Notes under the pieces: model-generated | Seen by the model: the letters and a program-made list of their open reading frames with translations, nothing else | Told to the model about the DNA's origin: nothing | Database searches by the model: none | Shown here: positions 1-64,000 of the stretch, piece after piece | Layout: the number at the start of each line of letters is the position of its first letter | Numbering within the stretch: the stretch's first letter is position 1 | Source of the DNA: an uncultured Clostridia bacterium | Lineage (GTDB): Bacteria; Bacillota; Clostridia; Oscillospirales; CAG-272 | NCBI GenBank assembly: GCA_946410595.1 | Contig: CAMKAU010000001.1 | Coordinates: forward strand, 10,267-74,266 | DNA length: 64,000 nucleotides | Direction: 5' to 3' | Translations under genes and position numbers: made by a program

Positions 1-1017
1 ATCCCGGAAATCCAGCCGGCGATCCTCGGTTTTGCCACGGTGGGCGGCCGCAGAGAAAAGGAAGGACCTCTCGGAGAGGCGTTCGATCTTATCGACGCGA
101 GCGACCGCTTCTGCAAAAAGACGTGGGAAACGGCGGAAGCGGAGATGCAGCGGCTCTCGCTCTGCAAGGCGCTGGAAAAGACGGGAAAAAAGGCGACCGA
201 TCTCGACGCCGTGTTTGCCGGGGATCTCATCAACCAGTGCGCCGCCTCGATCTTCGGGCTTGTCAGCTTTCCCGCCCCTTTTTTCGGCATTTTCGGCGCC
301 TGCTCAACGCTCACGGAAGGCCTTGCGCTCGCCTCCCTCGCGCTGCAGAGCCCCGGCTTTTCCCTTGCCGCCGTCGTAACCTCCTCCCACAACTGCGCGG
401 CGGAGCGGCAGTTCCGCTCGCCGGTTGAATACGGCGGGCAGCGATCCCCCACCTCCCAATGGACGGTAACGGGGGCGGGCGCCTATCTCCTGTCCGCACG
501 GCCGGAGAAGGGCGCGTTTGCCCGGATCACGGCTCTCCTGCCCGGGATCGCGCTGGACAGCGGGATCACCGACGCCTCGAATATGGGAGCGGCGATGGCG
601 CCCGCGGCTGCCGACACCTTCCTTGCGTACTTTGCAGAAAGCGGGGAGCGGCCGGAGGATTATAACCGGATCGTAACGGGAGATCTCGGGGAGGAGGGCA
701 GTTCCCTATTTTTGGAGTTTCTCGAAAAAAACGGCGTGAAAAACGTCCGAAATCACGAGGACTGCGGCGCTCTGATCTACGACAGGACGCGCGCGGACGT
801 TCACAGCGGCGGCTCCGGCTGCGGCTGCGCCGGCACGACGCTCGGCAACCGCTACCTGCCGCTGCTCCAAAGCGGTAAGATGCGGCGGATCCTCTTTGCC
901 GCGACCGGGGCTCTGATGAACGCGGCCAGCGTTCAGCAAGGACTCTCGATCCCGGGGATCGCCCATCTCGTGCGGCTGGAAAGCCCCGCCGCCGGAAAGG
1001 AGGAGGTATGGAGCTGA
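1..1017 (+). CDS. spoVAD: Stage V sporulation protein AD (SpoVAD), 5' end cut by window edge
   Basis: Frame 1 is open from base 1 (IPEIQPAILGFATVGGRREKEGPLG...). Thiolase-like SpoVAD sequence throughout. The 3' end overlaps the next spoVA gene. Confidence 0.9.
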   Translation: MPEIQPAILGFATVGGRREKEGPLGEAFDLIDASDRFCKKTWETAEAEMQRLSLCKALEKTGKKATDLDAVFAGDLINQCAASIFGLVSFPAPFFGIFGACSTLTEGLALASLALQSPGFSLAAVVTSSHNCAAERQFRSPVEYGGQRSPTSQWTVTGAGAYLLSARPEKGAFARITALLPGIALDSGITDASNMGAAMAPAAADTFLAYFAESGERPEDYNRIVTGDLGEEGSSLFLEFLEKNGVKNVRNHEDCGALIYDRTRADVHSGGSGCGCAGTTLGNRYLPLLQSGKMRRILFAATGALMNAASVQQGLSIPGIAHLVRLESPAAGKEEVWS

Positions 1018-1373
1018 CGCTTTCCCTATGCAAGGCGTTTCTCGTCGGAGGTCTTCTTTGCGTGATCGCGCAAATCCTCATCGACGAAACGGCGATGACC
1101 CCAGCGCGGATCCTCACCCTCTACGTGACGGCGGGGGTCGTCCTCGGCGCCGCCGGCGTGTACGAAAAACTGGTCGACTTTGCCGGGCGGGGCGCGACCG
1201 TCCCGCTGACCGGCTTTGGCTTCGCGATCGCAGAAGGGGTAAAAGAAGCGGTAACGGAACAGGGCTTTTTGGGGATCTTTACCGGGCCGCTGACCGCCGC
1301 GGCGGGCGGGACCTGCGCCGCGATGCTCTTTTCCCTGGCGGCGGCCCTCTGTTTTTCCTCCAAACCGAAATAA
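1008..1373 (+). CDS. spoVAE: Stage V sporulation protein AE (SpoVAEB-type small membrane protein)
   Basis: 121-aa polytopic protein (FLVGGLLCVIAQILID...GATVPLTGFG) typical of SpoVAEB. 10-nt overlap with spoVAD. Confidence 0.9.
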   Translation: MELTLSLCKAFLVGGLLCVIAQILIDETAMTPARILTLYVTAGVVLGAAGVYEKLVDFAGRGATVPLTGFGFAIAEGVKEAVTEQGFLGIFTGPLTAAAGGTCAAMLFSLAAALCFSSKPK

Positions 1374-1385
1374 GAAAGCGGCGCG

Positions 1386-1430
1386 AAAAAAACGCCTCCC
1401 GTTCCGGGATCCCGGAACGGGAGGCGTTTT
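1386..1430. terminator. Bidirectional intrinsic terminator between spoVAE and the convergent DUF4956 gene
   Basis: 18-bp perfect stem aacgcctcccgttccggg / cccggaacgggaggcgtt, with an A-run on the left and a T-run on the right. Confidence 0.75.
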
Positions 1431-1440
1431 GTAAGTGTAA

Positions 1441-2112
1441 TCAGAGCTGATTTTGCTTTTCGGCGTAGAGCGTGATCGCGATCTCAAGATTCCCGTTTCT
1501 CGCGCGGAGCTCGTCGATGAACGCCTTTTCCGCTTTCGGATCCTTCATCCGGATCCGGAAGGAAAGGCGGAACATCGAGCCCATCGCCGTCGTTTTGACG
1601 CCGACGTTCTCCACGGAGGAGAGATAGCGGGCAAAGATATCGTTAAACGCGTTGTGATAAGCGAGCGACTCCGGGATGGTGATGCGAAGGAGCTGATCCT
1701 TTCCCGCGCCCTCGTGCTCGAAGATCGGGAGCATGGAGAACAGGTAGAACAGCCCGGCCAGACCGAGCAGGATCAGAACGCCGTAAGCGACAAAACCCAT
1801 CCCGAACGCGATTCCGGAGCCCATCGCGATCAGGATACCGGCGATCTCGTCCGCGCTGCCCTGCGCGGAACGGAAGCGGATCAGACTGAACGCGCCGCCG
1901 ATGGCGACGCCGGCGCCGATATTGCCGTTGACAAAGGTGATCACCGCCCCGACGACGAAAGGAACGAGGGCCAGCACGAGGAAAAAGCGCTTGGTGGAAC
2001 GGATCCGGAAGGACATGATCCAGGCGTAGAGAAGCCCGGACAACAGCGCGAACGCCGCCATCGAAAAGAACTCGGTCGCGGTAACGATGGAAGAGTAGAT
2101 GGAATTAAACAT
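1441..2112 (-). CDS. DUF4956-like membrane protein (partner of the VTC-domain protein)
   Basis: 223 aa with N-terminal TM helices and a C-terminal soluble domain. Resembles the DUF4956 family (from memory). 8-nt overlap with the upstream VTC gene. Confidence 0.8.
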   Translation of the reverse strand: MFNSIYSSIVTATEFFSMAAFALLSGLLYAWIMSFRIRSTKRFFLVLALVPFVVGAVITFVNGNIGAGVAIGGAFSLIRFRSAQGSADEIAGILIAMGSGIAFGMGFVAYGVLILLGLAGLFYLFSMLPIFEHEGAGKDQLLRITIPESLAYHNAFNDIFARYLSSVENVGVKTTAMGSMFRLSFRIRMKDPKAEKAFIDELRARNGNLEIAITLYAEKQNQL

Positions 2113-2833
2113 GCAACATACCTCCGCTCATGATTTTCGTCATTTGTGTTTGATACGCTGTTCCGTATTTGGAAAACGGGGTCTTATAAATATGACCTTC
2201 GTCGAGGATCGCGGAAAGCCACAGCGGCATCGCGTCCTGTATCTTGATCTCAAGGACGGAATAGCCCTCCGGCAGGAGAAGGTTCCCTTCGAGAGATGCC
2301 CGGAGATCCAGTTCCTCGGCGCGGTAACGGGGGGCGTTATCGACGGTGAGGCGCAGATCGCTGCCGGGCCGGAAGAAAGCCGTGCGCTCGCAGATCGTCA
2401 GGTAAGAGGGCGCCAGATCGCCGTAAAGATCCCGAAACCGGACCAGCTCCCGGCCGATCTGTCCGCCGCCCGGGAGATCGTTTTCCCGGCGGAAAAAGCC
2501 CTCGGCGACCGGGATCACCGTCCGCACGCGCCTTTTATACCCGACCCCGCGGTATTTCCGCTTCATTTCAAGGAAGACGGGCGATTCGTCTGTTGCGAGC
2601 CCGTAGGAACGAAGACGGATCTTTTCCTTAAAACGGGGCTTTTCAAGCGAAAGGTTGATCAACCGGCAATCCGGGGTATCGTAGTAAAGAGAGGCGACCG
2701 AGGTAAGACCGTAAGAGTCGGGCTGCATATAGTCCGCGATCCGCCGGATGAAATAGCGCTCCTGATCTGGGTCGATCAGATACTTCAGTTCGTGACGAAG
2801 CATTACGGAAACAGACTGTTCCATCGCCGCCAT
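2105..2833 (-). CDS. VTC-domain (polyphosphate polymerase-like, CYTH/triphosphate-tunnel) protein
   Basis: N-terminal RHELKYLI motif, alternating charged beta-strands and ~240 aa length are typical of bacterial VTC catalytic-domain proteins. GGGAGG lies 8 nt upstream of the ATG. Confidence 0.85.
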   Translation of the reverse strand: MAAMEQSVSVMLRHELKYLIDPDQERYFIRRIADYMQPDSYGLTSVASLYYDTPDCRLINLSLEKPRFKEKIRLRSYGLATDESPVFLEMKRKYRGVGYKRRVRTVIPVAEGFFRRENDLPGGGQIGRELVRFRDLYGDLAPSYLTICERTAFFRPGSDLRLTVDNAPRYRAEELDLRASLEGNLLLPEGYSVLEIKIQDAMPLWLSAILDEGHIYKTPFSKYGTAYQTQMTKIMSGGMLHV

Positions 2834-2940
2834 CCGCCGCGCCTCCCTTCTTTTCCGGTCCGCGGGTCGGGACGCTTCTCCCTCCCCGTTTCTGCGGTCA
2901 TTTTAGCGATTTGTTCTTAAAAAAAACTGAAAAAGAGTTT

Positions 2941-3636
2941 TCATCCCTGCAAAAACCGGATCGCGCGTTCCACCGCGTCCTTCGCGTTGTTCCACGGCTC
3001 GTCCTGATAGCGGTAGTCAAACTTTTTCACAAACCAGCGCACGTCCTCGCGCAGAGAATCGAAATACGGCCGCTCCACCTTTTCCGTCTCCTCGTAAAAA
3101 TCGGCAAACTCCTTCTTTGAAAGGGAGCGGGAGGCGCGCCCGAGCATCGCGGCGTAATGCGGCAGGCAGAATGAGGGCTGCGCCGCGAACTTCTCCCGGA
3201 AGGAATGATCCTCGCCGAAGAGATAGATCGCCGTGTCGAGCATCTTTTCAAAATGGAAGCGGATCTTCTCGCAGAGGTAGCAGGAGGAGGTCAGCGCGAG
3301 GATGCGCTCCTCCTCGGCCTGGGCGTTTGCGGCGGCGGAACGGAGCGGCGCTTTTTTAAAGAGCTTTTCCTGCTCGTCGAGATGGCTCTCGAGGAGGAGC
3401 GCGAGCGGGAGCTTTTTGCTCCGCTCCAGCATCTTTGAGAAATGATCGCGGCAAAAGCCGAGCTCGTTCGTGCGGATCCGAATATCCGGCTCCATCATCG
3501 AAGCGCCGAGGATACTCTCCAGCTCGTTTTCCTCCAGCATACGCTCCAGTGCGCAGAAGGGACACCCTTTCGCGTGATCGTCGCGGGACGCTTCAAACGC
3601 TTCGTTGACCGGTATGGTATAGATCTTTTCCGCCAT
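2941..3636 (-). CDS. Cys-rich hypothetical protein (DUF6062-like), two CxxC...CxxH half-sites
   Basis: The ORF-track ORF extends to 3711, but the ATG at 3636 (MAEKIYTIPV) is the likely start. Motifs present: CPFC, FCRDH, CYLC, FCLPH. Confidence 0.7.
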   Translation of the reverse strand: MAEKIYTIPVNEAFEASRDDHAKGCPFCALERMLEENELESILGASMMEPDIRIRTNELGFCRDHFSKMLERSKKLPLALLLESHLDEQEKLFKKAPLRSAAANAQAEEERILALTSSCYLCEKIRFHFEKMLDTAIYLFGEDHSFREKFAAQPSFCLPHYAAMLGRASRSLSKKEFADFYEETEKVERPYFDSLREDVRWFVKKFDYRYQDEPWNNAKDAVERAIRFLQG

Positions 3637-3782
3637 GGCAGAAGTCCTTTCTTTTTCGTCTTTCGGGCGCCGATAAACGGCAAAAAAACGGATAAGATAA
3701 GTGTAGCACAAAAAAACGAAAAAGTAAACAGCGGAAAAACCGAAAAAAGCCGGTTAAAAACAAAAAATATTCCCGAAAACCC

Positions 3783-3811
3783 TTGCAAACGAAGATGCGG
3801 CGTGCTATAAT
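3783..3811 (+). promoter_or_regulatory. Sigma-A type promoter of the rimP-nusA-infB operon
   Basis: TTGCAA (3783-3788), 17-nt spacer, TATAAT (3806-3811). Confidence 0.7.
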
Positions 3812-3838
3812 AAGACGGAAGTTGAATGAAGAAGATGA

Positions 3839-3865
3839 AGAGTGGGTCTGCCCACTCTCGTTTTT
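3839..3865 (+). terminator. Leader stem-loop plus T5 between promoter and rimP start (candidate attenuator)
   Basis: 8-bp stem agagtggg/cccactct, loop tctg, then cg and ttttt. It ends 13 nt before the rimP ATG. Confidence 0.55.
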
Positions 3866-3878
3866 ATGTAGGTGATCT

Positions 3879-4367
3879 ATGACGGAAACCAAAAATCCGA
3901 AAAGCGGAATCGCCGCGCGGGCGGAAGCGCTCGTCCTCCCCACGGCAAACGAACAGGGCCTGACGATCTGGGACGTGACCTTCGGCCGTCGGGGGACGGA
4001 CCGGTATCTCACCTTCACCGTCGACAAGGAAGAGGGGGTGACGATCGAGGACTGCGAGAAGTTCCACCGGGCGATCGATCCCCTGCTCGACGAAGCGGAC
4101 TGGATCGAAGGCAGCTATATGCTGGAGGTCTCCTCCCCCGGCATCGAGCGGGAGCTGACGCGGCCGGAGCATTTTGAATACGCCCTCGGCAGAGAGGTCT
4201 CCGCCAAGCTCTACGCCCCGCAGGACGGGCAAAAAACGATCACGGGCGTCCTCTCCGCGTACGAAAAGGACACGCTGACGCTGACGGATAACGGAAAGGA
4301 AACGGTCCTTCCCCGCCCGAACGTCGCCAAACTGACGACGGTTTATGATTTTGAAAACGAAACCTGA
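3879..4367 (+). CDS. rimP: Ribosome maturation factor RimP
   Basis: 162 aa with LEVSSPGIEREL motif. Conserved position upstream of nusA. Confidence 0.95.
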   Translation: MTETKNPKSGIAARAEALVLPTANEQGLTIWDVTFGRRGTDRYLTFTVDKEEGVTIEDCEKFHRAIDPLLDEADWIEGSYMLEVSSPGIERELTRPEHFEYALGREVSAKLYAPQDGQKTITGVLSAYEKDTLTLTDNGKETVLPRPNVAKLTTVYDFENET

Positions 4368-4431
4368 ACGGTCACCCGACAAATCAAACAAGAAAGAAAG
4401 GATACGCATTGCGTAACGGTATAACGGAAAA

Positions 4432-5457
4432 ATGAACAACGATTTCTTCTTAGCGCTCGACAGTCTGGAAAAAGAAAAAGGCATCCCGAAGGAGTATATG
4501 ATCGAAAAGATCGAAGCCGCGCTCCTCGCCTCCTACAAGAGAGAGGAAAAGGACAACAGCAACGTCCGCGTCGACATCGACGAAACGAAGAAGGACATCC
4601 GCGTCTACCAGCAGAAGACGGTCGTGGAGGAAGTGGAAAACGAAACGACCGAGATCACGCTGGAGAACGCCAAAAAGATCAACCGAAGAGCCAAGCTCGG
4701 CGGCGTGGTGGAGATCGAGCTCAAACCCAAGAACTTCCGCCGCCTCTCCGTTCAGACCGCCAAGCAGGTCATCATCCAGGGCATCCGCGAGGCGGAACGC
4801 TCCAATCTGATCAAAGAATACGAAAGCAAGCGCGAGGAGATCATCACGGCGAAGGTCATCAAGATCGACCCCGTGAACGGCAGCGTGATCCTCGACACCG
4901 GCACGAGCAGCGCCGTTCTGATCCGCGAGGAGCAGATCCCCGGCGAGCTCTTCGCCGTAGGCGACCGCGTGAAGGTCTTTGTGACCGAGGTGCGCCGCGA
5001 GATGAAGGGGCCGCTCGTGACCCTTTCCCGCATCCATCCGGGTCTTGTCAAGCGGATCTTCGAGCTGGAGATCCCCGAGATCCAGGACGGCACCGTAGAG
5101 ATCCGGGCGATCGCCAGAGAGGCCGGCTCCCGCACCAAGATCGCCGTTTTCTCGACGAGAGAGGACGTGGATCCCGTCGGCGCCTGCATCGGCAACCGGG
5201 GCATCCGCATCGGCGCGATCAACGAGGAGCTGCGCGGCGAACGGATCGACGTGATCCGTTACAGCGACGATCCCGCCGAGTTCGTTACCCAGGCGCTCTC
5301 GCCCGCCAAGGTCGACCGGATCGAGCTGGACGGCGAGCGCTCCTGCAAGGTCTACGTGGCGCCGGATCAGCTCTCCCTTGCGATCGGCAAGGAAGGACAG
5401 AACGCCCGTCTGGCCGCGCGCCTGACCGGCTTTAAGATCGATATCAAATCCAACTGA
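4432..5457 (+). CDS. nusA: Transcription termination/antitermination factor NusA
   Basis: 341 aa with N-terminal domain, S1 and two KH domains (ACIGNRGIRI, LAIGKEGQNARLA). Confidence 0.97.
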   Translation: MNNDFFLALDSLEKEKGIPKEYMIEKIEAALLASYKREEKDNSNVRVDIDETKKDIRVYQQKTVVEEVENETTEITLENAKKINRRAKLGGVVEIELKPKNFRRLSVQTAKQVIIQGIREAERSNLIKEYESKREEIITAKVIKIDPVNGSVILDTGTSSAVLIREEQIPGELFAVGDRVKVFVTEVRREMKGPLVTLSRIHPGLVKRIFELEIPEIQDGTVEIRAIAREAGSRTKIAVFSTREDVDPVGACIGNRGIRIGAINEELRGERIDVIRYSDDPAEFVTQALSPAKVDRIELDGERSCKVYVAPDQLSLAIGKEGQNARLAARLTGFKIDIKSN

Positions 5458-5471
5458 CGGAGGAGGGCGGA

Positions 5472-5762
5472 ATGCCTCTATCCATCCCAAAGCAAAAAAA
5501 AGTCCCGGAACGCCGCTGCGTCGGCTGCGGGGAAAAAGCGGGCAAAAAGGATCTCGTCCGCGTGGTCCGTTCGCCCGAAGGGGAGATCTCCCTCGATCTG
5601 ACCGGAAAAAAGGCGGGTCGGGGCGCTTACCTCTGCAAAAAGCTCTCCTGCTTTTCCAAAGCGAGGAAGGCGAAGCGCTTTGAGTCCAACCTGAAAACGG
5701 CGATCCCCCCGGAGGTCTACGACGCCATGGAAAGGCAGCTTGCCGATGAAGAAAGCAAGTGA
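5472..5762 (+). CDS. ylxR: YlxR/RnpM family (DUF448) RNA-binding protein
   Basis: RRCVGCGEKAGKKDLVRVV motif. Conserved position after nusA. Confidence 0.9.
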   Translation: MPLSIPKQKKVPERRCVGCGEKAGKKDLVRVVRSPEGEISLDLTGKKAGRGAYLCKKLSCFSKARKAKRFESNLKTAIPPEVYDAMERQLADEESK

Positions 5763-6102
5763 AACGGATCGGATCCTCTCCCTGCTCGGTCTCGCCAAGC
5801 GGGCGGGCAGGGTCACGGCGGGCGTTCCGCTCGTCTGTGAAAAGCTGCGGTCCTCTTCCCCTCCCGCGCTTGTCGTGATCGCGGAAGGCGCCGCTGAAAA
5901 CGCCAGAAAGCGGCTCGCCGACCGATGCGCCTTTTACAAGGTCAACGTTCTCACGGTCGACGCAGACCCCGCCGAGCTCGCGCACGCCCTCGGCCGGTCC
6001 GACCGGATCGCCGGCGCCGCCGTCTCTGACGAGGGGTTTGCGCGTTTGATCGCGCCGGACCTGTTCCCCGACAAAAACAACCCACATGAAAAAGGAGCGT
6101 AA
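5746..6102 (+). CDS. ylxQ: L7Ae/YlxQ family ribosomal-protein-like RNA-binding protein
   Basis: [11 protein letters not shown] motif. The ORF opens at TTG 5740 with the first ATG at 5746. Overlaps the ylxR 3' end. Confidence 0.85.
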
Positions 6103-6103
6103 C

Positions 6104-8635
6104 ATGGCACAGCCTAATTCTCAATACAGAATCAATCAAATCGCCAAAGATCTTTCCTTCAAAACAAAGGACGTCATCGACGTGTTCGAGGGCGCCGGTC
6201 TGGGCGGAAAAACGCATATGACCACGCTGACGCCGGAAGAATTCGGGCTGCTTGTCTGGAGTCTCACGGAGAAACGCCAGATCCCCAATATCGACGACTA
6301 CCTCGACGGGAAGATCAAGATCACCACCGAGGCGGAAAAAGCCGCCGAAGCCGAGCGGAAGATCGCGGAGGAAAAAGCCCGCAAGGAAGCGGAAAAGGCC
6401 GCGGAGCTTGCCGCGCAGAAGGCAAAAGAAGAGGAGGAGCGGAAAGCCGCCCGCCTTGCCGAAAAGGAAAAGAACCGCCCGGAGAATCTCTCCGCCGCGA
6501 AACGCTTTGAGCAGCGGCGCACCCAGAGCCAGAACGCGCCGCAGCAGCCAAAACAGCAAAAGCCGCAGCGTCCGCAGCGGCCCGCGTCCGCCGCGCAGAA
6601 CCAGCCGGTCCGTCCGGTCAACCCCTCCCTGCCGCGCGAGCAGACGGAAGTCAAACAAAAGACGCGCGTGGTCGATACCAGAGGCGGCACGCCGCACGTC
6701 GATCTCTCCCGCTATGACGAGCGCTTCGGCAGTTTTGTCAGCGAGAGCGCGCAAAAGCATCTCTCGCCCGAGCGCCAGAAGCTGAAAAAGCAGGATAACC
6801 GCAGCGCCTACTCCCGCAGCCGTGAAAAAGAGCGGATGGCGATGGAGCGGATGCGCAAGGAACAGGCGGAAAAGATGCGCCGCAAGCAGACCCTTTCCGT
6901 TACGATCGGCGATACGATCATGGTAAGCGAGCTTGCCTCCCGCCTGAAACAAACGGCCGCCAACGTCATCAAAAAGCTGATGACGATGGGCTTTATGTGC
7001 ACGATCAACGAAGAGATCGACTTTGAAACGGCGGCGCTCGTCTCCGAGGAGTTCGGCGCCAAGGTGAAAAAGGAAGTCGTCGTTACGATCGAGGACCGCC
7101 TCTTCTCCGAAACGGAGGACGCGCCGGACAGTCTGGTGGAACGCGCCCCCGTCGTCTGCGTGATGGGGCACGTCGACCACGGCAAGACCTCCCTGCTTGA
7201 CGCGATCCGCAACACGCACGTGACCGCGGGCGAAGCGGGCGGCATCACCCAGGCGATCGGCGCCTACCGCGTGGATATCAACGGCCGTCCGATCACCTTC
7301 CTCGACACCCCGGGGCACGAAGCGTTTACCGCGATGCGCGCGAGAGGCGCAAAGGCGACCGACATCGCCATCCTCGTCGTTGCCGCGGACGACGGCGTGA
7401 TGCCCCAGACGGTGGAAGCGATCAACCACGCGAAAGCCGCCGGCGTTGAGATCATCGTGGCGATCAACAAGATGGATAAGCACGGCGCCAACCCCGACGC
7501 CGTCAAACAGGAACTGACCAAATATAACCTTCTGCCCGAGGAATGGGGCGGCGACGTGATCTGCGTTCCCGTTTCCGCTCTGACGCACGAAGGGATCGAC
7601 CGGCTGCTGGAGAGCGTGCTGCTCGTGGCGGACGTGAAGGAATACAAAGCGAACCCCGACAAACGCGCGAAAGGTATCGTGATCGAGGCGAAGCTCGACA
7701 AGGGCAGAGGCCCCGTCGCCACCGTCCTCGTCCAGAACGGTACCCTGCATAACGGCGATATCGTAATCGCGGGGACCTCCGTCGGCCGCGTACGCGCTAT
7801 GAGCGACCACACCGGAACGCTCATCCGGGAAGCGGGCCCCTCCGTTCCCGTTGAGATCATCGGTCTCTCCGAGGTGCCGTCCGCCGGCGACGAGTTCAAC
7901 GCCGTCGAGGACGAAAAGATGGCGCGCGAGCTTGCCGAAAAACGCCGCAATTCCGCGAAGGAGGAATCCTTCAAGGCGAACGCCCGCGTTTCCCTCGATC
8001 AGCTCTTCAACCGCATCGCCGAGGGCGTCAAGACCCTCAATATCATCGTCAAAGCCGACGTGGGCGGCTCCGCCGAGGCGGTCAAGGCCTCGCTTGAAAA
8101 GCTCTCCAACGAAGAAGTCAAGGTCAGCGTGATCCACAGCGCCGTCGGCGGGATCACCGAGGGCGACGTCAACTTCGCCGCCGCCTCCGGCGCGATCATC
8201 ATCGGCTTTAACGTCCGCCCGGACAAAACCGCGCTCGACGCGGCGGAACGCGCGACCGTGGAGATCCGCACCTACCGCATCATCTACGAGTGCATCGAGG
8301 ACGTGGAACGCGCGATGAAGGGTATGCTTGCCCCGAAATACCAGGAGGTTCTGCTCGGTCACGCGGAGGTCCGCAAGACCATCCACGTTTCCAGCGTCGG
8401 TACGATCGCCGGTTCCTACGTACAGGACGGCAAGATCACCCGCAGCTCCATGATCCGCGTGGTGCGCGACGGCGTGGTGATCTTTGAAGACAAGATCGCC
8501 TCCCTCAAGCGTTTCAAGGACGACGCGCGCGAGGTCCAGCAGGGCTACGAATGCGGCATCGGCCTTGAAAAGTTCAACGATATCAAGGAAGGCGACGTTC
8601 TCGAAGCTTACGTGATGGAAGAGATCGAGCGCTGA
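6104..8635 (+). CDS. infB: Translation initiation factor IF-2
   Basis: AAGGAG lies 6 nt before ATG 6104. GTPase motifs GHVDHGKTS and DTPGHEAF, with a Lys/Glu/Ala-rich N-terminal region. Confidence 0.98.
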
Positions 8636-8646
8636 TCGGAGGAATC

Positions 8647-10584
8647 ATGACAGCGGATTTCCTTCCCGCAACCAAAGAAGAAGCAAAGGCACGGGGTCTC
8701 TCCGTGCCTGACTTCGTTTACGTGTGCGGAGATGCCTACTTCGATCACCCCTCCTTCGGCTGCGCGGTGATCACCCGCTGGCTCGATGCGCACGGCTTTT
8801 CCGTCTGCGTGCTCTCTCAGCCGGACTGGAAAACGGCAGACGCCTTTTGCGAGTTCGGCCGGCCGCGGCTCGGCTTTCTCGTTTCCTCCGGCAACATCGA
8901 CTCGATGGTTGCCCATTACACGGTGGCAAAAAGGCGGCGTACCTACGACTATTATTCCCCCGGCGGGAAAACCGGCCTGCGCCCGGACCGCGCCGTGATC
9001 GTCTACTGCAACCGCATCCGCGAGGCGTACGGGGACGTTCCGATCGTGATCGGGGGACTTGAGGCCTCTCTCCGGCGCTTTGCCCATTACGACTACTGGA
9101 CGGACGCGGTGCGCCGCAGCATCCTGATCGACTCGGGAGCGGATCTTCTCTCTTACGGGATGGGGGAAAACTCTATCCTGGAGATCGCGCGGCTGCTCGA
9201 TCGCGGCGTCCCCGTCAAAAAGATCCGGGGCGTACGCGGGACCGTGTGGTGCGCCAAAGAGGGAGAAAAGCTGCCGGATCGTGCGATCATGACCGGCGAT
9301 TACGACCGGCTCAAAGAGGATAAAGCCGCGTACGCCGCCGCGTTCAAGCTCCAGTACGAAAACCAGGACGCGATCAGCGGTTTGCCGCTTTTGGAGCGGT
9401 ACGACGCGAAGATCCTTGTGCAAAATCCCCCGATGCCGCCGCTGGAGCGCGCGGAGCTGGATAAGGTCTATTCCCTCCCTTATATGCGCGCCTGGCACCC
9501 GAAGTACGACGCGGAGGGCGGCGTGCCGGCGCTGGAGGAGGTGCGTTTTTCCGTTACGCACAACCGCGGCTGCTTCGGCGAATGCAATTTCTGCGCGCTG
9601 ACCTTCCACCAGGGCCGGGCGGTGCGCTCCCGCTCGAAGGAAAGCATCCTCGCGGAGATACGAAAGATCACCTGCCTGCCCGGCTTTAAGGGATACATCC
9701 ACGACATCGGCGGGCCGACCGCCAATTTCCGCGAACCCGCCTGCGAAAAGCAGCGCAAATACGGCGTCTGCAAGAACAAACGCTGCCTTGCGCCCGACCC
9801 CTGCCCCAATCTGCGTGTGGATCACAGCGAATACCTCGATATTCTGACCGAGGCGGAAAAGATCCCCGGCGTGAAAAAGGTCTTTGTCCGCTCCGGGATC
9901 CGCTTTGACTACCTGATGATGGACCCGGACGACCGCTTTTTCCGCAAGCTGGCGGCGAACCACGTGTCCGGCCAGCTCAAGGTCGCGCCGGAGCATTGCT
10001 CGCGCGAGGTGCTGCAAACGATGGGAAAAGCGGACTTCCGGCTCTTTCTTGCGTTTGAAAAGAAGTTCTTACGCTTTTCCCGCGAGGCGGGCAAGGAGCA
10101 GTATCTCGTCCCCTATCTGATGTCCAGCCACCCCGGCTCGCGCCTGGAGGACGCGATCGAGCTTTCCTCCTTCCTTACCGCGCGGGGCGTCTGCCCCGAG
10201 CAGGTGCAGGACTTTTACCCGACGCCGGGGACCGTTTCTACCGTGATGTACTACACCGGGCTCGACCCGCTGACCGGCAAAAAAGTCTTCGTTCCGCGGA
10301 CAAGGGAGGAAAAAAAGCTCCAGCGCGCCCTGCTCCAGCCGCAGAAAAACGGCGATTATCTGCGCCGCGCGCTGACCGAGGCGGGCCTTTCCCGCCTGAT
10401 CGGCTACGGCGAGGGAAAGATCGTCCCGCCCGCGAAAAGCGGCCGCCCTCCCCGACGGGAAAACGGAGCCACGTTGCCTTCCAAAAAAGGCGCCGCCGCT
10501 CCGCCCCGGGAGAGAGAAAAGCGGGACTATTCCCGAAAAAAGAAAAGCGCGGCTCGCGGCCCGCGCTACGGCAAAAAGAAATAA
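8647..10584 (+). CDS. ygiQ: YgiQ-family (UPF0313) radical SAM protein
   Basis: CFGECNFC (Cx3Cx2C) cluster motif, N-terminal YgiQ-type domain and basic C-terminal tail. GGAGG RBS sits 11 nt after the infB stop. Confidence 0.9.
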   Translation: MTADFLPATKEEAKARGLSVPDFVYVCGDAYFDHPSFGCAVITRWLDAHGFSVCVLSQPDWKTADAFCEFGRPRLGFLVSSGNIDSMVAHYTVAKRRRTYDYYSPGGKTGLRPDRAVIVYCNRIREAYGDVPIVIGGLEASLRRFAHYDYWTDAVRRSILIDSGADLLSYGMGENSILEIARLLDRGVPVKKIRGVRGTVWCAKEGEKLPDRAIMTGDYDRLKEDKAAYAAAFKLQYENQDAISGLPLLERYDAKILVQNPPMPPLERAELDKVYSLPYMRAWHPKYDAEGGVPALEEVRFSVTHNRGCFGECNFCALTFHQGRAVRSRSKESILAEIRKITCLPGFKGYIHDIGGPTANFREPACEKQRKYGVCKNKRCLAPDPCPNLRVDHSEYLDILTEAEKIPGVKKVFVRSGIRFDYLMMDPDDRFFRKLAANHVSGQLKVAPEHCSREVLQTMGKADFRLFLAFEKKFLRFSREAGKEQYLVPYLMSSHPGSRLEDAIELSSFLTARGVCPEQVQDFYPTPGTVSTVMYYTGLDPLTGKKVFVPRTREEKKLQRALLQPQKNGDYLRRALTEAGLSRLIGYGEGKIVPPAKSGRPPRRENGATLPSKKGAAAPPREREKRDYSRKKKSAARGPRYGKKK

Positions 10585-10627
10585 AAAACGGCGTTCCCGG
10601 TCACAGACGGCCGGGAGCGCCGTTTTC
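10584..10627. terminator. Bidirectional terminator shared by ygiQ and convergent tadA
   Basis: 13-bp stem (one G-U) acggcgttcccgg/ccgggagcgccgt, flanked by A5 and T4. The tadA stop codon lies in the loop. Confidence 0.65.
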
Positions 10628-11104
10628 TTCTTTGGTTTCTTCTTTTGCTTTTTCGCGTTTTGCGCGGAAGTAGTCGCGCAGCAGCCCGGAACACTCCTCC
10701 TGCAACACGCCGAGAGTGATCTCCGGCTTATGATTGAGGGGGAGGGCGTTGAGGTCTGTTACCCCGCCGAACGCGCCGGTCCGGGGATCCGCCGTACCGA
10801 TCACAACGCGGCCGATACGGGCGTTGACGATCGCGCCCGCGCACATAGGACACGGCTCCAGCGTAACGTACAGGGTAGAGTCCGGCAGGCGCCAGCCGCC
10901 GAGCGTCCGGCACGCGCGGTCGATGGCGATCAGCTCCGCGTGGTAAAGCGCGTTTTTGCCGGTCTCCTTTTCGTTATGTCCGCGGCCGATGATCCGCTCG
11001 CCGCGGTAGACGATCACGGCGCCGACCGGCACCTCGTCTATCCCGCGGGCGGCCTCGGCCTCCGCGAGCGCCTCGCGCATAAACCTTTCGTCGCGCTCCG
11101 TCAT
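10601..11104 (-). CDS. tadA: tRNA adenosine(34) deaminase TadA
   Basis: HAELIAI and PCPMCAGA zinc motifs. 167 aa. Confidence 0.95.
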   Translation of the reverse strand: MTERDERFMREALAEAEAARGIDEVPVGAVIVYRGERIIGRGHNEKETGKNALYHAELIAIDRACRTLGGWRLPDSTLYVTLEPCPMCAGAIVNARIGRVVIGTADPRTGAFGGVTDLNALPLNHKPEITLGVLQEECSGLLRDYFRAKREKAKEETKEENGAPGRL

Positions 11105-12039
11105 AACAACCTCTTTCCGATCATCACGGCGCCCGCGACCGCAAGATAACCGATCGCCACGATCCAGAACGGCAGCGGAACGGGACGGTCGCGCAGCGGA
11201 AGGGGGGCGATCTCCGGGTCGATCACGGTGGAAGCCGTTTCCTGCTTGCGGCGGAAAAGTCGCCCGGACAGGAAGACGGCGCAGCCCGCTCCCGCGGCGA
11301 GGATCACAAACCAGATCGCCGTTTCCGTCATCAGATAGGTCTCCGCCGGAAGCAGGCGGGAGAGATAGACGAGGAGAAGGGTAACCGCGTTGAGCGCCCC
11401 GTGAAGGAGGACGGCGGGCAGGAGACGCCGGGTCGCGTAAACGAGCAGACCGAGCGCGATACCGGCGACAAGCGCGTAGAGAAAGCCGGAGATCTGAAGA
11501 TGGGAAAACGCAAAGCAGAAGGCGGAAAGGACCGCCGCCGTCTTCGTGCCGCCAAACGAGTAAAAGAGCGTATAGCGGAAAAAGACCTCCTCACAGACCG
11601 CGGGGATCACCACGTAGACGAGAACGGTAAAGGCGACGCCGAACGCGCCGTAAAACACGACCGTACTTCCCTGCCGGGAGAGCGGGAGGCCGAGGGAGGA
11701 GAGAAGCTCGTTTACGGTAACGTTGAGCTGCAGACCGGCGGAAACGACCGCGAGCGCGACGAAGGAACAGAGAAAACGCTCCCCTCTCTTTTTGACGAGC
11801 GGGGCGGGCTCGCGCACGTCCCCCCACAGCCGGAAGAGGAGCGCGGGCAAAAGGCAGGCGGCGGCCTGAAAGACCTTGAGCGCGGCGACGTGCAGATACG
11901 GGTCTTCGATCGCGCGGCAGAGCGAGGGCGCAAGGAGAAGGACGAGGAGATGGAAGAGGAGGATGCAGGCGGCAAACGCCGCCGTCTCGGAAACGGTGCG
12001 CTCCCTGCCGCCGCCCGGGATCTGTGCTTGTGCATTCAT
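11101..12039 (-). CDS. CPBP-family (CAAX/Abi) intramembrane metalloprotease
   Basis: EEVFFRY, FSHL and HGALN motifs in a polytopic protein. AGGAG lies 7 nt before ATG 12039. The longer track ORF (to 12084) would read through a terminator hairpin. ATGA overlap with tadA. Confidence 0.8.
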   Translation of the reverse strand: MNAQAQIPGGGRERTVSETAAFAACILLFHLLVLLLAPSLCRAIEDPYLHVAALKVFQAAACLLPALLFRLWGDVREPAPLVKKRGERFLCSFVALAVVSAGLQLNVTVNELLSSLGLPLSRQGSTVVFYGAFGVAFTVLVYVVIPAVCEEVFFRYTLFYSFGGTKTAAVLSAFCFAFSHLQISGFLYALVAGIALGLLVYATRRLLPAVLLHGALNAVTLLLVYLSRLLPAETYLMTETAIWFVILAAGAGCAVFLSGRLFRRKQETASTVIDPEIAPLPLRDRPVPLPFWIVAIGYLAVAGAVMIGKRLL

Positions 12040-12058
12040 AGCGTTACTCCTGCGGAAA

Positions 12059-12091
12059 ACAAGGGGTGTTGCCGAAAGCAACACCCCTTGT
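12059..12091 (-). terminator. Stem-loop after the ABC ATPase gene
   Basis: 14-bp perfect stem acaaggggtgttgc/gcaacaccccttgt, with only a short T tract (ttt) on the minus strand. Confidence 0.6.
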
Positions 12092-12102
12092 ATCCGGTTG
12101 GT

Positions 12103-13215
12103 TCAGTGGAGGATGCACTTTTCCGTGGTCTTGTCGAAGAAGTGCATTCTGGACGCTTCGAGAGCGACCTTGATGGTATCGCCGGCTCTTGCCTGAGAAC
12201 GGGAAGAAACGCGCGCGATGAGATTCTGCTCCTCGCAGACGAGGTAGAGATAGATCTCCGCGCCCATCAGCTCGGTCACCTCGACGTAGGTTTCGATCAC
12301 GCTGTCCGGGTACTGAGCAAGCTGCATCGGCTCGTCGTGGATGCACTCCGGACGGATCCCGCAGATCACTTCCTTGCCGATATAGTCGGCAAGCTCGGGC
12401 GCTTCCGCCTTTTCCGCGGGAAGCTTGATCTTGCTCCCGCCGAAGACGAAGTAAACGTCCTTGTCCTTCTTCTCGAGCGAGCCGTTGATGAAGTTCATCT
12501 GCGGCGTGCCGATGAAGCCGGCGACGAAGAGGTTGACGGGAGAATCGTACAGGTTCTGAGGAGAGTCGACCTGCTGGATGACGCCGTCTTTCATAACGAC
12601 GATGCGGGTCGCCATCGTCATAGCCTCGACCTGGTCGTGGGTAACGTAGATAAAGGTGGTCTGAACTCTCTGATGGATCTTGGTCAGCTCGGTGCGCATG
12701 GTGGCGCGGAGCTTCGCGTCCAGGTTGGAGAGCGGCTCGTCAAGCAGGAAGACCTTCGGATAGCGGACAATCGCGCGGCCGACGGCGACACGCTGCTTCT
12801 GACCGCCGGACAGAGCCTTCGGCTTCCGGTCGAGCAGGTGCGCGATATCGAGGATACGGGCCGCCTCGTCCACTCTGCGCTTGATCTCCTCTTTGGAGGT
12901 CTTGCGGAGCTTCAGACCGAACGCCATGTTCTCGAACACGGTCATGTGCGGATACAGAGCATAGTTCTGGAACACCATCGCGATATCGCGGTCCTTCGGG
13001 GCCACATCGTTGACAAGCCGGTCGCCGATGAAAAGCTCGCCCTCGGTGATCTCTTCCAGACCGGCGATCATACGAAGCGTGGTGGATTTTCCGCAGCCGG
13101 AAGGTCCGACGAGAACGAGAAACTCCTTGTCCTTGATTTCCAGACAGAAATCGGAAACGGCGGTAACGCCGCCGGGATATTTCTTGTAGATATGTTTGAG
13201 AGATAGGCTTGCCAT
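12103..13215 (-). CDS. Sugar-type ABC transporter ATP-binding protein (MsmK/MsmX/UgpC/MalK family), orphan
   Basis: Walker A GPSGCGKST, signature LSGGQKQRVAVGRA, Walker B FLLDEPLSNLD and a C-terminal MalK-like regulatory domain. No adjacent permease or SBP genes. Confidence 0.93.
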   Translation of the reverse strand: MASLSLKHIYKKYPGGVTAVSDFCLEIKDKEFLVLVGPSGCGKSTTLRMIAGLEEITEGELFIGDRLVNDVAPKDRDIAMVFQNYALYPHMTVFENMAFGLKLRKTSKEEIKRRVDEAARILDIAHLLDRKPKALSGGQKQRVAVGRAIVRYPKVFLLDEPLSNLDAKLRATMRTELTKIHQRVQTTFIYVTHDQVEAMTMATRIVVMKDGVIQQVDSPQNLYDSPVNLFVAGFIGTPQMNFINGSLEKKDKDVYFVFGGSKIKLPAEKAEAPELADYIGKEVICGIRPECIHDEPMQLAQYPDSVIETYVEVTELMGAEIYLYLVCEEQNLIARVSSRSQARAGDTIKVALEASRMHFFDKTTEKCILH

Positions 13216-13391
13216 TCAATTCCTCCTTAAACGAATCCGGAAACAGATACTTTCCGGATCATATTTACCTTTTCATATTGTAACAGAAACGCGGGCAAAT
13301 TGAAAGATGGTATTTTTCCGAAATTTCGGGATCCTGTTTGGTCGTTTTGCACAAAGCAAACAAACCAAAGTGTGCAAACTCACCCTTTTGT

Positions 13392-14135
13392 TCATTTGAC
13401 GTTCATTTTTTGTGCATTTTGTCCCACGCCCGCCGCGGAAGTCAGCCGCTGAAGCTCCTCTTCTGTCAGAGGACGCCAGGCGCCCTCCGGGAGATCGGAC
13501 GGAAGTTCGATCCCGGCAAAGGAAACGCGCCGCAGAGAGAGGATGCGGTTATCCATCGCGCCGAACATCCGCCGGATCTGGTGATACTTCCCCTCCCGCA
13601 GGGTGATGCGGCCTGTGAGGGGGGTCAGGCGTTCGATGCGGGCGGGGAGACAGACCGTCCCGTCCGAGAGCGCGATCCCCTCTTCGGCGCGGAGGCACTC
13701 CTCCTCGCCGAGTGGGCGCGCCGCGCGGTATTCGTACACCTTGTCCGCGTGGTACTTCGGGGAGAGAAGGCGGTGCGCCGTCTCTCCGTCGTCGGTGAGA
13801 AGGAGCAGACCGGTCGTGTCGGCGTCCAGTCTCCCGCAGGGGAAAAGCCCCCGCCGCCTCTCCTCCGGCGGCAGAAGATCGAGGACCGTTTTTTGCCCGC
13901 GCGCGTCCTCCGTGGCTGAGATCACGCCCCGGGGCTTGTTGAGCATCAGCCAGACGGTTTTCTGATAGCGGACCCGCTCGCCGCGAAAGACCACGGCGTC
14001 CGCGTTCTCGTCGATCCGGAGATCGGGACGGTCGGCGGGCGAGCCGTTGACGGTAACCTCCCCCCGGCGGACGGCGATCGCCGTTTCCCGCCGGGTCGCT
14101 TTTCCCATCTCCGAGAGAAACTTATCCAGCCTCAT
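13392..14135 (-). CDS. Pseudouridine synthase, RsuA/RluB family with N-terminal S4 domain
   Basis: MRLDKFLSE S4 start, GRLDADTTGLLLLTDDG catalytic motif. 247 aa. Confidence 0.9.
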   Translation of the reverse strand: MRLDKFLSEMGKATRRETAIAVRRGEVTVNGSPADRPDLRIDENADAVVFRGERVRYQKTVWLMLNKPRGVISATEDARGQKTVLDLLPPEERRRGLFPCGRLDADTTGLLLLTDDGETAHRLLSPKYHADKVYEYRAARPLGEEECLRAEEGIALSDGTVCLPARIERLTPLTGRITLREGKYHQIRRMFGAMDNRILSLRRVSFAGIELPSDLPEGAWRPLTEEELQRLTSAAGVGQNAQKMNVK

Positions 14136-14144
14136 TTCTTTTCC

Positions 14145-14243
14145 TCAAAACAGAAAAATAAAGCAAAGGCAAACGGCGGTCAGGATGAAAAGCGCCGCAA
14201 GCCCGACGAAAAGCGCGATAAAAAAGCTCCGGAAAAAGCCCAT
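14145..14243 (-). CDS. Unannotated 32-aa hydrophobic small protein (MGFFRSFFIALFVGLAALFILTAVCLCFIFLF)
   Basis: Found by hand; it is below the ORF-track size cut-off. AAAGGAGGGAGT lies directly before the ATG, the product is a single predicted TM helix, and the stop is 9 nt before the rsuA-like start. Confidence 0.4.
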   Translation of the reverse strand: MGFFRSFFIALFVGLAALFILTAVCLCFIFLF

Positions 14244-14285
14244 ACTCCCTCCTTTTTGGGAGAGTATTCGGCTTTTTCCCGCTTT

Positions 14286-15263
14286 TTATACCGGCGCGGC
14301 GTCCCGCGCGGCGGAGACCGCCATCGCGGGGAGCGGTTCCTTTTTCAGGATTTCGCTTCCGGCGGGAACGAGGATCCGGCACGCGCCCGGCAGGATCTCG
14401 AGTTTAAGATCGGAGACCGTTTCGATCTCCCCGTCGATGCAGATCTCGGTCGGCTCGTCGAAGGTGAGCTCCATCCGGCGGCAGGCGACGTACTGAAAGA
14501 TCTTTGCGTTCTTTTCGGTGATATGGGTGCCCTTTTTATAGGAGCCGATCACGCGGGCGAACGTCCCGCGCCCCACCCGCTTGACAAGGCAGACGTCCAG
14601 GCGGCCGTCCGAGAGCTGCGCGTACGGGGCGCTCATAAAACCGCCGCCGCAATAGGAGCCGTTGCCGGCGCAGAGCAGCTGCAGGTCGCGGTGGACTTGT
14701 TCCCCGCCGTCAAAGGAGACGGAGCCGCTGATCCCCGGCATTTTGGCAAACGCCTTGACCACGCCGGCAAGATAGGCGGCGCTGCCGCCGAGAAGCGGCT
14801 TTTTTTTGAGCTCGGAAACGTAAGAGGCGACCTGGCAGTCGAGCCCGGTGTTGAACATATTGACAAAAACGCGATCGCCGTATCGGACGAGATCGCAGGA
14901 AACGGCCTCGCCGGCAACCTGCGCGGCGACCGAGCGGAAGTTTTCCGGTCGGCTGAAATTGCGGACGAAATCGTTGCCCGTTCCGATCGGGATCACGCCC
15001 GCCGAGGCGGTCGGGCAGTCGAACATTCCGTTGACGCCCTCGTTGAAGGTGCCGTCTCCTCCGGCGAAGTAAAAGCGGATCTCCTCCCCCGCGCAGGCGG
15101 CGCAGACCTCCTTTGCGTAACGCTCCGCGTCGTAGCGGCCCGTCGTGCGGTAAACGGTGAAGTCGAGCCCCCGCTCCGTACAAAGCGAACGGATCTCCTT
15201 TTCAAGACCGTCGATCCGGTCCCCCTGCCCCGCGGCGGGGTTCAGTACAAAATGATACTTCAT
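14286..15263 (-). CDS. Diacylglycerol/lipid kinase family protein (YegS/DagK type)
   Basis: FAGGDGTFNEGVNGM motif. 325 aa. ATGA overlap with the rarA stop. Confidence 0.9.
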   Translation of the reverse strand: MKYHFVLNPAAGQGDRIDGLEKEIRSLCTERGLDFTVYRTTGRYDAERYAKEVCAACAGEEIRFYFAGGDGTFNEGVNGMFDCPTASAGVIPIGTGNDFVRNFSRPENFRSVAAQVAGEAVSCDLVRYGDRVFVNMFNTGLDCQVASYVSELKKKPLLGGSAAYLAGVVKAFAKMPGISGSVSFDGGEQVHRDLQLLCAGNGSYCGGGFMSAPYAQLSDGRLDVCLVKRVGRGTFARVIGSYKKGTHITEKNAKIFQYVACRRMELTFDEPTEICIDGEIETVSDLKLEILPGACRILVPAGSEILKKEPLPAMAVSAARDAAPV

Positions 15264-16507
15264 GATCTCTCCTTGCTTTTGATGATCTCCCAGTAGGCCT
15301 TGGCGGCGTTTTCCGCCTTGCTCAATCCGGGAACGTAGTAGGTCCTGTTTTTCAGATCGTCTGGCAGATACTGCTGCCGGACGTAATGGTCGGGATAGTC
15401 GTGCGGATAGAGGTAACCCTCAAAGAGCGGGCTTTGCAGGTGCTTCGGCACCGTCTGTCCAAGACCGGCGCGCACGTCCCGCTCCGCCGCCGCGTAAGCG
15501 GCATGGGCGGCGTTCGACTTCGGCGCCGTGGCAAGGAAGACCGCGGCGTGAGAGAGCGGGAGGGTCGCCTCCGGGAGCCCCAGCTCCTTCGCGCTCTCGC
15601 AGCAGGCGCGCACGACGGCGGCCGCCAGCGGATAGGCGAGCCCGATATCCTCGCTTGCGATGACCTGGAGGCGCCGGCAGGCGGAGAGGAGATCGCCTCC
15701 TTCGAGCAGCTTGGCCAGATAAAAGACGGCGGCGTCCGGGTCGGAGCCCCGGATGGATTTCTGCAGAGCGGAGAGCAGATCGTAGTGGACGTCGTCCTTA
15801 CTGTCGAAGTTGCCGAGAGAATTGCCGCAGAGCCGGACGACCGAGTCCTCGTCGATCTCCTTTTCGCAGGAAAACCAGGCGTTTTCCATCAAACCGACGG
15901 CCTTGCGCCCGTCTCCGCCCGCGCGGGCGGCGAGAGCGGCAAGCGCTCCGTCGGTAAGGGTCTTCTCTGTCCCGCGTTCCTCCTCCAGCGCCTTTTTTGC
16001 GCGCAGAAGGAGCGCGCGGATCCCCTGGTCGGGGATGGGGAGAAACTCGAAGACCGCGGATCGGGAAAGGACCGCCTTGTAGACGTAATAATAGGGATTA
16101 TCGGTCGTGGAGGCGATCAGAACGACCCTGCCGTCCTCGATATATTCCAGCAGCACCTGCTGCTGCTTGCGGTTGAAATACTGGATCTCGTCGAGATAGA
16201 GGAGTACGCCGGCGGAGCCGAAGATGCTGTCGCTGTCCTCGATAACGGCCTTGACGTCGGAGAGCGAGGCGGTGGTGGCGTTGAGGCGCCGGAGTGTCAG
16301 TCCGGACGTTTTGGCAATGATGTTCGCCGCCGTCGTCTTCCCCGTCCCCGGCGGACCGTAAAAGATCATATTACCGATCCTGCCGGACTCGATCAGGCGG
16401 CGGAGGGAGCCGTTTTCCCCGAAGAGATGCTCCTGCCCGACGATATCTTCAAGCCGCTCGGGCCGCAGACGGTCGGCGAGGGGGCGGGCGTTCGTTTTTT
16501 CTGGCAA
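15260..16507 (-). CDS. rarA: Replication-associated recombination protein A (RarA/MgsA AAA+ ATPase)
   Basis: GPPGTGKTT Walker A, LYLDEIQYFN Walker B region and MgsA C-terminal domain. Confidence 0.95.
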   Translation of the reverse strand: MPEKTNARPLADRLRPERLEDIVGQEHLFGENGSLRRLIESGRIGNMIFYGPPGTGKTTAANIIAKTSGLTLRRLNATTASLSDVKAVIEDSDSIFGSAGVLLYLDEIQYFNRKQQQVLLEYIEDGRVVLIASTTDNPYYYVYKAVLSRSAVFEFLPIPDQGIRALLLRAKKALEEERGTEKTLTDGALAALAARAGGDGRKAVGLMENAWFSCEKEIDEDSVVRLCGNSLGNFDSKDDVHYDLLSALQKSIRGSDPDAAVFYLAKLLEGGDLLSACRRLQVIASEDIGLAYPLAAAVVRACCESAKELGLPEATLPLSHAAVFLATAPKSNAAHAAYAAAERDVRAGLGQTVPKHLQSPLFEGYLYPHDYPDHYVRQQYLPDDLKNRTYYVPGLSKAENAAKAYWEIIKSKERS

Positions 16508-16519
16508 AAGATCGCCTCC

Positions 16520-18679
16520 TTAATTCATTTTCGACGGATCCGCGTCGGCAAAGGAAAGGACCGACGCGCGGAGCAGGGCGTGCTCCGGGGCGGTAAGACC
16601 GGGATCGGTTTTGGCGAGCAGAGCCGCTTCCTCCTCCGCGGCGGTAAAGGTCGCGGCGTCCTCCCACCTGGCGGCAAGGCGGAGCCCCGGATCCCCGTGC
16701 TGGCGGATCGGCGCGCCCGCGCGGCAGAAAAAGTCGCCGGGGCCGCGCAGGCGGAGATCGCGTTCCGCGATCTCGTACCCGTCGCTTGTGCTCGTCATCG
16801 TCTTCAGCCGTTCGGCGGCCGGGCCGCCTTTTGCGTCGGAGACGAGGATGCAGTAGGATTTTTGCGTTCCGCGGCCGACGCGGCCGCGCAGCTGATGCAG
16901 CTGGGAAAGTCCGAAGCGCTCGGCGTTTTCCACGACCATCAGGGTAGCCGCCGGCACGTTGACGCCGACCTCGATCACCGTTGTGGAAACGAGGATCTTC
17001 GTCCGGCCCGCGACAAAATCCGCCATCGCGGCGTCCTTTTCCGCGCTTTTCATCCTGCCGTGCAAAAAGCCGACCGGCAGATCGGGAAAGACGTTTTCGC
17101 GCAGATTTTTTGCGTATTCGGCGGCGGTCTTGAGTTTTGGCTTGTCCTCGGCGGCAAAGAGAAGATCGCCGAGCTCGACCCCGGCCTCTTCCCCGTCTTC
17201 CTCCTCCGGCGCGCTCTCCTCGATCGCCGGACAGACGATATAGACCTGCCCGCCTTCCTCCGCGTTTTTGCGGATAAAGGCGTTCAGGCGGTCCCGGTAG
17301 CTCTCGTCCACGGCGAAGGTACCGACCTTTTTCCGGCCGGCGGGCATCTCGTCGATCCGGCTGATATCCAGATCGCCGTAGAGCGCGAGGGACAGGGTGC
17401 GGGGGATGGGCGTGGCGCTCATCACGAGGGTGTGGGGGAGCCGGTCTCCCCTTTCCGCCAGGGCGGAGCGCTGGGAAACGCCGAAGCGGTGCTGCTCGTC
17501 CGTGACGATCAGCCCGAGCCGCTCGCAGGCGACCTGCGGGGAGATCAGGGCGTGCGTGCCGACCGCGAGATCGACGCGCAGGAGGGGATCGTCGCTTATC
17601 ATTCCCTCGTAAACGAGGCGTTTTTCCCTTTCTTTCAGCGAGCCGCAAAGCAGCGCGACGCGGAAACCGAGTTTTTCAAAAAGAGGGCGCATCTCCGCGT
17701 AATGCTGGCGGGCGAGGATCTCGGTCGGCGCCATCATCACGGCGCGGTATCCGTTTTTGAGCGCGAGATAGATCGCCCCCTCCGCGCAAGCGGTCTTGCC
17801 GCTGCCGACGTCGCCGACGACGATGCGGTTCATCGGAGGGAAGTCCCCTTCCCTCCCCTCGCCGACGTCGCGGCAGATCTCCGCGAGCGTGCGCTTCTGG
17901 GCGCCGGTCAGAGCGAAGGGGAGTTCTGAGAAAAACGGCGAGAGATCGGTATCGGAAAAGCGGATGCCGCCGCTCGTTCTCCTGCTCGCGGAGGACAGTC
18001 CGATCGCGAGGAGCTGGTGGAGGACCTCGTCAAAGACGAGCCGTCCGGCCGAGCGCCGCAGCGTTTCCCTGTCTTCCGGCTCGTGAACGCCGCGCAGGGC
18101 GGCGGTGAGCGTAGGGAGGGAGCGGCGGCGGCGGATCTCCTCCGGGAGCGGATCCTCCAGCGAGGGGAGCAGCGCGTCGAGCGCGGCTTTTACCGCGTCC
18201 CCGAGCGTTTTGCGCCGGATCCCCTTCGGGAGCCGGTAAACGGGGACGAGATCGGAGAGCGGCAGGTCGGGCGAGAGGCGTTCCCGGACCGGCGAAACGA
18301 GCCGTAAAACGCCCTTTGTTTCGGTTACTTTGCCGTAAAAGCGGTATTCCTCGCCGACGGCGATCTGTTTATCGAGATACGGCTGATTGAAATAAAGGAC
18401 CTCGATGGAGCCGCTTTCGTCAAAGGCGCGGAACTTTGTGATCGTCATCCTGCCCCGGAGCCGGACGGAGCGGGGCGCGGTGCCGACGGTCAGAAGCATG
18501 GCAACGGTATCCCCCGCGCGGGCGAGGGTGATCGGGCGGATCTCCCCCCGGTTCTGGTAGGCGCGGGGATAGAAGGTGAGAAGATCGCCGACGGTGCGGA
18601 TCCCGACCGAGGCGAGCGCTTCCGCGCCGGTTTTCCCGATCCCTTTCAGATCGGTCAGGGAGCTTTGCCGTGTCAGCAT
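16520..18679 (-). CDS. recG: ATP-dependent DNA helicase RecG
   Basis: Wedge domain plus SF2 helicase motifs GDVGSGKT, DEQHRFG and QLRGRVGRG. 719 aa. Confidence 0.97.
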   Translation of the reverse strand: MLTRQSSLTDLKGIGKTGAEALASVGIRTVGDLLTFYPRAYQNRGEIRPITLARAGDTVAMLLTVGTAPRSVRLRGRMTITKFRAFDESGSIEVLYFNQPYLDKQIAVGEEYRFYGKVTETKGVLRLVSPVRERLSPDLPLSDLVPVYRLPKGIRRKTLGDAVKAALDALLPSLEDPLPEEIRRRRSLPTLTAALRGVHEPEDRETLRRSAGRLVFDEVLHQLLAIGLSSASRRTSGGIRFSDTDLSPFFSELPFALTGAQKRTLAEICRDVGEGREGDFPPMNRIVVGDVGSGKTACAEGAIYLALKNGYRAVMMAPTEILARQHYAEMRPLFEKLGFRVALLCGSLKEREKRLVYEGMISDDPLLRVDLAVGTHALISPQVACERLGLIVTDEQHRFGVSQRSALAERGDRLPHTLVMSATPIPRTLSLALYGDLDISRIDEMPAGRKKVGTFAVDESYRDRLNAFIRKNAEEGGQVYIVCPAIEESAPEEEDGEEAGVELGDLLFAAEDKPKLKTAAEYAKNLRENVFPDLPVGFLHGRMKSAEKDAAMADFVAGRTKILVSTTVIEVGVNVPAATLMVVENAERFGLSQLHQLRGRVGRGTQKSYCILVSDAKGGPAAERLKTMTSTSDGYEIAERDLRLRGPGDFFCRAGAPIRQHGDPGLRLAARWEDAATFTAAEEEAALLAKTDPGLTAPEHALLRASVLSFADADPSKMN

Positions 18680-18690
18680 AACTCCTCCTG

Positions 18691-19890
18691 TCAGCGTCCG
18701 AGCCCGAAGGCGAGCTTGGAGAGCGCGGCGGAATCGGTCACGGTGTCGAGCCCGCAGAGGATCAGGACGGCGGCGGGCTTTTCCTCCTCGATCAGCCGGG
18801 CGACCGACTCGTTATAGTAACGCGGGTCGATCAGATCGAGATCGAAGTGGCGCGCGAGAAAAGGCGCGAGGGAGTGAAAATAACTGTCCTTGACGACGAG
18901 GAGAAGCGGCCGCTCCTCCCCTTCCCCGCGGATCGTCACGCGGGCGTTGTTGCCGGAGAGAAAGGAGGCGTACTTATCCTTTCCCTCGAGATAGGAGCGG
19001 TCGTAAAACCCGGCAAAGGAAACGCCGGTATCGGCGATCCGGGTGGTAAACGATTCGTCCCCCTCGTACCGGAAATACTCCATCGTATCGGGGACGGTAA
19101 AGGGCGCGAGGGTCTTCGAGTAGGTGGTGCCGTAAAAGGCGTCGCTGGCCGTCTCGCGGGTGAAACCGGAGATCGGATAAGGGGTAACGCCGAGCGCCTC
19201 CGCGACGGCGGCGTACGCAAGATAGGCGCCCTCGGTCGTCCAATGGTGGTCGGTGCGGTAATAGAGGTATTCGCCCCGCTCCGCGCCGGGAAGGATCGTC
19301 TCCCGCAAATCAAGCGCAAAATGAGCGGCGGAAAAGAGCTCCTCCCGCTCGTTTGCGAGTTCTTCGCCGGTATAGGCGGAGGGATAGTAACGGACCAGCA
19401 CGTCCGCGGGACGGGGTACGACGGCGAAGACGAGGGGGATATCCTCCTCCCCGAGCGTATCCCGCAAAAGGGAGATCGCCGCGACGTTCCGGGCGGTGGC
19501 GGTGTCGCTTGTCTGCGCGGGACGGGGGATCTGGTAGCCGGAGGTGCCGTAGATCACGCCGTTCGTTTCCATCCGGACGAGCACAACGTCGGAGAGGGTC
19601 TTGACCTTGAGCATCGTCTCCCGCAGGGGGAACTGATCGCGGAAGTAGTCACCCGCGTCCGCTTCAAAGCTCCCGTCGAACACGCGGGCCGCCGTATGAC
19701 CGGCAAACAGCCGCTCCCCCGTCATCAGAGTACGGTTTTCGTTCGGCGAAAAGGCGCGCGCGGGCAAAAGGACCGTCAGCGCGCCCGCCGCGATCAGAAA
19801 GAGGCAGAACAGGGCGGCGGTAACGCGGTCGGCGACCCTGCCTTTGGCGAAAAGGTCGGTGATCTTGCCTTTGATGGCCGGTATCTTCAT
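18691..19890 (-). CDS. DHHW-family (AlgJ/AlgX-like SGNH) protein, N-terminal membrane anchor
   Basis: YRTDHHWTTEGAY motif with one N-terminal TM helix. Start is 1 nt after the MBOAT stop. Confidence 0.85.
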   Translation of the reverse strand: MKIPAIKGKITDLFAKGRVADRVTAALFCLFLIAAGALTVLLPARAFSPNENRTLMTGERLFAGHTAARVFDGSFEADAGDYFRDQFPLRETMLKVKTLSDVVLVRMETNGVIYGTSGYQIPRPAQTSDTATARNVAAISLLRDTLGEEDIPLVFAVVPRPADVLVRYYPSAYTGEELANEREELFSAAHFALDLRETILPGAERGEYLYYRTDHHWTTEGAYLAYAAVAEALGVTPYPISGFTRETASDAFYGTTYSKTLAPFTVPDTMEYFRYEGDESFTTRIADTGVSFAGFYDRSYLEGKDKYASFLSGNNARVTIRGEGEERPLLLVVKDSYFHSLAPFLARHFDLDLIDPRYYNESVARLIEEEKPAAVLILCGLDTVTDSAALSKLAFGLGR

Positions 19891-19891
19891 A

Positions 19892-21280
19892 TCAGAACCT
19901 CGTGTAAAGGAAGGGGCTGTAATCGGAAGCGACGAGCGCGGCGACCGAGAAGAAGAAAACGAGGAAGACGAGGACGGTCACGGCAACCTCCGCCGTCCGG
20001 CCGCGGCGGGCGCGGAAGGCGGCGAGCGCCCGGCGCGGGTAAGGCGTGGAAAAGAGAGCGAGGAACAGCAGCACGACGACCGAGCGCAGCACGTCGTAGG
20101 CGGCGGTCCCGCCCGAGAAGAGAGAGGCGAGATACCCCATAGGCGAGGCGAGATCGGCGGAGGCGAAGATAAACCAGCCGAACACGACGAGCGTGAGGGT
20201 ATAGAGATGCCGGAGGATCTTCGGCGCTTTCGCGAGGGCCTTGCCCCAGAGATACTTTTCCAAAATCAGAAAGACGCCGTAGTATACGCCCCACAGCACG
20301 AAGTTCCAGCTTGCGCCGTGCCAGAGACCGGTGAGGAGCCAGACGGTCATCAGATTGAGGACGTGGCGGGCGCGGGTCACCCGGTTGCCGCCGAGGGGGA
20401 TATAGACGTAATCGCGGAACCAGGTGGAGAGCGAGATATGCCAGCGGCGCCAGAAGTCTGTCACGCTCTCGGCGATATAGGGATAGTTGAAGTTCTCGCA
20501 GAACTCAAAGCCGAGCATCCGCCCGAGCCCGATCGCCATATCCGAATAGCCGGAAAAATCGAAGTAGATCTGGAAGGTAAAGAAGAAAAGCCCGAGGATC
20601 GCGCCGGCGCTTCCCCGCTCCCCGTCCGGGAGGGAGGAAAAATACCGCCAGTAGCTCCCCGCCGTATCGGCGAGCAGCGTTTTTTTGGCAAGGCCGAGAA
20701 CGAAGCGGCGCACGCCGGAGGCAAACTTTGCCGACGAGAGAGTCCGGCTCTCCAGCTGCTGCGCGATATCCTTATACCGAACGATCGGCCCGGCGATCAG
20801 CTGCGGGAAAAGCGCAACGTAGGTGCAGAAGGAGAGCGGGTTTTTCTGATAGGAAGCGTCCCCGCGGTACACGTCGATCACGTAGGACATCGCCTGGAAG
20901 GTATAAAAGGAGATCCCGATGGGGAGGGAGACGGAAAGGACCGGCACAAGCTCCCGCCCGGCGAGCGCGTTGACGGTGGCGGCAAAAAAGTCAAAGTATT
21001 TGAAAAAGGCGAGGACGCCGAGATTGAAAACGCAGGAAAGGATCAAAAAGAGGCGGGCGCGCCGGGGCCTGTCCGCGGCGCGGTGGACGAGAAAGCCAAA
21101 GAGCCAGTCCCCCGCCAGGGTAGCGAGCATCAGAAAGACGTAAGAGGGCTCCCCCCAGCCGTAAAACAGGATGCTGAAAAAAAGGAGCGCGGGATTACGG
21201 AACGCGGAGGGGAGGAGATAGTAGACGAGCAGCGTGACCGGCAGGAAGGCGATCAAAAACTCAAGACTGGAAAACAGCAT
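19892..21280 (-). CDS. MBOAT-family membrane O-acyltransferase (AlgI/DltB/PatA-like)
   Basis: Polytopic, 462 aa, with WRRWHISLSTWFRDYVYIPLGG MBOAT histidine region. Confidence 0.92.
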   Translation of the reverse strand: MLFSSLEFLIAFLPVTLLVYYLLPSAFRNPALLFFSILFYGWGEPSYVFLMLATLAGDWLFGFLVHRAADRPRRARLFLILSCVFNLGVLAFFKYFDFFAATVNALAGRELVPVLSVSLPIGISFYTFQAMSYVIDVYRGDASYQKNPLSFCTYVALFPQLIAGPIVRYKDIAQQLESRTLSSAKFASGVRRFVLGLAKKTLLADTAGSYWRYFSSLPDGERGSAGAILGLFFFTFQIYFDFSGYSDMAIGLGRMLGFEFCENFNYPYIAESVTDFWRRWHISLSTWFRDYVYIPLGGNRVTRARHVLNLMTVWLLTGLWHGASWNFVLWGVYYGVFLILEKYLWGKALAKAPKILRHLYTLTLVVFGWFIFASADLASPMGYLASLFSGGTAAYDVLRSVVVLLFLALFSTPYPRRALAAFRARRGRTAEVAVTVLVFLVFFFSVAALVASDYSPFLYTRF

Positions 21281-21417
21281 GACGGCTCCCGAAAAAAACG
21301 TTACCTTTAGTATACACCATTCTTCGACAGAAATAAAGAGGTTTTACCGAAAAAGTATAGTTTGGGCAAATCGGGGGACGCTATGGACGGAATAAGGAAA
21401 AAAGAAAGGGGACCGCG

Positions 21418-21675
21418 ATGCAGCAGATCCGCAAACTGTGTGAAAAAACCAAAAACGCCTGGAAAAAGATGGACAAACCCGTCCTGCAGGTCTCGGCTCA
21501 CGGAGACGCCTCCCTTTGCGGGGGAAGCGGAAACGGCGTCTCCTTCTCAAAAAGCGGCACGGTCGGGATCCTCACCCTTGCGCTTGCCGCCGCCGCGCTC
21601 CTGATCGGCTTGCACTGTCTTATCTTCCGTCTGCGGCAAAAGCTCTCGGGAAAAGAGAAAAAAGATCCGTCGTAA
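21418..21675 (+). CDS. Hypothetical small protein with C-terminal TM helix
   Basis: 85-aa ORF with high third-position GC, consistent with coding. Its stop codon sits in the loop of a terminator hairpin. The start codon is uncertain. Confidence 0.55.
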   Translation: MQQIRKLCEKTKNAWKKMDKPVLQVSAHGDASLCGGSGNGVSFSKSGTVGILTLALAAAALLIGLHCLIFRLRQKLSGKEKKDPS

Positions 21676-21690
21676 CGGCGGATCTTTTTT
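21657..21690. terminator. Bidirectional terminator
   Basis: aaaaaagatccg ... cggatctttttt stem with A/T-run flanks, located between convergent genes. Confidence 0.7.
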
Positions 21691-21708
21691 CATCGGTCAA
21701 TGATCGTT

Positions 21709-22728
21709 TCAGTTCTTCTTTTTCTTTGCGAGGATGACGCCGCAGGCGATCGCAGCGGCGGCGACGACGCCGACGATCACCCAGACGTAAACGGGGATCT
21801 TGTTTGTGCCGTCCGTCTGCTCCGCCGGCTTGGCGCCGGTCGCCTCGGCGCTGTCCGCGGCCTTGGTTTCGGCGGCTTTCGTATCGGCGGCTTTCGTTTC
21901 GGCGGGCTGGGTCTCGCCTATCGCTTCCGTTTCGGCGGGAGCGGTTTCATCCCGCCCCGCGGTCTCGGTGGCCTCCGTCTCGGGGGCTTCCGTTTCCGCG
22001 GCGGCCCCGCCGGAAGTCAGCGCGGTTACCTTGAAATTATCAAAGTAAACGTTGTCGATATTGCTCTCGCTGCCGTTCGTCAGCTTCACTCGCAGACCGA
22101 AGGAGCCCTCGGTCCAGTTGGTATCGTAGCAGGTCACGTCGTAAAGGACCGCCTTGTCGGAGGGGTCGGAGATCACGAGACGGAGCACGTCGTCCTTCAA
22201 AGAAAAGCAGAGGTGCGCGTTGCAGCCCGGCTCGAGCCCCGTGGCCAGCACGGAGCTTTGCCCGTACATATCGGTGAAGTTGCCGAGATAGCCGGAAACG
22301 TCCTCCGGCTTTGAGCCGCCCATCGCGCCGCTTTTCCCGTTGTTGGAGATAAAGCCGATGTAACCGGCGAAGTGGTTGTTGGACTCGCCGCCGACCAGAT
22401 CCATATCGGCGCGGGCGACGATCCCGGCGGCGGTACGGAAGTTATAGACGTCCACGTCGACCTGATAGTCCTTGACCGCGACGTCTTTGTTGTAGATCAG
22501 CCAGCCGAACGAGGCGATATCGATCCCTTCGGCGGGACCGGCGACGTAGAGCGCGCCGTCTCTGATCTCAAAGTTCACGCGGTACTGGTTGAAATCGGCC
22601 AGCGTGGCGGGGTCGGAAAAATCGTTCTCATAGATCACTTCCCCTTCGTCCGCCGCCGCGGCAAAGGGAACCGCGCAAAGAAGCAGCAAAAGGGAGAGCG
22701 CAAGGCAGATAATCCTGGCAAGTTTCAT
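21709..22728 (-). CDS. Secreted, C-terminally membrane-anchored protein with ConA/LamG-like beta-sandwich domain and Ala/Glu/Thr-rich stalk
   Basis: Signal peptide (MKLARIICLALSLLLLLCAVPFAAAA), a ~230-aa beta-rich domain, a low-complexity ETEA/AETKAAD stalk, and a terminal TM helix plus KKKKN. The fold assignment is tentative. Confidence 0.8.
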   Translation of the reverse strand: MKLARIICLALSLLLLLCAVPFAAAADEGEVIYENDFSDPATLADFNQYRVNFEIRDGALYVAGPAEGIDIASFGWLIYNKDVAVKDYQVDVDVYNFRTAAGIVARADMDLVGGESNNHFAGYIGFISNNGKSGAMGGSKPEDVSGYLGNFTDMYGQSSVLATGLEPGCNAHLCFSLKDDVLRLVISDPSDKAVLYDVTCYDTNWTEGSFGLRVKLTNGSESNIDNVYFDNFKVTALTSGGAAAETEAPETEATETAGRDETAPAETEAIGETQPAETKAADTKAAETKAADSAEATGAKPAEQTDGTNKIPVYVWVIVGVVAAAAIACGVILAKKKKN

Positions 22729-22765
22729 GATCGTTTCCTCCGTTTATTTTCGGTATTACGATTGT

Positions 22766-22794
22766 ACTTTAGCATACGGCCGCGGATTTTTCAA
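22766..22794 (-). promoter_or_regulatory. Putative promoter of the LamG-like gene
   Basis: Minus strand: TTGAAA, 17 nt, TAAAGT. Confidence 0.5.
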
Positions 22795-22840
22795 TGCAAA
22801 AACAACTCCGAAACATACAAAAAAACCATATTCCCGCCGA

Positions 22841-22885
22841 AAAAAGCGGTTTCCCGCCCCCGTCGGGGAGCGGGAAACGGTTTTT
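22841..22885. terminator. Bidirectional terminator
   Basis: Long GC stem gtttcccgc(cccc gtc gggg)gcgggaaac flanked by A6 and T5. Confidence 0.7.
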
Positions 22886-22894
22886 GCGTAAAGA

Positions 22895-23212
22895 TTACTG
22901 AAAATCCGCCTCGGACGCTTCGGTATCCTTCGGCACGGTCTCCTCTTCCTCACTGAAGAAGCTGAGCGCGTCGTCGTCCAGATCCATATCCTCGTCGGTC
23001 AGAAAATCCTCGCCGAACTGCGCTTCGTACTCTTTTTCATCCTGCCGATGCTGCCAGAGCAGATACCCGCCGGCGGCGCCTTCCATCGCCGCGACCGCGA
23101 GGAAAGCGGCCGCGAGACTCTTTTTCTTCGCCGCGAGGATGATGAACATGATCAAAAAGGAAAATGCCTGAACGAGCAGCGCGATCCCGACGTAAAGTTT
23201 TGTTTTTTTCAT
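22895..23212 (-). CDS. Small two-TM membrane protein with strongly acidic C-terminal tail
   Basis: 105 aa with two hydrophobic helices followed by a DEDMDLDDD / EEEE tail. No family recognised. Confidence 0.7.
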   Translation of the reverse strand: MKKTKLYVGIALLVQAFSFLIMFIILAAKKKSLAAAFLAVAAMEGAAGGYLLWQHRQDEKEYEAQFGEDFLTDEDMDLDDDALSFFSEEEETVPKDTEASEADFQ

Positions 23213-23239
23213 GGTTTCTTCTCCTTCCGATATAAAAAA

Positions 23240-24367
23240 TTACGATTTGTTTTCCGCTTGGTTTTTGGCGTTCCATTTCAGGTACGCGTTGATGAACCCG
23301 TCGATCTCTCCGTCCATTACGGCGACGACGTTGCCGTCCTCGTAGCCGGTGCGCGTATCCTTGACGAGCGTGTAGGGCATAAAGACGTAGGAACGGATCT
23401 GCGCCCCCCACTCGATATTGGTCTTGACGCCCTGGATATCCTCGATCTTATCAAGCTTTTCGCGCAGCTTGATCTCCATCAGCTTCGCCTTGAGCATCCG
23501 CAGCGCCGTTTCCTTGTTCTGGAGCTGGCTGCGCTCGGTCTGACAGCCGACGATGATGCCGGTCGGCTTATGGACGATGCGGATCGCGGAGTCGGTTTTG
23601 TTGATATGCTGACCGCCTGCGCCGCTGCTGCGGTGCGCGGTCACCTCGATATCCTCGTCCCGGATCTCGATCTTGCCGTCCTCTTCAAACTCGGGCATCA
23701 CCTCGACGGAGGTAAAGGAGGTCTGTCTCCTGCCCGCCGCGTCGAACGGAGAGACGCGGACCAGGCGGTGAACGCCGTTTTCGCTTTTCAGATAGCCGTA
23801 GGCGTTTTCCCCTTCGATCGTGATGGTGGCGCTCTTGATCCCCGCGCCGTCGCCGTCGAGCCAGTCGATCAGCTTGACCTTGTAGCCGTGGCGCTCCGCC
23901 CACCTGGTATAAAGGCGGTAGAGCATCTGCGCCCAGTCCTGCGCCTCCGTTCCGCCCGCGCCGGGGTGAAAGGAGAGGATCGCGTTGCTGTGATCGTATT
24001 CGCCGGAGAGGAGCGTCTCCAGACGCCGCCTTTCCTCTTCTTCGCGGATCTCGGCGAGTTCCTTCTGCACTTCGGGAACGTAGCTTTCGTCGTTTTCCTC
24101 GATCGCCATCTCCGCCAGCGTCACCGCGTCCTCGAGCTTCGCCCGGAGCGCCTCGTACGCGGCGATCGTATCTTTTTTCCGTTTGATTGCCTGCAGGACC
24201 TTGCCGGAGTTTTCCTGATCGCTCCAAAACCCGTCCGCAAGAGTCTGTTTTTCCAGCTCTGCGACGTTCTCGCGTTCCTCGTCCACGCGGAGCGCGCTTC
24301 CGAGATCCGCGACCTTGGCGCGGCAGGAGATCAGCTCGCGTCTTGCTTCTTCCAATGCAATGATCAA
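23240..24367 (-). CDS. prfB: Peptide chain release factor 2, single uninterrupted ORF
   Basis: SPF and GGQ (SGAGGQHINKT) motifs. TTG start has GGAGG 5 nt upstream. There is no in-frame UGA at the usual frameshift position. Confidence 0.95.
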   Translation of the reverse strand: MIIALEEARRELISCRAKVADLGSALRVDEERENVAELEKQTLADGFWSDQENSGKVLQAIKRKKDTIAAYEALRAKLEDAVTLAEMAIEENDESYVPEVQKELAEIREEEERRRLETLLSGEYDHSNAILSFHPGAGGTEAQDWAQMLYRLYTRWAERHGYKVKLIDWLDGDGAGIKSATITIEGENAYGYLKSENGVHRLVRVSPFDAAGRRQTSFTSVEVMPEFEEDGKIEIRDEDIEVTAHRSSGAGGQHINKTDSAIRIVHKPTGIIVGCQTERSQLQNKETALRMLKAKLMEIKLREKLDKIEDIQGVKTNIEWGAQIRSYVFMPYTLVKDTRTGYEDGNVVAVMDGEIDGFINAYLKWNAKNQAENKS

Positions 24368-24649
24368 ATGAGCCTCCGATACCCTAATCGTTTTCGGGCG
24401 GTCATACCGTCCCGAGATTATGATAACATAAAACTCGTTTTATTGCAAGTACAATTTGCATTTATTATCTATTTTATGCGTCCCTCTCGAAAACGGCTAT
24501 TTTTTCCTTTCCTGTGAGGTCCCGGAAAAAGGAGCGGTTTTTTCCGGGATAACCGCCTCGCTTTTGCGCAAACTAATCCCGTGCCCGTCGGAGGTCTCCT
24601 GACCCGGGGCGCAAATCTGAAGCGCCGCACTTGTGCGGCAACAGGAGCC

Positions 24650-25675
24650 ATGCAAAAAACAGAAAACCGGATCAGACAACGTTTTCTCGCGCTTGCCGCG
24701 GCCGTTCTCTTCCTCTTTTCCTTTTGCGCAGCGCCCGTCCTGGCGGACGGAGGGCGGACGGTCCTGCCGGGCGGTTTTCCGTTCGGCGCGGAGCTGTACG
24801 CCGACGGCGTTCTCGTCGCTTCCCTGCCGGGAGCGGACGAGCCCTCTCCGGCCCGGGACGCGGGGATCCTCCCCGGCGATCTGATCGTGGCCGCAAACGG
24901 CGAAAAAGTCCTCTCTCTTGAGGATCTGACAAGGATTCTCGAAAGCGGGGAGGACGGGGAGATCGCGCTCACCGTAAAACGCGGGAACTCCCTGCGCGAG
25001 GTGAAGCTGAACGCGCTCCTCGGCGAGTCGGGAGAACGGCGGATCGGCGTTTCCGTCCGGGATAAGGCCGCGGGCATCGGTACCGTGACCTTCCTTTTGC
25101 CGGATACGCTCTCCTTCGGAGGTCTGGGGCACGGGATCTGCACGGAAAGCGGAACGCTCCTCCCCATCCGGCGCGGCACGGTATGCGGCGTCAGACTGAC
25201 GGGGATCCGCAAAGGAAGAACCGGCGAGCCCGGGGAACTGGAGGGGATCCTCACTCCTTTGCGGGAAGGAAGCATCGTCACAAACGAAAACACAGGCGTC
25301 TTCGGTCTGTACGCAAGTCTTCCTTCCACGGAACAATACGGCCCCGTGGAAACGGCCGCTCCCGAAGAGGTAAAAACGGGAAAAGCGACCGTCCTTTCCA
25401 CGGTGGACGGCGAGGGGATCCGCGAATACGGGATCGAGATCGTTGCGATCGCGGAACCGCGCGGAAAATCCCTCAAAAGCTTCTCCATCCGGGTCACCGA
25501 CCCCGCGCTGATCGAAAAGACAGGCGGGATCGTGCAGGGGATGAGCGGAAGCCCCATCCTGCAGGGAGGCAAGCTGATCGGCGCCGTGACCCACGTGATG
25601 GTAAACGACCCCCTCTCCGGCTACGGGATCTTTATCGATACCATGCTGGAAAGTATGCCGGACCTGCTCAGATGA
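24650..25675 (+). CDS. spoIVB: SpoIVB peptidase (S55 family, PDZ plus serine protease)
   Basis: PDZ (GILPGDLIVAANGEKV) and catalytic QGMSGSPI motifs. ATG 24650 (MQKTENRI...) precedes the signal/anchor helix. The track ORF opens earlier, at 24581. Confidence 0.92.
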   Translation: MQKTENRIRQRFLALAAAVLFLFSFCAAPVLADGGRTVLPGGFPFGAELYADGVLVASLPGADEPSPARDAGILPGDLIVAANGEKVLSLEDLTRILESGEDGEIALTVKRGNSLREVKLNALLGESGERRIGVSVRDKAAGIGTVTFLLPDTLSFGGLGHGICTESGTLLPIRRGTVCGVRLTGIRKGRTGEPGELEGILTPLREGSIVTNENTGVFGLYASLPSTEQYGPVETAAPEEVKTGKATVLSTVDGEGIREYGIEIVAIAEPRGKSLKSFSIRVTDPALIEKTGGIVQGMSGSPILQGGKLIGAVTHVMVNDPLSGYGIFIDTMLESMPDLLR

Positions 25676-25707
25676 AAAAAACGGCGCGCGCGGCGCGCCG
25701 TTTTTTT
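25674..25707 (+). terminator. Intrinsic terminator after spoIVB
   Basis: 9-bp GC stem acggcgcgc/gcgcgccgt followed by T7. Confidence 0.8.
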
Positions 25708-25727
25708 CTCTTTTTTGCGATTTTTTC

Positions 25728-25756
25728 TTGCAATACGGAAAGGAATGTGATAAGAT
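25728..25756 (+). promoter_or_regulatory. Promoter of the 231-aa membrane protein gene
   Basis: TTGCAA, 17 nt, TAAGAT, with TG at the extended -10 position. Confidence 0.6.
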
Positions 25757-25813
25757 GAAACTGTTGCCCGGAGATCCGGCGCGAAACGCCTATTTCAGAA
25801 AGGGTTTTTCTTT

Positions 25814-26509
25814 ATGGAACACAACGTCAAACGCAACAAAAAGTATTTTGAACAAAAAAAGACCTCGCCTCTGATGATCGTGGGGATCGTCTTTGCCGCG
25901 ATCGCGGTCTTTCTTCTCCTTTTCCCGCAGATCCTCGGTGAGATCGGCGTCTACGTCACCCTCGTCGCCTCCGTCGCAGCGATCGTGCTGATCCTCGTCG
26001 CCTCCAGCAAAACCGTCCGCGACGACGAGATCGAGCTGCAGCGCACGCAGCTGATGCGGGAGCTTGATCACAGCCTGACCCAGATCTGCCGCCTCTCCAA
26101 AGGCGAGCGCGAAGAGGAGCGGCACCTCGTCTGCGGCTACGACTTTTCCAAACCGGACGTGCACTTCTTCCGCACCGAGGAAGGCGGCGACCGCTGCCAG
26201 TACATTTACGCCGGCGCGTTTATGGTGACGAACATCCACTTCTTCGTCGTCCTCAAGGAGTACAATCTCTGGGAGGAAGAAGAACCGAAGGAAACGGTCT
26301 GGAGCTTCCAGAACCGTACGATGCGCGGCTTCGAGCTCAAGCGCGAGACCTTCAAGTTCGGCGAGCGCAGCGTGGAGATGGTCTTCGGCGATATTTTTGA
26401 CGACGCCGGCAAGCATATCCTCCTCCCGCTCCAGAACGACGCGGAGATCGACAACGTCACGAACCGCCTGAATAAAAAGTTCAAGCGCAACGCACAGAGC
26501 GCCTTCTGA
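25814..26509 (+). CDS. Hypothetical membrane protein (two N-terminal TM helices plus ~150-aa soluble domain)
   Basis: 231-aa ORF bracketed by its own promoter-like and terminator signals. No catalytic motif recognised. Confidence 0.75.
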   Translation: MEHNVKRNKKYFEQKKTSPLMIVGIVFAAIAVFLLLFPQILGEIGVYVTLVASVAAIVLILVASSKTVRDDEIELQRTQLMRELDHSLTQICRLSKGEREEERHLVCGYDFSKPDVHFFRTEEGGDRCQYIYAGAFMVTNIHFFVVLKEYNLWEEEEPKETVWSFQNRTMRGFELKRETFKFGERSVEMVFGDIFDDAGKHILLPLQNDAEIDNVTNRLNKKFKRNAQSAF

Positions 26510-26522
26510 TCCCGGATCTAAC

Positions 26523-26557
26523 GAAAGCAGACGAAAAAACGTCTGCTTTCTTTTTTT
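26523..26557 (+). terminator. Intrinsic terminator
   Basis: 11-bp stem gaaagcagacg/cgtctgctttc, loop A6, then T7. Confidence 0.8.
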
Positions 26558-26618
26558 GCCCGGCGGGCGCCCCCCCGCCGGAAACGTTTGTATTTTGTTT
26601 GTTTTTTTACGGGAACGC

Positions 26619-26647
26619 TTGCAAAGACCGCCTTCTTCCGTTATACT
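26619..26647 (+). promoter_or_regulatory. Promoter of the zinc-ribbon / giant protein operon
   Basis: TTGCAA (26619-26624), 17 nt, TATACT (26642-26647). Confidence 0.65.
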
Positions 26648-26692
26648 GTACCATAGATGATTATAACTTCTTATCAAAAGGAGGCGATCCTG

Positions 26693-27712
26693 TTGTTTTG
26701 TCCCAAATGCGGCAAGGCGGTGAAGGAGGGTGAGCCCTTCTGCGCCGGCTGCGGCAGCCCGCTCGAAGAAAGCGCTCCCGCGAAAAGTGCGTGCACGGCG
26801 GAATCCTCCCCCGCGGCAGACGCCGCGAAAGATCCCGGCGCCGGGGCGCGGCGGCTCCGCACGGCGGCGGCCGGTCTCCCCAACGCGGCGGCGGCTGCTC
26901 TGACCGGTCAGCTCGCGTCCTCTCAGCCGGGCGAGGCCGTTCTCGGCGATGTCGGAACGCTGTCCGACTCCGTTTCCTCCGCCGAAGGCGTCCTCAACCC
27001 CTTCAAAACGGTGCTGGCCGGGATCCGCTCCCTTTGGAAAAACGCCGTCGGACTCTTCCGGAACAAGCAATGGATCAAACTTGCGGTCGCCGGCGTGATC
27101 GCCGTTGCCTGGGTCGTTCTGATGATCCTCTCCCGCGCCGGGATCAAGGTCGGCGTGCTGAACTGGCTCACCTTTGCGCAGGGCGGCGCCGGGCGCGGCG
27201 TGCTCGGGTGGATCGGGAGTCTGCTTGGGAAAACAACGGTGGCGACGATGTTCTTTTCCCTCTTTTCGGGCGGCTTCCGGTCGCTCGGGAGCGGCGTCCG
27301 CCGGCTCTTTTCCCAAAATAACTTCAAAGGGGATAATCTCGGCGCGTTCCTCCTCGGAGCCGGCGGCGCCCTTGCCGTCTATCAGTTCTTTGCGGGCAGC
27401 GCGGCGTGGACCGACGGAATGGCGGCGATCTCCGGCGCGATCCTGTCCCTTACGGCGCTTGGACGGAGCGGCGGATTCCTCTTTACTTTCGCGCGCTCCC
27501 TGACGGCGAAAGCGGCGGGCAAGGCGCGCTTGCCGCAAACGGAAAAGGCAAACGGCCTGCTCTCCGGCATGAGCTGCGGCTTTACGCTCGGCGCGCTCGT
27601 CTCGCTGATCCCGTTCGGCTGGACGCCGGTGATCCTCGGCGGCGCCTGCCTTGCCGCGGGGCTTGTGATGACCGCCCTGTCCGGCCGGAAAAAGGAGGTG
27701 AGCGCGGCATGA
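26693..27712 (+). CDS. Zinc-ribbon domain polytopic membrane protein
   Basis: CPKCG...FCAGCG zinc ribbon at the N-terminus, an Ala/Pro-rich linker, then several Gly/Ala-rich TM segments. GGAGG (26680-26684) is 8 nt before TTG 26693. The track ATG 26657 would be almost leaderless. Confidence 0.8.
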   Translation: MFCPKCGKAVKEGEPFCAGCGSPLEESAPAKSACTAESSPAADAAKDPGAGARRLRTAAAGLPNAAAAALTGQLASSQPGEAVLGDVGTLSDSVSSAEGVLNPFKTVLAGIRSLWKNAVGLFRNKQWIKLAVAGVIAVAWVVLMILSRAGIKVGVLNWLTFAQGGAGRGVLGWIGSLLGKTTVATMFFSLFSGGFRSLGSGVRRLFSQNNFKGDNLGAFLLGAGGALAVYQFFAGSAAWTDGMAAISGAILSLTALGRSGGFLFTFARSLTAKAAGKARLPQTEKANGLLSGMSCGFTLGALVSLIPFGWTPVILGGACLAAGLVMTALSGRKKEVSAA

Positions 27713-30700
27713 AACGAGGTTTCGTCTGTTTGCTGGCGGCGCTCGTTCTGGTCCCTTTCCTCGCGCTCGCCGTATCCGCCGCGATCGACCCCTCCCCCTA
27801 TCTGAACGACAGCGGATACCGGGTCACGCTCGGCGGCTTCCAGCGCACCTTTGAAGAACATCTGCGCCCCGGCGCGGATCATTCCTACGTCACCAATATC
27901 AAGATCGAAAAATACGATGAAGAAAAGCAGGATTTCGTCGATTTCCAGAAACAGAGGATCGAGATCCACGTCCCGGAGCTGAACAAGCTCTTCTTTAACG
28001 GGACCGCGACGGAATGGACCAAGTCGGTAAACGCCGACGGCGCCGTGACAAAAGACGAAAAGAAGGTAAACGATCGGGAAAACAGCTGGACCTACGACCT
28101 TCGCACCGGCCGGCAGGTCTACGTGGAAGGCAGCTTTACCGGATCCTATTACAACGCGGCGAACTTTGAGTTTACGATCAAAAACGTCCGTTATCAGGTC
28201 TACAATCTCCAGAGCGAGCATCCGACCATCGAGGCGTACGCCGACAGTGTCCACTGGCAGCACGGCGAAAACGACACCTACCGGAGATCGGTCGAGAAAA
28301 AAGGAAACGCGACCGTCGTTACGCTTTACAACGGCGGCGCGGAAGACGACTGGGAAGGAACAACCGAGTTCGGGTATTACGATTATTTCGTGACAAACGA
28401 CGCCGGCATCGTGCAGCGGCGGGAGTCCGCCAATCTTCCCTATCATCAGGTCCACCGTTACCTGAACCGGGGCCAGGCCTGGTGGTTCTATCCCGTCAGC
28501 GGCCTGCCGTCGTACTATTTCGTGATCATGTACGATTTTTCCTACCTCTACTCGACCGAGGTCCCCGAGGACTCGGACAAGATCCTTCCGGAGCTCAAAA
28601 GCTTTGAAGAGGATTACGCCAAAGCGAAAAAGGCGTGGGACGAGGCGATGGCGGAGCTGGAAGCGGTCACGATCCATACGACCGGCGGTCCGATCGTAAC
28701 CCCCGAGGGCGAGGTCGAAGACCCGAACGCCGACAGCAAAAAGACCGACGTGACCGTCGACACCCCCGCGGGGACGACCGCGGGCGAGGACGCGGGCACG
28801 ACGATCCCGGCGATCATCATTCTCGGCACGCTCGGCGCCGCCGCTGCCCTCGCGGGCGCGGCGGGCGGAGAGAGCGGCGAGGACGACAAAAAGAAGCGCT
28901 CGCAGTTCCGGATGTACGTAAGCAAGAACTTCGGCGCCGCGCTCAAAAAGGGCGCGCCGCCGCAGGAGGTCTACGCGCGCATCGCCGAGATCACCCCGGA
29001 GGGACGGGAGATCCCCCGCCCCGATCTGACAGAGGAGATACGGGTCTATTCCTCCGACGATTCGCTCATCGTCAAGGACGGCGGCACGGTCAACGGCCGC
29101 CGCCGCGCGCTCGTGAGCGTTTATGACGAAGCGGAGCCGAGGGCGGAAGGCAAGGTCAGCTTCTATTTTGAAGGGGAGGGCGGTTCCTTCACGGAGAACG
29201 TCATCTTCAACATTGAAGTTCCGGGCATCAAGTTCTTCCAGGAGAACCTCACATTGCCCGCGGGAGAGCTCGACGAGCCGGAGTTCCTGCCTTTTGAAGT
29301 GTCCGGCATGGGCGAGAAGTATTCGATCGACCTTTCCTACCGCGGCGAGCACTACGAGATCGGCCTGACCGACTGCGACGATCCCGAAAGGACCGAGATC
29401 CACTACGCCGTCTTCATGGAAAAGGACAAAGAGACCTACGAAGCAGGCGTCTACACCGAGGGCGTTCTGAACGTCACCGTCAAAAACGACGCGCAGGAGC
29501 TGAAAGGATCGATCAAAATCATCCGGATGGGCATGGGCCTCTGCGTTCCGATCAAAGCCGTCAACTGCTACCGCGTTCCGAAAAAGACGTCCGCGGGCAA
29601 GGAAATGAAGGATATGACCCCCGCCGACTTTGAGACTTCGGTCACGGACGCGCCCGCGTTCCTGCTCCGGTACGACGCGGAAAACCATCGCGTCTGCCAG
29701 AGCGCGGCGTTCCCGACCTTTACCTTTATGCCGCTCGAGAGCGAAACGGAGGAAAAGAAAAAGCAGATCGCCGACGCGCTGGCGCAGGTGAAGATCACCC
29801 CGAAACTGACAAAAGTCGAAGAAGACGTCTGCCGCTACGCGCTCGTGTGCGAGGGCGGGTTCCTCGACGCGCCCGCGCGTTACGTCGTCCGGATGACATG
29901 CGAGACAGAAGCGCCCGCCGGCGAAACCGCGGACGGAAAGAACGCGGGGACCGAGCGGTACGTGTTTGCGCGGGACGTTCTGCTGCGCTCGCAGCCCTCG
30001 CGCGTGGTCGCGGGGGTACGGGAAAACCACGAGATCTACAAGTACGACGATCAGATCTCCGAGATGCTCTTCAGCATCAAAAAGACCGTCTTTGAGAACT
30101 TTTTAAATCAGCTCTTCCCGCTCTACAACATGATCGACCGCATGGTCATGGGCTACGACAAGGCCTACGGATATGATCCCTACCAGGTCGCCAAGGTTGT
30201 GGACGTGTGGGAACGCTTCCAGTCCGGCGCGCTGAAGGGCATCGGCTCCGAGGTGAACCAATACGGCGTCGCCGACGAGCTGGAGGCGCTGGCCGCCGCG
30301 ACAAGGAGCTGGGACGGCTGGCAGGGGATCGTGCTCCGTCTGTCGCTCGACATTATGACGGGCGGCGCCTCGGAGGTCGTTATGGTCGCCCTCGACATGA
30401 ACCGCGCCGCGATGGATTACCGGAAGGAAACGGGCGGCCGGGGATCGGTCTTCGGCACCTTCAAGGCGGCTGCGATCCCGCTGGTCTTCGCCGTCGGCTT
30501 CGGCGCGGCCGCCGCCTTCGGCCGCGGCGCGTCGAGCGCGGCGGGCAAAGCGGTCAAAAAGCTGATGCCCAAAAAGGGTCCGGCTCTGCTCCAGAAGATC
30601 CAGACCGTCAAAAATACCGCGAAGGAAATGGCGGCGCTGGCCGCTCAGGACGCGAAAAACGCGGTGGGCTATGTTGTATCGAAGATCCCGCAGGGCGCGA

Positions 30701-32145
30701 AGAACGCCAGCGCGAAGATCGGCGAGATGCTGAACGCCGTTGTGGAAAAGGTGGACAGATTCGACCCGAGGATTTCCGTCCCGAAGGCGAAGAACGCCAC
30801 GAGCGTTGTCAGCGCCAACGTAACGAAGGGGAACGCCGCGGGCGACGCCGTGATCGAGCAGGCAAGGATCGCGCCGAAGACGATCCGGGAAAAATGCATC
30901 GACGCCGCCGGGCAGGCGACCGGCAAGGAAGGCGAGATCCTCTACAACGAGATGATCGCCGCCAAGAAAGCGCTGCAGGCGAATCCGACAAGCGGCGCGG
31001 CGCAGATCCGCTACAATCAGGCGATGATGGAGTTCAAGGCAAGTCACGCCGCCATCGAGCACGCGAACGCCGTTCTCCCCGGCGAGCAGCTCCCCATGCG
31101 GGCGATGATCAACGAGGATATCGAAAAGACCTTCGCCTCGCGCGTGGAAGAAAAGTTCCGGGAGAAGATCGCAAACAAATACAACATCGATCCGGCGACC
31201 GTCCGCTTCGACCGCGCCACCGCGAACAAAAACGCGGCGGTAAAGTTCGGCCGCGATATCGACTGGACGCCGAAGGTCGTTACCGAAAAAGGCGGCACGA
31301 AATACGTCAGCCAGGCGACCGCGGACGAGTTTTTGGAGCAGTCGGTCCGCGAGACGATCGAGGAGACCTGCGGCAAGGATTATGCAAAGAAGTTCGCGGA
31401 AAACGGCAAGTTCGCCCGCAAGCTCGACCAGACGGCCTGCACCGTGCAGAACAAAGACTACTTTGCGGGCGGTCTCGACACGGTCGAGCAGGTGACGAAG
31501 GTCGGGCGTATGGGCGAATACATGGAGCCCGAAAAGGCGCGCGGCGTGGCCGATACCCTACGCTATAAGGGCGCGCATCCGTACGCCGAGGGCGCAAAGC
31601 TGGAGAAGGAGGTCCTATCCGGTCTTTCGGACAAGGAGGCCGGCGCCCTGATGAAAGAGCTGGAAAGCTACGCGGCCGCCGACGCCGGCGTCGCGAAGAC
31701 GATTCCGCTTTCCGAAAACGCGAAAAAGCTGAAGGAAGCGTACGCCCTGATGGAGGAAGGAATGTATCAGCCCGCCAAATACGGCAAAAACCTCACCGAA
31801 AAGGAGTGGGTCGCCCTCCAGAACGGCTACAGCGAAACGCTCACGGGTCAGGATTTCGTCAACGCGCGGATCCTTGACCGCGGCAGCGGACAGACGATGA
31901 AGTCCGGCGTACTGGCGCCGGGCACGGCGCAGACCGGCGAGCGGATCACGCTCTCCGAAGCACGCAAGGCGTGCGAGCTGAACGGCAGCACACTCGACGC
32001 CGCGATCGGCGGCGTCGGAGACGGCTTCGAGAAGATCAACGCCAAGCTCCGCTTCGGCTCCGGCTCGCAGATCAAAAACGCCGTCAACGTCGGCGGCAGG
32101 CTCGGAAACGCGATAAACAAACTCGACGCCCGCAGCGACAGCTGA
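27709..32145 (+). CDS. Orphan giant protein, 1478 aa: signal peptide, ~340-aa aromatic-rich ectodomain, TM helix, ~1090-aa C-terminal region
   Basis: ATG 27709 overlaps the upstream TGA (ATGA). The N-terminus MKRGFVCLLAALVLVPFLALAVSA is a signal peptide. TM segment IPAIIILGTLGAAAALAGAAGG spans ~aa 365-387 and is followed by DDKKKR. A second hydrophobic stretch lies at ~aa 917-938. The track ORF start at 27406 is upstream in-frame read-through. Confidence 0.85.
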   Translation: MKRGFVCLLAALVLVPFLALAVSAAIDPSPYLNDSGYRVTLGGFQRTFEEHLRPGADHSYVTNIKIEKYDEEKQDFVDFQKQRIEIHVPELNKLFFNGTATEWTKSVNADGAVTKDEKKVNDRENSWTYDLRTGRQVYVEGSFTGSYYNAANFEFTIKNVRYQVYNLQSEHPTIEAYADSVHWQHGENDTYRRSVEKKGNATVVTLYNGGAEDDWEGTTEFGYYDYFVTNDAGIVQRRESANLPYHQVHRYLNRGQAWWFYPVSGLPSYYFVIMYDFSYLYSTEVPEDSDKILPELKSFEEDYAKAKKAWDEAMAELEAVTIHTTGGPIVTPEGEVEDPNADSKKTDVTVDTPAGTTAGEDAGTTIPAIIILGTLGAAAALAGAAGGESGEDDKKKRSQFRMYVSKNFGAALKKGAPPQEVYARIAEITPEGREIPRPDLTEEIRVYSSDDSLIVKDGGTVNGRRRALVSVYDEAEPRAEGKVSFYFEGEGGSFTENVIFNIEVPGIKFFQENLTLPAGELDEPEFLPFEVSGMGEKYSIDLSYRGEHYEIGLTDCDDPERTEIHYAVFMEKDKETYEAGVYTEGVLNVTVKNDAQELKGSIKIIRMGMGLCVPIKAVNCYRVPKKTSAGKEMKDMTPADFETSVTDAPAFLLRYDAENHRVCQSAAFPTFTFMPLESETEEKKKQIADALAQVKITPKLTKVEEDVCRYALVCEGGFLDAPARYVVRMTCETEAPAGETADGKNAGTERYVFARDVLLRSQPSRVVAGVRENHEIYKYDDQISEMLFSIKKTVFENFLNQLFPLYNMIDRMVMGYDKAYGYDPYQVAKVVDVWERFQSGALKGIGSEVNQYGVADELEALAAATRSWDGWQGIVLRLSLDIMTGGASEVVMVALDMNRAAMDYRKETGGRGSVFGTFKAAAIPLVFAVGFGAAAAFGRGASSAAGKAVKKLMPKKGPALLQKIQTVKNTAKEMAALAAQDAKNAVGYVVSKIPQGAKNASAKIGEMLNAVVEKVDRFDPRISVPKAKNATSVVSANVTKGNAAGDAVIEQARIAPKTIREKCIDAAGQATGKEGEILYNEMIAAKKALQANPTSGAAQIRYNQAMMEFKASHAAIEHANAVLPGEQLPMRAMINEDIEKTFASRVEEKFREKIANKYNIDPATVRFDRATANKNAAVKFGRDIDWTPKVVTEKGGTKYVSQATADEFLEQSVRETIEETCGKDYAKKFAENGKFARKLDQTACTVQNKDYFAGGLDTVEQVTKVGRMGEYMEPEKARGVADTLRYKGAHPYAEGAKLEKEVLSGLSDKEAGALMKELESYAAADAGVAKTIPLSENAKKLKEAYALMEEGMYQPAKYGKNLTEKEWVALQNGYSETLTGQDFVNARILDRGSGQTMKSGVLAPGTAQTGERITLSEARKACELNGSTLDAAIGGVGDGFEKINAKLRFGSGSQIKNAVNVGGRLGNAINKLDARSDS

Positions 32146-32180
32146 CGGCCGCCGGCCGCGACAAAAAGCGAATACGTCAG

Positions 32181-32216
32181 AAAACCCCGGTTCGGTTGAT
32201 ACCGAACCGGGGTTTT
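32181..32216. terminator. Bidirectional terminator between giant gene and groEL
   Basis: 15-bp stem aaaaccccggttcgg/ccgaaccggggtttt. Confidence 0.8.
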
Positions 32217-32278
32217 CTGCTGTTTTCGGCTCCCTTCCCTTGCGGGTCGGACCGCCGGGATCCGTCCCTTCGACAGGA

Positions 32279-33913
<1,635 letters not shown>

Positions 33914-33934
33914 TTACCTCCTGATTGATCCGAT

Positions 33935-34219
33935 TCAGTCTACGATCGCCAGAATGTCGTTCTGTCTGACGATGCTGTATTCCTCGCCGTCCACCTTGAC
34001 CTCGGTGCCGGCGTACTTGCTGCAGATGACCTTATCCCCGACCTTGACGGTCATTTTGATCTCTTTGCCGTCAACGATCCCGCCGGGGCCGACAGCCACG
34101 ACCTCGGCAAACTGCGGCTTCTCCTTGGCGGTATCGGGAAGCAGAAGACCGCCCTTGGTGGTCTCTTCCGCTTCCGTCGCTTTTACGACGACTCTGTCTG
34201 CAAGCGGTTTCAGTTTCAT
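33935..34219 (-). CDS. groES: Co-chaperonin GroES
   Basis: [13 protein letters not shown] start at 34219. 94 aa. The track ORF start at 34285 runs into the CIRCE element. Confidence 0.98.
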
Positions 34220-34265
34220 GTTGTTCCTCCTATGCTCTTTTCCGTTGCCGGAATATTTACTTGGT

Positions 34266-34292
34266 TTAGCACTCGTTTTATCCAAGTGCTAA
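34266..34292 (-). promoter_or_regulatory. CIRCE (HrcA operator) inverted repeat
   Basis: TTAGCACTC-N9-AAGTGCTAA, one mismatch to the TTAGCACTC-N9-GAGTGCTAA consensus. Lies between the groES promoter and start. Confidence 0.85.
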
Positions 34293-34303
34293 TCACGGTA
34301 CTT

Positions 34304-34332
34304 ATTTTACACGCCTCCTCCGAAAAAATCAA
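34304..34332 (-). promoter_or_regulatory. groES-groEL sigma-A promoter
   Basis: Minus strand: TTGATT, 17 nt, TAAAAT, immediately upstream of CIRCE. Confidence 0.7.
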
Positions 34333-34519
34333 GTCTTTTTTCCTATTTTTTTGAAAATTCATAAATCTTTCACAAAGTAAATTTGCAATGCGGGTGCCCG
34401 TCTGCTGATTTTTTCCTTTTTCCTCCCAAAAGCGCCCTTTTTCGCCGATCCTGCGCCCGTCTTTTTTCCTCCTTTCCTTCATAAACTGAACGGAACCCCC
34501 CGGAAAGGAGGCAAAACCG

Positions 34520-35983
34520 ATGCTTGCCGGAGCGATCAACCGTTCTTTTTTTGCCGCGGCCGTCCCCCTCTGTCTGATCCTCTGCTCGCTTTGGCTTCTC
34601 CTGCGGGCCGGGCTGTTTCCGATCTTTTCCCCGCGGGTGATCCGCTTTGCTCTTTCCGGGCGGGAGGAGGGGGGCGGCACCTCCCCGCTCTCCGCGCTCT
34701 TTTCCGCGCTGTCCGGCACGCTGGGGGTCGGCAATCTCTCCGGCGTGGCGCTCGCCCTCTCCGCCGGGGGCGCGGGCGCGGTCTTCTGGATGTGGGTGTC
34801 CGCGTTTTTCGCCTCCGTCCTCAAATACGCGGAGATCGCGCTTGCCGTCGCCTTCCGGCGTTTTGAGCGGGGCAAGCCCCACGGGGGCGCGCCCCTCTAT
34901 CTCGCCGCCGCGTTCCCGGGACGGGCCGGGCGCGTCCTCTCCCTCCTTTTTACCGCGTGCTGCGTCGGGAGCGCCCTCTTTCTCGGCAGCGGGGTGCAGT
35001 CGCTTGCCGCGGCGGAGATGGCGGAAGCGTCCTATTCCCTCTCCCCGGTCTTCTCGGGGCTCCTCTTTTCGCTTTTTACGGCGCTCGCCCTCTCGGAGAA
35101 CGCGGGGCGCCTTTCCGCCGTAACGGGACGGCTTGTCCCGCTTCTGACCGTTTTCTATCTTTTCGTTACTCTGCGGATCCTCTTTTCCCATCTCCCTCTC
35201 CTGCCTGCGCTCTTTTCCCGGATCCTTTGCGGCGCCTTCACCTTTCCCGCCGCCGCGGGCGGGTGCGGGGGCTTTTTCCTTTCCCGGGCGGTACGCTACG
35301 GCTTCGTACGGGGACTCGTTTCCAACGAGGCGGGCTGCGGGACCGCCCCCTTTGCGCACGCGGCCGCAAATCAGAAGTTCCCCGCCGCCCAGGGGATCTG
35401 GGGGATCGCCGAGGTCTTTGTCGACACCCCGCTTTTCTGCACGCTGACCGCTCTCACGCTTCTCCTCGCCTTTGAGGGCGAGGTGCCGGACGGGACGGGG
35501 ATGGGGCTGGTCTTTCTCGCGTTTTCCCGCCTGATCGGGGGTCTGTCCCGTCCCTTTCTCACCGCGGCGGTCTTCTTGTTCGCTTACGGGACCTCCGTCT
35601 GCCAGGCGTATTACGGGTGCGAGGCGCTCTTTCTCGTCGGCGCGCGGAAAAGAGCCCGGCGGGCGTTCCTCTTTTGTTTTCTCCTCGTCGCGTTCGCCTC
35701 GCCCCTGCTGCCCGCTTCCCTCTTGTGGGAGTACGCGGATTTCTTCTGCTCCGCCATGCTCTGCCTTAACACCTTCGCCCTCTTCTTCCTCGCCGGGAAA
35801 ACGCGCTCGCTGACGCGGGAGCTTCTCGCGGCGGTCAGCGCGGAGAGATCAGCGAGGAAAAAAGCCCGGCGCACCGCCCGGTCCGCTCCTCCGGCACCAG
35901 AACGGTCCAGCCGATCTCCGAGCGCGAAACGCCGAAAAAGGGGATCTCCGCCTCCCCGAGAAACGCGAGAGCCCGTTCGCTGA
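34520..35983 (+). CDS. Alanine/glycine:cation symporter (AGCS) family amino acid carrier
   Basis: LGVGNLSGVALALSAGGAGAVFWMW signature. AAGGAGG lies 8 nt upstream. The Arg-rich C-terminal tail overlaps the convergent ACT gene. Confidence 0.88.
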   Translation: MLAGAINRSFFAAAVPLCLILCSLWLLLRAGLFPIFSPRVIRFALSGREEGGGTSPLSALFSALSGTLGVGNLSGVALALSAGGAGAVFWMWVSAFFASVLKYAEIALAVAFRRFERGKPHGGAPLYLAAAFPGRAGRVLSLLFTACCVGSALFLGSGVQSLAAAEMAEASYSLSPVFSGLLFSLFTALALSENAGRLSAVTGRLVPLLTVFYLFVTLRILFSHLPLLPALFSRILCGAFTFPAAAGGCGGFFLSRAVRYGFVRGLVSNEAGCGTAPFAHAAANQKFPAAQGIWGIAEVFVDTPLFCTLTALTLLLAFEGEVPDGTGMGLVFLAFSRLIGGLSRPFLTAAVFLFAYGTSVCQAYYGCEALFLVGARKRARRAFLFCFLLVAFASPLLPASLLWEYADFFCSAMLCLNTFALFFLAGKTRSLTRELLAAVSAERSARKKARRTARSAPPAPERSSRSPSAKRRKRGSPPPRETREPVR

Positions 35984-36263
35984 AGTCGGGATCCTCCAGT
36001 CCGAGCCCGAAGATGGTCACGGCGCCGCACGCCCTCGTTTCCGCGACCGGCATCCGACCGGCAAGGATCCGCGCCCCGCAGGGAGGGAGCGCGCAGGAGA
36101 GTTCCCCGCTGCGCCAGAGAAAGAGAACGGAGGAGAGCGCCCCCGCCGCAGCCGCTGCTTCCCCGAGCCGCTCCTCCGGCATCCTCCCCCGCAGTAAAAT
36201 CAGCGGTTTTTTGACTATGACTCCGCCCGCCTTCCAACCGAAGCTCCTCGTTTTTTCCTGCAC
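35835..36263 (-). CDS. ACT-domain protein (ACT_7-like, ~140 aa)
   Basis: Pattern ELSCALP...AVTIFGLGLEDPDF...AEIPFFGVSRSEIGWTVLVPEE matches small stand-alone ACT proteins. GTG start is uncertain. Confidence 0.65.
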   Translation of the reverse strand: MQEKTRSFGWKAGGVIVKKPLILLRGRMPEERLGEAAAAAGALSSVLFLWRSGELSCALPPCGARILAGRMPVAETRACGAVTIFGLGLEDPDFSERALAFLGEAEIPFFGVSRSEIGWTVLVPEERTGRCAGLFSSLISPR

Positions 36264-36340
36264 GCCGCTCCCCCCTTTTATATTGACAGACTATGCGCCG
36301 TATGCTAAAATGTTTCTATCTATCAAACGAGGATACCGTT

Positions 36341-36811
36341 ATGGAAAAAACGCGCTCCGTCCGCCCGATCGCCGTTCTTCTTTTCATCGCGATCGCGCTG
36401 ACCTCCGCCGTGATCTGGAGCCAGTCGGTAAAATCCGTGGAGGCCTCCGCCGCGGAGAGCTCCCGGGTCACCGAGTTTGTGCGCCCGGTTTTGGAAAAGA
36501 TCGTCGGCGAAGGAAACGTAACCGACCATCTCGTCCGCAAGGCGGCGCACTTTTTTGAGTTTTTCGCGCTTGGGTGCGAGCTCTTTTGCCTTACCCTCGC
36601 GCTCGGACTTGCCGGCCGCCGGCTCCTTGCCGCCGCCTTTTACGCCCTGCTTGCCGCCCTCACGGACGAAACGATCCAGATCTTTGCCGAGCGCGGCTCG
36701 CTCGTTTCCGACGTGTGGGTCGATTTTGCCGGGGCGCTTTGCGGGATGCTGGCCGTGTCCCTTTTCTATCTGCTCGTTCTGCTGATCAAAACGAGGAAAC
36801 GCCGCAAATGA
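36341..36811 (+). CDS. VanZ-family membrane protein
   Basis: KAAHFFEFFALG and LTDETIQIF motifs. GAGGA lies 7 nt before ATG 36341. Confidence 0.8.
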   Translation: MEKTRSVRPIAVLLFIAIALTSAVIWSQSVKSVEASAAESSRVTEFVRPVLEKIVGEGNVTDHLVRKAAHFFEFFALGCELFCLTLALGLAGRRLLAAAFYALLAALTDETIQIFAERGSLVSDVWVDFAGALCGMLAVSLFYLLVLLIKTRKRRK

Positions 36812-37506
36812 AAAAAACGGCTCTGCGCTTCCTCTCCCTTTTCCTCGCTCTCTTTCTCCTCGCGGGATGCGCGGGCGCGAACGAGTACCGCCCGGCGCAG
36901 GTACGGTACGACGAGAGCGGCGTCCCCGTTTACGAGGGGAAAAGCTCCGCCGTTCTCAACGAGAACGCGCCGTCGTTTACCGACCGGCAGAAAAGCTCGC
37001 TTTCTTCCTTTGAGATCTACGCCGCGCTCGACCCGCTCGGCCGGTGCGGTCCCGCCTTTGCCAACCTTTCCCGCGAAACGATGCCCACCGAGCCGCGCGG
37101 CTCGATCGGGATGATCAAACCGAGCGGCTGGCATCTCATCAAAAGCGAAAACGTTGACGGCGGCTATCTCTACAACCGCTGCCACCTGATCGGCTATCTC
37201 CTCTCGGGCGAGAACGCGAACGAGTGTAATCTCGTCACGGGAACGCGCGAGATGAACGTGTCCGGGATGCTCCCCTACGAGACGGCGGTGGCCGACTTTA
37301 TACGGGAGACGGGGTATCACGTCCTCTACCGCGCCACGCCGCTCTTTGTCGGCGACGAGCTTGTCTGCCGCGGCGTGGAGCTGGAGGCCTTCTCCCTTGA
37401 AGACGGGGGCGAGGGGATCTCCTTTCACGTTTTCTGCTTCAACGTACAGCCGGGGTTTACGATCGACTACGCGACGGGAAAGGCGTGGGAGATCGCGCCG
37501 TCATAA
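36808..37506 (+). CDS. Lipoprotein DNA/RNA non-specific endonuclease (Endonuclease_NS_2-like)
   Basis: Lipobox LLAGC and NRCHLIGYLLSGENANECNLVTGTREMN active-site region. ATGA overlap with vanZ. Confidence 0.85.
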   Translation: MKKTALRFLSLFLALFLLAGCAGANEYRPAQVRYDESGVPVYEGKSSAVLNENAPSFTDRQKSSLSSFEIYAALDPLGRCGPAFANLSRETMPTEPRGSIGMIKPSGWHLIKSENVDGGYLYNRCHLIGYLLSGENANECNLVTGTREMNVSGMLPYETAVADFIRETGYHVLYRATPLFVGDELVCRGVELEAFSLEDGGEGISFHVFCFNVQPGFTIDYATGKAWEIAPS

Positions 37507-37520
37507 AAGCAAAAAAACAG

Positions 37521-37551
37521 GCGCCGGACGTCCGCAAGGGACGTCCGGCGC
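37521..37551. terminator. Bidirectional terminator
   Basis: 13-bp stem gcgccggacgtcc/ggacgtccggcgc, with an upstream A-run and downstream T-rich tract. Confidence 0.8.
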
Positions 37552-37563
37552 TCTTTCATTTTC

Positions 37564-38481
37564 TCAGCCTTTTCTCTGTTCAAAGATCCACTTGAGGACC
37601 GCCGCCGAGGCGCCGACCTCCTTGAAGATGGTGTGGCCTTTTCCGTTATAGGGGGTCAGGATGACGTTCTCTCCCGCGCCCGCCTCCTTGAGGGCGTTAT
37701 ACATCTTTTCGTTGCCCGAGTACGGCACGGTGGGGTCTGTGGTGCCGTGGTGGATCCAGATCGAAAGATCCTTCATCAGCGGCGCCTTGTCAAGGTCGCC
37801 GCAGCCCGCCACGATCACGGCGGCGGCAAAGCGGTCCGGGAACCGCGCCATCAGATCCCAGCAGGCAAAGCCGCCCATCGAGTTGCCGTAGAGATAATAC
37901 CGCGCGGGATCGGTGGAGAGCATCGCCGTCCAGTAATCGAAGATCTCGATCGCCGTCTGCAGGCACGCCGCCGGTTTGGCGGTCGAGGTATAGTTGCCGA
38001 CCTTGTAGTCGCAGGAGACCCACTGGGTGGCGGTACTGCACTGCGGCGCGATCATAATGACCTCGCCCTTATAGGCGGCGTTTGCGCGGATCCGCTTCAG
38101 GATCTCCGCGCTGTCGTTGGAGATCTGGGTGGTGTTGTTCGTACCGCGGGAGCCGTTGCCGTGCAGGTAGAACAGCACGGGATAGCTCTTCTCCGGCGTG
38201 TACCCGGCGGGCAGATAGATCTGATAGGGGAGGGAGAACTTCTGCGCCTCTTTGAGCGTGTTTGAGTTGTTCCAGGCACCCTCCTTCAGCTCGGTCACGG
38301 CGGGAGGAGCCGTCTCCGGCTCGGTCTCCGGCGCCGTTTCCGGTTCGGTCTCCGGCTCGGTCTCCGGCGCGGCGGTCGTTTCCGCCGGTTTCTCGGTTTC
38401 CTCCGGCGTCCCGTTCGCGCACGCCGCTAAAAGGGGCAGCAGGATCAGGCCGCAGAGAAGCAGAGCGATCATCCGTTTCAT
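37564..38481 (-). CDS. Lipoprotein alpha/beta-hydrolase esterase (CE1/PHB-depolymerase-like)
   Basis: Lipobox LLAAC, PETEPETEPETAPETEPETAP linker, GNSMGG nucleophile elbow and HHGTTDPTVP motif. Confidence 0.85.
   Translation of the reverse strand: MKRMIALLLCGLILLPLLAACANGTPEETEKPAETTAAPETEPETEPETAPETEPETAPPAVTELKEGAWNNSNTLKEAQKFSLPYQIYLPAGYTPEKSYPVLFYLHGNGSRGTNNTTQISNDSAEILKRIRANAAYKGEVIMIAPQCSTATQWVSCDYKVGNYTSTAKPAACLQTAIEIFDYWTAMLSTDPARYYLYGNSMGGFACWDLMARFPDRFAAAVIVAGCGDLDKAPLMKDLSIWIHHGTTDPTVPYSGNEKMYNALKEAGAGENVILTPYNGKGHTIFKEVGASAAVLKWIFEQRKG
38314..38373 (-). repeat. Five imperfect 12-nt tandem repeats encoding the PETE/PETA linker
   Basis: ctccggctcggt / ctccggcgccgt / ttccggttcggt / ctccggctcggt / ctccggcgcggc. 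Confidence 0.8.
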
Positions 38482-38511
38482 CAGAAATCACCTCATTCAT
38501 CGGTTTTTTCC

Positions 38512-38540
38512 AGTATAGCGCGCAGATCCCGGTTTGTCAA
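38512..38540 (-). promoter_or_regulatory. Promoter of the esterase gene
   Basis: Minus strand: TTGACA, 17 nt, TATACT. Confidence 0.7.
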
Positions 38541-38553
38541 GAGAAAAAGACGA

Positions 38554-39600
38554 TCAAAGCAGAAAATCGACCTTCTCCCGCAGCGAGAACGCCTCGGCGT
38601 ACCGTTCCTCCATCGGGATCCACTCGGAAAAGAAGCGGGAAGCGAGGGCGGGCGAGCGGGCAAGGATCCGGCGGCGCTGCTCGTCCGGCGAAACGTCCAG
38701 AAAGAGCGTTACGGAGTAAAACGGAAAAAGATCGGGGTGCAGGGCGTAGGAGCCCTCCGTAAGAAGCACCGGCGCACCGGATAGCGCACGGCTGCCGCTT
38801 TGCCGTTCGAGCCCGCAGTCGTAGATCCCGTAGGAAAAGGGTCCTCCCTTCTCCGCCGCGCGGAGCACGCCGAGAAGACGCTCCCGGTCGAGATTGCCGC
38901 CGGGCTCGGCAAGGCGCGCTTCCGTCCGCATCGCGGGCGGGAGAAAGAAATCGTCGCAATGGATCACGTCGGCGTCAAAAGCGGCGGAAAGAAAGTGGGC
39001 GGCCGTCGTTTTGCCCGCGGCGGCGCGGCCGTCGATCCCGACGACGACGCGCTCCCCCGCCGCCAGGCGCCGCTCGATTTCCCGGGCGGCGAAATAGACG
39101 CGGGCCGCCGTGCGGGAGAGAACGCGGTACGCGGGCCGGTATGCGTCGCGGTATTCCTCGCTGTGGGAAACGGGCCCGCGGGCAAAGTACGCCCGCAGCC
39201 CGACCGCCGCCTCCTGCGCGGAAACGCGGGGAAAGAGACCGTCCCCCGCCGCGCGGAGGATCTCCCGCGTTTTCGCCGAAAAGCCCGCCTCGCTCCCGCC
39301 GGCGGCTCCGTCCTCCTCCGAGGAAGCGGCAAAAAGCCGCGCCGCAAGGGAAAGGTCGCTCTCGCGAAAAGCGGCGGCATCCAGCATCAGGCGGACGCGC
39401 CCCTCCCCGATCGGGACGAAAAGCTCGCGCCCGTCCCGGCCGCAGGCGGCGTACTCGTCGGCAAGGCGTTCCCGCGCCGCGCCGCGCTCCGCGAAATGCC
39501 CGCAGCCAAACTCGCTCTGGTAGGCGAGCTTAATGAGATCGCGCAGGCGCATCTCCGGATAGCGGGCGGCGTGCTCGCGCAGGATCCCGTAAAAATCCAT
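38554..39600 (-). CDS. Two-domain protein: unknown N-terminal domain plus uridine-kinase-like P-loop NTPase
   Basis: Start at MDFYGILREH (39600). Walker A GIDGRAAAGKTT, with a Udk/PRK-like C-terminal half. Confidence 0.75.
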   Translation of the reverse strand: MDFYGILREHAARYPEMRLRDLIKLAYQSEFGCGHFAERGAARERLADEYAACGRDGRELFVPIGEGRVRLMLDAAAFRESDLSLAARLFAASSEEDGAAGGSEAGFSAKTREILRAAGDGLFPRVSAQEAAVGLRAYFARGPVSHSEEYRDAYRPAYRVLSRTAARVYFAAREIERRLAAGERVVVGIDGRAAAGKTTAAHFLSAAFDADVIHCDDFFLPPAMRTEARLAEPGGNLDRERLLGVLRAAEKGGPFSYGIYDCGLERQSGSRALSGAPVLLTEGSYALHPDLFPFYSVTLFLDVSPDEQRRRILARSPALASRFFSEWIPMEERYAEAFSLREKVDFLL

Positions 39601-39611
39601 ATTCGTTCCTT

Positions 39612-41060
39612 TCAGCGGACGCCCCGGTAGAGCTCCGCCAGCTTGGCGTTGATCGGTTCGATCTGTTTTTGCGCCGTCTCCCGTCCCGCTTCGACCATCG
39701 CGTCCCACCCCTCGGGGTCGGTAAGCGCGGCGATCGCGTACGCGTAATCGCCGAAGCCGAACAGTTCGCCGAAATCGTAGCCGTGCCGATCGAACAGGAG
39801 GGAGAGGATCTCGTCCTGCGTTTCTCTTTTTCCCTTCCCGGCGCCGCTGTATCGCTGCGCGAGCGGCGTTTGGACTTCCTCTCTCGTCAGATATGCGAAC
39901 GCTTCGGTCACAACGCCCGTCCGTTTTGCATTTTCAAGGAAAAAGGGCGCGCAGATCATCTGCGCTGTACGGGGATCGACGCCGCTTTCACACAGCCGTC
40001 CCTCCTCCGCCGTCGGATAAGGGAGAACGGAAAAGGAAACGCCCCGCTCCCGCAGACCCGGGACGGCGGCAAGCGACGTCAGACAAAAGAGCGCCTTTCC
40101 GGCAGAGAAGGCGTTGTCCCGCTCCGCTTCCCACGCGCCGACCGCGTTCGTTTCCCGCTGCGGCATATAGCAAAACCCGGGATCCAGAAGGACGGACGCG
40201 CACGCGGTGAAAACGCGCCTCGCGGACGCGTCGAGCGAAAGGGTGAAAAGCCCTTCCCCGTCCGTCCGGGCGATCCGGACGCCGGCGCCGCAGAGCGCGG
40301 CGGAAAGCGACCCGCTCGAGGCGATCGCCGCGCGGAGATCCGCCGCGGGATCCGACCGGGAGAAAACCTCCCGCGCCGTTTCGGCAAATCGGTCCCAGGT
40401 AAAGCGGCCGGAGAGAACGCTTGCGTAAAGCCCGTTTATCTCTTCGTCCGTGAGAAAACCGTCATAGGAAAGGACGCAGGCGGTCCGCTCCGCCTGCGAG
40501 AGAAGAAGATCGCCGGAGGTGAAAAAGACGCTTTCCCGCAGGGAAAGATCCTTTACGGCGGAAGCGTCCCACCACTCGCGCGAAAGATCGAGCCCCGGAA
40601 GGGTTTTCAGATCCGAAAGGAGCCCGCAGCAGGCGAGGACCGCCGCGTCGTACGCGCCGATCGCGGCGAGGTCGTAATCGTACGATCTCGCGTAATACGA
40701 CTTGACGAGCGCGTCGTACCCCGTTCCCCGCGCCGCTGGGGAGAGATAGCCGAAGCTCTCCTTCGTTTTGATAAGAATACCGAGCGCATCCTCCGCCGCG
40801 CGGTTGCGGCGGTAGAGCGCCTCGCTCAATGCGGGCGTTTTTCCGCTTTGGTGGTCAAAATCGTTTTCCGATCCGCCGCCGGCGGCGAGGACGGTAAAGG
40901 AATAGCCGTCATAGTACGCGTCGGCGGGGATGGGAGAGGCGGAAACGGCGGCGCTATCCGGCAGAGCGCTCTCCGTTTCCGGCGCGGCGGAGCCGCCGCA
41001 GCCGGAGAAGACGGAAAGCGAGAAAAAGAGGGCGAGAAAGAGGGAGAAAAAACGTTTCAT
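39612..41060 (-). CDS. Lipoprotein, possibly solute-binding-protein-like
   Basis: Signal peptide plus lipobox (VFSGC). 482 aa. ATGA overlap with the upstream gene. The family is not recognised with confidence. Confidence 0.75.
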   Translation of the reverse strand: MKRFFSLFLALFFSLSVFSGCGGSAAPETESALPDSAAVSASPIPADAYYDGYSFTVLAAGGGSENDFDHQSGKTPALSEALYRRNRAAEDALGILIKTKESFGYLSPAARGTGYDALVKSYYARSYDYDLAAIGAYDAAVLACCGLLSDLKTLPGLDLSREWWDASAVKDLSLRESVFFTSGDLLLSQAERTACVLSYDGFLTDEEINGLYASVLSGRFTWDRFAETAREVFSRSDPAADLRAAIASSGSLSAALCGAGVRIARTDGEGLFTLSLDASARRVFTACASVLLDPGFCYMPQRETNAVGAWEAERDNAFSAGKALFCLTSLAAVPGLRERGVSFSVLPYPTAEEGRLCESGVDPRTAQMICAPFFLENAKRTGVVTEAFAYLTREEVQTPLAQRYSGAGKGKRETQDEILSLLFDRHGYDFGELFGFGDYAYAIAALTDPEGWDAMVEAGRETAQKQIEPINAKLAELYRGVR

Positions 41061-44000
41061 ATCGCTCCGTCTTCGAGCAGGCGGAACACAAAGAGCGAGA
41101 AGTTGGTGGGGTCGAGCCGCTCCGCCTCGGCGGCGCGGCGCTTGGCCTCCTCCCTGTCGCCGAGTCCGAAGAGAGCGAAAGCGGCAAAGAGCGATCCTTT
41201 GACGGTATTGCGCTCCGCAAAGTTATACTCGAAGGGGCAGGGGCAGGGAGAGCCGACGCCGTAGTAAGCGGGAACGTCCCGGTCGCGGATCAGTTTTTCG
41301 CCCGTCTCGAGCAGGTCGCGCAGGAGAGCGTCCGCTTCCCTCTTTTTGCCGGCCTCCCGGTACGCGAGCGCGCGGAAATAGGAGATCTCGGTCGGCGCGG
41401 CGTGGTCGGTCTCGGCGGCGGCGAGATAGCTTGCGTATTTCTTTTCCGCTTTCAGCGCTTTGGCGGCCAGGGCGGCGCCGTAATTGAGATGCGACTCCTG
41501 GGCGAAATAGTTCTTTTCCTCGCCGTAGCAAAGCGGGAAGGTAAAGCCCTTTTCAAACTCGGCAAGCGCCTTTTTCGCCTTGCCGGCGGAAAGCGCCGCA
41601 AAGCCGCGCAGCGCGCAGAGCCAGGCGTGGTGGCGGGTCAGATTTCCTTCCCCGCCCTCGTAGGTGTGGAAACGGTGTGAAAGCAGCGCCTCCCGCGCCT
41701 CGTCGTAGCGGCCGAGCTCGGTGAGAAGGATCGAGCGGTCGAGCGTGCAGTCGTCCCGGCGGGCGGAGAGAACGGGATACGCTTCGTGAAGCGCAAGCCG
41801 TTCCGCAAGCGGTCTTCCCGCGTTTTTCTTGAGCTGGACGAGCTCGTAGAAGATCCGGGCGTTGTCCGGCGCAAAGCGAAGCGCTTTTTCCAGCGCGTCG
41901 AGCGCTTTTTCGTAATCTCTCTTCTTATCGTAATACGCGAGCCCGAGGTTGCGCCAGGCGGGCGCGAGGTCGGGGCGGCGGGAAACGGCGGTCTTCCATT
42001 CGGAGACCGCGTCGTCGTAGCGGCGGCGGTCGTAGTAGAGACAGCCGAGGTAGTAGTGAGCCATCGGAGTCCCGGCGAAGGAAAGGACGGCGATATCCTC
42101 GAGCCGCGCGGGGAAGGTGAGCCCCCAGTCAAGGGCCTCCGCCTGCTCGGCATAGGAACGGTCGCCCGTGAGATACGCTTTGTAGTAGAGGATCTCCGGC
42201 TTGGCGGGATCCGCCTTCGCGAGCTCGGCGAGCGCCGCTTCGGTCAGGCCGGCGCGGGCGTAGTCGATCGCCCGGTCGATGTAATACTCATGCTTGTCCG
42301 GCTCCGCGCCCCACAGCGGGTCGAGCGCGGCGATCTTTTCCTCGACCGCGGGATCGCCGGTGAGCAGGGATTTGAGCCGCAGGGCGGTCAGGTTGACGGC
42401 GTTGCCGGACAGACTGATCTCCAGTTTTTCCAGCGCGGCGGCTTTGTCCCCGCGTTTTGCGTCAAGCTCCGCGAGCGCAAGATAGGAGGCCGCCGCAAAG
42501 CGGTAGCTCCAGGAGGCGGCAAAGAAGCTGTCGTACGCCTCCTCCTCCCTGCCGAGATACCGGAGCGCGAGCGCCTTGAGATAATGCGCCTCGGTATCCT
42601 CCGGGTTGAAGTTGCGCAGGCAGAGACGCGCAAGCGCCCGGTCGGCGTATTCGATCGCCAGATCGAACTCCCCGCGCGCGAGCGCGACGCCCGCCATCGC
42701 GGTATTGCAGCGGGCGTCCCCCGGATCGCGGGAGAGCGCCTCGCGGTAATAATCGGTCGGCTCGTAGGCAAAATGCCGGTACTGCTCGAGGTGCCTGCCG
42801 TTGAGGTAAAGCTCCTCGTTCGTTTTGATCTCCTTCGGCGGCAGGGCGGGCTTGCGCGGCTCGATCGGCTTTTTCCCGCCTCTCTTGTAATAGCGGTATC
42901 CGACCAGCTCCTTTCCCTCGGCGGAGAGGAAAGAGAGCGTCACGCGGGTAAAGTCGATCCCGCGGGCGGGCAGCTCCGTCTGAAAGACCTTGTCGGGCGC
43001 CACGTCGGCGCGGGTATCGAGAAGGACCTTGTCGCCCTCGCAAATGAGGACGCGGGCGTTTTTGAACACGCCGGTCGCGTAGATCCCCGCGTAGATCTTT
43101 GCGCCGCGCTTTTCCACGTTGACGGCGGCGTCGATCGTGGCGTTTTTGACCTCGCCGATCTCGCGCACCGGGTACCAGTACTGCTCAAAGGCGCGGGTTT
43201 CGTACGGCGCAAGCCAGGTAAAGTCCGGCTGATTGTCGGTATAAACGCCGGTCATCAGCTCGACGTAGTGCGAGCCGTCGTCGGTCAGGTTGGAGCACCA
43301 TTTGTCCCCGAACGGGTGGTTGCCCCAGTGCCAGAGCTTTTTGCCGGGGGAGATATGATGGTCGGCAACGGTCACGATGCCGCAGTCCTTCCCCGCGTCG
43401 TAGCCGGAGATGAAGTCCGCGTCGCTCTGGCCTTTGGAGACCAGATAGGAGGAGGGGACGTGGATGTTCGAGAGATTGTGGATATCCGTCCCCTCGCCGA
43501 AATCGAAGGGGCGGGCGGTATGGTAAACGCCGCGGGCGATCGGCCACTCCAGCACGGCGCGGCGGTCGTGGTCGTTGACGTATTCCACGTCCGGCGGGAA
43601 AACGACCCGGTAGTCCCGGTTGATCTCAACGGCGAGGTTGGCCCACCACATGACGGGCTGCGCGACGGGCGTGCGGTTGAAAAGACGGACCTTCGCCTTG
43701 AAATAGGAGCGGCCCGGCTCGATCGTAACGCCCGCCATCCCCTTCATCCGGTAGAGGGGATCGACCTCACCGACCCAGACGGTCTTTTCGCCGTTTTCCT
43801 CCGTGATCGCGGACTCAAGCGGCATAAAGGTCGTGGGGCGGTGGTGCTGCGGCCAGTTGAACTCGATGCCGCCGGAGACCCACGGCCCGGCCAGGCCGAC
43901 CATCGCGGGCTTGATCACCTTGTTATAGTAAATAAAGTCGTAGCCCGTGGTCTTGTCGAGCGCGCGCTGGACCTTGCCGCCGATCTCGGGCAGAACCTCG

Positions 44001-44218
44001 AGATAGATATATTCGTTTTCCAGGACCGCCGCGTGATAGGTCACGTCCTGTTTTTCATCGCTGATCTCGGTCGTGAAGGGGATCGGATAGAGCCGCCCGC
44101 TTGCGCCCTGATAGGGCTTTTTTTCAAAAAACATCGGGAGGTCTTCCGGCTTGCCGGGCTTGTAGGTCGGGATCACGATATCCTGATACCGGACCGAGGC
44201 GTCCTGCTTCTTTTTCAT
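41057..44218 (-). CDS. Cytoplasmic 1053-aa protein: DUF5107-like N-terminal domain plus long TPR array
   Basis: No signal peptide. The N-terminal ~450 aa is beta-rich (WPQHHRPTTF, aldose-epimerase-like feel). The C-terminal ~550 aa consists of TPR-like repeats. Confidence 0.85.
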   Translation of the reverse strand: MKKKQDASVRYQDIVIPTYKPGKPEDLPMFFEKKPYQGASGRLYPIPFTTEISDEKQDVTYHAAVLENEYIYLEVLPEIGGKVQRALDKTTGYDFIYYNKVIKPAMVGLAGPWVSGGIEFNWPQHHRPTTFMPLESAITEENGEKTVWVGEVDPLYRMKGMAGVTIEPGRSYFKAKVRLFNRTPVAQPVMWWANLAVEINRDYRVVFPPDVEYVNDHDRRAVLEWPIARGVYHTARPFDFGEGTDIHNLSNIHVPSSYLVSKGQSDADFISGYDAGKDCGIVTVADHHISPGKKLWHWGNHPFGDKWCSNLTDDGSHYVELMTGVYTDNQPDFTWLAPYETRAFEQYWYPVREIGEVKNATIDAAVNVEKRGAKIYAGIYATGVFKNARVLICEGDKVLLDTRADVAPDKVFQTELPARGIDFTRVTLSFLSAEGKELVGYRYYKRGGKKPIEPRKPALPPKEIKTNEELYLNGRHLEQYRHFAYEPTDYYREALSRDPGDARCNTAMAGVALARGEFDLAIEYADRALARLCLRNFNPEDTEAHYLKALALRYLGREEEAYDSFFAASWSYRFAAASYLALAELDAKRGDKAAALEKLEISLSGNAVNLTALRLKSLLTGDPAVEEKIAALDPLWGAEPDKHEYYIDRAIDYARAGLTEAALAELAKADPAKPEILYYKAYLTGDRSYAEQAEALDWGLTFPARLEDIAVLSFAGTPMAHYYLGCLYYDRRRYDDAVSEWKTAVSRRPDLAPAWRNLGLAYYDKKRDYEKALDALEKALRFAPDNARIFYELVQLKKNAGRPLAERLALHEAYPVLSARRDDCTLDRSILLTELGRYDEAREALLSHRFHTYEGGEGNLTRHHAWLCALRGFAALSAGKAKKALAEFEKGFTFPLCYGEEKNYFAQESHLNYGAALAAKALKAEKKYASYLAAAETDHAAPTEISYFRALAYREAGKKREADALLRDLLETGEKLIRDRDVPAYYGVGSPCPCPFEYNFAERNTVKGSLFAAFALFGLGDREEAKRRAAEAERLDPTNFSLFVFRLLEDGAI

Positions 44219-44229
44219 CTTTTATTCCC

Positions 44230-45078
44230 TCACTTTGTAAGACTTTGATAGATTTCGTTTGCCATCAGCTGATAGCCGACGTCGGTCAGATGGATCCCGT
44301 CGGTATAATACCCGCTCGACGCCGTTGCGTACGGAGCGGTGGCGGTGTGGAGGTCGATCAGCCCCGTCCCGAGCTCCTCGGAGACCGCCCGGATCTCGGG
44401 GAGGATTAGCTCCGCAAGATTTTTCTTGCGTACCGCCATATCGTACCGGTCGACGCAGAGGATGAGATAGACCCTCGGCGAGGAGGAAAGCGCCTGATAG
44501 CTCTTGACCAGCGCGGCAAGCTCCCGGTGGAACTTGGCGGCCACGTCGGTGTTCTGGTGGGCGACGTACGCGTCGTTGGTGCCGAGCATAATGACGACCG
44601 TGTCCGGCTGATAGGAAAGACTGGCGCGGTACTCCGCCGTTTCCGTGTAGGCGACGCTGCCGTCGCTTGCGTACTTGTATTCCTCGTTTTTGTTGTTGAT
44701 CGCGTAGGCGCGGGAACGGCCGAAGTTGCGCACATTCGTCCCGGTTCCGAACAGCTTTTGCAGCAAAACGGGATAGGAGGTCTTCGCGCGGTCGGAGGCG
44801 CCGACGCCGTAGGTGATACTGTCGCCGACGCAGGCGATCTTGCGGGGCTGCGCGGGCTTTTCCGTCTCCGGGGCCGTTTCCGGTACGGTTTCCGGCGTCG
44901 TTTCCGGTACGGTTTCCGGCGTCGTTTCCGGTACGGTCTCCGGGAGCGTGTCCGGGGAGGCGGTGGGCTGTCCGTTCTCCGTTCCGGCGGACGGCCCGCC
45001 CGACGAAGGAGCGCAGGCGGCCAGGACAAAGATCGCCGAGAAGAGGAGGATCAGCAGACGGTTCTTTTTGATCTTCAT
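44230..45078 (-). CDS. Lipoprotein SGNH/GDSL hydrolase
   Basis: Lipobox VLAAC, PETVPETTPETVPETTPETVPETAPE linker, block I CVGDSITYG and block V DGIHLT. Start is ATG 45078, with 45090 as an alternative. Confidence 0.85.
   Translation of the reverse strand: MKIKKNRLLILLFSAIFVLAACAPSSGGPSAGTENGQPTASPDTLPETVPETTPETVPETTPETVPETAPETEKPAQPRKIACVGDSITYGVGASDRAKTSYPVLLQKLFGTGTNVRNFGRSRAYAINNKNEEYKYASDGSVAYTETAEYRASLSYQPDTVVIMLGTNDAYVAHQNTDVAAKFHRELAALVKSYQALSSSPRVYLILCVDRYDMAVRKKNLAELILPEIRAVSEELGTGLIDLHTATAPYATASSGYYTDGIHLTDVGYQLMANEIYQSLTK
44869..44952 (-). repeat. Tandem 24-nt repeats (two identical copies plus diverged copies) encoding the PETVPETT linker
   Basis: cggtacggtttccggcgtcgtttc occurs at 44881-44904 and identically at 44905-44928, flanked by diverged copies. 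Confidence 0.85.
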
Positions 45079-45111
45079 ATCCGATGTCATCTCCTTTTGA
45101 TTTTCAGTATT

Positions 45112-45140
45112 ATCCTACCACGTCCGGAGGAGAGTTGCAA
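45112..45140 (-). promoter_or_regulatory. Putative promoter of the SGNH/DUF5107 operon
   Basis: Minus strand: TTGCAA, 17 nt, TAGGAT. Confidence 0.45.
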
Positions 45141-45178
45141 GACCAATCTTTTCGCAAATCCGGGCCGCGGTTTTGTCC

Positions 45179-45207
45179 TTGACAACCTTTTCTTCCTATT
45201 GTATAAT
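45179..45207 (+). promoter_or_regulatory. Consensus sigma-A promoter of the hybrid regulator gene
   Basis: TTGACA, 17 nt, TATAAT (perfect consensus). Confidence 0.75.
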
Positions 45208-45241
45208 CAAGCTGAAAACGATCGAAGACCGGAGGGCAGCC

Positions 45242-46333
45242 ATGAACGCTTATCTCCTGATCCAGAAAAACAACGCGGATACGCACTGGACCTCCCTTTA
45301 TATCCGCGGGATCAAGCTGGAAGCCAAAAGCAGGGGCTACGACCTGATCTGCGGCGAATCGGACGGGGAGACGCTCCCGCCCGATTTTGAGAACGCTTCC
45401 GTCGTGCTTTGCGCCGGCGCCTCCTTCGGCTGGATGAAACTGGTGACCGAGATGCTCCGCTACCGCGGGAAAAAGCCGGTCTTGGTCGGCTGCGCCCACC
45501 AGAACGGGATCATCGCCTCCGGCTTTTCGGTGGCGGATTACGAGCTGGCGACCTACGACGTGCTCAATTACTTTTATCAGTATAACAAAAAGCGGGTGGC
45601 GCTGCTCGGCATCAATTCCGACTCGGCGGCCGACCTGCTCAAGATGAAGGCCTTTCTCAATTACCGCGGCGGCGTGTTCGGGTATGACGACGTTTTCTTT
45701 TTCCGCGGGCAGACGCGCAACGTGTGCGAGAGTCTGATCCCCCTCATCTCCTCCTACGACGCGGTGATCAGCGCCAACGACGTGACCGGCCTGATGCTGG
45801 TCAAAACGCTGGAAAAAGCCGGCGTGAAGATCCCGGAGGATCTCTTTGTCGCCAGCTTCGGCGATATGACCTACCGCAGCAACCTTTCCTCGCAGCTGAC
45901 CGTCGCGGTGCTGGACAGCGTAAAGGTGGGGCGCAAGGCCGTTTCCATCTACGCGGACGTTTCCGCCGATCCTTCTCTCTCCTATATCACGATCAAAAAC
46001 CGCTGCGAGATCGATATCCGCCGCTCCACCGGCGTTCTCCCCTTTAATATCCCGCCGGAGGCGCCGGAAAAGCGCACGCCCCCTCCCTTCGATCTCTACG
46101 CGGACGGCCCTCTGACCGAAATGATGCTCGCCGAGCAAATCTTTTCCGATTGCGACGCGCTGGATCTTGAGATCCTGCTCTGGATCCAGAAGGGCAAAAA
46201 GAACGCCGACGTCGCGGAGATCCTGCACACGTCGGAAAGCACGGTCAAATACCGGATCAAACGGATGCTGACCCGCGCCCGCCTTGCAAGTCGCAAGGAG
46301 CTGATGGCCATAATGTCCGCTTATTTGCGTTGA
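45242..46333 (+). CDS. Hybrid regulator: LacI/PBP1-type ligand-binding domain with C-terminal LuxR/GerE-type HTH
   Basis: GGAGGG RBS before ATG 45242. The N-terminal ~290 aa resembles the sugar-binding core of LacI-family repressors but lacks an N-terminal HTH. The C-terminus ADVAEILHTSESTVKYRIKRML is a GerE-type HTH. Confidence 0.8.
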   Translation: MNAYLLIQKNNADTHWTSLYIRGIKLEAKSRGYDLICGESDGETLPPDFENASVVLCAGASFGWMKLVTEMLRYRGKKPVLVGCAHQNGIIASGFSVADYELATYDVLNYFYQYNKKRVALLGINSDSAADLLKMKAFLNYRGGVFGYDDVFFFRGQTRNVCESLIPLISSYDAVISANDVTGLMLVKTLEKAGVKIPEDLFVASFGDMTYRSNLSSQLTVAVLDSVKVGRKAVSIYADVSADPSLSYITIKNRCEIDIRRSTGVLPFNIPPEAPEKRTPPPFDLYADGPLTEMMLAEQIFSDCDALDLEILLWIQKGKKNADVAEILHTSESTVKYRIKRMLTRARLASRKELMAIMSAYLR

Positions 46334-46378
46334 TTTTTCCTTTGATTTGGATTTTTTTGAATTATTTCCGGCAAGGTC

Positions 46379-46407
46379 TTGCATTTTTTCTCTGTTTATG
46401 GTATGAT
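46379..46407 (+). promoter_or_regulatory. Putative promoter of citrate synthase gene
   Basis: TTGCAT, 17 nt, TATGAT, with TGg extended -10. Confidence 0.55.
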
Positions 46408-46444
46408 AACGGCACCTGGTATCAGGCGCCGTTTTCTTTTTTTT
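46408..46444 (+). terminator. Intrinsic terminator downstream of the regulator gene
   Basis: 10-bp stem (one mismatch) aacggcacct/aggcgccgtt followed by a 13-nt T-rich tract. Confidence 0.8.
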
Positions 46445-46453
46445 CAGGAGGTC

Positions 46454-47836
46454 ATGATGGCTTACGATCCTTCCCTTTTGGATACTTTTGCGGAACATTC
46501 CGGCCTTTTTGTCGATCTGGTGGAAAGCAGCCGGAATCATTACGCGATTTCGCCTTCCGTCTTTTCGAGCAATTATATCAAGCGCGGTCTGCGCGAGGCG
46601 GACGGAACCGGCGTGATCGCCGGCATCACGCGGAAAGGCAACGTACACGGATATATCGTTTCCGAGGGGGAGCGCATCCCCGCGCCGGGCGAGCTCTTTT
46701 ACTGCGGATATAACGTGGAGGATCTCGTCAACGCCTTTATGTCCGAAGGGCGCTTCGGCTTTGAGGAGACGGCGTTTCTCCTTCTCTTCGGCCATCTTCC
46801 CTCCGAGGAGGAACTGGACTCCTTCGACCGGATCATGGACGCCTGCCGTTTTCTCCCTCCCCGCTTTACCGAAGATATCATCATGAAGGCGCCGTCCTCC
46901 TCCGTGATGAACAAGATGGCGACCGGCGTTCTGGCGCTTTACGCCTACGACGACAACCCGGAAGATCCCTCCCTTGAAAATATCATGCGCCAGAGCATCG
47001 AGCTGATCGCGCGTCTGCCGATCATCGCCGCGCACTCCTACGCCGTTTACCGCAACGTGTTCCGCGGCAAGAGTCTGACGTTGCACAACCCGCGCAACAA
47101 CCTCTGCACAGCGGAAAACTTCCTGCGGGTGCTGCGCTCGGATAAATCCTACACGGACGAAGAAGCGAAGCTGCTCGATCTTTGCCTCGTGCTGCACGCG
47201 GAGCACGGCGGCGGCAACAACTCGACCTTCTCCACCCGCGTTATCTCCTCGACCGGCTCGGACACCTACAGCGCGATCGCAACGGCGATCTGCTCCCTGA
47301 AGGGTCCCCGCCACGGCGGCGCGAATATCAAAGCTCAGCAGATGTTTGACGACGCAAAAGCGAATATCCTCAACCCGAAGGACGACGGAGAGGTCAGGGA
47401 CTATCTCGTGAAGATCCTGCGGGGCGAAGCGGGAGACGGCAGCGGTCTGATTTACGGAATGGGACACGCCGTTTACACGCTCTCCGACCCGCGCGCCGTG
47501 ACGCTGAAGCGTTACGCGCGTTCCCTTGCCGAAAAGAAAGGGTACGGCGAGGATTTTGAACTGCTCGAAAGGATCGAGCGGCTGAGCCCCGGGGTCTTTT
47601 CCGAGGAGAGAAAGCTCAATAAACCCCTCTGCGCCAACGTCGACCTCTACTCCGGGCTCGTCTACCGGATGCTCGATATCCCGACCGAAATGTTCACCCC
47701 TCTCTTTGCCATCGCCCGTGTGGCCGGCTGGTGCGCGCACCGCATCGAGGAAGCCGCGCAGAGCAAGATCATCCGCCCGGGCTACAAGTGCATCGCCAAA
47801 GAGACCCGCTACGTTCCGCTCTCTGAGAGAAGCTGA
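46454..47836 (+). CDS. Citrate synthase
   Basis: HAEHGGGNNSTF and GMGHAVY catalytic regions. AGGAGG RBS. Start is ATG 46454 or 46457. Confidence 0.93.
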   Translation: MMAYDPSLLDTFAEHSGLFVDLVESSRNHYAISPSVFSSNYIKRGLREADGTGVIAGITRKGNVHGYIVSEGERIPAPGELFYCGYNVEDLVNAFMSEGRFGFEETAFLLLFGHLPSEEELDSFDRIMDACRFLPPRFTEDIIMKAPSSSVMNKMATGVLALYAYDDNPEDPSLENIMRQSIELIARLPIIAAHSYAVYRNVFRGKSLTLHNPRNNLCTAENFLRVLRSDKSYTDEEAKLLDLCLVLHAEHGGGNNSTFSTRVISSTGSDTYSAIATAICSLKGPRHGGANIKAQQMFDDAKANILNPKDDGEVRDYLVKILRGEAGDGSGLIYGMGHAVYTLSDPRAVTLKRYARSLAEKKGYGEDFELLERIERLSPGVFSEERKLNKPLCANVDLYSGLVYRMLDIPTEMFTPLFAIARVAGWCAHRIEEAAQSKIIRPGYKCIAKETRYVPLSERS

Positions 47837-47838
47837 CC

Positions 47839-48276
47839 GTGAAACGCGAGCCGCTCCTTGTCAGCGCCTGCCTGCTCGGGTACGCCTGCCGCTATGACGG
47901 AAAAAGCGTCCCCGCTTCCTTGCCGGAGGGGCTCTCGCTCCGCTACCGGCTGATCCCCGTCTGCCCGGAGCTGGCGGGGGGACTTTCCCTCCCGCGTCCG
48001 CCCGCGGAGATCTCTGCCGACGGCGAGGTGAAGACAAAAGACGGGCGCTCTGTTACCCGCGAATACCGCGAGGGCGCGGCGCGTACGCTGGCTCTTGCCT
48101 GCTCCCTCGGCTGCCGGAAAGCGCTCTTAAAAGAAAAAAGCCCCTCCTGCGGAGCCCGTTTCGTCCACGACGGTCTGTTTTCCGGCAAGACGGTCCCGGG
48201 CCGCGGCGTGACCGCCGCTCTGCTTGCGGATAACGGGATCGCCGTTTATTCGGAAGAAGAAGCAGATAAACTCTAA
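47839..48276 (+). CDS. DUF523 (YbbK/TudS-like) protein
   Basis: LVSACLLGYACRYDG and CPELAGGLSLPRPPAEI motifs. GTG start lies 2 nt after the citrate synthase stop. Confidence 0.85.
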   Translation: MKREPLLVSACLLGYACRYDGKSVPASLPEGLSLRYRLIPVCPELAGGLSLPRPPAEISADGEVKTKDGRSVTREYREGAARTLALACSLGCRKALLKEKSPSCGARFVHDGLFSGKTVPGRGVTAALLADNGIAVYSEEEADKL

Positions 48277-48281
48277 AAAAA

Positions 48282-48315
48282 GACGCCGCCCGTTTGCGGG
48301 CGGCGTCCTTTTTTT
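48282..48315. terminator. Bidirectional terminator
   Basis: 11-bp stem gacgccgcccg/cgggcggcgtc flanked by A7 and T7. Confidence 0.85.
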
Positions 48316-49982
48316 CAGTTTTCCGGGACGCGGAGCATCCCCTCAAGTTCCCGCAGCGTCGAAGATAACGGCTCCGGGTATGCGCTCGGATCGGAGATCC
48401 GGTCGGGGTAAAGCTCCGCGCCGAGCGCGCGCAGCTCTCCAAGCGCGGTAACCGCCAGATCGAGCATCCGCTCCAGCTTGAAATCTCCGCCCGCCGCGGC
48501 CTTGCGGTAGCGGGCGCGGATCGTTTCGCTCTTTTCCGGGCTGATGATGCCAGCTTCGGCGCAGCGTTCCGTCAGCTCTCCGACGAGCGCGTCCGCCGCC
48601 TTGCCGAACAGGATCGTCCTGTTGAAGCGGTCGAGGATCCGTCCGCAGGCAAGGACCGTCTCTTTGTTTGCGACGGGGTCGAAATCCGCGCCAAGCCCGT
48701 CTAACTTCTCCAAAAAGGACAGGTCTTTGGCCGATTCGACCAGCGCCGATTTCTCCCGCTCGCGCTGCTCGGGCGAAGCGGCGGAAAGGGCGGCGGCGTC
48801 CGGGTAAACGAGATCGGCGATCTCCTCCGAGCCCCCGAGCGCCGAGAGTACGCTGTCGATCACCGAGCGCGAGGCGGCGGCTGTGAGCCCGTCGAGACCG
48901 GGGGAAGAAAAGAGGGTATCGGCTATGGCGCCGAGCGTTTCGGGATCCTCCAGCAACGCCTCGGGCGACCCGTCTTCGCTGAAGAGGGTCATATATCCCT
49001 TTTCGGCGAAGAGGGCGACGGTATTGCCGAAGGAAAGGTAAAGGTCGCCGACGGTTTCCGTGTCCACGGTTTCAAGGAAGTTGACGATCGCGCCGGACAG
49101 CTCGCCGCCTTCCTCTTCTCCTTCGGGAAGACGAATGCCGAGCCAGGGCTCCCCCTGCTCCCGCGCGGAGCGGATCGACTCCGCCGCGAGAACGCCGGCG
49201 GCGCGGCCGAGCGCGGAGCCGGACAGCGTTTCCGCGATCTCTCTGATCAGAACGGCGTCCTCTTTATCCCACGTCTGCGGGTCCTTTTCGAGCAGTTCCC
49301 CGCCGTCAAAAAGGAGAACGCCGACAAGCGCCGTTTCCGTTTCGTCGGCAAGGCAAACCGTTTCTCCCGCCACTTCGATCTCGGTCATACCCGAAAAAAC
49401 CGAATACGCTCCTATCGCGCCCATCGCGCCGTCCGCCTTTTCCCCGAGGAGGGTAAAGGACTTTTCCTCGGCGGGAAGATCGGATTTTTGCAGAACGGAA
49501 CGCGCCATCACACCGTATCCGTACAGCGGGAGCGAGACGGCGGCAACGAAAAAGCAGGCGGAAAGCAGACCGATCAGCGCGCCGGAAATCCGGCTGACGG
49601 CGGAGAGCGGCTTGTCCTTCGGCTCGATCCGCCGGGCCATCACAAGGCAGACGACAAGGGTGAGAAAGGCGAAAAGAAGAAAGAGAAGCAAAAAGAAGAC
49701 GGGCGCGGTAAGCGCGGAGAGGATCCCTCCGAGAAAGGCGGAAAACTCCCGCGGAACGGAGGCAAAGAGGTCCTCTTTCCCGGCGACAAGCAGGCCGGCT
49801 GAGACCAGACCTCCGCCCAGCAGCCGCGCCAGCGGCGGGGCGAGAAAATAGGCGCCGACCGCCGAGATGATCAGCGCGCCGAAGCGGATCAGCGCGTTCT
49901 TCCATCCCCGGAACAGAGAAACGAGGCAAAACAGGAAAGCTACAACCGCCGCCGCGATCCAGAAAATCAGAGCCGAATTCAT
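48315..49982 (-). CDS. Hypothetical membrane protein (CvpA-like N-terminal TM bundle plus ~400-aa acidic soluble domain)
   Basis: Start at MNSALIFWIAAAVV (49982) with AAAGGAGAG upstream. The track ORF start at 50252 would read through a promoter and the repeat array. Confidence 0.75.
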   Translation of the reverse strand: MNSALIFWIAAAVVAFLFCLVSLFRGWKNALIRFGALIISAVGAYFLAPPLARLLGGGLVSAGLLVAGKEDLFASVPREFSAFLGGILSALTAPVFFLLLFLLFAFLTLVVCLVMARRIEPKDKPLSAVSRISGALIGLLSACFFVAAVSLPLYGYGVMARSVLQKSDLPAEEKSFTLLGEKADGAMGAIGAYSVFSGMTEIEVAGETVCLADETETALVGVLLFDGGELLEKDPQTWDKEDAVLIREIAETLSGSALGRAAGVLAAESIRSAREQGEPWLGIRLPEGEEEGGELSGAIVNFLETVDTETVGDLYLSFGNTVALFAEKGYMTLFSEDGSPEALLEDPETLGAIADTLFSSPGLDGLTAAASRSVIDSVLSALGGSEEIADLVYPDAAALSAASPEQREREKSALVESAKDLSFLEKLDGLGADFDPVANKETVLACGRILDRFNRTILFGKAADALVGELTERCAEAGIISPEKSETIRARYRKAAAGGDFKLERMLDLAVTALGELRALGAELYPDRISDPSAYPEPLSSTLRELEGMLRVPEN

Positions 49983-50036
49983 CGCTGCGTTCTCTCCTTT
50001 CATACAAAGAATGGCGTTCCATTTCCCTTTTCTTTT

Positions 50037-50064
50037 ATTATACACCCTTTTTCCAAAAAGTCTA
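50037..50064 (-). promoter_or_regulatory. Putative promoter of the CvpA-like gene
   Basis: Minus strand: TAGACT, 16 nt, TGTATAAT (extended -10). Confidence 0.5.
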
Positions 50065-50095
50065 CCCTTTTGAGAAAAGAGAAAAGGGAGACGCG

Positions 50096-50295
50096 TTCGC
50101 CGAACGCCATCCGGGCGCTCGGCGAATGATGTGTTCCGCGAAGCGGAAGGTGATGCCCCCTGCGGGTATGATGCGAGGCTCCGCCTCATGATGCGCGCTT
50201 CGCGCATAGGCGGAACACGTCGCATCATGGCGACCGGAGGGAGCCGCATCATTTTTGCCGAAAGGTAAAAACCCCGTTAGGGCAAACATCATTTC
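50096..50295. ncRNA. Candidate structured RNA or nested inverted-repeat array (ATGATG x4 then CATCAT x3 with GC mini-hairpins)
   Basis: Hexamers at 50126, 50150, 50168, 50188 (ATGATG/GTGATG) and 50223, 50247, 50287 (CATCAT). Nested complementarity 1:7, 3:6 and 4:5. The transcribed strand is unknown. Confidence 0.3.
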
Positions 50296-50337
50296 TTCCT
50301 AAGCGTTTGGCGCACGAACGTCCTGCTCAGGATATAG

Positions 50338-50385
50338 AAAAAACCGGCTGAAATAAGGGATTGTTCCTTACTTCAGCCGGTTTTT
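50338..50385 (-). terminator. Terminator at the end of the 12.5-kb ABC operon (works in both orientations)
   Basis: Stem ccggctgaa ... ttcagccgg with an inner aagg/cctt extension, flanked by A6 and T5. Confidence 0.8.
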
Positions 50386-50434
50386 ATAAACCGTACTCAG
50401 GAGCGCCTTTCGCTTGCGTCTCCTTTTTTGCGTG

Positions 50435-51484
50435 TTAGCCGACCAGACCGCTGCGCTCGATGCCCTGAACGAGGAACTTCTGGCAGAAGAGGTAGAGGAC
50501 GACCAGCGGAGCGATGATCATCAGTCCGCAGGTATTCCGGATCGCCGACTCGAACAGGTTTTTGCCCGCGTAGGTCGTGGTAAGCGAGCTGGGGATCTGC
50601 ACGATATCCGGCATCAAAACCAGTTTTCTCGCGTTGGCAAAGAACAGATCCGTATAGAAGTTATCGGTCCACTGCCAGCAGAAGGCAAAGAGGAAGATGG
50701 TGACCATCATCGGGATAGAAAGCGGGATGATGATCTGGCAGAAGGTACGGAAGGTGCCGGAGCCGTCCACGTAGGCGGACTCTTCCAACTCGTCCGGAAC
50801 GCCGCGGTAGAACTGCCGCATCAGGAAGATGTAAAGGCCGTTCTTGAACGCGAGACCCGTGATGGAGAGCAGGATCAGAGGCCAGATCCCGTTATCGCCC
50901 GTCAGGTTGACAAGGAAGGACTGATTCCAGGCGCCGAGCTTGTTGAGCAGCCCGAAAAGCCCGAAAACGTCGAAATAACGGAAGTGCATATACATGGAAA
51001 GCTGGACCGTGCCGTGCGGGACGACCATCGTGATGATGACCGCGAGCATCAGCGCCGCGTTCCCTTTGAACTTGAACTTGGCAAGTCCGTAACCGACGAG
51101 GCAACAGATCAGCATCTGCGCGATCGCGGTCGAGAAGGAAACGAGGAAGGTGTAGGCAAACGCCTTCATGTACTGGTTCTCAACGAAGATCGCCTTGTAG
51201 GTGTCGAGCGTCCAGTGCTTCGGGATCAGGAAGACCGTGACGTCGATGAAGTCTTCCTGGCCCATCAGCGAGCCCGCGATCTTGGCAAAGAAGGGGTAAA
51301 GGATGACGTAGGAGATACCGAGAAGCAGGATCAGACGGAAGGCGTACCAAACGACGTTGGTAAGGAAATAGGTGTTGAGGAACTTTGCCTTCAGTCTCTG
51401 GAGGAGAGGCGTACGCTCAAACTCGACCTTGATCTTGTTTTTCGACTCTTTCATGACTTTGGGTGCGGTCGCTTGATTGTTCAT
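50435..51484 (-). CDS. Carbohydrate ABC transporter permease (MalG/UgpE-type), second pair
   Basis: EAA loop ELEESAYVDGSGTFRTFCQIIIPL. 349 aa with an extended periplasmic loop. Confidence 0.9.
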   Translation of the reverse strand: MNNQATAPKVMKESKNKIKVEFERTPLLQRLKAKFLNTYFLTNVVWYAFRLILLLGISYVILYPFFAKIAGSLMGQEDFIDVTVFLIPKHWTLDTYKAIFVENQYMKAFAYTFLVSFSTAIAQMLICCLVGYGLAKFKFKGNAALMLAVIITMVVPHGTVQLSMYMHFRYFDVFGLFGLLNKLGAWNQSFLVNLTGDNGIWPLILLSITGLAFKNGLYIFLMRQFYRGVPDELEESAYVDGSGTFRTFCQIIIPLSIPMMVTIFLFAFCWQWTDNFYTDLFFANARKLVLMPDIVQIPSSLTTTYAGKNLFESAIRNTCGLMIIAPLVVLYLFCQKFLVQGIERSGLVG

Positions 51485-51499
51485 ACTCTTCTCACCTCC

Positions 51500-52483
51500 T
51501 TAATCCTTTCTCTGATAGAAGACGTAAGCTCTTGCGATCAGCGCAAACAGACCGATGATCAGCAAAACGACGAGGAAGTACATCCACGCCATCGCGGAGG
51601 AGACGACCTCTCCGTTCTGGCCGTCGCCGCGCGTCGCTTCGATCAGGCGCATAACGGCGTTGTCTTCGCTTGTGAAGGAGTCGATGACCGAGTAGATCGC
51701 GTTGACGAGGATCATCGGGCTGATCATCGGGAAGGTGATCTTCCAGAAGGTCTCCCACGCGGTCGCGCCTTCCATCTTGCAGGACTCGTAGATCGCGGGA
51801 GAGATGGACTGAAGTCCCGCAAGGAAGATCAGCATCTGAACGCCGGAGCGGTTGACGATATTAAAGATATTGTTGATAATATCTTTTACCGTATCGACAA
51901 GTCCCTCGCCGATCTTCATCCCCGCGAACAGCTTTTCGATATCCATGGCGTCCACGATCTGGGAGGTGGTACTCTCCTTCGTACCGGTATCGATGGAGGC
52001 GCCGCCCTCCGTCATATATTCCAGCATATCGCTGGAAGCGTCGATCTCCGCGATCAGACCGGTGGAAAGAATGACCGGGATGAAAAAGATCGCGCGGAAC
52101 GCGGCGCGGCCGATCATCTTCTGGTTGAGAAGGATCGCCACAAAGAGGGAGAAGATCACGATGGCGGGGATATCTACCAGCATCCCGCCGATCCCTTTGA
52201 TCAGGGTCTGGGTGAAGTCCGGGTTGGTAAAGAGCGCCTCGCGGTAGTTCTCAAATCCGACGAACTCCAGATGATAGGTGGCGCCCCTGTCGCGGACAAT
52301 GTGACTGAAGCTGTACTGGATCGAATTGAAGATGATGGGAAGGTAGATCACCAAAAAGCCGACGATGAAGGGAAGGCAGAAAAACCATCCGGCGCGGGAT
52401 CTTCTCTTCTCCAGAGAGTGATTCTGGCGGCGCTTGGGCGCCGCGGCCGCTTTGGCGGCAGGCTGTGTCGCTGCGTTATTCAT
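51500..52483 (-). CDS. Sugar ABC transporter permease (MalF/UgpA-type), second pair
   Basis: EAA loop YESCKMEGATAWETFWKITFPMISP. 327 aa. Confidence 0.9.
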   Translation of the reverse strand: MNNAATQPAAKAAAAPKRRQNHSLEKRRSRAGWFFCLPFIVGFLVIYLPIIFNSIQYSFSHIVRDRGATYHLEFVGFENYREALFTNPDFTQTLIKGIGGMLVDIPAIVIFSLFVAILLNQKMIGRAAFRAIFFIPVILSTGLIAEIDASSDMLEYMTEGGASIDTGTKESTTSQIVDAMDIEKLFAGMKIGEGLVDTVKDIINNIFNIVNRSGVQMLIFLAGLQSISPAIYESCKMEGATAWETFWKITFPMISPMILVNAIYSVIDSFTSEDNAVMRLIEATRGDGQNGEVVSSAMAWMYFLVVLLIIGLFALIARAYVFYQRKD

Positions 52484-52499
52484 TCTGTCTGTCCCCCTT

Positions 52500-55400
52500 T
52501 CATCCTATTTTGACAAAACTGTATTTGTCAATGGTGTACTCTTTGCCGTCTTCATCCCACGTTTTGATGGTGAAGTCGTTGTAGTTGATGAGGAAGCTGA
52601 CCTTATCGCCGTAGGTGACCTTCACGACAGAGCCGTCCTCGGTGGTGTACTTGGTCTTGACGTAGCTTCCGTCTTCCTGACGCCCGCCGACTATGACCTT
52701 GACCTCGGCCTTTTCGGGAACGTCCGGCTTGATTTCAAGCCCCGCCTCGATCTTCCCGTCGAGGTAGTCCTGCCGCATCTGGCGGATCATCGCGATATAG
52801 GCGTTGCGGAGCTGCGTATCGTAGAGCTCGTTTGCCGCATCCTCCGCCGCTTTCAGATCCGCTTCGATCTCGTCCGCGTCCGCGACACGCTCCGCCTGGA
52901 GGAAGGCGTGTCCCGTGATGGGCGTGGTCTGCAGCGAACCGATCGCGTCGTTGAGCTTCTTGTACTGCTCCACCAGTTCCTCGCGCCAGATATCGTACCG
53001 GACCGAATAATACTTGGAGAGAGAAACGCTCTCTTTGAGGATTTCGGTGTTATCGTAGGAGAGGATGAAGTAGAGCGCGGAGCCGCTTTCGATCGCCTTG
53101 AGGATCGCGTAGTCGATATCGCCTTCCATGTTGATCGGCGTTCCGGCGAAGTTGAGGTATCCGTGCAGGACGACCCCCGCGAACGGAACGGAAACGCTGG
53201 TCAGCGCGTACCGGCTGCTCTGGAGCGAAACGCCGAGCAGATGCTCAAGATACTTGAGCGTGTAGGCGTTGCCGCCTTCGCTCATGATGCTCGGGTACTT
53301 TTCTTCGATCTGATCAAAGAACTGGGTAACGAGCGCCCGGCTGTCCTCGCGGTTATACGGCTCCTCGGTATCGAAGTCGGAGTTGAGGTCGTTGCCGAGC
53401 GAGGCGACCGAGATCGCCCCGAGATCGTACTGAGAATACTTCCGCTCGAACTTCTCGAAGAAGTAGGAGTAAGCGGACGGAGAAACGAGCAGACCGACGG
53501 AATCGTAGGAACCGCTGACGCCGTTGTAGACGACCTTGTAAACGTACTGATCGTTGATCGTCTTGGTCGCGTGTTTCTTGAACTTAAACCCGTCGCCCGT
53601 CTTGATTCTGGAGACGGAGGTAAAGTCGAAGTCCGGATAGACCCCGAAGCCCTTCTCCTTCGCGTAGGCGACAAGATCCTCAAAGCCGTCCTCGCCGCCG
53701 ACCGATTTGGCCCATTTGACGGTGGAGGGAACGGTCTGTCCGTACATATCGCCGTTGGCGTAGCCGGTCAGCTTGAAGTTAATGTTGGTGATGCCGGCGG
53801 CGGAAAGCTCGTCGTACATCGTCTTGATGTCCTCAAAGGAGGTCAGCGCCACGTCGACTTCGATCGGCATCGAGAGGATCCGCTCGGTCTTGGAGATGGA
53901 GCCGAAGGTCTCGATATAAAGCGGCATCTGATCCGAAACGTCGCTGCTTGTCAGCGGCGTCAGCGACCCGCTCTTTTGCAGATAGTCGCGGTAGGCCTTT
54001 GCCATCCCGAGCCAGGAGGTCTCGTAGTAGTTTTCAATTCCCTTTTCCTCGGCCAGAGCGGGATCGGTCAGCATAACGAAGTTCATCGTCAGGTTGCCGA
54101 CGTACTTGCGCTCGGACACGACCGTGATCGCCGAGGAGGAGCCGACGGAGATGGAGGAGGAGAGTTTGTACTGGTCCTTCGGCCGGGGGGTGAACTTGGT
54201 GATCACCGAATAGAACTTATGGGTGGTGCTGCCGCTCGTGCTCATGATGGAGACGAGCGCGTCGCCCTCTTCGATGATCGCAAGAAAGCCCTTGGGCTGC
54301 CGGCGCGTTTCCTTGACGAAGCGGATCTGCTCGGTCTGCGTTTCTTCTCCGGTTTCCGGATCGGTCTGGGTAATGATCACGGTTTCCTGGCGCTGTTCGG
54401 TCTTTTCGGTGTTTTCCACGATGCCGAACACGGGGAAACGCATCGTCTCGGAGCGGCTGCCCTCGATGGAAATGTAGGCGTAGTCTGTGCCGTACATCGA
54501 GCCGGAAATGTTGACGCTCTTGCCGACGTAATCTTCAAAGCGCGTCAGAGCGCCGCTGCCGTCGGGAAGGAAGTTGTAGCCGGTGTACTCGTTGCTGCCC
54601 GCGCCGATATACGGAAGAAGCTGGAACTCTTCGAGCTTGTAGTTCGTTTCGTCGTAGCGGATGCCGTTTGCGGGGAGACTGACCTTCATACCCGTATCGG
54701 TCAGCGAGTACTCCAGCGCCAGTTTGAAGAGCGCCGGCTCGACCGACGTACCGGTGTACTCGGTTTCCTGATGATCCTTTTCCAGATCGTCGTAGGTGTA
54801 CTCGGGCGCGTACTCCTTGATCGCGGCTTCGATCTTGCCGAGCTCGCGCTGGGTCACGCTGGAGTCGAGAACGTAGATCGCCAGTTTCTTTTTCTTCGTA
54901 ACCGGGAACTTCGTCTGCATATCGACGATCACGCGCTCGGGAAGAGCGGTGTTGTTCGGATCGTACAGAATGTACTTGTAGATGACCTGCTTGGAGAGGA
55001 AGGGGAGGTTCTTTTCCGCCTCTTCCGTCCTGCCGGCCGCCACGTATTCGTCCCAGCCGGGGAGCTTGCTGAAGATCATCTCCTCCATACGCTCCACGCT
55101 GATCTGCCGCGGAACGAGGTAGGAGGACTCGGAACGGCCGATGGTGTACTCCACGCGGATACCGCCCCGGATGTTTTTGATCAGGATCTGCTCGTTCATC
55201 GCAGCCTGCTCGTAGCTGGTATAGGTCTTGACGGCGCCGGTCAGATCGGAATACTTGATGATGACCTGCGACATCAGCTCCATCTTTTTCGCGTCCGTGG
55301 TGCCGGTGGAATAGACGTCGTACGGGTTGGTGGAAAGGACCTGCCCGGACTGTCTGTCGTAGCAGTAGACCTCGCCGGTCCACGGCTCCGCGTAGAGGGA

Positions 55401-55712
55401 GTAGCGGTCGTTATAGAGATACCGCTTCATCGTGTTGAGCTTGGCTTCCACGGTTTTGTAGGTCGTTTTGATATAATTCTCGTTGAAGGATTCGCCGACC
55501 TTTTCTTCAAAACCGTCGTCGTTGAGCTTGGAGGGGTCGACCGCCGGCTCCGGCTCTTCCTCCGGGTCGGTCCCGGTCTCGCCGGGCGCCTCCTCCGTTT
55601 CGCCGGGAGCGGTCGTTTCAGCGGGGTCGTCGTCTGCAAACACGGGGAGGGTAAACGAGCCAAACGCCAAAATCAGCGCCAGAAGCGCGGAGAGTATCTT
55701 GATCGTTTTCAT
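52500..55712 (-). CDS. Secreted ~1070-aa protein, DUF5696-like
   Basis: AGGAG lies 6 nt before ATG 55712. Signal peptide MKTIKILSALLALILAFGSFTLPVFA, an acidic Pro/Glu/Thr linker, then a large mixed alpha/beta body. Family name is from memory. Confidence 0.85.
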   Translation of the reverse strand: MKTIKILSALLALILAFGSFTLPVFADDDPAETTAPGETEEAPGETGTDPEEEPEPAVDPSKLNDDGFEEKVGESFNENYIKTTYKTVEAKLNTMKRYLYNDRYSLYAEPWTGEVYCYDRQSGQVLSTNPYDVYSTGTTDAKKMELMSQVIIKYSDLTGAVKTYTSYEQAAMNEQILIKNIRGGIRVEYTIGRSESSYLVPRQISVERMEEMIFSKLPGWDEYVAAGRTEEAEKNLPFLSKQVIYKYILYDPNNTALPERVIVDMQTKFPVTKKKKLAIYVLDSSVTQRELGKIEAAIKEYAPEYTYDDLEKDHQETEYTGTSVEPALFKLALEYSLTDTGMKVSLPANGIRYDETNYKLEEFQLLPYIGAGSNEYTGYNFLPDGSGALTRFEDYVGKSVNISGSMYGTDYAYISIEGSRSETMRFPVFGIVENTEKTEQRQETVIITQTDPETGEETQTEQIRFVKETRRQPKGFLAIIEEGDALVSIMSTSGSTTHKFYSVITKFTPRPKDQYKLSSSISVGSSSAITVVSERKYVGNLTMNFVMLTDPALAEEKGIENYYETSWLGMAKAYRDYLQKSGSLTPLTSSDVSDQMPLYIETFGSISKTERILSMPIEVDVALTSFEDIKTMYDELSAAGITNINFKLTGYANGDMYGQTVPSTVKWAKSVGGEDGFEDLVAYAKEKGFGVYPDFDFTSVSRIKTGDGFKFKKHATKTINDQYVYKVVYNGVSGSYDSVGLLVSPSAYSYFFEKFERKYSQYDLGAISVASLGNDLNSDFDTEEPYNREDSRALVTQFFDQIEEKYPSIMSEGGNAYTLKYLEHLLGVSLQSSRYALTSVSVPFAGVVLHGYLNFAGTPINMEGDIDYAILKAIESGSALYFILSYDNTEILKESVSLSKYYSVRYDIWREELVEQYKKLNDAIGSLQTTPITGHAFLQAERVADADEIEADLKAAEDAANELYDTQLRNAYIAMIRQMRQDYLDGKIEAGLEIKPDVPEKAEVKVIVGGRQEDGSYVKTKYTTEDGSVVKVTYGDKVSFLINYNDFTIKTWDEDGKEYTIDKYSFVKIG

Positions 55713-55731
55713 GCTTTTCTCCTTTCCCGTG

Positions 55732-57852
55732 TCAGACTCGATAACTGATCTCTTCGATGATCGCGGAAACAAACCCGACCATCTTCTGGACCAGCATCGT
55801 AAAGAGGAACGCGACCGACATAATGACGGCCATTCCGAGGATCGTGCCGAGTGAAACGAGGATGTTTTTGCCCATGGAGTAATCGTGCGTGACCATCATG
55901 CCGAAGAAGAGCAGCAATCCGACCCAAACGTAACCGAGGTTGAGAAGGAAGCTGACGATCCCGGCCTCTTCCGCCGTAACCACGTTGGAGAGGATGGTAG
56001 AGAGGATCACGAAAATCGGCAGAGGAGCCAGCGCGTAGCAGGTCGCGACGAAGACGTCCTTGTAGCTCCCTTCCCCGTCAAAGAGGGTGGTCAGGCACCA
56101 GTTGGCGGTGACCCAGAGGAAGACGGGAATGAGAACGGTGCGCGCCTGCGCAAAGAGCGTGGAGTAGGAGCCGAGAGAGTTGACGATATAGCCGCGGCCG
56201 ATCCCGTTGTAGAAGAAGCTGAGGATGACGACGGCGAGGATCAGCACGCCCGCCCGGACCGAGCCGCGCCTCTCGTGCTTCAGATCCCAGAACCCGTCGA
56301 AGGGATGCAGGATCACGTGGAAGACGAAGAGCAGCTCCTCCTTGAGAGAACGCTTGCCGAGTTTGATCGCGGTTTTTTCGTTGACCTTCGTCGCGTACTT
56401 GGAGAACTTGACAAGCAGGACCGCGAGGACGATCACGACGACCGGGATCAGAAGAATGTACTTGGAGAGCCATTCCTTGCGGATCTCCTTGTACGAGGTG
56501 GAATAGTTGGAGGTATCGTACGCGCTGCGGTAATACTCCAGCGCCTCCTCGTACTTGCCGTCCCGGTAGAGGGACTGGCCGATGCCGATATAGGCGGAGT
56601 CGTAGTTACTGTTGCGCTTCAGGATTTCCGTCCAGTCCTCGATCGCTTTGTCGTACTGGTGGGCGTTCGTGTTCGCGATCGCGGAGATCAGCGTGTCGCC
56701 GTACTCGGTGCGCTTGTAGACGGTAAAGCTCTTCTGGCTGGAATCCAGCAGGATCAGCTTGTCGCCCTGATAGTCGCAGGCCTTGACCGTCTTGAGGTTG
56801 CCGAGCTGGGAGCCGCTGTTGCCGAAGGCGAAGAGGAGGTTGCCGTTGTAGTCGTAGGTGTAGCAGCGGGAGAACTTCTGGTCGATGATCGTCCAGGTCT
56901 TTTCCGGCCCGATCGCCACGTCGACGATCGAGGAGGTCCCGCGGAGGTTTCCGCCCGGATCGTAGAAGCCGTTGCGTTTCATGATCTGATCGCCCGAGGG
57001 GTTGAGCAGCTTGACGGGCGAATAGGTCCCGGTCTTGGCACGGACGGCGCTGGCGCGGTCCTTCGCGTCGATGTTGTCGGTGGTGACGTAGATGAAGTTC
57101 TCATCCGTGATGTTGATGTTGTTGAGCTCGGTCGGGATGTAGGACTTCTGCTGCGCGAGCTGTTCCTCGGTCTGGAACCGGCGCCATACGATGTCTACAA
57201 TATTATAGGAAACGTTCTGCGCGCCGATAAAGCCGGTGAAGTCGCCCTCCTCGGACATCACGATAACGCCCTGATAGGTGGTGGAGGAAACGACGTAGAT
57301 GCGGCCGTAGCTGTCCACGGCGCAGGCGACCGGCTTGTAGATCGCGTCCTCGCCGAACAGATCGGAGTTCGGCTTCTGGATGATGCGGCGGAAGCTGAAG
57401 TTGCCTTTGGCGTCCGGATGCCGGTCGAAGATGACGATGCGGTTTGCGTTGGTATCGCAAACGTAGATGCTGTCCTCCGTCGTGAAGATCCCCTTGCAGC
57501 CGGAGAACGAGTCGTTGACGCCCTGGTCGTTCTGGAAGGTCTTGATCTCGCCGATCAGCTTGTAGTAGCGGTCAAGAACAACGACCTTTGATTTGCCCGA
57601 GCCGGAGTCAACGAGATAAACGTTCCCGTCGCAGTCGACGTGCAGGTCGGCCGGCTCGCTGAAATCAGAGGAGAGGCCCATAAAGCGGTAATCCACGCTG
57701 ACGTCCGGCACGTACGCGTCCGGCGAATAGAGGGCGTTGGCCGCCTTCGCCATGAAGGTATGCGTCTGGTACGGGGTCGCCGCGTCCGCCGCGGTCGGGA
57801 AAAGCATCACGAGAAGAAGGACAAAGGTGAGTATTCTGACGATTTTTTTCAT
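55732..57852 (-). CDS. Fusion protein: signal peptide, NHL-like beta-propeller, TPR, C-terminal Yip1-type five-TM domain
   Basis: Repeated blades (NVYLVDSG, SIYVCDTNANRIVIF, RIYVVSS, FIYVTT, LLFAFG), the TPR segment YDKAIEDWTEILKRNSNYDSAYIGIGQSLYRDGKYEEALEYY, then 5-6 TM helices typical of Yip1-domain proteins. Confidence 0.85.
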   Translation of the reverse strand: MKKIVRILTFVLLLVMLFPTAADAATPYQTHTFMAKAANALYSPDAYVPDVSVDYRFMGLSSDFSEPADLHVDCDGNVYLVDSGSGKSKVVVLDRYYKLIGEIKTFQNDQGVNDSFSGCKGIFTTEDSIYVCDTNANRIVIFDRHPDAKGNFSFRRIIQKPNSDLFGEDAIYKPVACAVDSYGRIYVVSSTTYQGVIVMSEEGDFTGFIGAQNVSYNIVDIVWRRFQTEEQLAQQKSYIPTELNNINITDENFIYVTTDNIDAKDRASAVRAKTGTYSPVKLLNPSGDQIMKRNGFYDPGGNLRGTSSIVDVAIGPEKTWTIIDQKFSRCYTYDYNGNLLFAFGNSGSQLGNLKTVKACDYQGDKLILLDSSQKSFTVYKRTEYGDTLISAIANTNAHQYDKAIEDWTEILKRNSNYDSAYIGIGQSLYRDGKYEEALEYYRSAYDTSNYSTSYKEIRKEWLSKYILLIPVVVIVLAVLLVKFSKYATKVNEKTAIKLGKRSLKEELLFVFHVILHPFDGFWDLKHERRGSVRAGVLILAVVILSFFYNGIGRGYIVNSLGSYSTLFAQARTVLIPVFLWVTANWCLTTLFDGEGSYKDVFVATCYALAPLPIFVILSTILSNVVTAEEAGIVSFLLNLGYVWVGLLLFFGMMVTHDYSMGKNILVSLGTILGMAVIMSVAFLFTMLVQKMVGFVSAIIEEISYRV

Positions 57853-57867
57853 ATTCTCTTCCCTCCT

Positions 57868-58740
57868 TTAATCCTTCATACCGCTGGTGCCCATCGTTTC
57901 GATGATGTTGCTCTGGCAGATGATGAAGATGATAATCGGGACGATCATCATGATGACCGTCGCGGCGGCGCCGGCGCCGGAACGCGCGATACCGCCGGAT
58001 ACGATCTGCTGGATCGCGTAGTTGAACGATTTGTACTGCTCGCTGTGAATGTAGATGGAGGAACCCGCGTTCCAGAGGTTTTTGAAGGTTTCGACGATCA
58101 GGGTGAGCCAGCCCGGCTTGACCATCGGCATCGCGATCAGCCAGAAGGTCTTGAGCTCCGAGCAGCCGTCCAGACGCGCGCTCTCCAGAATCTGGTCGGA
58201 AACGTGGGATTCCATGAACTGCTTCATCAGGTAGAGGCCGAGGGAGGTAGCCAGCGCCGGCACGATCCTCGCCCAGAGCGTGTCGATCAGGCCGAGGGCG
58301 CTCATGGTGATGAAGTTGGCGATCGCGGTGACCGTTTCATGGAACATCAGGGAGTAGACGATAAGCTGGAAGATCCATTTGCGTCCCGGGAACTTGATCT
58401 TGGCAAGCGAGTACGCGGCAAGAGAGGAAACGAAGAGGTTTCCGAAGGTGCCGGTCAGCGAAACGAAGATCGTGTTGAAAATGTAGCGGGAGAAGGGGAC
58501 CCAGCTCTCGTTCATCAGCGAGAAAAGGTCGGTGAAGTTCTCCAGCGTGGGGCTGACCACGTAGAACTTCGGCGGGAACATGAAGATCTCGTCAAGCGGT
58601 TTGAGCGATTGCGCGATCACGTAGAACATCGGCAAAAACATCATCACGCCGAGGAGAGCAAGGAGGATGAATATTCCGACGTCGCCGCCCTGCGAACGGT
58701 TAAGGACGACGCGGTGGCTTCTGGTTCTTAATCTTGCCAT
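57868..58740 (-). CDS. Carbohydrate ABC transporter permease (MalG/UgpE-type), first pair
   Basis: EAA loop ILESARLDGCSELKTFWLIAMPMVKP. 290 aa. Confidence 0.92.
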   Translation of the reverse strand: MARLRTRSHRVVLNRSQGGDVGIFILLALLGVMMFLPMFYVIAQSLKPLDEIFMFPPKFYVVSPTLENFTDLFSLMNESWVPFSRYIFNTIFVSLTGTFGNLFVSSLAAYSLAKIKFPGRKWIFQLIVYSLMFHETVTAIANFITMSALGLIDTLWARIVPALATSLGLYLMKQFMESHVSDQILESARLDGCSELKTFWLIAMPMVKPGWLTLIVETFKNLWNAGSSIYIHSEQYKSFNYAIQQIVSGGIARSGAGAAATVIMMIVPIIIFIICQSNIIETMGTSGMKD

Positions 58741-58741
58741 A

Positions 58742-59689
58742 TCACTTACCTACCTTACTGAGCAGTTTCTTGATGATCAGGTTGGAGCCGACCATCATCA
58801 CAAACAGCACGACGGCGATGGTGGAGGAATAACCGACCTCATATCGCTGGCCGCCGTAGTCTTGCAGGTGGTTCATGATCGTATGCGCCGAATAGTTGAC
58901 GGAGGGAAGTCCGCACAGGTCGGTCACGACGTGGCCGAATCCGAACGCCTTGGTGATCTGGAGCACCGCGCCGAACATCAGCTGCGGACCCATCTCGGGA
59001 AGGGTAATGTACCAGAGCTCCTGCCACCGGTTTTTGATCCCGTCCACGGCCGCCGCCTCGTAGTGAGAACGGTCGATGCCCTGGAGACCGGCGATGAAGG
59101 CGAGGAACGCGGTGCCGAGCGAGGTCCAGAGCGCAACGGCGATACAAAGCGGCATCGTGTACTTTTCGTCTTCAAACCACAGGATCGGTTTGTAGATCAC
59201 GCCCAGCTTGATCAGCGTGGCGTTGACCCACCCGTAGGAGTCCGAGCTGAAGAGCGTCTTCCAGATCAGGTAGACCTGACCGGAGATGGAAGGCGCGTAG
59301 AAGATCAGGGTGACGACCGACCGGACCTTCGGGTTGAGCTCGTTGATAAACCACGCGACGAACAGCGCGAGCATATAGGACACGGGGCCCGTGATCACGG
59401 CGAAGATCAGCGTGTTTTTCAGCGCGAGGATGAAGATATCGTCGTCAAGGAAAAGCCGGATATAGTTATCCATAAAGATAAACTTCGGCATTTCCAGCAT
59501 GTTGAACGTCGTAAAGCTGAGAATGATGGAAAGCAGGACGGGAAAGATCGTGAAGATCGTGAAGACGAGCATAAAAGGCGCGATCATCAGATACGCGGTC
59601 TTGTTGCGCTTCATCTCTTTCCAGGTCCACTGCGCCTTGGTCATTTCCTTGCGGGCAACAGGGCGCTTTGCTTCTTTGGATTCTGGCAT
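58742..59689 (-). CDS. Sugar ABC transporter permease (MalF/UgpA-type), first pair
   Basis: EAA loop YEAAAVDGIKNRWQELWYITLPEMGP. 315 aa. Confidence 0.92.
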   Translation of the reverse strand: MPESKEAKRPVARKEMTKAQWTWKEMKRNKTAYLMIAPFMLVFTIFTIFPVLLSIILSFTTFNMLEMPKFIFMDNYIRLFLDDDIFILALKNTLIFAVITGPVSYMLALFVAWFINELNPKVRSVVTLIFYAPSISGQVYLIWKTLFSSDSYGWVNATLIKLGVIYKPILWFEDEKYTMPLCIAVALWTSLGTAFLAFIAGLQGIDRSHYEAAAVDGIKNRWQELWYITLPEMGPQLMFGAVLQITKAFGFGHVVTDLCGLPSVNYSAHTIMNHLQDYGGQRYEVGYSSTIAVVLFVMMVGSNLIIKKLLSKVGK

Positions 59690-59739
59690 GAGCGTTTGTT
59701 CTCCTTTTCAAAAAGATTTTTCAGGCGATTGCCCGCGGG

Positions 59740-62700
59740 TCAGTTTCCGGAGCCGGAAGTCTTTTGTTCGGCCAGGTCTTCAAGCGTCTGTCCGAGCTCC
59801 AGGGTGTCCATGCCGAATTCCTGCCGTTTTCTTGTGATCTCCTTGTTGATCGTCGCCACGTAGGAACGCAGCTCCTCAACGGGATCTTTGCCGTGCTTGT
59901 AGGCGGCCAGGAACGCGAAGTTGATATAACGGTTGAAAATGTAGCTGCCGGGATGCTCCTCGACGGAAGCGATATTGTCGAACTGGCTGAGGATCACCTC
60001 GAGCTCGTCGGACGTCCACGCCATATCGGCCAGCGCTTCCCGGTTTGCGGTGGAGTGCTTGGCGGCGGGTCCGATCGTGGTAATGAGCTGATTGCAGTAC
60101 TGCGCCTGCGCTTCATGCCCGACGTACCATTTCATGAACTCCCAGGTATTCTCTTCGTGTTCGCAGCCGCGCAGCATCACGACGGCGGCGACGGAGCCGA
60201 GCGCAACGTTGTTGACGCTGCCGTCTTCCCTCACGAAGCCGGGCAGGACGGTGAAGTCCCAAAGCCCCTGGATCTCGGTCGCGTACACGGTCAGCGTGTT
60301 ATACATCGCGGCGTAGGGCGAGATCACGATCGGCATTTCCCCGGTGCGGAACCGGTTGGCGCCGTCGAAGGTCACGGGGAAGGAATAGTCGGTAAAGAAC
60401 CGGCAGTAATACTGGAACGCCTCCAGACCGATATTGGAATCGATGCCGGCGCGCATCCCCCAGTCGGCGTAGCGGTTGCCGCCCATCTGATAGAGGAAGC
60501 GGTCGTAGCTGCGGTGCAGACCGATCTCGAGGTTGTTCGCGCTGAGGACGGTCATCGCGGCGATCAGGTCATCCCATGTCTTCGGGAGCTCGATGCCGAG
60601 GTCCGCGAGGATATCCTTGCGGTAGAACATCATCGAGAAGATCATCGTCTCGGGCAGACCGTAGACGCTGACGTCGGTCACGCCGGTATCCACGTGGTGA
60701 TTATAGAGCGTCAGCGGGATACGGGCGGATTCGGTGAACTCCGACATGATCTCTTCAAAGCCGCTGCGCTGATCAAGAGGAAGGATCGCGGAACGGATCG
60801 CGAAGTTGATCACGTTGTCCGAGGAAAGGCCGAGGAAGCAGTCCGGCCCCTGATTGGAAAGGACGGACGGCAGCAGCGTGCCGGCGGAAACGAGCTTGAC
60901 GTCGACGCCGATGCCGGTCTCGGGCGAGAACATACTGTCCACCATGGCGCGGGTAACGAGCTGCTGGTCGCGGCCGTAGGTCATCCAGACCTCAACGGCG
61001 TCGTCCGTTCTCTCGGTGGTACTGCCCATGTTCGAGTAGTCCACAAAGAAGCTGGAAACGAACAGCTTGAGCTCGTACCAGATCGCCTGGAAGAAATTGA
61101 CGTTGGCGCGCGGAAGCTTTTCCGTTTCCGGCGTAACGAGCAGGTAGTCCAGCATCAGCGGCTGGGCGCGGCAGTTGTTGAGCCAGGTGCCGAGCGTACC
61201 GATATAGGACTTCAGGGTCTCCAGACTCGGCGCGATCGTGCTCTCGTCGGTCCCCATTTCATTAAGAAGATAGGAGATCTTGCCGAGCGTGGTGTTCTTC
61301 GTTCCGCTGAGCTCCTCGAGGTAAGCGGAGATGCGGTCGAGGCGGCGCGCTTCCTTGATGAAGTTGACCAGCACCTGCGGCATCACGCGGCCGAAGTTGT
61401 AGGTGCGGTACTTATCCGGTTTCGCGCCGGTCAGCTTGATGATCTCGAGATAGCCGGCGTTGATGGTGCGCAGGGATTCCTCCACCTCGCGCACGATGTC
61501 GTCCATCTCGCCGAGGCCGACCTCCAGCTCCAGCGTGTAGGTATGTCCCGCCTCGAACCAGAAGCGGAACACCGTATCGCCGGTGCCGAGGGGAATGACC
61601 TCCCAGTCCTTCGTATAGTCGAAACGGGCGTTGTAGCACTCGTCGTAGAGGACCTCTCCGTCGATCTTGACGATACGGGAGGAGAACATGCCGGTATTTT
61701 CATTCTGTTTGTAGCGGGCGGCGATATTGTACCAGCCGGTCTTTTCCACTTCAAACTCGTAGGTGACCCACTGACCCGCGGTCTTGTACGTCGCCTTGCC
61801 GCCGAGCATATTGAGCAGCTGCGCGTCGGCGACCTGCGGCTCGGTGATCGCGGAGGTGCGGTCGTTGATCGGGTAGATCGCGTCGTCGGAGAAACGGACC
61901 GGCTTTTCCGCCTGGATCTTTACGGCGGCGGCGCCCTCGGAGGAGCCGCTGCCCGCGACGGAGGCGACGTACTCTTCCATCGTCTTCCCTTCTACGGGCG
62001 TGATCAGGCGGAGCCCGCCGAGGATCATCGGCTCGCGGACCGCCTCGAGAGAGATCGTGACCTCACCCTTCTCAAGGCAGACGAGAAGACCGCCGGAATA
62101 ATAACCGGTGCTGTCGGAAACGACGACGGTTTTCCACTCGGGCGTCTGATAGGCGGCCGGGCGGATATCGTTGCCGTTGATATCCTGGCGGAACGTGGGT
62201 TCTCCCTCGCTCTCGCCCGGGACGTAGACCTTGGCGCCGTCCGTCCCTTCATAATAAGTATTGGCCCAGACCTTCGTCAGCGAGAGGGTGCGCACTTCGC
62301 TGTAAAGCGCCTTCCCGTTCACGAGGAGCATCCGCTCGATGGAAGCGGACTTTCCTTCGTGGGTCTTGCCGTCGGCGGACTTGAACTCCGCCACGGGATA
62401 GTAGTCGATCTCCACGCCGTACATGGCGGTCTCGGGGATCGTTACCTTCCACGAAATCGCACCGGAATCGGGAAAGAAGAGGGCGGAGCCGCTGCGGCCC
62501 TCGTAATCCTTCACGATCTCAACCGCCGCGGTCGTGCCGTCCTTGTCATAGTCGGCAACGTCGACCGAAACGGTCTTCGAGGCGAGGGGGACGTTTTTGT
62601 GCTTTTCGAGATACTCGTTGTAACTGGCCGTGTTGAGAAGCTCTTTCAGTTCGGCGATGGTACGGCCGGAAGAGCCGCCCTCCCCCTCCGCCGCAAACGC

Positions 62701-62778
62701 GAAGACGGAGCAGCACCCGAAGAGCATCAGCACGGCAAGGAAGCCCGCGAGCATCCGCATGGAACAGGATGATCTCAT
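59740..62778 (-). CDS. ~1012-aa extracellular protein: two CBM-like beta-sandwich modules, helical linker and family-1 solute-binding domain
   Basis: GGGAGGAAA lies 6 nt before ATG 62778 (MRSSCSMRMLAGFLAVLMLFGC...). The track ORF start at 62943 is upstream read-through. The C-terminal ~480 aa looks like an SBP_bac_1/8 domain. Confidence 0.88.
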   Translation of the reverse strand: MRSSCSMRMLAGFLAVLMLFGCCSVFAFAAEGEGGSSGRTIAELKELLNTASYNEYLEKHKNVPLASKTVSVDVADYDKDGTTAAVEIVKDYEGRSGSALFFPDSGAISWKVTIPETAMYGVEIDYYPVAEFKSADGKTHEGKSASIERMLLVNGKALYSEVRTLSLTKVWANTYYEGTDGAKVYVPGESEGEPTFRQDINGNDIRPAAYQTPEWKTVVVSDSTGYYSGGLLVCLEKGEVTISLEAVREPMILGGLRLITPVEGKTMEEYVASVAGSGSSEGAAAVKIQAEKPVRFSDDAIYPINDRTSAITEPQVADAQLLNMLGGKATYKTAGQWVTYEFEVEKTGWYNIAARYKQNENTGMFSSRIVKIDGEVLYDECYNARFDYTKDWEVIPLGTGDTVFRFWFEAGHTYTLELEVGLGEMDDIVREVEESLRTINAGYLEIIKLTGAKPDKYRTYNFGRVMPQVLVNFIKEARRLDRISAYLEELSGTKNTTLGKISYLLNEMGTDESTIAPSLETLKSYIGTLGTWLNNCRAQPLMLDYLLVTPETEKLPRANVNFFQAIWYELKLFVSSFFVDYSNMGSTTERTDDAVEVWMTYGRDQQLVTRAMVDSMFSPETGIGVDVKLVSAGTLLPSVLSNQGPDCFLGLSSDNVINFAIRSAILPLDQRSGFEEIMSEFTESARIPLTLYNHHVDTGVTDVSVYGLPETMIFSMMFYRKDILADLGIELPKTWDDLIAAMTVLSANNLEIGLHRSYDRFLYQMGGNRYADWGMRAGIDSNIGLEAFQYYCRFFTDYSFPVTFDGANRFRTGEMPIVISPYAAMYNTLTVYATEIQGLWDFTVLPGFVREDGSVNNVALGSVAAVVMLRGCEHEENTWEFMKWYVGHEAQAQYCNQLITTIGPAAKHSTANREALADMAWTSDELEVILSQFDNIASVEEHPGSYIFNRYINFAFLAAYKHGKDPVEELRSYVATINKEITRKRQEFGMDTLELGQTLEDLAEQKTSGSGN

Positions 62779-63003
62779 ACATTTCCTCCCAATACTACCT
62801 TGGAACAGACAGAAAGGCCGATATAACGAAAGATGACCGTTCCCCCCGCGGCGCATAAAAAAAGCGCCCGGCGAAGAAACGATCATTTCTCCGAACCATG
62901 CCGATCCCCGCCGCTCGTGCGGTAGTGCGCCCGGACTGCGCACGGATGTTCCGGCATCGCTGTTATGGGACGGCTATCCGCCGTTTTGTCTTTTGACTTT
63001 AAT

Positions 63004-63032
63004 ATATTATCATAAGAGTAAAAGAAAGTCAA
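63004..63032 (-). promoter_or_regulatory. Promoter of the 12.5-kb ABC operon
   Basis: Minus strand: TTGACT (63032-63027), 17 nt, TAATAT (63009-63004). Implies a ~220-nt leader. Confidence 0.6.
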
Positions 63033-63263
63033 GGGCGGCGCGCAATTTTTTCCGCCCTTTTTCCCGTTTTTTCAACGGAAAACGACCCTCGCCGACCCCC
63101 TTCCCGCCGGGGCGCGGCGGATCCGGCCGAGTGAAAAACCTTGTTTCGTCAATTTTCACAAAGTTTATAATGTAATTTTGACGCGTTGTGCAAGTTGCTA
63201 TTTTCTTGCGAAAAAGTTCGGGCCAAGCGCCCCGGAGGGGGGAACGCCCGGCCCCGGCCGGTG

Positions 63264-64000
63264 TTATCCGGCGTAGGTATCGTACAGCAGGCGGGCGTCC
63301 TCGAGGACGGTCTGTTTGTTATCCGCCTGCGCGCAGACGGTAACGTAGACCTTTCCGTTCAGATCGGACGCCGCCGTGACGAGGCATTGTTTTGCCTCGT
63401 TGGTAAACCCGGTCTTCCCCGCGAAGACGGTTACGAACTTTGCTTTATGCAGCGACATACGGGCCAGCGCGGAGCTGGTCAGCTCGATCGGCTCTTTCGT
63501 ATGCGTGACGTAGGTATAGGCGGAGAGGACCTCGCGGCAGACGGGATCGGAAAGGGCGGCCGCCATAATAGCCGCCATATCCTCCGCCGTCGTGTAGTGG
63601 TCGTCGTCGTGCAGGCCGGTGGAGTTGGTGAAGTGCGAGCCGGTCAGAGCGAGCTCCCTCGCCTTTTCGTTCATCTTTTCGGCAAAGGCGGCCTCGCTGC
63701 CGGCGGCATACAGAGCGAGCGCGACGGTCGCGTCCGCGCCGCTCGGCAGGATCGCGCCGTACATATAATCCATCAGAGAAACGTCCTCCCCCGGCAGAAA
63801 GCCGGCGCGGGTGGCGTTTTCCCGCACGAGCGGGTCGATGATCGCGGAGGTCATACGGAAGCTTTCGGTTCTCAACTTTTCCTCTCCGATCAGCGAGGAG
63901 GCGGTCAAAATCGTCATCACCTTGGTCATGGAAGCGGGATAGAGGCGGTCGGACGAGTTTTTTTCGGCAAGGATCTTCCCGGTCGAAACGTCGGCGATGA
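63264..64000 (-). CDS. D-alanyl-D-alanine carboxypeptidase (peptidase S11), N-terminus beyond window edge
   Basis: The frame stays open upstream of the track M to base 64000 (IADVSTGKILAEKNSSDRLYPASMTKVMT). SxxK (SMTK) and KTG (AGKTGFT) motifs present. Confidence 0.9.
   Translation of the reverse strand, partial: IADVSTGKILAEKNSSDRLYPASMTKVMTILTASSLIGEEKLRTESFRMTSAIIDPLVRENATRAGFLPGEDVSLMDYMYGAILPSGADATVALALYAAGSEAAFAEKMNEKARELALTGSHFTNSTGLHDDDHYTTAEDMAAIMAAALSDPVCREVLSAYTYVTHTKEPIELTSSALARMSLHKAKFVTVFAGKTGFTNEAKQCLVTAASDLNGKVYVTVCAQADNKQTVLEDARLLYDTYAG

What the first reader, a model, noticed from the sequence alone, without database searches (positions are those of the whole stretch)
50065..50295. 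Intergenic array of nested ATGATG/CATCAT inverted repeats interleaved with GC mini-hairpins: candidate novel structured RNA or protein-binding array
Seen: four ATGATG-type hexamers occur at 50126, 50150 (GTGATG), 50168 and 50188. Three CATCAT hexamers follow at 50223, 50247 and 50287. Their extended forms pair in a strictly nested way: ATGATGCG 50188-50195 with CGCATCAT 50221-50228; ATGATGCG 50168-50175 with CGCATCAT 50245-50252 (plus GCTCC/GGAGC after a 2-nt bulge); and ATGATGT 50126-50132 with ACATCAT 50286-50292. An alternative 12-bp pairing joins 50128-50139 to 50210-50221. Between the tiers sit local hairpins: ttccgc-gaa-gcggaa, gaggc-tcc-gcctc, gcgcg-ctt-cgcgc and tttgcc...ggcaaa. Two further hairpins flank the array on the low-coordinate side: tcgccga...tcggcga at 50096-50126, and ccctttt...aaaaggg at 50065-50088. 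The element lies between the ABC-operon terminator (50338-50385, usable on either strand) and the putative promoter of the CvpA-like gene. I see no convincing promoter for it on either strand. Inference: it could be a rod-like multi-junction sRNA, a long cis-regulatory leader if the promoter call is wrong, or a DNA-level array of protein-binding sites. I cannot assign it to any RNA family I know.
Basis: seen in the sequence. Interest (0 to 1): 0.55.

Follow-up and report, generated by a model that had tools for sequence, protein, structure and literature searches.

The report
Hairpin-array mobile repeat, cargo-less copy
The ATGATG/CATCAT hairpin array is real: it is a slightly decayed copy of an apparently undescribed DNA element repeated in rumen and gut Clostridia, here inserted into the loop of an operon terminator, and it looks more like the conserved end of small integrating gene cassettes than like a small-RNA gene.

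Summary
The array exists exactly as described and is far from chance (fold z about -6.4 on both strands; motif pattern never seen in shuffles). It is not a local oddity. A syntenic relative has a simple terminator hairpin at this spot. In the window the two arms of that hairpin are split by a 321-nt insert (50095-50415) holding the array and the "ABC-operon terminator". Two pattern scans recovered about 100 distinct copies of the same element in rumen/gut Clostridia. The canonical form is a hairpin h0 (usually a bidirectional terminator), four ATGATG+mini-hairpin units, a linker, then four CATCAT+hairpin units. The hexamers barely vary, while the hairpin stems covary. 44% of copies sit right after a tRNA/tmRNA gene. 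Partial tRNA 3' ends flank or separate cassettes. The only recurrent neighbour gene encodes a PF05635 four-helix-bundle protein behind a consensus promoter fused to the last CATCAT. The window copy is degenerate (GTGATG at unit 2, 8-nt deletion of one CATCAT) and carries no cargo. Best reading: the cis-acting DNA module of non-autonomous integrative cassettes (confidence 0.5). An sRNA or leader is unlikely. No Rfam family, paper, phage or plasmid record matched it.

The parts
50095..50415 (+). Whole inserted element (321 nt). Family orientation 'A' is the + strand.
   Evidence: In the alignment with the syntenic empty site L003, the insert splits the loop of the ancestral terminator hairpin. 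The segment is homologous to copies at unrelated loci: L045, L047, L146 and L156. A family HMM built without the window hits 50091-50296 (+) at E=6e-30, against 26 bits on the reverse strand.
50086..50094 (.). Left arm of the ancestral host terminator hairpin (GGGAGACGC). Host sequence, not element.
   Evidence: Orthologous to the L003 hairpin GGGAGACG-CTTTTA-CGTCTCCC.
50416..50423 (.). Right arm of the ancestral host terminator hairpin (GCGTCTCC). Host sequence.
50096..50126 (+). h0 hairpin (TTCGCCGAACGCC-ATCCG-GGCGCTCGGCGAA) directly before the first hexamer. Subfamily-2 form, without a T-run.
   Evidence: Inverted repeat I4. It aligns with the h0 of L045, L047, L146 and L156. In subfamily 1 the equivalent h0 is a bidirectional terminator whose stem covaries strongly.
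50126..50207 (+). First half of the array. Hexamers: ATGATG 50126, GTGATG 50150 (mutated), ATGATG 50168, ATGATG 50188. Mini-hairpins: h1 50134-50148, h2 50156-50167, h3 50175-50187, h4 50191-50207.
   Evidence: Hairpin conservation with compensatory changes across copies.
50210..50221 (+). Linker GCGGAACACGTC, complementary to GATG plus the 5' arm of h1 (50128-50139).
   Evidence: Inverted repeat I7. The same three-way relation (5' arm, 3' arm of h1, linker) holds in subfamily 1 with different sequence: TTTGCCC, GGGCAA and GGGCAAACATCG.
50223..50292 (+). Second half of the array. CATCAT at 50223, 50247 and 50287. Hairpins: h5 50229-50246 (tandem G.A type), h6 50253-50272, h7 50273-50286. The seventh hexamer is lost by an 8-nt deletion between 50272 and 50273.
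   Evidence: Internal-loop statistics.
50293..50337 (+). Spacer containing TTTGGCGCACGAACGTCCTGC, conserved in L045 and L047.
50338..50385 (.). Bidirectional intrinsic terminator carried by the insert. It now ends the ABC-transporter operon on the minus strand.
   Evidence: Inverted repeat I1, 20-nt arms, 95% complementary. Homologous to the terminator in L045 at an unrelated locus. The relative L003 instead uses the ancestral hairpin as its terminator.
50386..50415 (+). Right end of the insert, with a degenerate copy (AGGAGCGCC, 50399-50407) of the left terminator arm. It can pair with 50416-50423.
   Evidence: Read from the sequence. Same topology as the roughly 50-nt imperfect direct repeats flanking the L146/L156 copies, which also sit in a terminator loop. 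The repeat in the window is an inference.
50037..50064 (-). Promoter-like site of the CvpA-like gene (TAGACT-16-TATAAT). Host sequence outside the element.
   Evidence: Conserved in L003, which has no array.

Best explanation
The array is the conserved non-coding core of a 321-nt, cargo-less and slightly decayed copy of an interspersed DNA element family of rumen and gut Clostridia. I call it the ATGATG hairpin-array element. This copy was inserted into the loop of the terminator hairpin of the ABC-transporter operon. It brought its own bidirectional terminator, which now does the job of the disrupted one.

In the family, the module (h0 hairpin/terminator plus array) is the end of small, recombinase-less cassettes. 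That end abuts the integration junction at the 3' end of tRNA/tmRNA genes, or, as here, a terminator hairpin. I infer that the array works at the DNA level as the cis-acting site for an unidentified recombination machinery supplied in trans. The invariant AATGATG/CATCATT hexamers would be the recognised sequence. The covarying mini-hairpins would bring the hexamers into a fixed geometry when a strand folds.

Shown: family membership, the insertion, the structural covariation, the link to tRNA ends, and the partial-tRNA repeats. Inferred: that the array is the recombination site, that the folded strand is DNA, and that a short inverted repeat with a 6-8-nt spacer (T-arm or terminator) is the target. 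In its present place the window copy probably does nothing beyond terminating and insulating transcription.
For: 1. Insertion. The syntenic relative (74% identical CvpA-like protein, same gene order) has a 134-nt intergenic region with the intact hairpin GGGAGACG-CTTTTA-CGTCTCCC. The window has the same arms 321 nt apart.
2. Family. Scans of species-representative genomes and of metagenomes gave 82 and 97 stretches, and parsing gave 97 distinct copies with at least 3+3 hexamers, 70 of them with all eight. The window copy scores E=6e-30 against an HMM built without it. It shares h0, array, spacer and terminator with L045, which lies at an unrelated locus.
3. Selection on single-strand structure.
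- The spacers fold far better than shuffles (mean z -2 to -5).
- Many base pairs show Watson-Crick types that differ on both sides.
- On alignment A2, 95.7% of cells are paired against 87.7% in shuffles, and 205 cells have double changes against 68, with 0 of 500 shuffles as high.
- This holds within the promoter-less subfamily 2 as well.
- Spacing between hexamers varies (for example 14-19 nt), which suits a folded form better than phased duplex sites.
4. Integration signature.
- In 34 of 78 copies with enough upstream sequence, the first hexamer starts 33-44 nt after the CCA end of a co-oriented tRNA or tmRNA of 13 kinds. None is in the opposite orientation.
- L114 and L179 carry 20-21-nt direct repeats of the tRNA 3' end at the far side of the cassette.
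- At least 10 further copies are preceded by tRNA 3' fragments that start at the T-loop.
- This is the pattern described for tRNA-targeting integrative elements (10.1101/2020.12.28.424599, read).
- The L146/L156 copies also sit in a terminator loop, flanked by imperfect direct repeats.
5. Tandem and cassette-like arrangements occur in L028/L116 (three copies) and in L137, L186, L188 and L114.
6. Not an ordinary transcript. The array is bracketed by a terminator T-run and a -35 box in subfamily 1, and by a terminator and the host promoter in the window.
Against: - No recombinase gene or motif was found in any of about 100 held loci, so the mobilising enzyme is unknown and mobility is inferred from comparisons only.
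- No clean target-site duplication or perfect direct repeat flanks the window copy.
- Known att arm sites are not built of hairpins. The hairpin covariation would fit an RNA as well.
- Orientation A folds better than B in 73 of 96 copies with RNA parameters, but only 64 of 95 with DNA parameters.
- The hexamers were part of the search patterns and of my 'canonical' filter, so their invariance is partly built into the sampling. About 30% of family-like hits have one hexamer altered.
- Copy number within a single genome could not be measured.
- Only 2 of 34 tRNA-adjacent copies had a detectable downstream tRNA repeat, though most contigs are short.
Confidence: 0.5

Rival explanations
1. Duplex-DNA operator or insulator array. 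The eight hexamers would be binding sites for a regulator, possibly the PF05635 four-helix-bundle protein encoded next door. That regulator would control the consensus promoter fused to the last CATCAT and shield it from the strong upstream tRNA transcription. The window copy would be an orphaned remnant.
For: - In subfamily 1 the last CATCAT overlaps the -35 of TTGACA-17-TGnTATAAT promoters.
- The four-helix-bundle gene starts 49-59 nt downstream in about 22 of 54 detectable downstream genes. It is the only recurrent neighbour, found in 29 loci and always co-oriented. It is confirmed as PF05635/TIGR02436.
- The hexamers are conserved as sequence and do not covary.
- The array always lies in untranscribed DNA between a terminator and a promoter.
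Against: - Subfamily 2 (W, L045, L047, L121, L146, L156) has no fused promoter and no four-helix-bundle gene, yet keeps all hexamers and shows compensatory hairpin changes.
- Hexamer spacing is variable and not phased.
- Hairpin covariation has no role in a duplex operator.
- Tandem gene-less copies exist.
Confidence: 0.2
2. Structured RNA. The array would be transcribed, either from a cryptic promoter or by read-through of the upstream terminator. It would act as an sRNA, a 3' trailer of tRNA operons, or a protein sponge with a ladder of four-way junctions.
For: - Very stable predicted fold (z about -6.4).
- Stem covariation.
- Strand asymmetry favouring orientation A: tandem G.A and GGA/GGA internal loops and GNA/GNRA loops occur only on that strand, G.T pairs outnumber A.C pairs in unit 6, and A is more stable than B in 73 of 96 copies.
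- In orientation B, subfamily 1 arrays are followed by a terminator.
Against: - No Rfam match and no promoter.
- In subfamily 1 there is no room between the terminator T-run and the first hexamer, or between the last hexamer and the -35 box.
- Orientation relative to host transcription is inverted between subfamilies.
- Loops are mostly triloops (TTC, TGC, GAA, GCA) rather than the tetraloops typical of selected RNA hairpins.
- Presence/absence at the window locus, and tRNA-fragment repeats, point to DNA insertion.
Confidence: 0.15
3. Functionless local sequence: chance inverted repeats or hairpin expansion by replication slippage at a terminator.
For: It sits inside a terminator hairpin, and the copy is partly decayed.
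Against: About 100 homologous copies exist in many species at unrelated loci, with conserved architecture and compensatory changes. The pattern was seen in 0 of 100 shuffles.
Confidence: 0.03
4. Protein-coding: the 76-codon minus-strand ORF, or the N-terminal extension of the CvpA-like ORF, is translated.
For: The ORFs exist.
Against: - No protein homologue was found in 5.8 billion sequences, and there was no Pfam hit.
- Spacer lengths among copies differ by 1-2 nt, which breaks any reading frame.
- The relative's CvpA-like gene starts at the same ATG with the same ribosome-binding site, without the region.
Confidence: 0.01

Closest known systems
tRNA-targeting integrative elements and their degenerate remnants (e.g. 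tycheposons; T-loop class of tyrosine-integrase att sites, Williams 2002)
   Same: The element lies immediately after a tRNA/tmRNA gene and is co-oriented with it. Partial tRNA 3' ends that start near the T-loop flank or separate successive units. Variable accessory cargo accumulates next to the tRNA. The element supplies a new terminator (paper read).
   Different: No integrase was found in any locus. Units are tiny (0.24-1.4 kb). At least 13 different tRNAs are used by one family. Some copies, including the window's, sit in terminator-hairpin loops. The arm next to the core is a 175-nt ladder of hexamers and hairpins, unlike any described arm.
REP/BIME elements of enterobacteria and pseudomonads
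   Same: Extragenic arrays of short GC-rich palindromic units in two orientations. They lie at the 3' ends of transcription units, with many copies and a possible role as single-stranded DNA.
   Different: Here the unit of homology is the whole 175-nt array. The hairpin sequences within it differ from one another, while an invariant hexamer separates them. No RAYT transposase link was seen. Association with tRNA ends and with a PF05635 gene is not a REP feature.
Correia elements (Neisseria) and other promoter- or terminator-carrying MITEs
   Same: Small, non-autonomous and intergenic. Ends are inverted repeats (AATGATG...CATCATT). They carry outward promoters and terminators and can be co-opted for expression of neighbouring genes.
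   Different: No TA-type target duplication was seen. The terminal repeat is only 7 nt long and is reiterated internally four times per half. Insertion sites are structured (tRNA 3' end, hairpin loop).
Integron attC sites and gene cassettes
   Same: A recombination site defined by conserved short boxes plus conserved folding rather than sequence. Strand asymmetry is present. One site accompanies each small promoter-proximal gene. Gene-less units exist.
   Different: No GTTRRRY/RYYYAAC boxes and no IntI nearby. Cassettes carry their own promoter. The location is beside tRNA genes. Integrons are not known in this bacterial group (from my own knowledge).
23S rRNA intervening sequences that encode a PF05635 (S23p) protein
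   Same: The partner gene belongs to the same family. Those elements also replace the loop of a hairpin (helix 25/45) and are regarded as selfish elements of unknown mobility (abstract of PMC4990558, listed).
   Different: Those lie inside rRNA and are excised from the RNA by RNase III. No hexamer array has been reported for them, and I did not test this here.

Membership tests
ATGATG hairpin-array element family (defined here) | Sequence and architecture match to a family profile built without the window copy | tested here: met
   nhmmer hit at 50091-50296 (+), E=6.4e-30, 98 bits. With a subfamily-1-only profile, E=2.9e-20.
ATGATG hairpin-array element family (defined here) | 4 ATGATG + 4 CATCAT hexamers, each followed or preceded by a mini-hairpin, plus a linker complementary to the first unit | tested here: met
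   The window has 3 ATGATG + 1 GTGATG and 3 CATCAT. The seventh hexamer was lost by an 8-nt deletion. The linker is present. It is a degenerate member.
Any Rfam RNA family | Covariance-model score at gathering threshold, or E<=10 over the array | tested here: not met
   No hit over 50095-50337. Only weak chance-level hits on the terminator hairpin. None over arrays in 13 related loci.
Independent sRNA gene | Own promoter and terminator in a consistent orientation | tested here: not met
   No promoter-like site. In subfamily 1 the array abuts the terminator T-run and the -35 box. Orientation relative to host transcription differs between subfamilies.
Independent sRNA gene | A transcript is detected | not testable with these tools
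   No expression data available.
MITE | Terminal inverted repeats and a target-site duplication | tested here: inconclusive
   A 7-nt AATGATG/CATCATT repeat sits at the array ends (I6), but it is also reiterated internally. No clean duplication flanks the window insert. Imperfect repeats of about 50 nt flank L146/L156.
MITE | Many copies per genome and a related transposase-encoding parent | not testable with these tools
   Whole genomes are not held. There is one copy in the 64-kb window and up to three or four per held locus.
Site-specific integrative element at tRNA genes | Direct repeat of the tRNA 3' end at the distal junction | tested here: met
   Seen in family members, not in the window copy: L114 (20 nt) and L179 (21 nt). 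tRNA 3' fragments lie before at least 10 other copies.
Site-specific integrative element at tRNA genes | Integrase encoded in the element | tested here: not met
   No recurrent neighbour other than PF05635. No tyrosine- or serine-recombinase motif in 413 ORFs of the held loci, by a crude motif test. No Pfam hit in L189 neighbours.
Integron attC | R''/R' core boxes (RYYYAAC / GTTRRRY) and an IntI integrase nearby | tested here: not met
   The boxes are absent from the consensus. No integrase was found.
REP/BIME | Repeated, near-identical palindromic units with a conserved 5' tetranucleotide, linked to a RAYT gene | tested here: not met
   The hairpins within one array differ in sequence. No RAYT-like recurrent gene was seen, though whole genomes were not examined.
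Protein-coding gene (76-aa ORF) | Conserved reading frame and protein homologues | tested here: not met

The most novel reading that the evidence does not exclude
The array would be the folded single-strand recombination site of a new kind of gene-cassette system in Clostridia. Small promoter-bearing cassettes, often led by an Avd-like PF05635 four-helix-bundle protein, would insert into the loops of short hairpin-forming inverted repeats: tRNA T-arms, intrinsic terminators, and by extension the rRNA helices that host PF05635-encoding intervening sequences. They would use a trans-acting or host recombinase, with the four-helix-bundle protein as the hexamer-binding architectural factor.
Probability: 0.18. 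Interest if true: 0.85.

Novelty: new variant of a known kind. Interest (0 to 1): 0.62.

Why it matters
If the reading holds, a large group of uncultured rumen and gut Clostridia carries an undescribed, recombinase-less cassette system. It plants terminator-array-promoter modules and small accessory genes next to tRNA genes and inside terminators. That would explain part of their flexible gene content.

It would also give the enigmatic PF05635 '23S rRNA intervening sequence' proteins a testable cis partner. And it offers a compact natural terminator-insulator-promoter module.

For annotation, it warns that this very stable 'structured RNA-like' region is an inserted repeat. It also shows that the ABC operon's present terminator is imported.

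Tried and rejected
- Rfam, at gathering thresholds on the whole window and at E<=10 on 49900-50500, gave nothing over the array.
- BLAST of the insert and of a canonical family member against phage and plasmid collections gave no match.
- The protein search with the 76-aa ORF found no homologue. Pfam found nothing on the ORFs.
- An exact look-up of the window's CvpA-like protein found nothing, and contigs carrying the permease end at the gene.
- The first three-part pattern also pulled in arrays from Bacteroidales, Chloroflexota, Myxococcota and others. I rejected these as family members: the family HMM gives E>1e-4 and no PF05635 gene lies nearby.
- An integrase was sought by clustering neighbour ORFs, by motif and by Pfam on a viral contig. 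None was found.
- GC skew, used as a proxy for orientation relative to replication, was uninformative: 17 of 29 positive.
- Compensatory changes between partner hexamers: only four variant pairs exist and none is compensated.
- Mini-ORFs starting at ATGATG are in frame in some copies only (spacer lengths).
- Literature searches on the motif, on PF05635 and on loop-inserting elements found no description.
- I did not build a covariance model. Profile-HMM and per-hairpin analyses answered the same questions.
Full report
**1. The observation**

- ATGATG is at 50126, 50168 and 50188, GTGATG at 50150, and CATCAT at 50223, 50247 and 50287.
- The nested complementarities and the alternative 12-bp pairing are reported as inverted repeats I6, I12, I16 and I7.
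- Folded as RNA, 50060-50300 gives -118.3 kcal/mol on the + strand (z -6.3) and -113.8 on the - strand (z -6.5). None of 200 dinucleotide shuffles was as stable.
- The three-part motif ATGATGCG..CGCATCAT..CGCATCAT never occurred in 100 shuffles of the window.
- No second copy exists in the window.
- Rfam gives nothing over the array, either at gathering thresholds or at E<=10.

**2. Local context: the array is part of an insertion**

All flanking genes are on the minus strand.
- An ABC permease ends at 50435.
- A CvpA-like gene starts at ATG 49982, with a weak Pfam Colicin_V match.
- A promoter-like site, TAGACT-16-TATAAT, lies at 50064..50037 on the minus strand.

The only relatives of the CvpA-like protein are its own record and a 74%-identical protein from a goat-rumen Clostridia genome.

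That genome has the same gene order: DUF5696, two permeases, the CvpA-like gene, a 2-thiouracil desulfurase-like gene and citrate synthase. Its intergenic region is only 134 nt. It reads stop-AACGCAGAAAGGGAGACGCTTTTACGTCTCCCTTTTCTCTTTT, followed by the same promoter and ribosome-binding site.

In the window the two arms of that terminator hairpin survive at 50086-50094 and 50416-50423, separated by 321 nt (50095-50415). It follows that:
- the array, its flanking hairpin at 50096-50126 and the "ABC-operon terminator" (50338-50385) are one inserted segment sitting in the loop of the ancestral terminator;

Gain in the window is more parsimonious than precise loss in the relative, because the same segment occurs at unrelated loci elsewhere (section 3).

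**3. A large family**

*Scans.* A scan of one genome per species with the three-part motif returned 82 stretches.
- Thirteen or so, all from rumen or gut Clostridia (Oscillospiraceae, Ruminococcus, 'Eubacteriales' genomes), show the same architecture as the window.
- One of them (L016) is in the very genome whose orthologous site is empty.

A second pattern (GAATGATGT..TCGCATCAT..CATCAT) found 97 stretches in metagenomes and 3 in viral contigs.

Parsing gave 97 distinct copies with at least 3+3 hexamers, 70 of them with all eight.

*Canonical layout.* Read on the strand I call orientation A, the element consists of:
- h0, usually a bidirectional terminator (aacAAAAAAcgcacTTTTGTCtaccGACAAAggtgcgTTTTTTGA);
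- four units of ATGATG plus a 4-6-bp hairpin (h1-h4, loops TTC/TGC/TAC);
- a linker (GGGCAAACATCG) complementary to GATG plus the 5' arm of the first hairpin;
- four CATCAT hexamers separated by three hairpins (h5-h7, loops GAA/GCA/GTAA).

*Membership of the window copy.*
- A profile built without the window finds 50091-50296 on the + strand at E=6e-30. The reverse strand scores only 26 bits. The + strand is therefore orientation A.
- The window belongs to a subfamily with L045, L047, L121, L146 and L156. It has a different h0 (...CGGCGA) and a first hairpin TGTTCCGC..GCGGAAC.
- Alignment shows an 8-nt deletion in the window that removed the seventh hexamer. With the GTGATG at unit 2, this makes it a degenerate copy.
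- W and L045 share h0, array, spacer and terminator over about 300 nt, although their flanking genes differ.

Hits from other phyla in the first scan are different repeat families that happen to contain CGCATCAT.

Caveat: the hexamers were part of the search patterns and of my filter. About 30% of family-like hits have one altered hexamer.

**4. What is conserved and how**

*The hairpins are conserved as structures.*
- Spacers fold much better than their shuffles (mean z -4.9, -4.2, -2.5, -1.9, -2.5 and -3.7 for units 1-3 and 5-7).
- Many pairs show Watson-Crick types that differ on both sides.
- On the 63-sequence alignment A2, 95.7% of cells are paired, against 87.7% in shuffles. There are 205 double changes against 68, with 0 of 500 shuffles as high. 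Sliding the 3' partners by 1-3 columns lowers pairing to 26-57% and the covariation score from 0.21 to at most 0.07.

*The hexamer-hexamer helices never vary.*
- Their pairing is therefore not supported by covariation.
- The four variant hexamers seen among canonical copies are uncompensated.
- So the hexamers are conserved as sequence.

*Other features.*
- Spacer lengths vary by non-multiples of three, and hexamer spacing is not phased. This argues against coding and against a rigid duplex operator.
- Strand asymmetry exists. Hairpins h5 and h6 carry tandem G.A or GGA/GGA internal loops (15 of 26 and 7 of 17 distinct h5 variants). Second-half spacers are 64% purine and first-half spacers 61% pyrimidine.
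- Orientation A folds better than B in 73 of 96 copies with RNA parameters and in 64 of 95 with DNA parameters.
- The preference for C-GNA-G and C-TTC-G triloops is more typical of DNA hairpins than of selected RNA hairpins. This rests on my own knowledge of d(GCGAAGC)-type mini-hairpins.

**5. Genomic company**

*tRNA and tmRNA genes.*
- In 34 of 78 copies with enough upstream sequence, the first hexamer lies 33-44 nt after the CCA end of a co-oriented tRNA or tmRNA gene of 13 kinds. None is in the opposite orientation.
- In L114 the order is: tRNA-Ser, h0, array, promoter, four-helix-bundle gene, GNAT-like gene, two short direct repeats, h0, array, a 20-nt repeat of the tRNA-Ser 3' end, h0, and the start of a third array.
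- In L179 a 1.3-kb unit (h0, array, promoter, one gene) is bounded by the tRNA-Gln gene and a 21-nt repeat of its 3' end. An ordinary terminator follows.
- At least ten 'non-tRNA' copies, plus the viral-contig copy L189, are preceded by tRNA 3' fragments that begin at or near the T-loop.

This is the signature of site-specific integration into tRNA genes, with successive accretion. [quoted passage not shown]

*Terminator-loop insertions.* The L146/L156 copies, like the window's, sit in the loop of a terminator hairpin. They are flanked by imperfect direct repeats of about 50 nt. The window's right end holds a degenerate copy (AGGAGCGCC) of the left arm. I treat this only as suggestive.

*Promoter and partner gene.*
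- In subfamily 1 the last CATCAT runs into TTGACA-17-TGnTATAAT, then a ribosome-binding site and a small gene.
- The only recurrent partner is a 117-130-aa protein (29 loci, always co-oriented, start 49-59 nt after the array). It is PF05635 '23S rRNA-intervening sequence protein' / TIGR02436 'four helix bundle protein' (E 1e-28 and 8e-32), distantly Avd-like.
- Other cargo is diverse: lipoproteins, XRE-type regulators, GNAT and nucleotidyltransferase-like genes.

*Other arrangements.*
- Several loci hold two or three units, one per small gene. Others hold gene-less tandem units.
- No recombinase was seen in any held locus.
- The window itself has no tRNA and no PF05635 gene.

**6. Interpretation**

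*Shown:*
- the array is a member of a conserved, multi-locus, multi-species element;
- this copy is an insertion into a terminator loop;
- the hairpins are under selection for pairing;
- the family is tied to tRNA 3' ends, with partial-tRNA repeats.

*Inferred:*
- The h0+array module is the cis-acting end of small non-autonomous integrative cassettes.
- The hexamers are the recognised sequence.
- Folding of one DNA strand, or extrusion, sets their geometry.
- A tRNA T-arm and a terminator are both short inverted repeats around a 6-8-nt spacer, which is the usual shape of a tyrosine-recombinase core site (general knowledge; Williams 2002, as cited in the paper read). One mechanism could therefore explain both kinds of target.

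*Why not RNA?*
- The array has no promoter.
- In subfamily 1 it is squeezed between a terminator T-run and a -35 box.
- It is inverted relative to host transcription in subfamily 2, including the window.
- It is absent from a relative that keeps the same genes and promoter.

The RNA reading keeps some weight (0.15) because of the strand asymmetry and because terminators leak.

A duplex operator or insulator for the fused promoter, perhaps bound by the four-helix-bundle protein, is the stronger rival (0.2). It does not explain structure conservation in promoter-less copies.

In the window, the element's practical effect is that the ABC operon now ends at an imported terminator. The array itself is probably inert and decaying.

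**7. Comparison and novelty**

The element works most like the tRNA-proximal arm of integrative elements, and like MITE or REP/BIME-type intergenic repeats. It fails defining tests for each:
- integrative elements: no integrase;
- MITEs: no clean target duplication;
- integron attC: no attC boxes;
- REP/BIME: no REP-type identical units.

I found no description in Rfam, in the searched literature, or in phage and plasmid records. I file it as a new variant of a known kind: an interspersed structured repeat, or the end of an integrative cassette.

The more novel reading is a cassette system that inserts into hairpin loops and is partnered with PF05635 proteins. This would also bear on the unexplained 23S rRNA intervening sequences. 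It is not excluded. I give it about 0.18.

Noticed in passing
L016 about 3520-3665 (+); L034 minus strand between the tmRNA end (4506) and h0 (about 4350): A tRNA-like sequence of about 100 nt ending in ..CCACCA or ..GTACCA. It has an acceptor-like pairing (GGAGGCG/CGCCTCC) and a loop containing TCA. It may be a tRNA-Sec or tRNA-like RNA. Neither ARAGORN nor Rfam at gathering thresholds called it. It lies between a tRNA/tmRNA gene and the element.
   Followed up: no
L011, L022, L054, L061 (Segatella hominis); L037, L044, L057, L076 (Prevotella); L012, L014, L065 (Bacteroides); L010, L026, L036, L080, L088 and others: Other phyla carry their own tandem arrays built on (A)ATGATGCGCATCAT(T)-type palindromes, several per genome. 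The family HMM does not match them and no PF05635 gene lies nearby, so they are separate repeat families of unknown nature.
   Followed up: partly
window 48315-50252 (-): The 645-aa ORF listed mechanically is an artefactual N-terminal extension of the CvpA-like gene through the array. The real start is ATG 49982, with the ribosome-binding site AAAGGAGAG, as in the relative L003.
   Followed up: yes
window 50293-50337 and the equivalent stretches of L045 and L047: On the minus strand a conserved TT(C/T/G)GTG lies 17-18 nt upstream of the first AATGAT hexamer. AATGAT itself has the key A2 and T6 of a -10 box. This is a weak promoter-like arrangement that the consensus scan did not call.
   Followed up: no
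L114 (second copy), L119, L134, L137 (second copy), L141, L165, L178, L181, L186 (second copy): 60 nt upstream of h0: Internal (non-tRNA) copies are preceded by two direct repeats, approximately GTGTACTTTTAGYYGTTCTTWC and ACGCACCTTTTAGTCGCTCTTTC. They resemble the 5' arm of h0. They may be the other arm of the cassette junction or protein-binding iterons.
   Followed up: no
L028 982-1650 (= L116, L120): Three gene-less h0+array units stand in tandem downstream of tRNA-Pro and a PF05635-like gene. A fourth, weak, degenerate copy lies directly after the tRNA (274-490).
   Followed up: partly
L034 about 3919-4167 (-): A truncated remnant of the four-helix-bundle gene lies downstream of the array. 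This shows decay of the partner gene in some copies.
   Followed up: no
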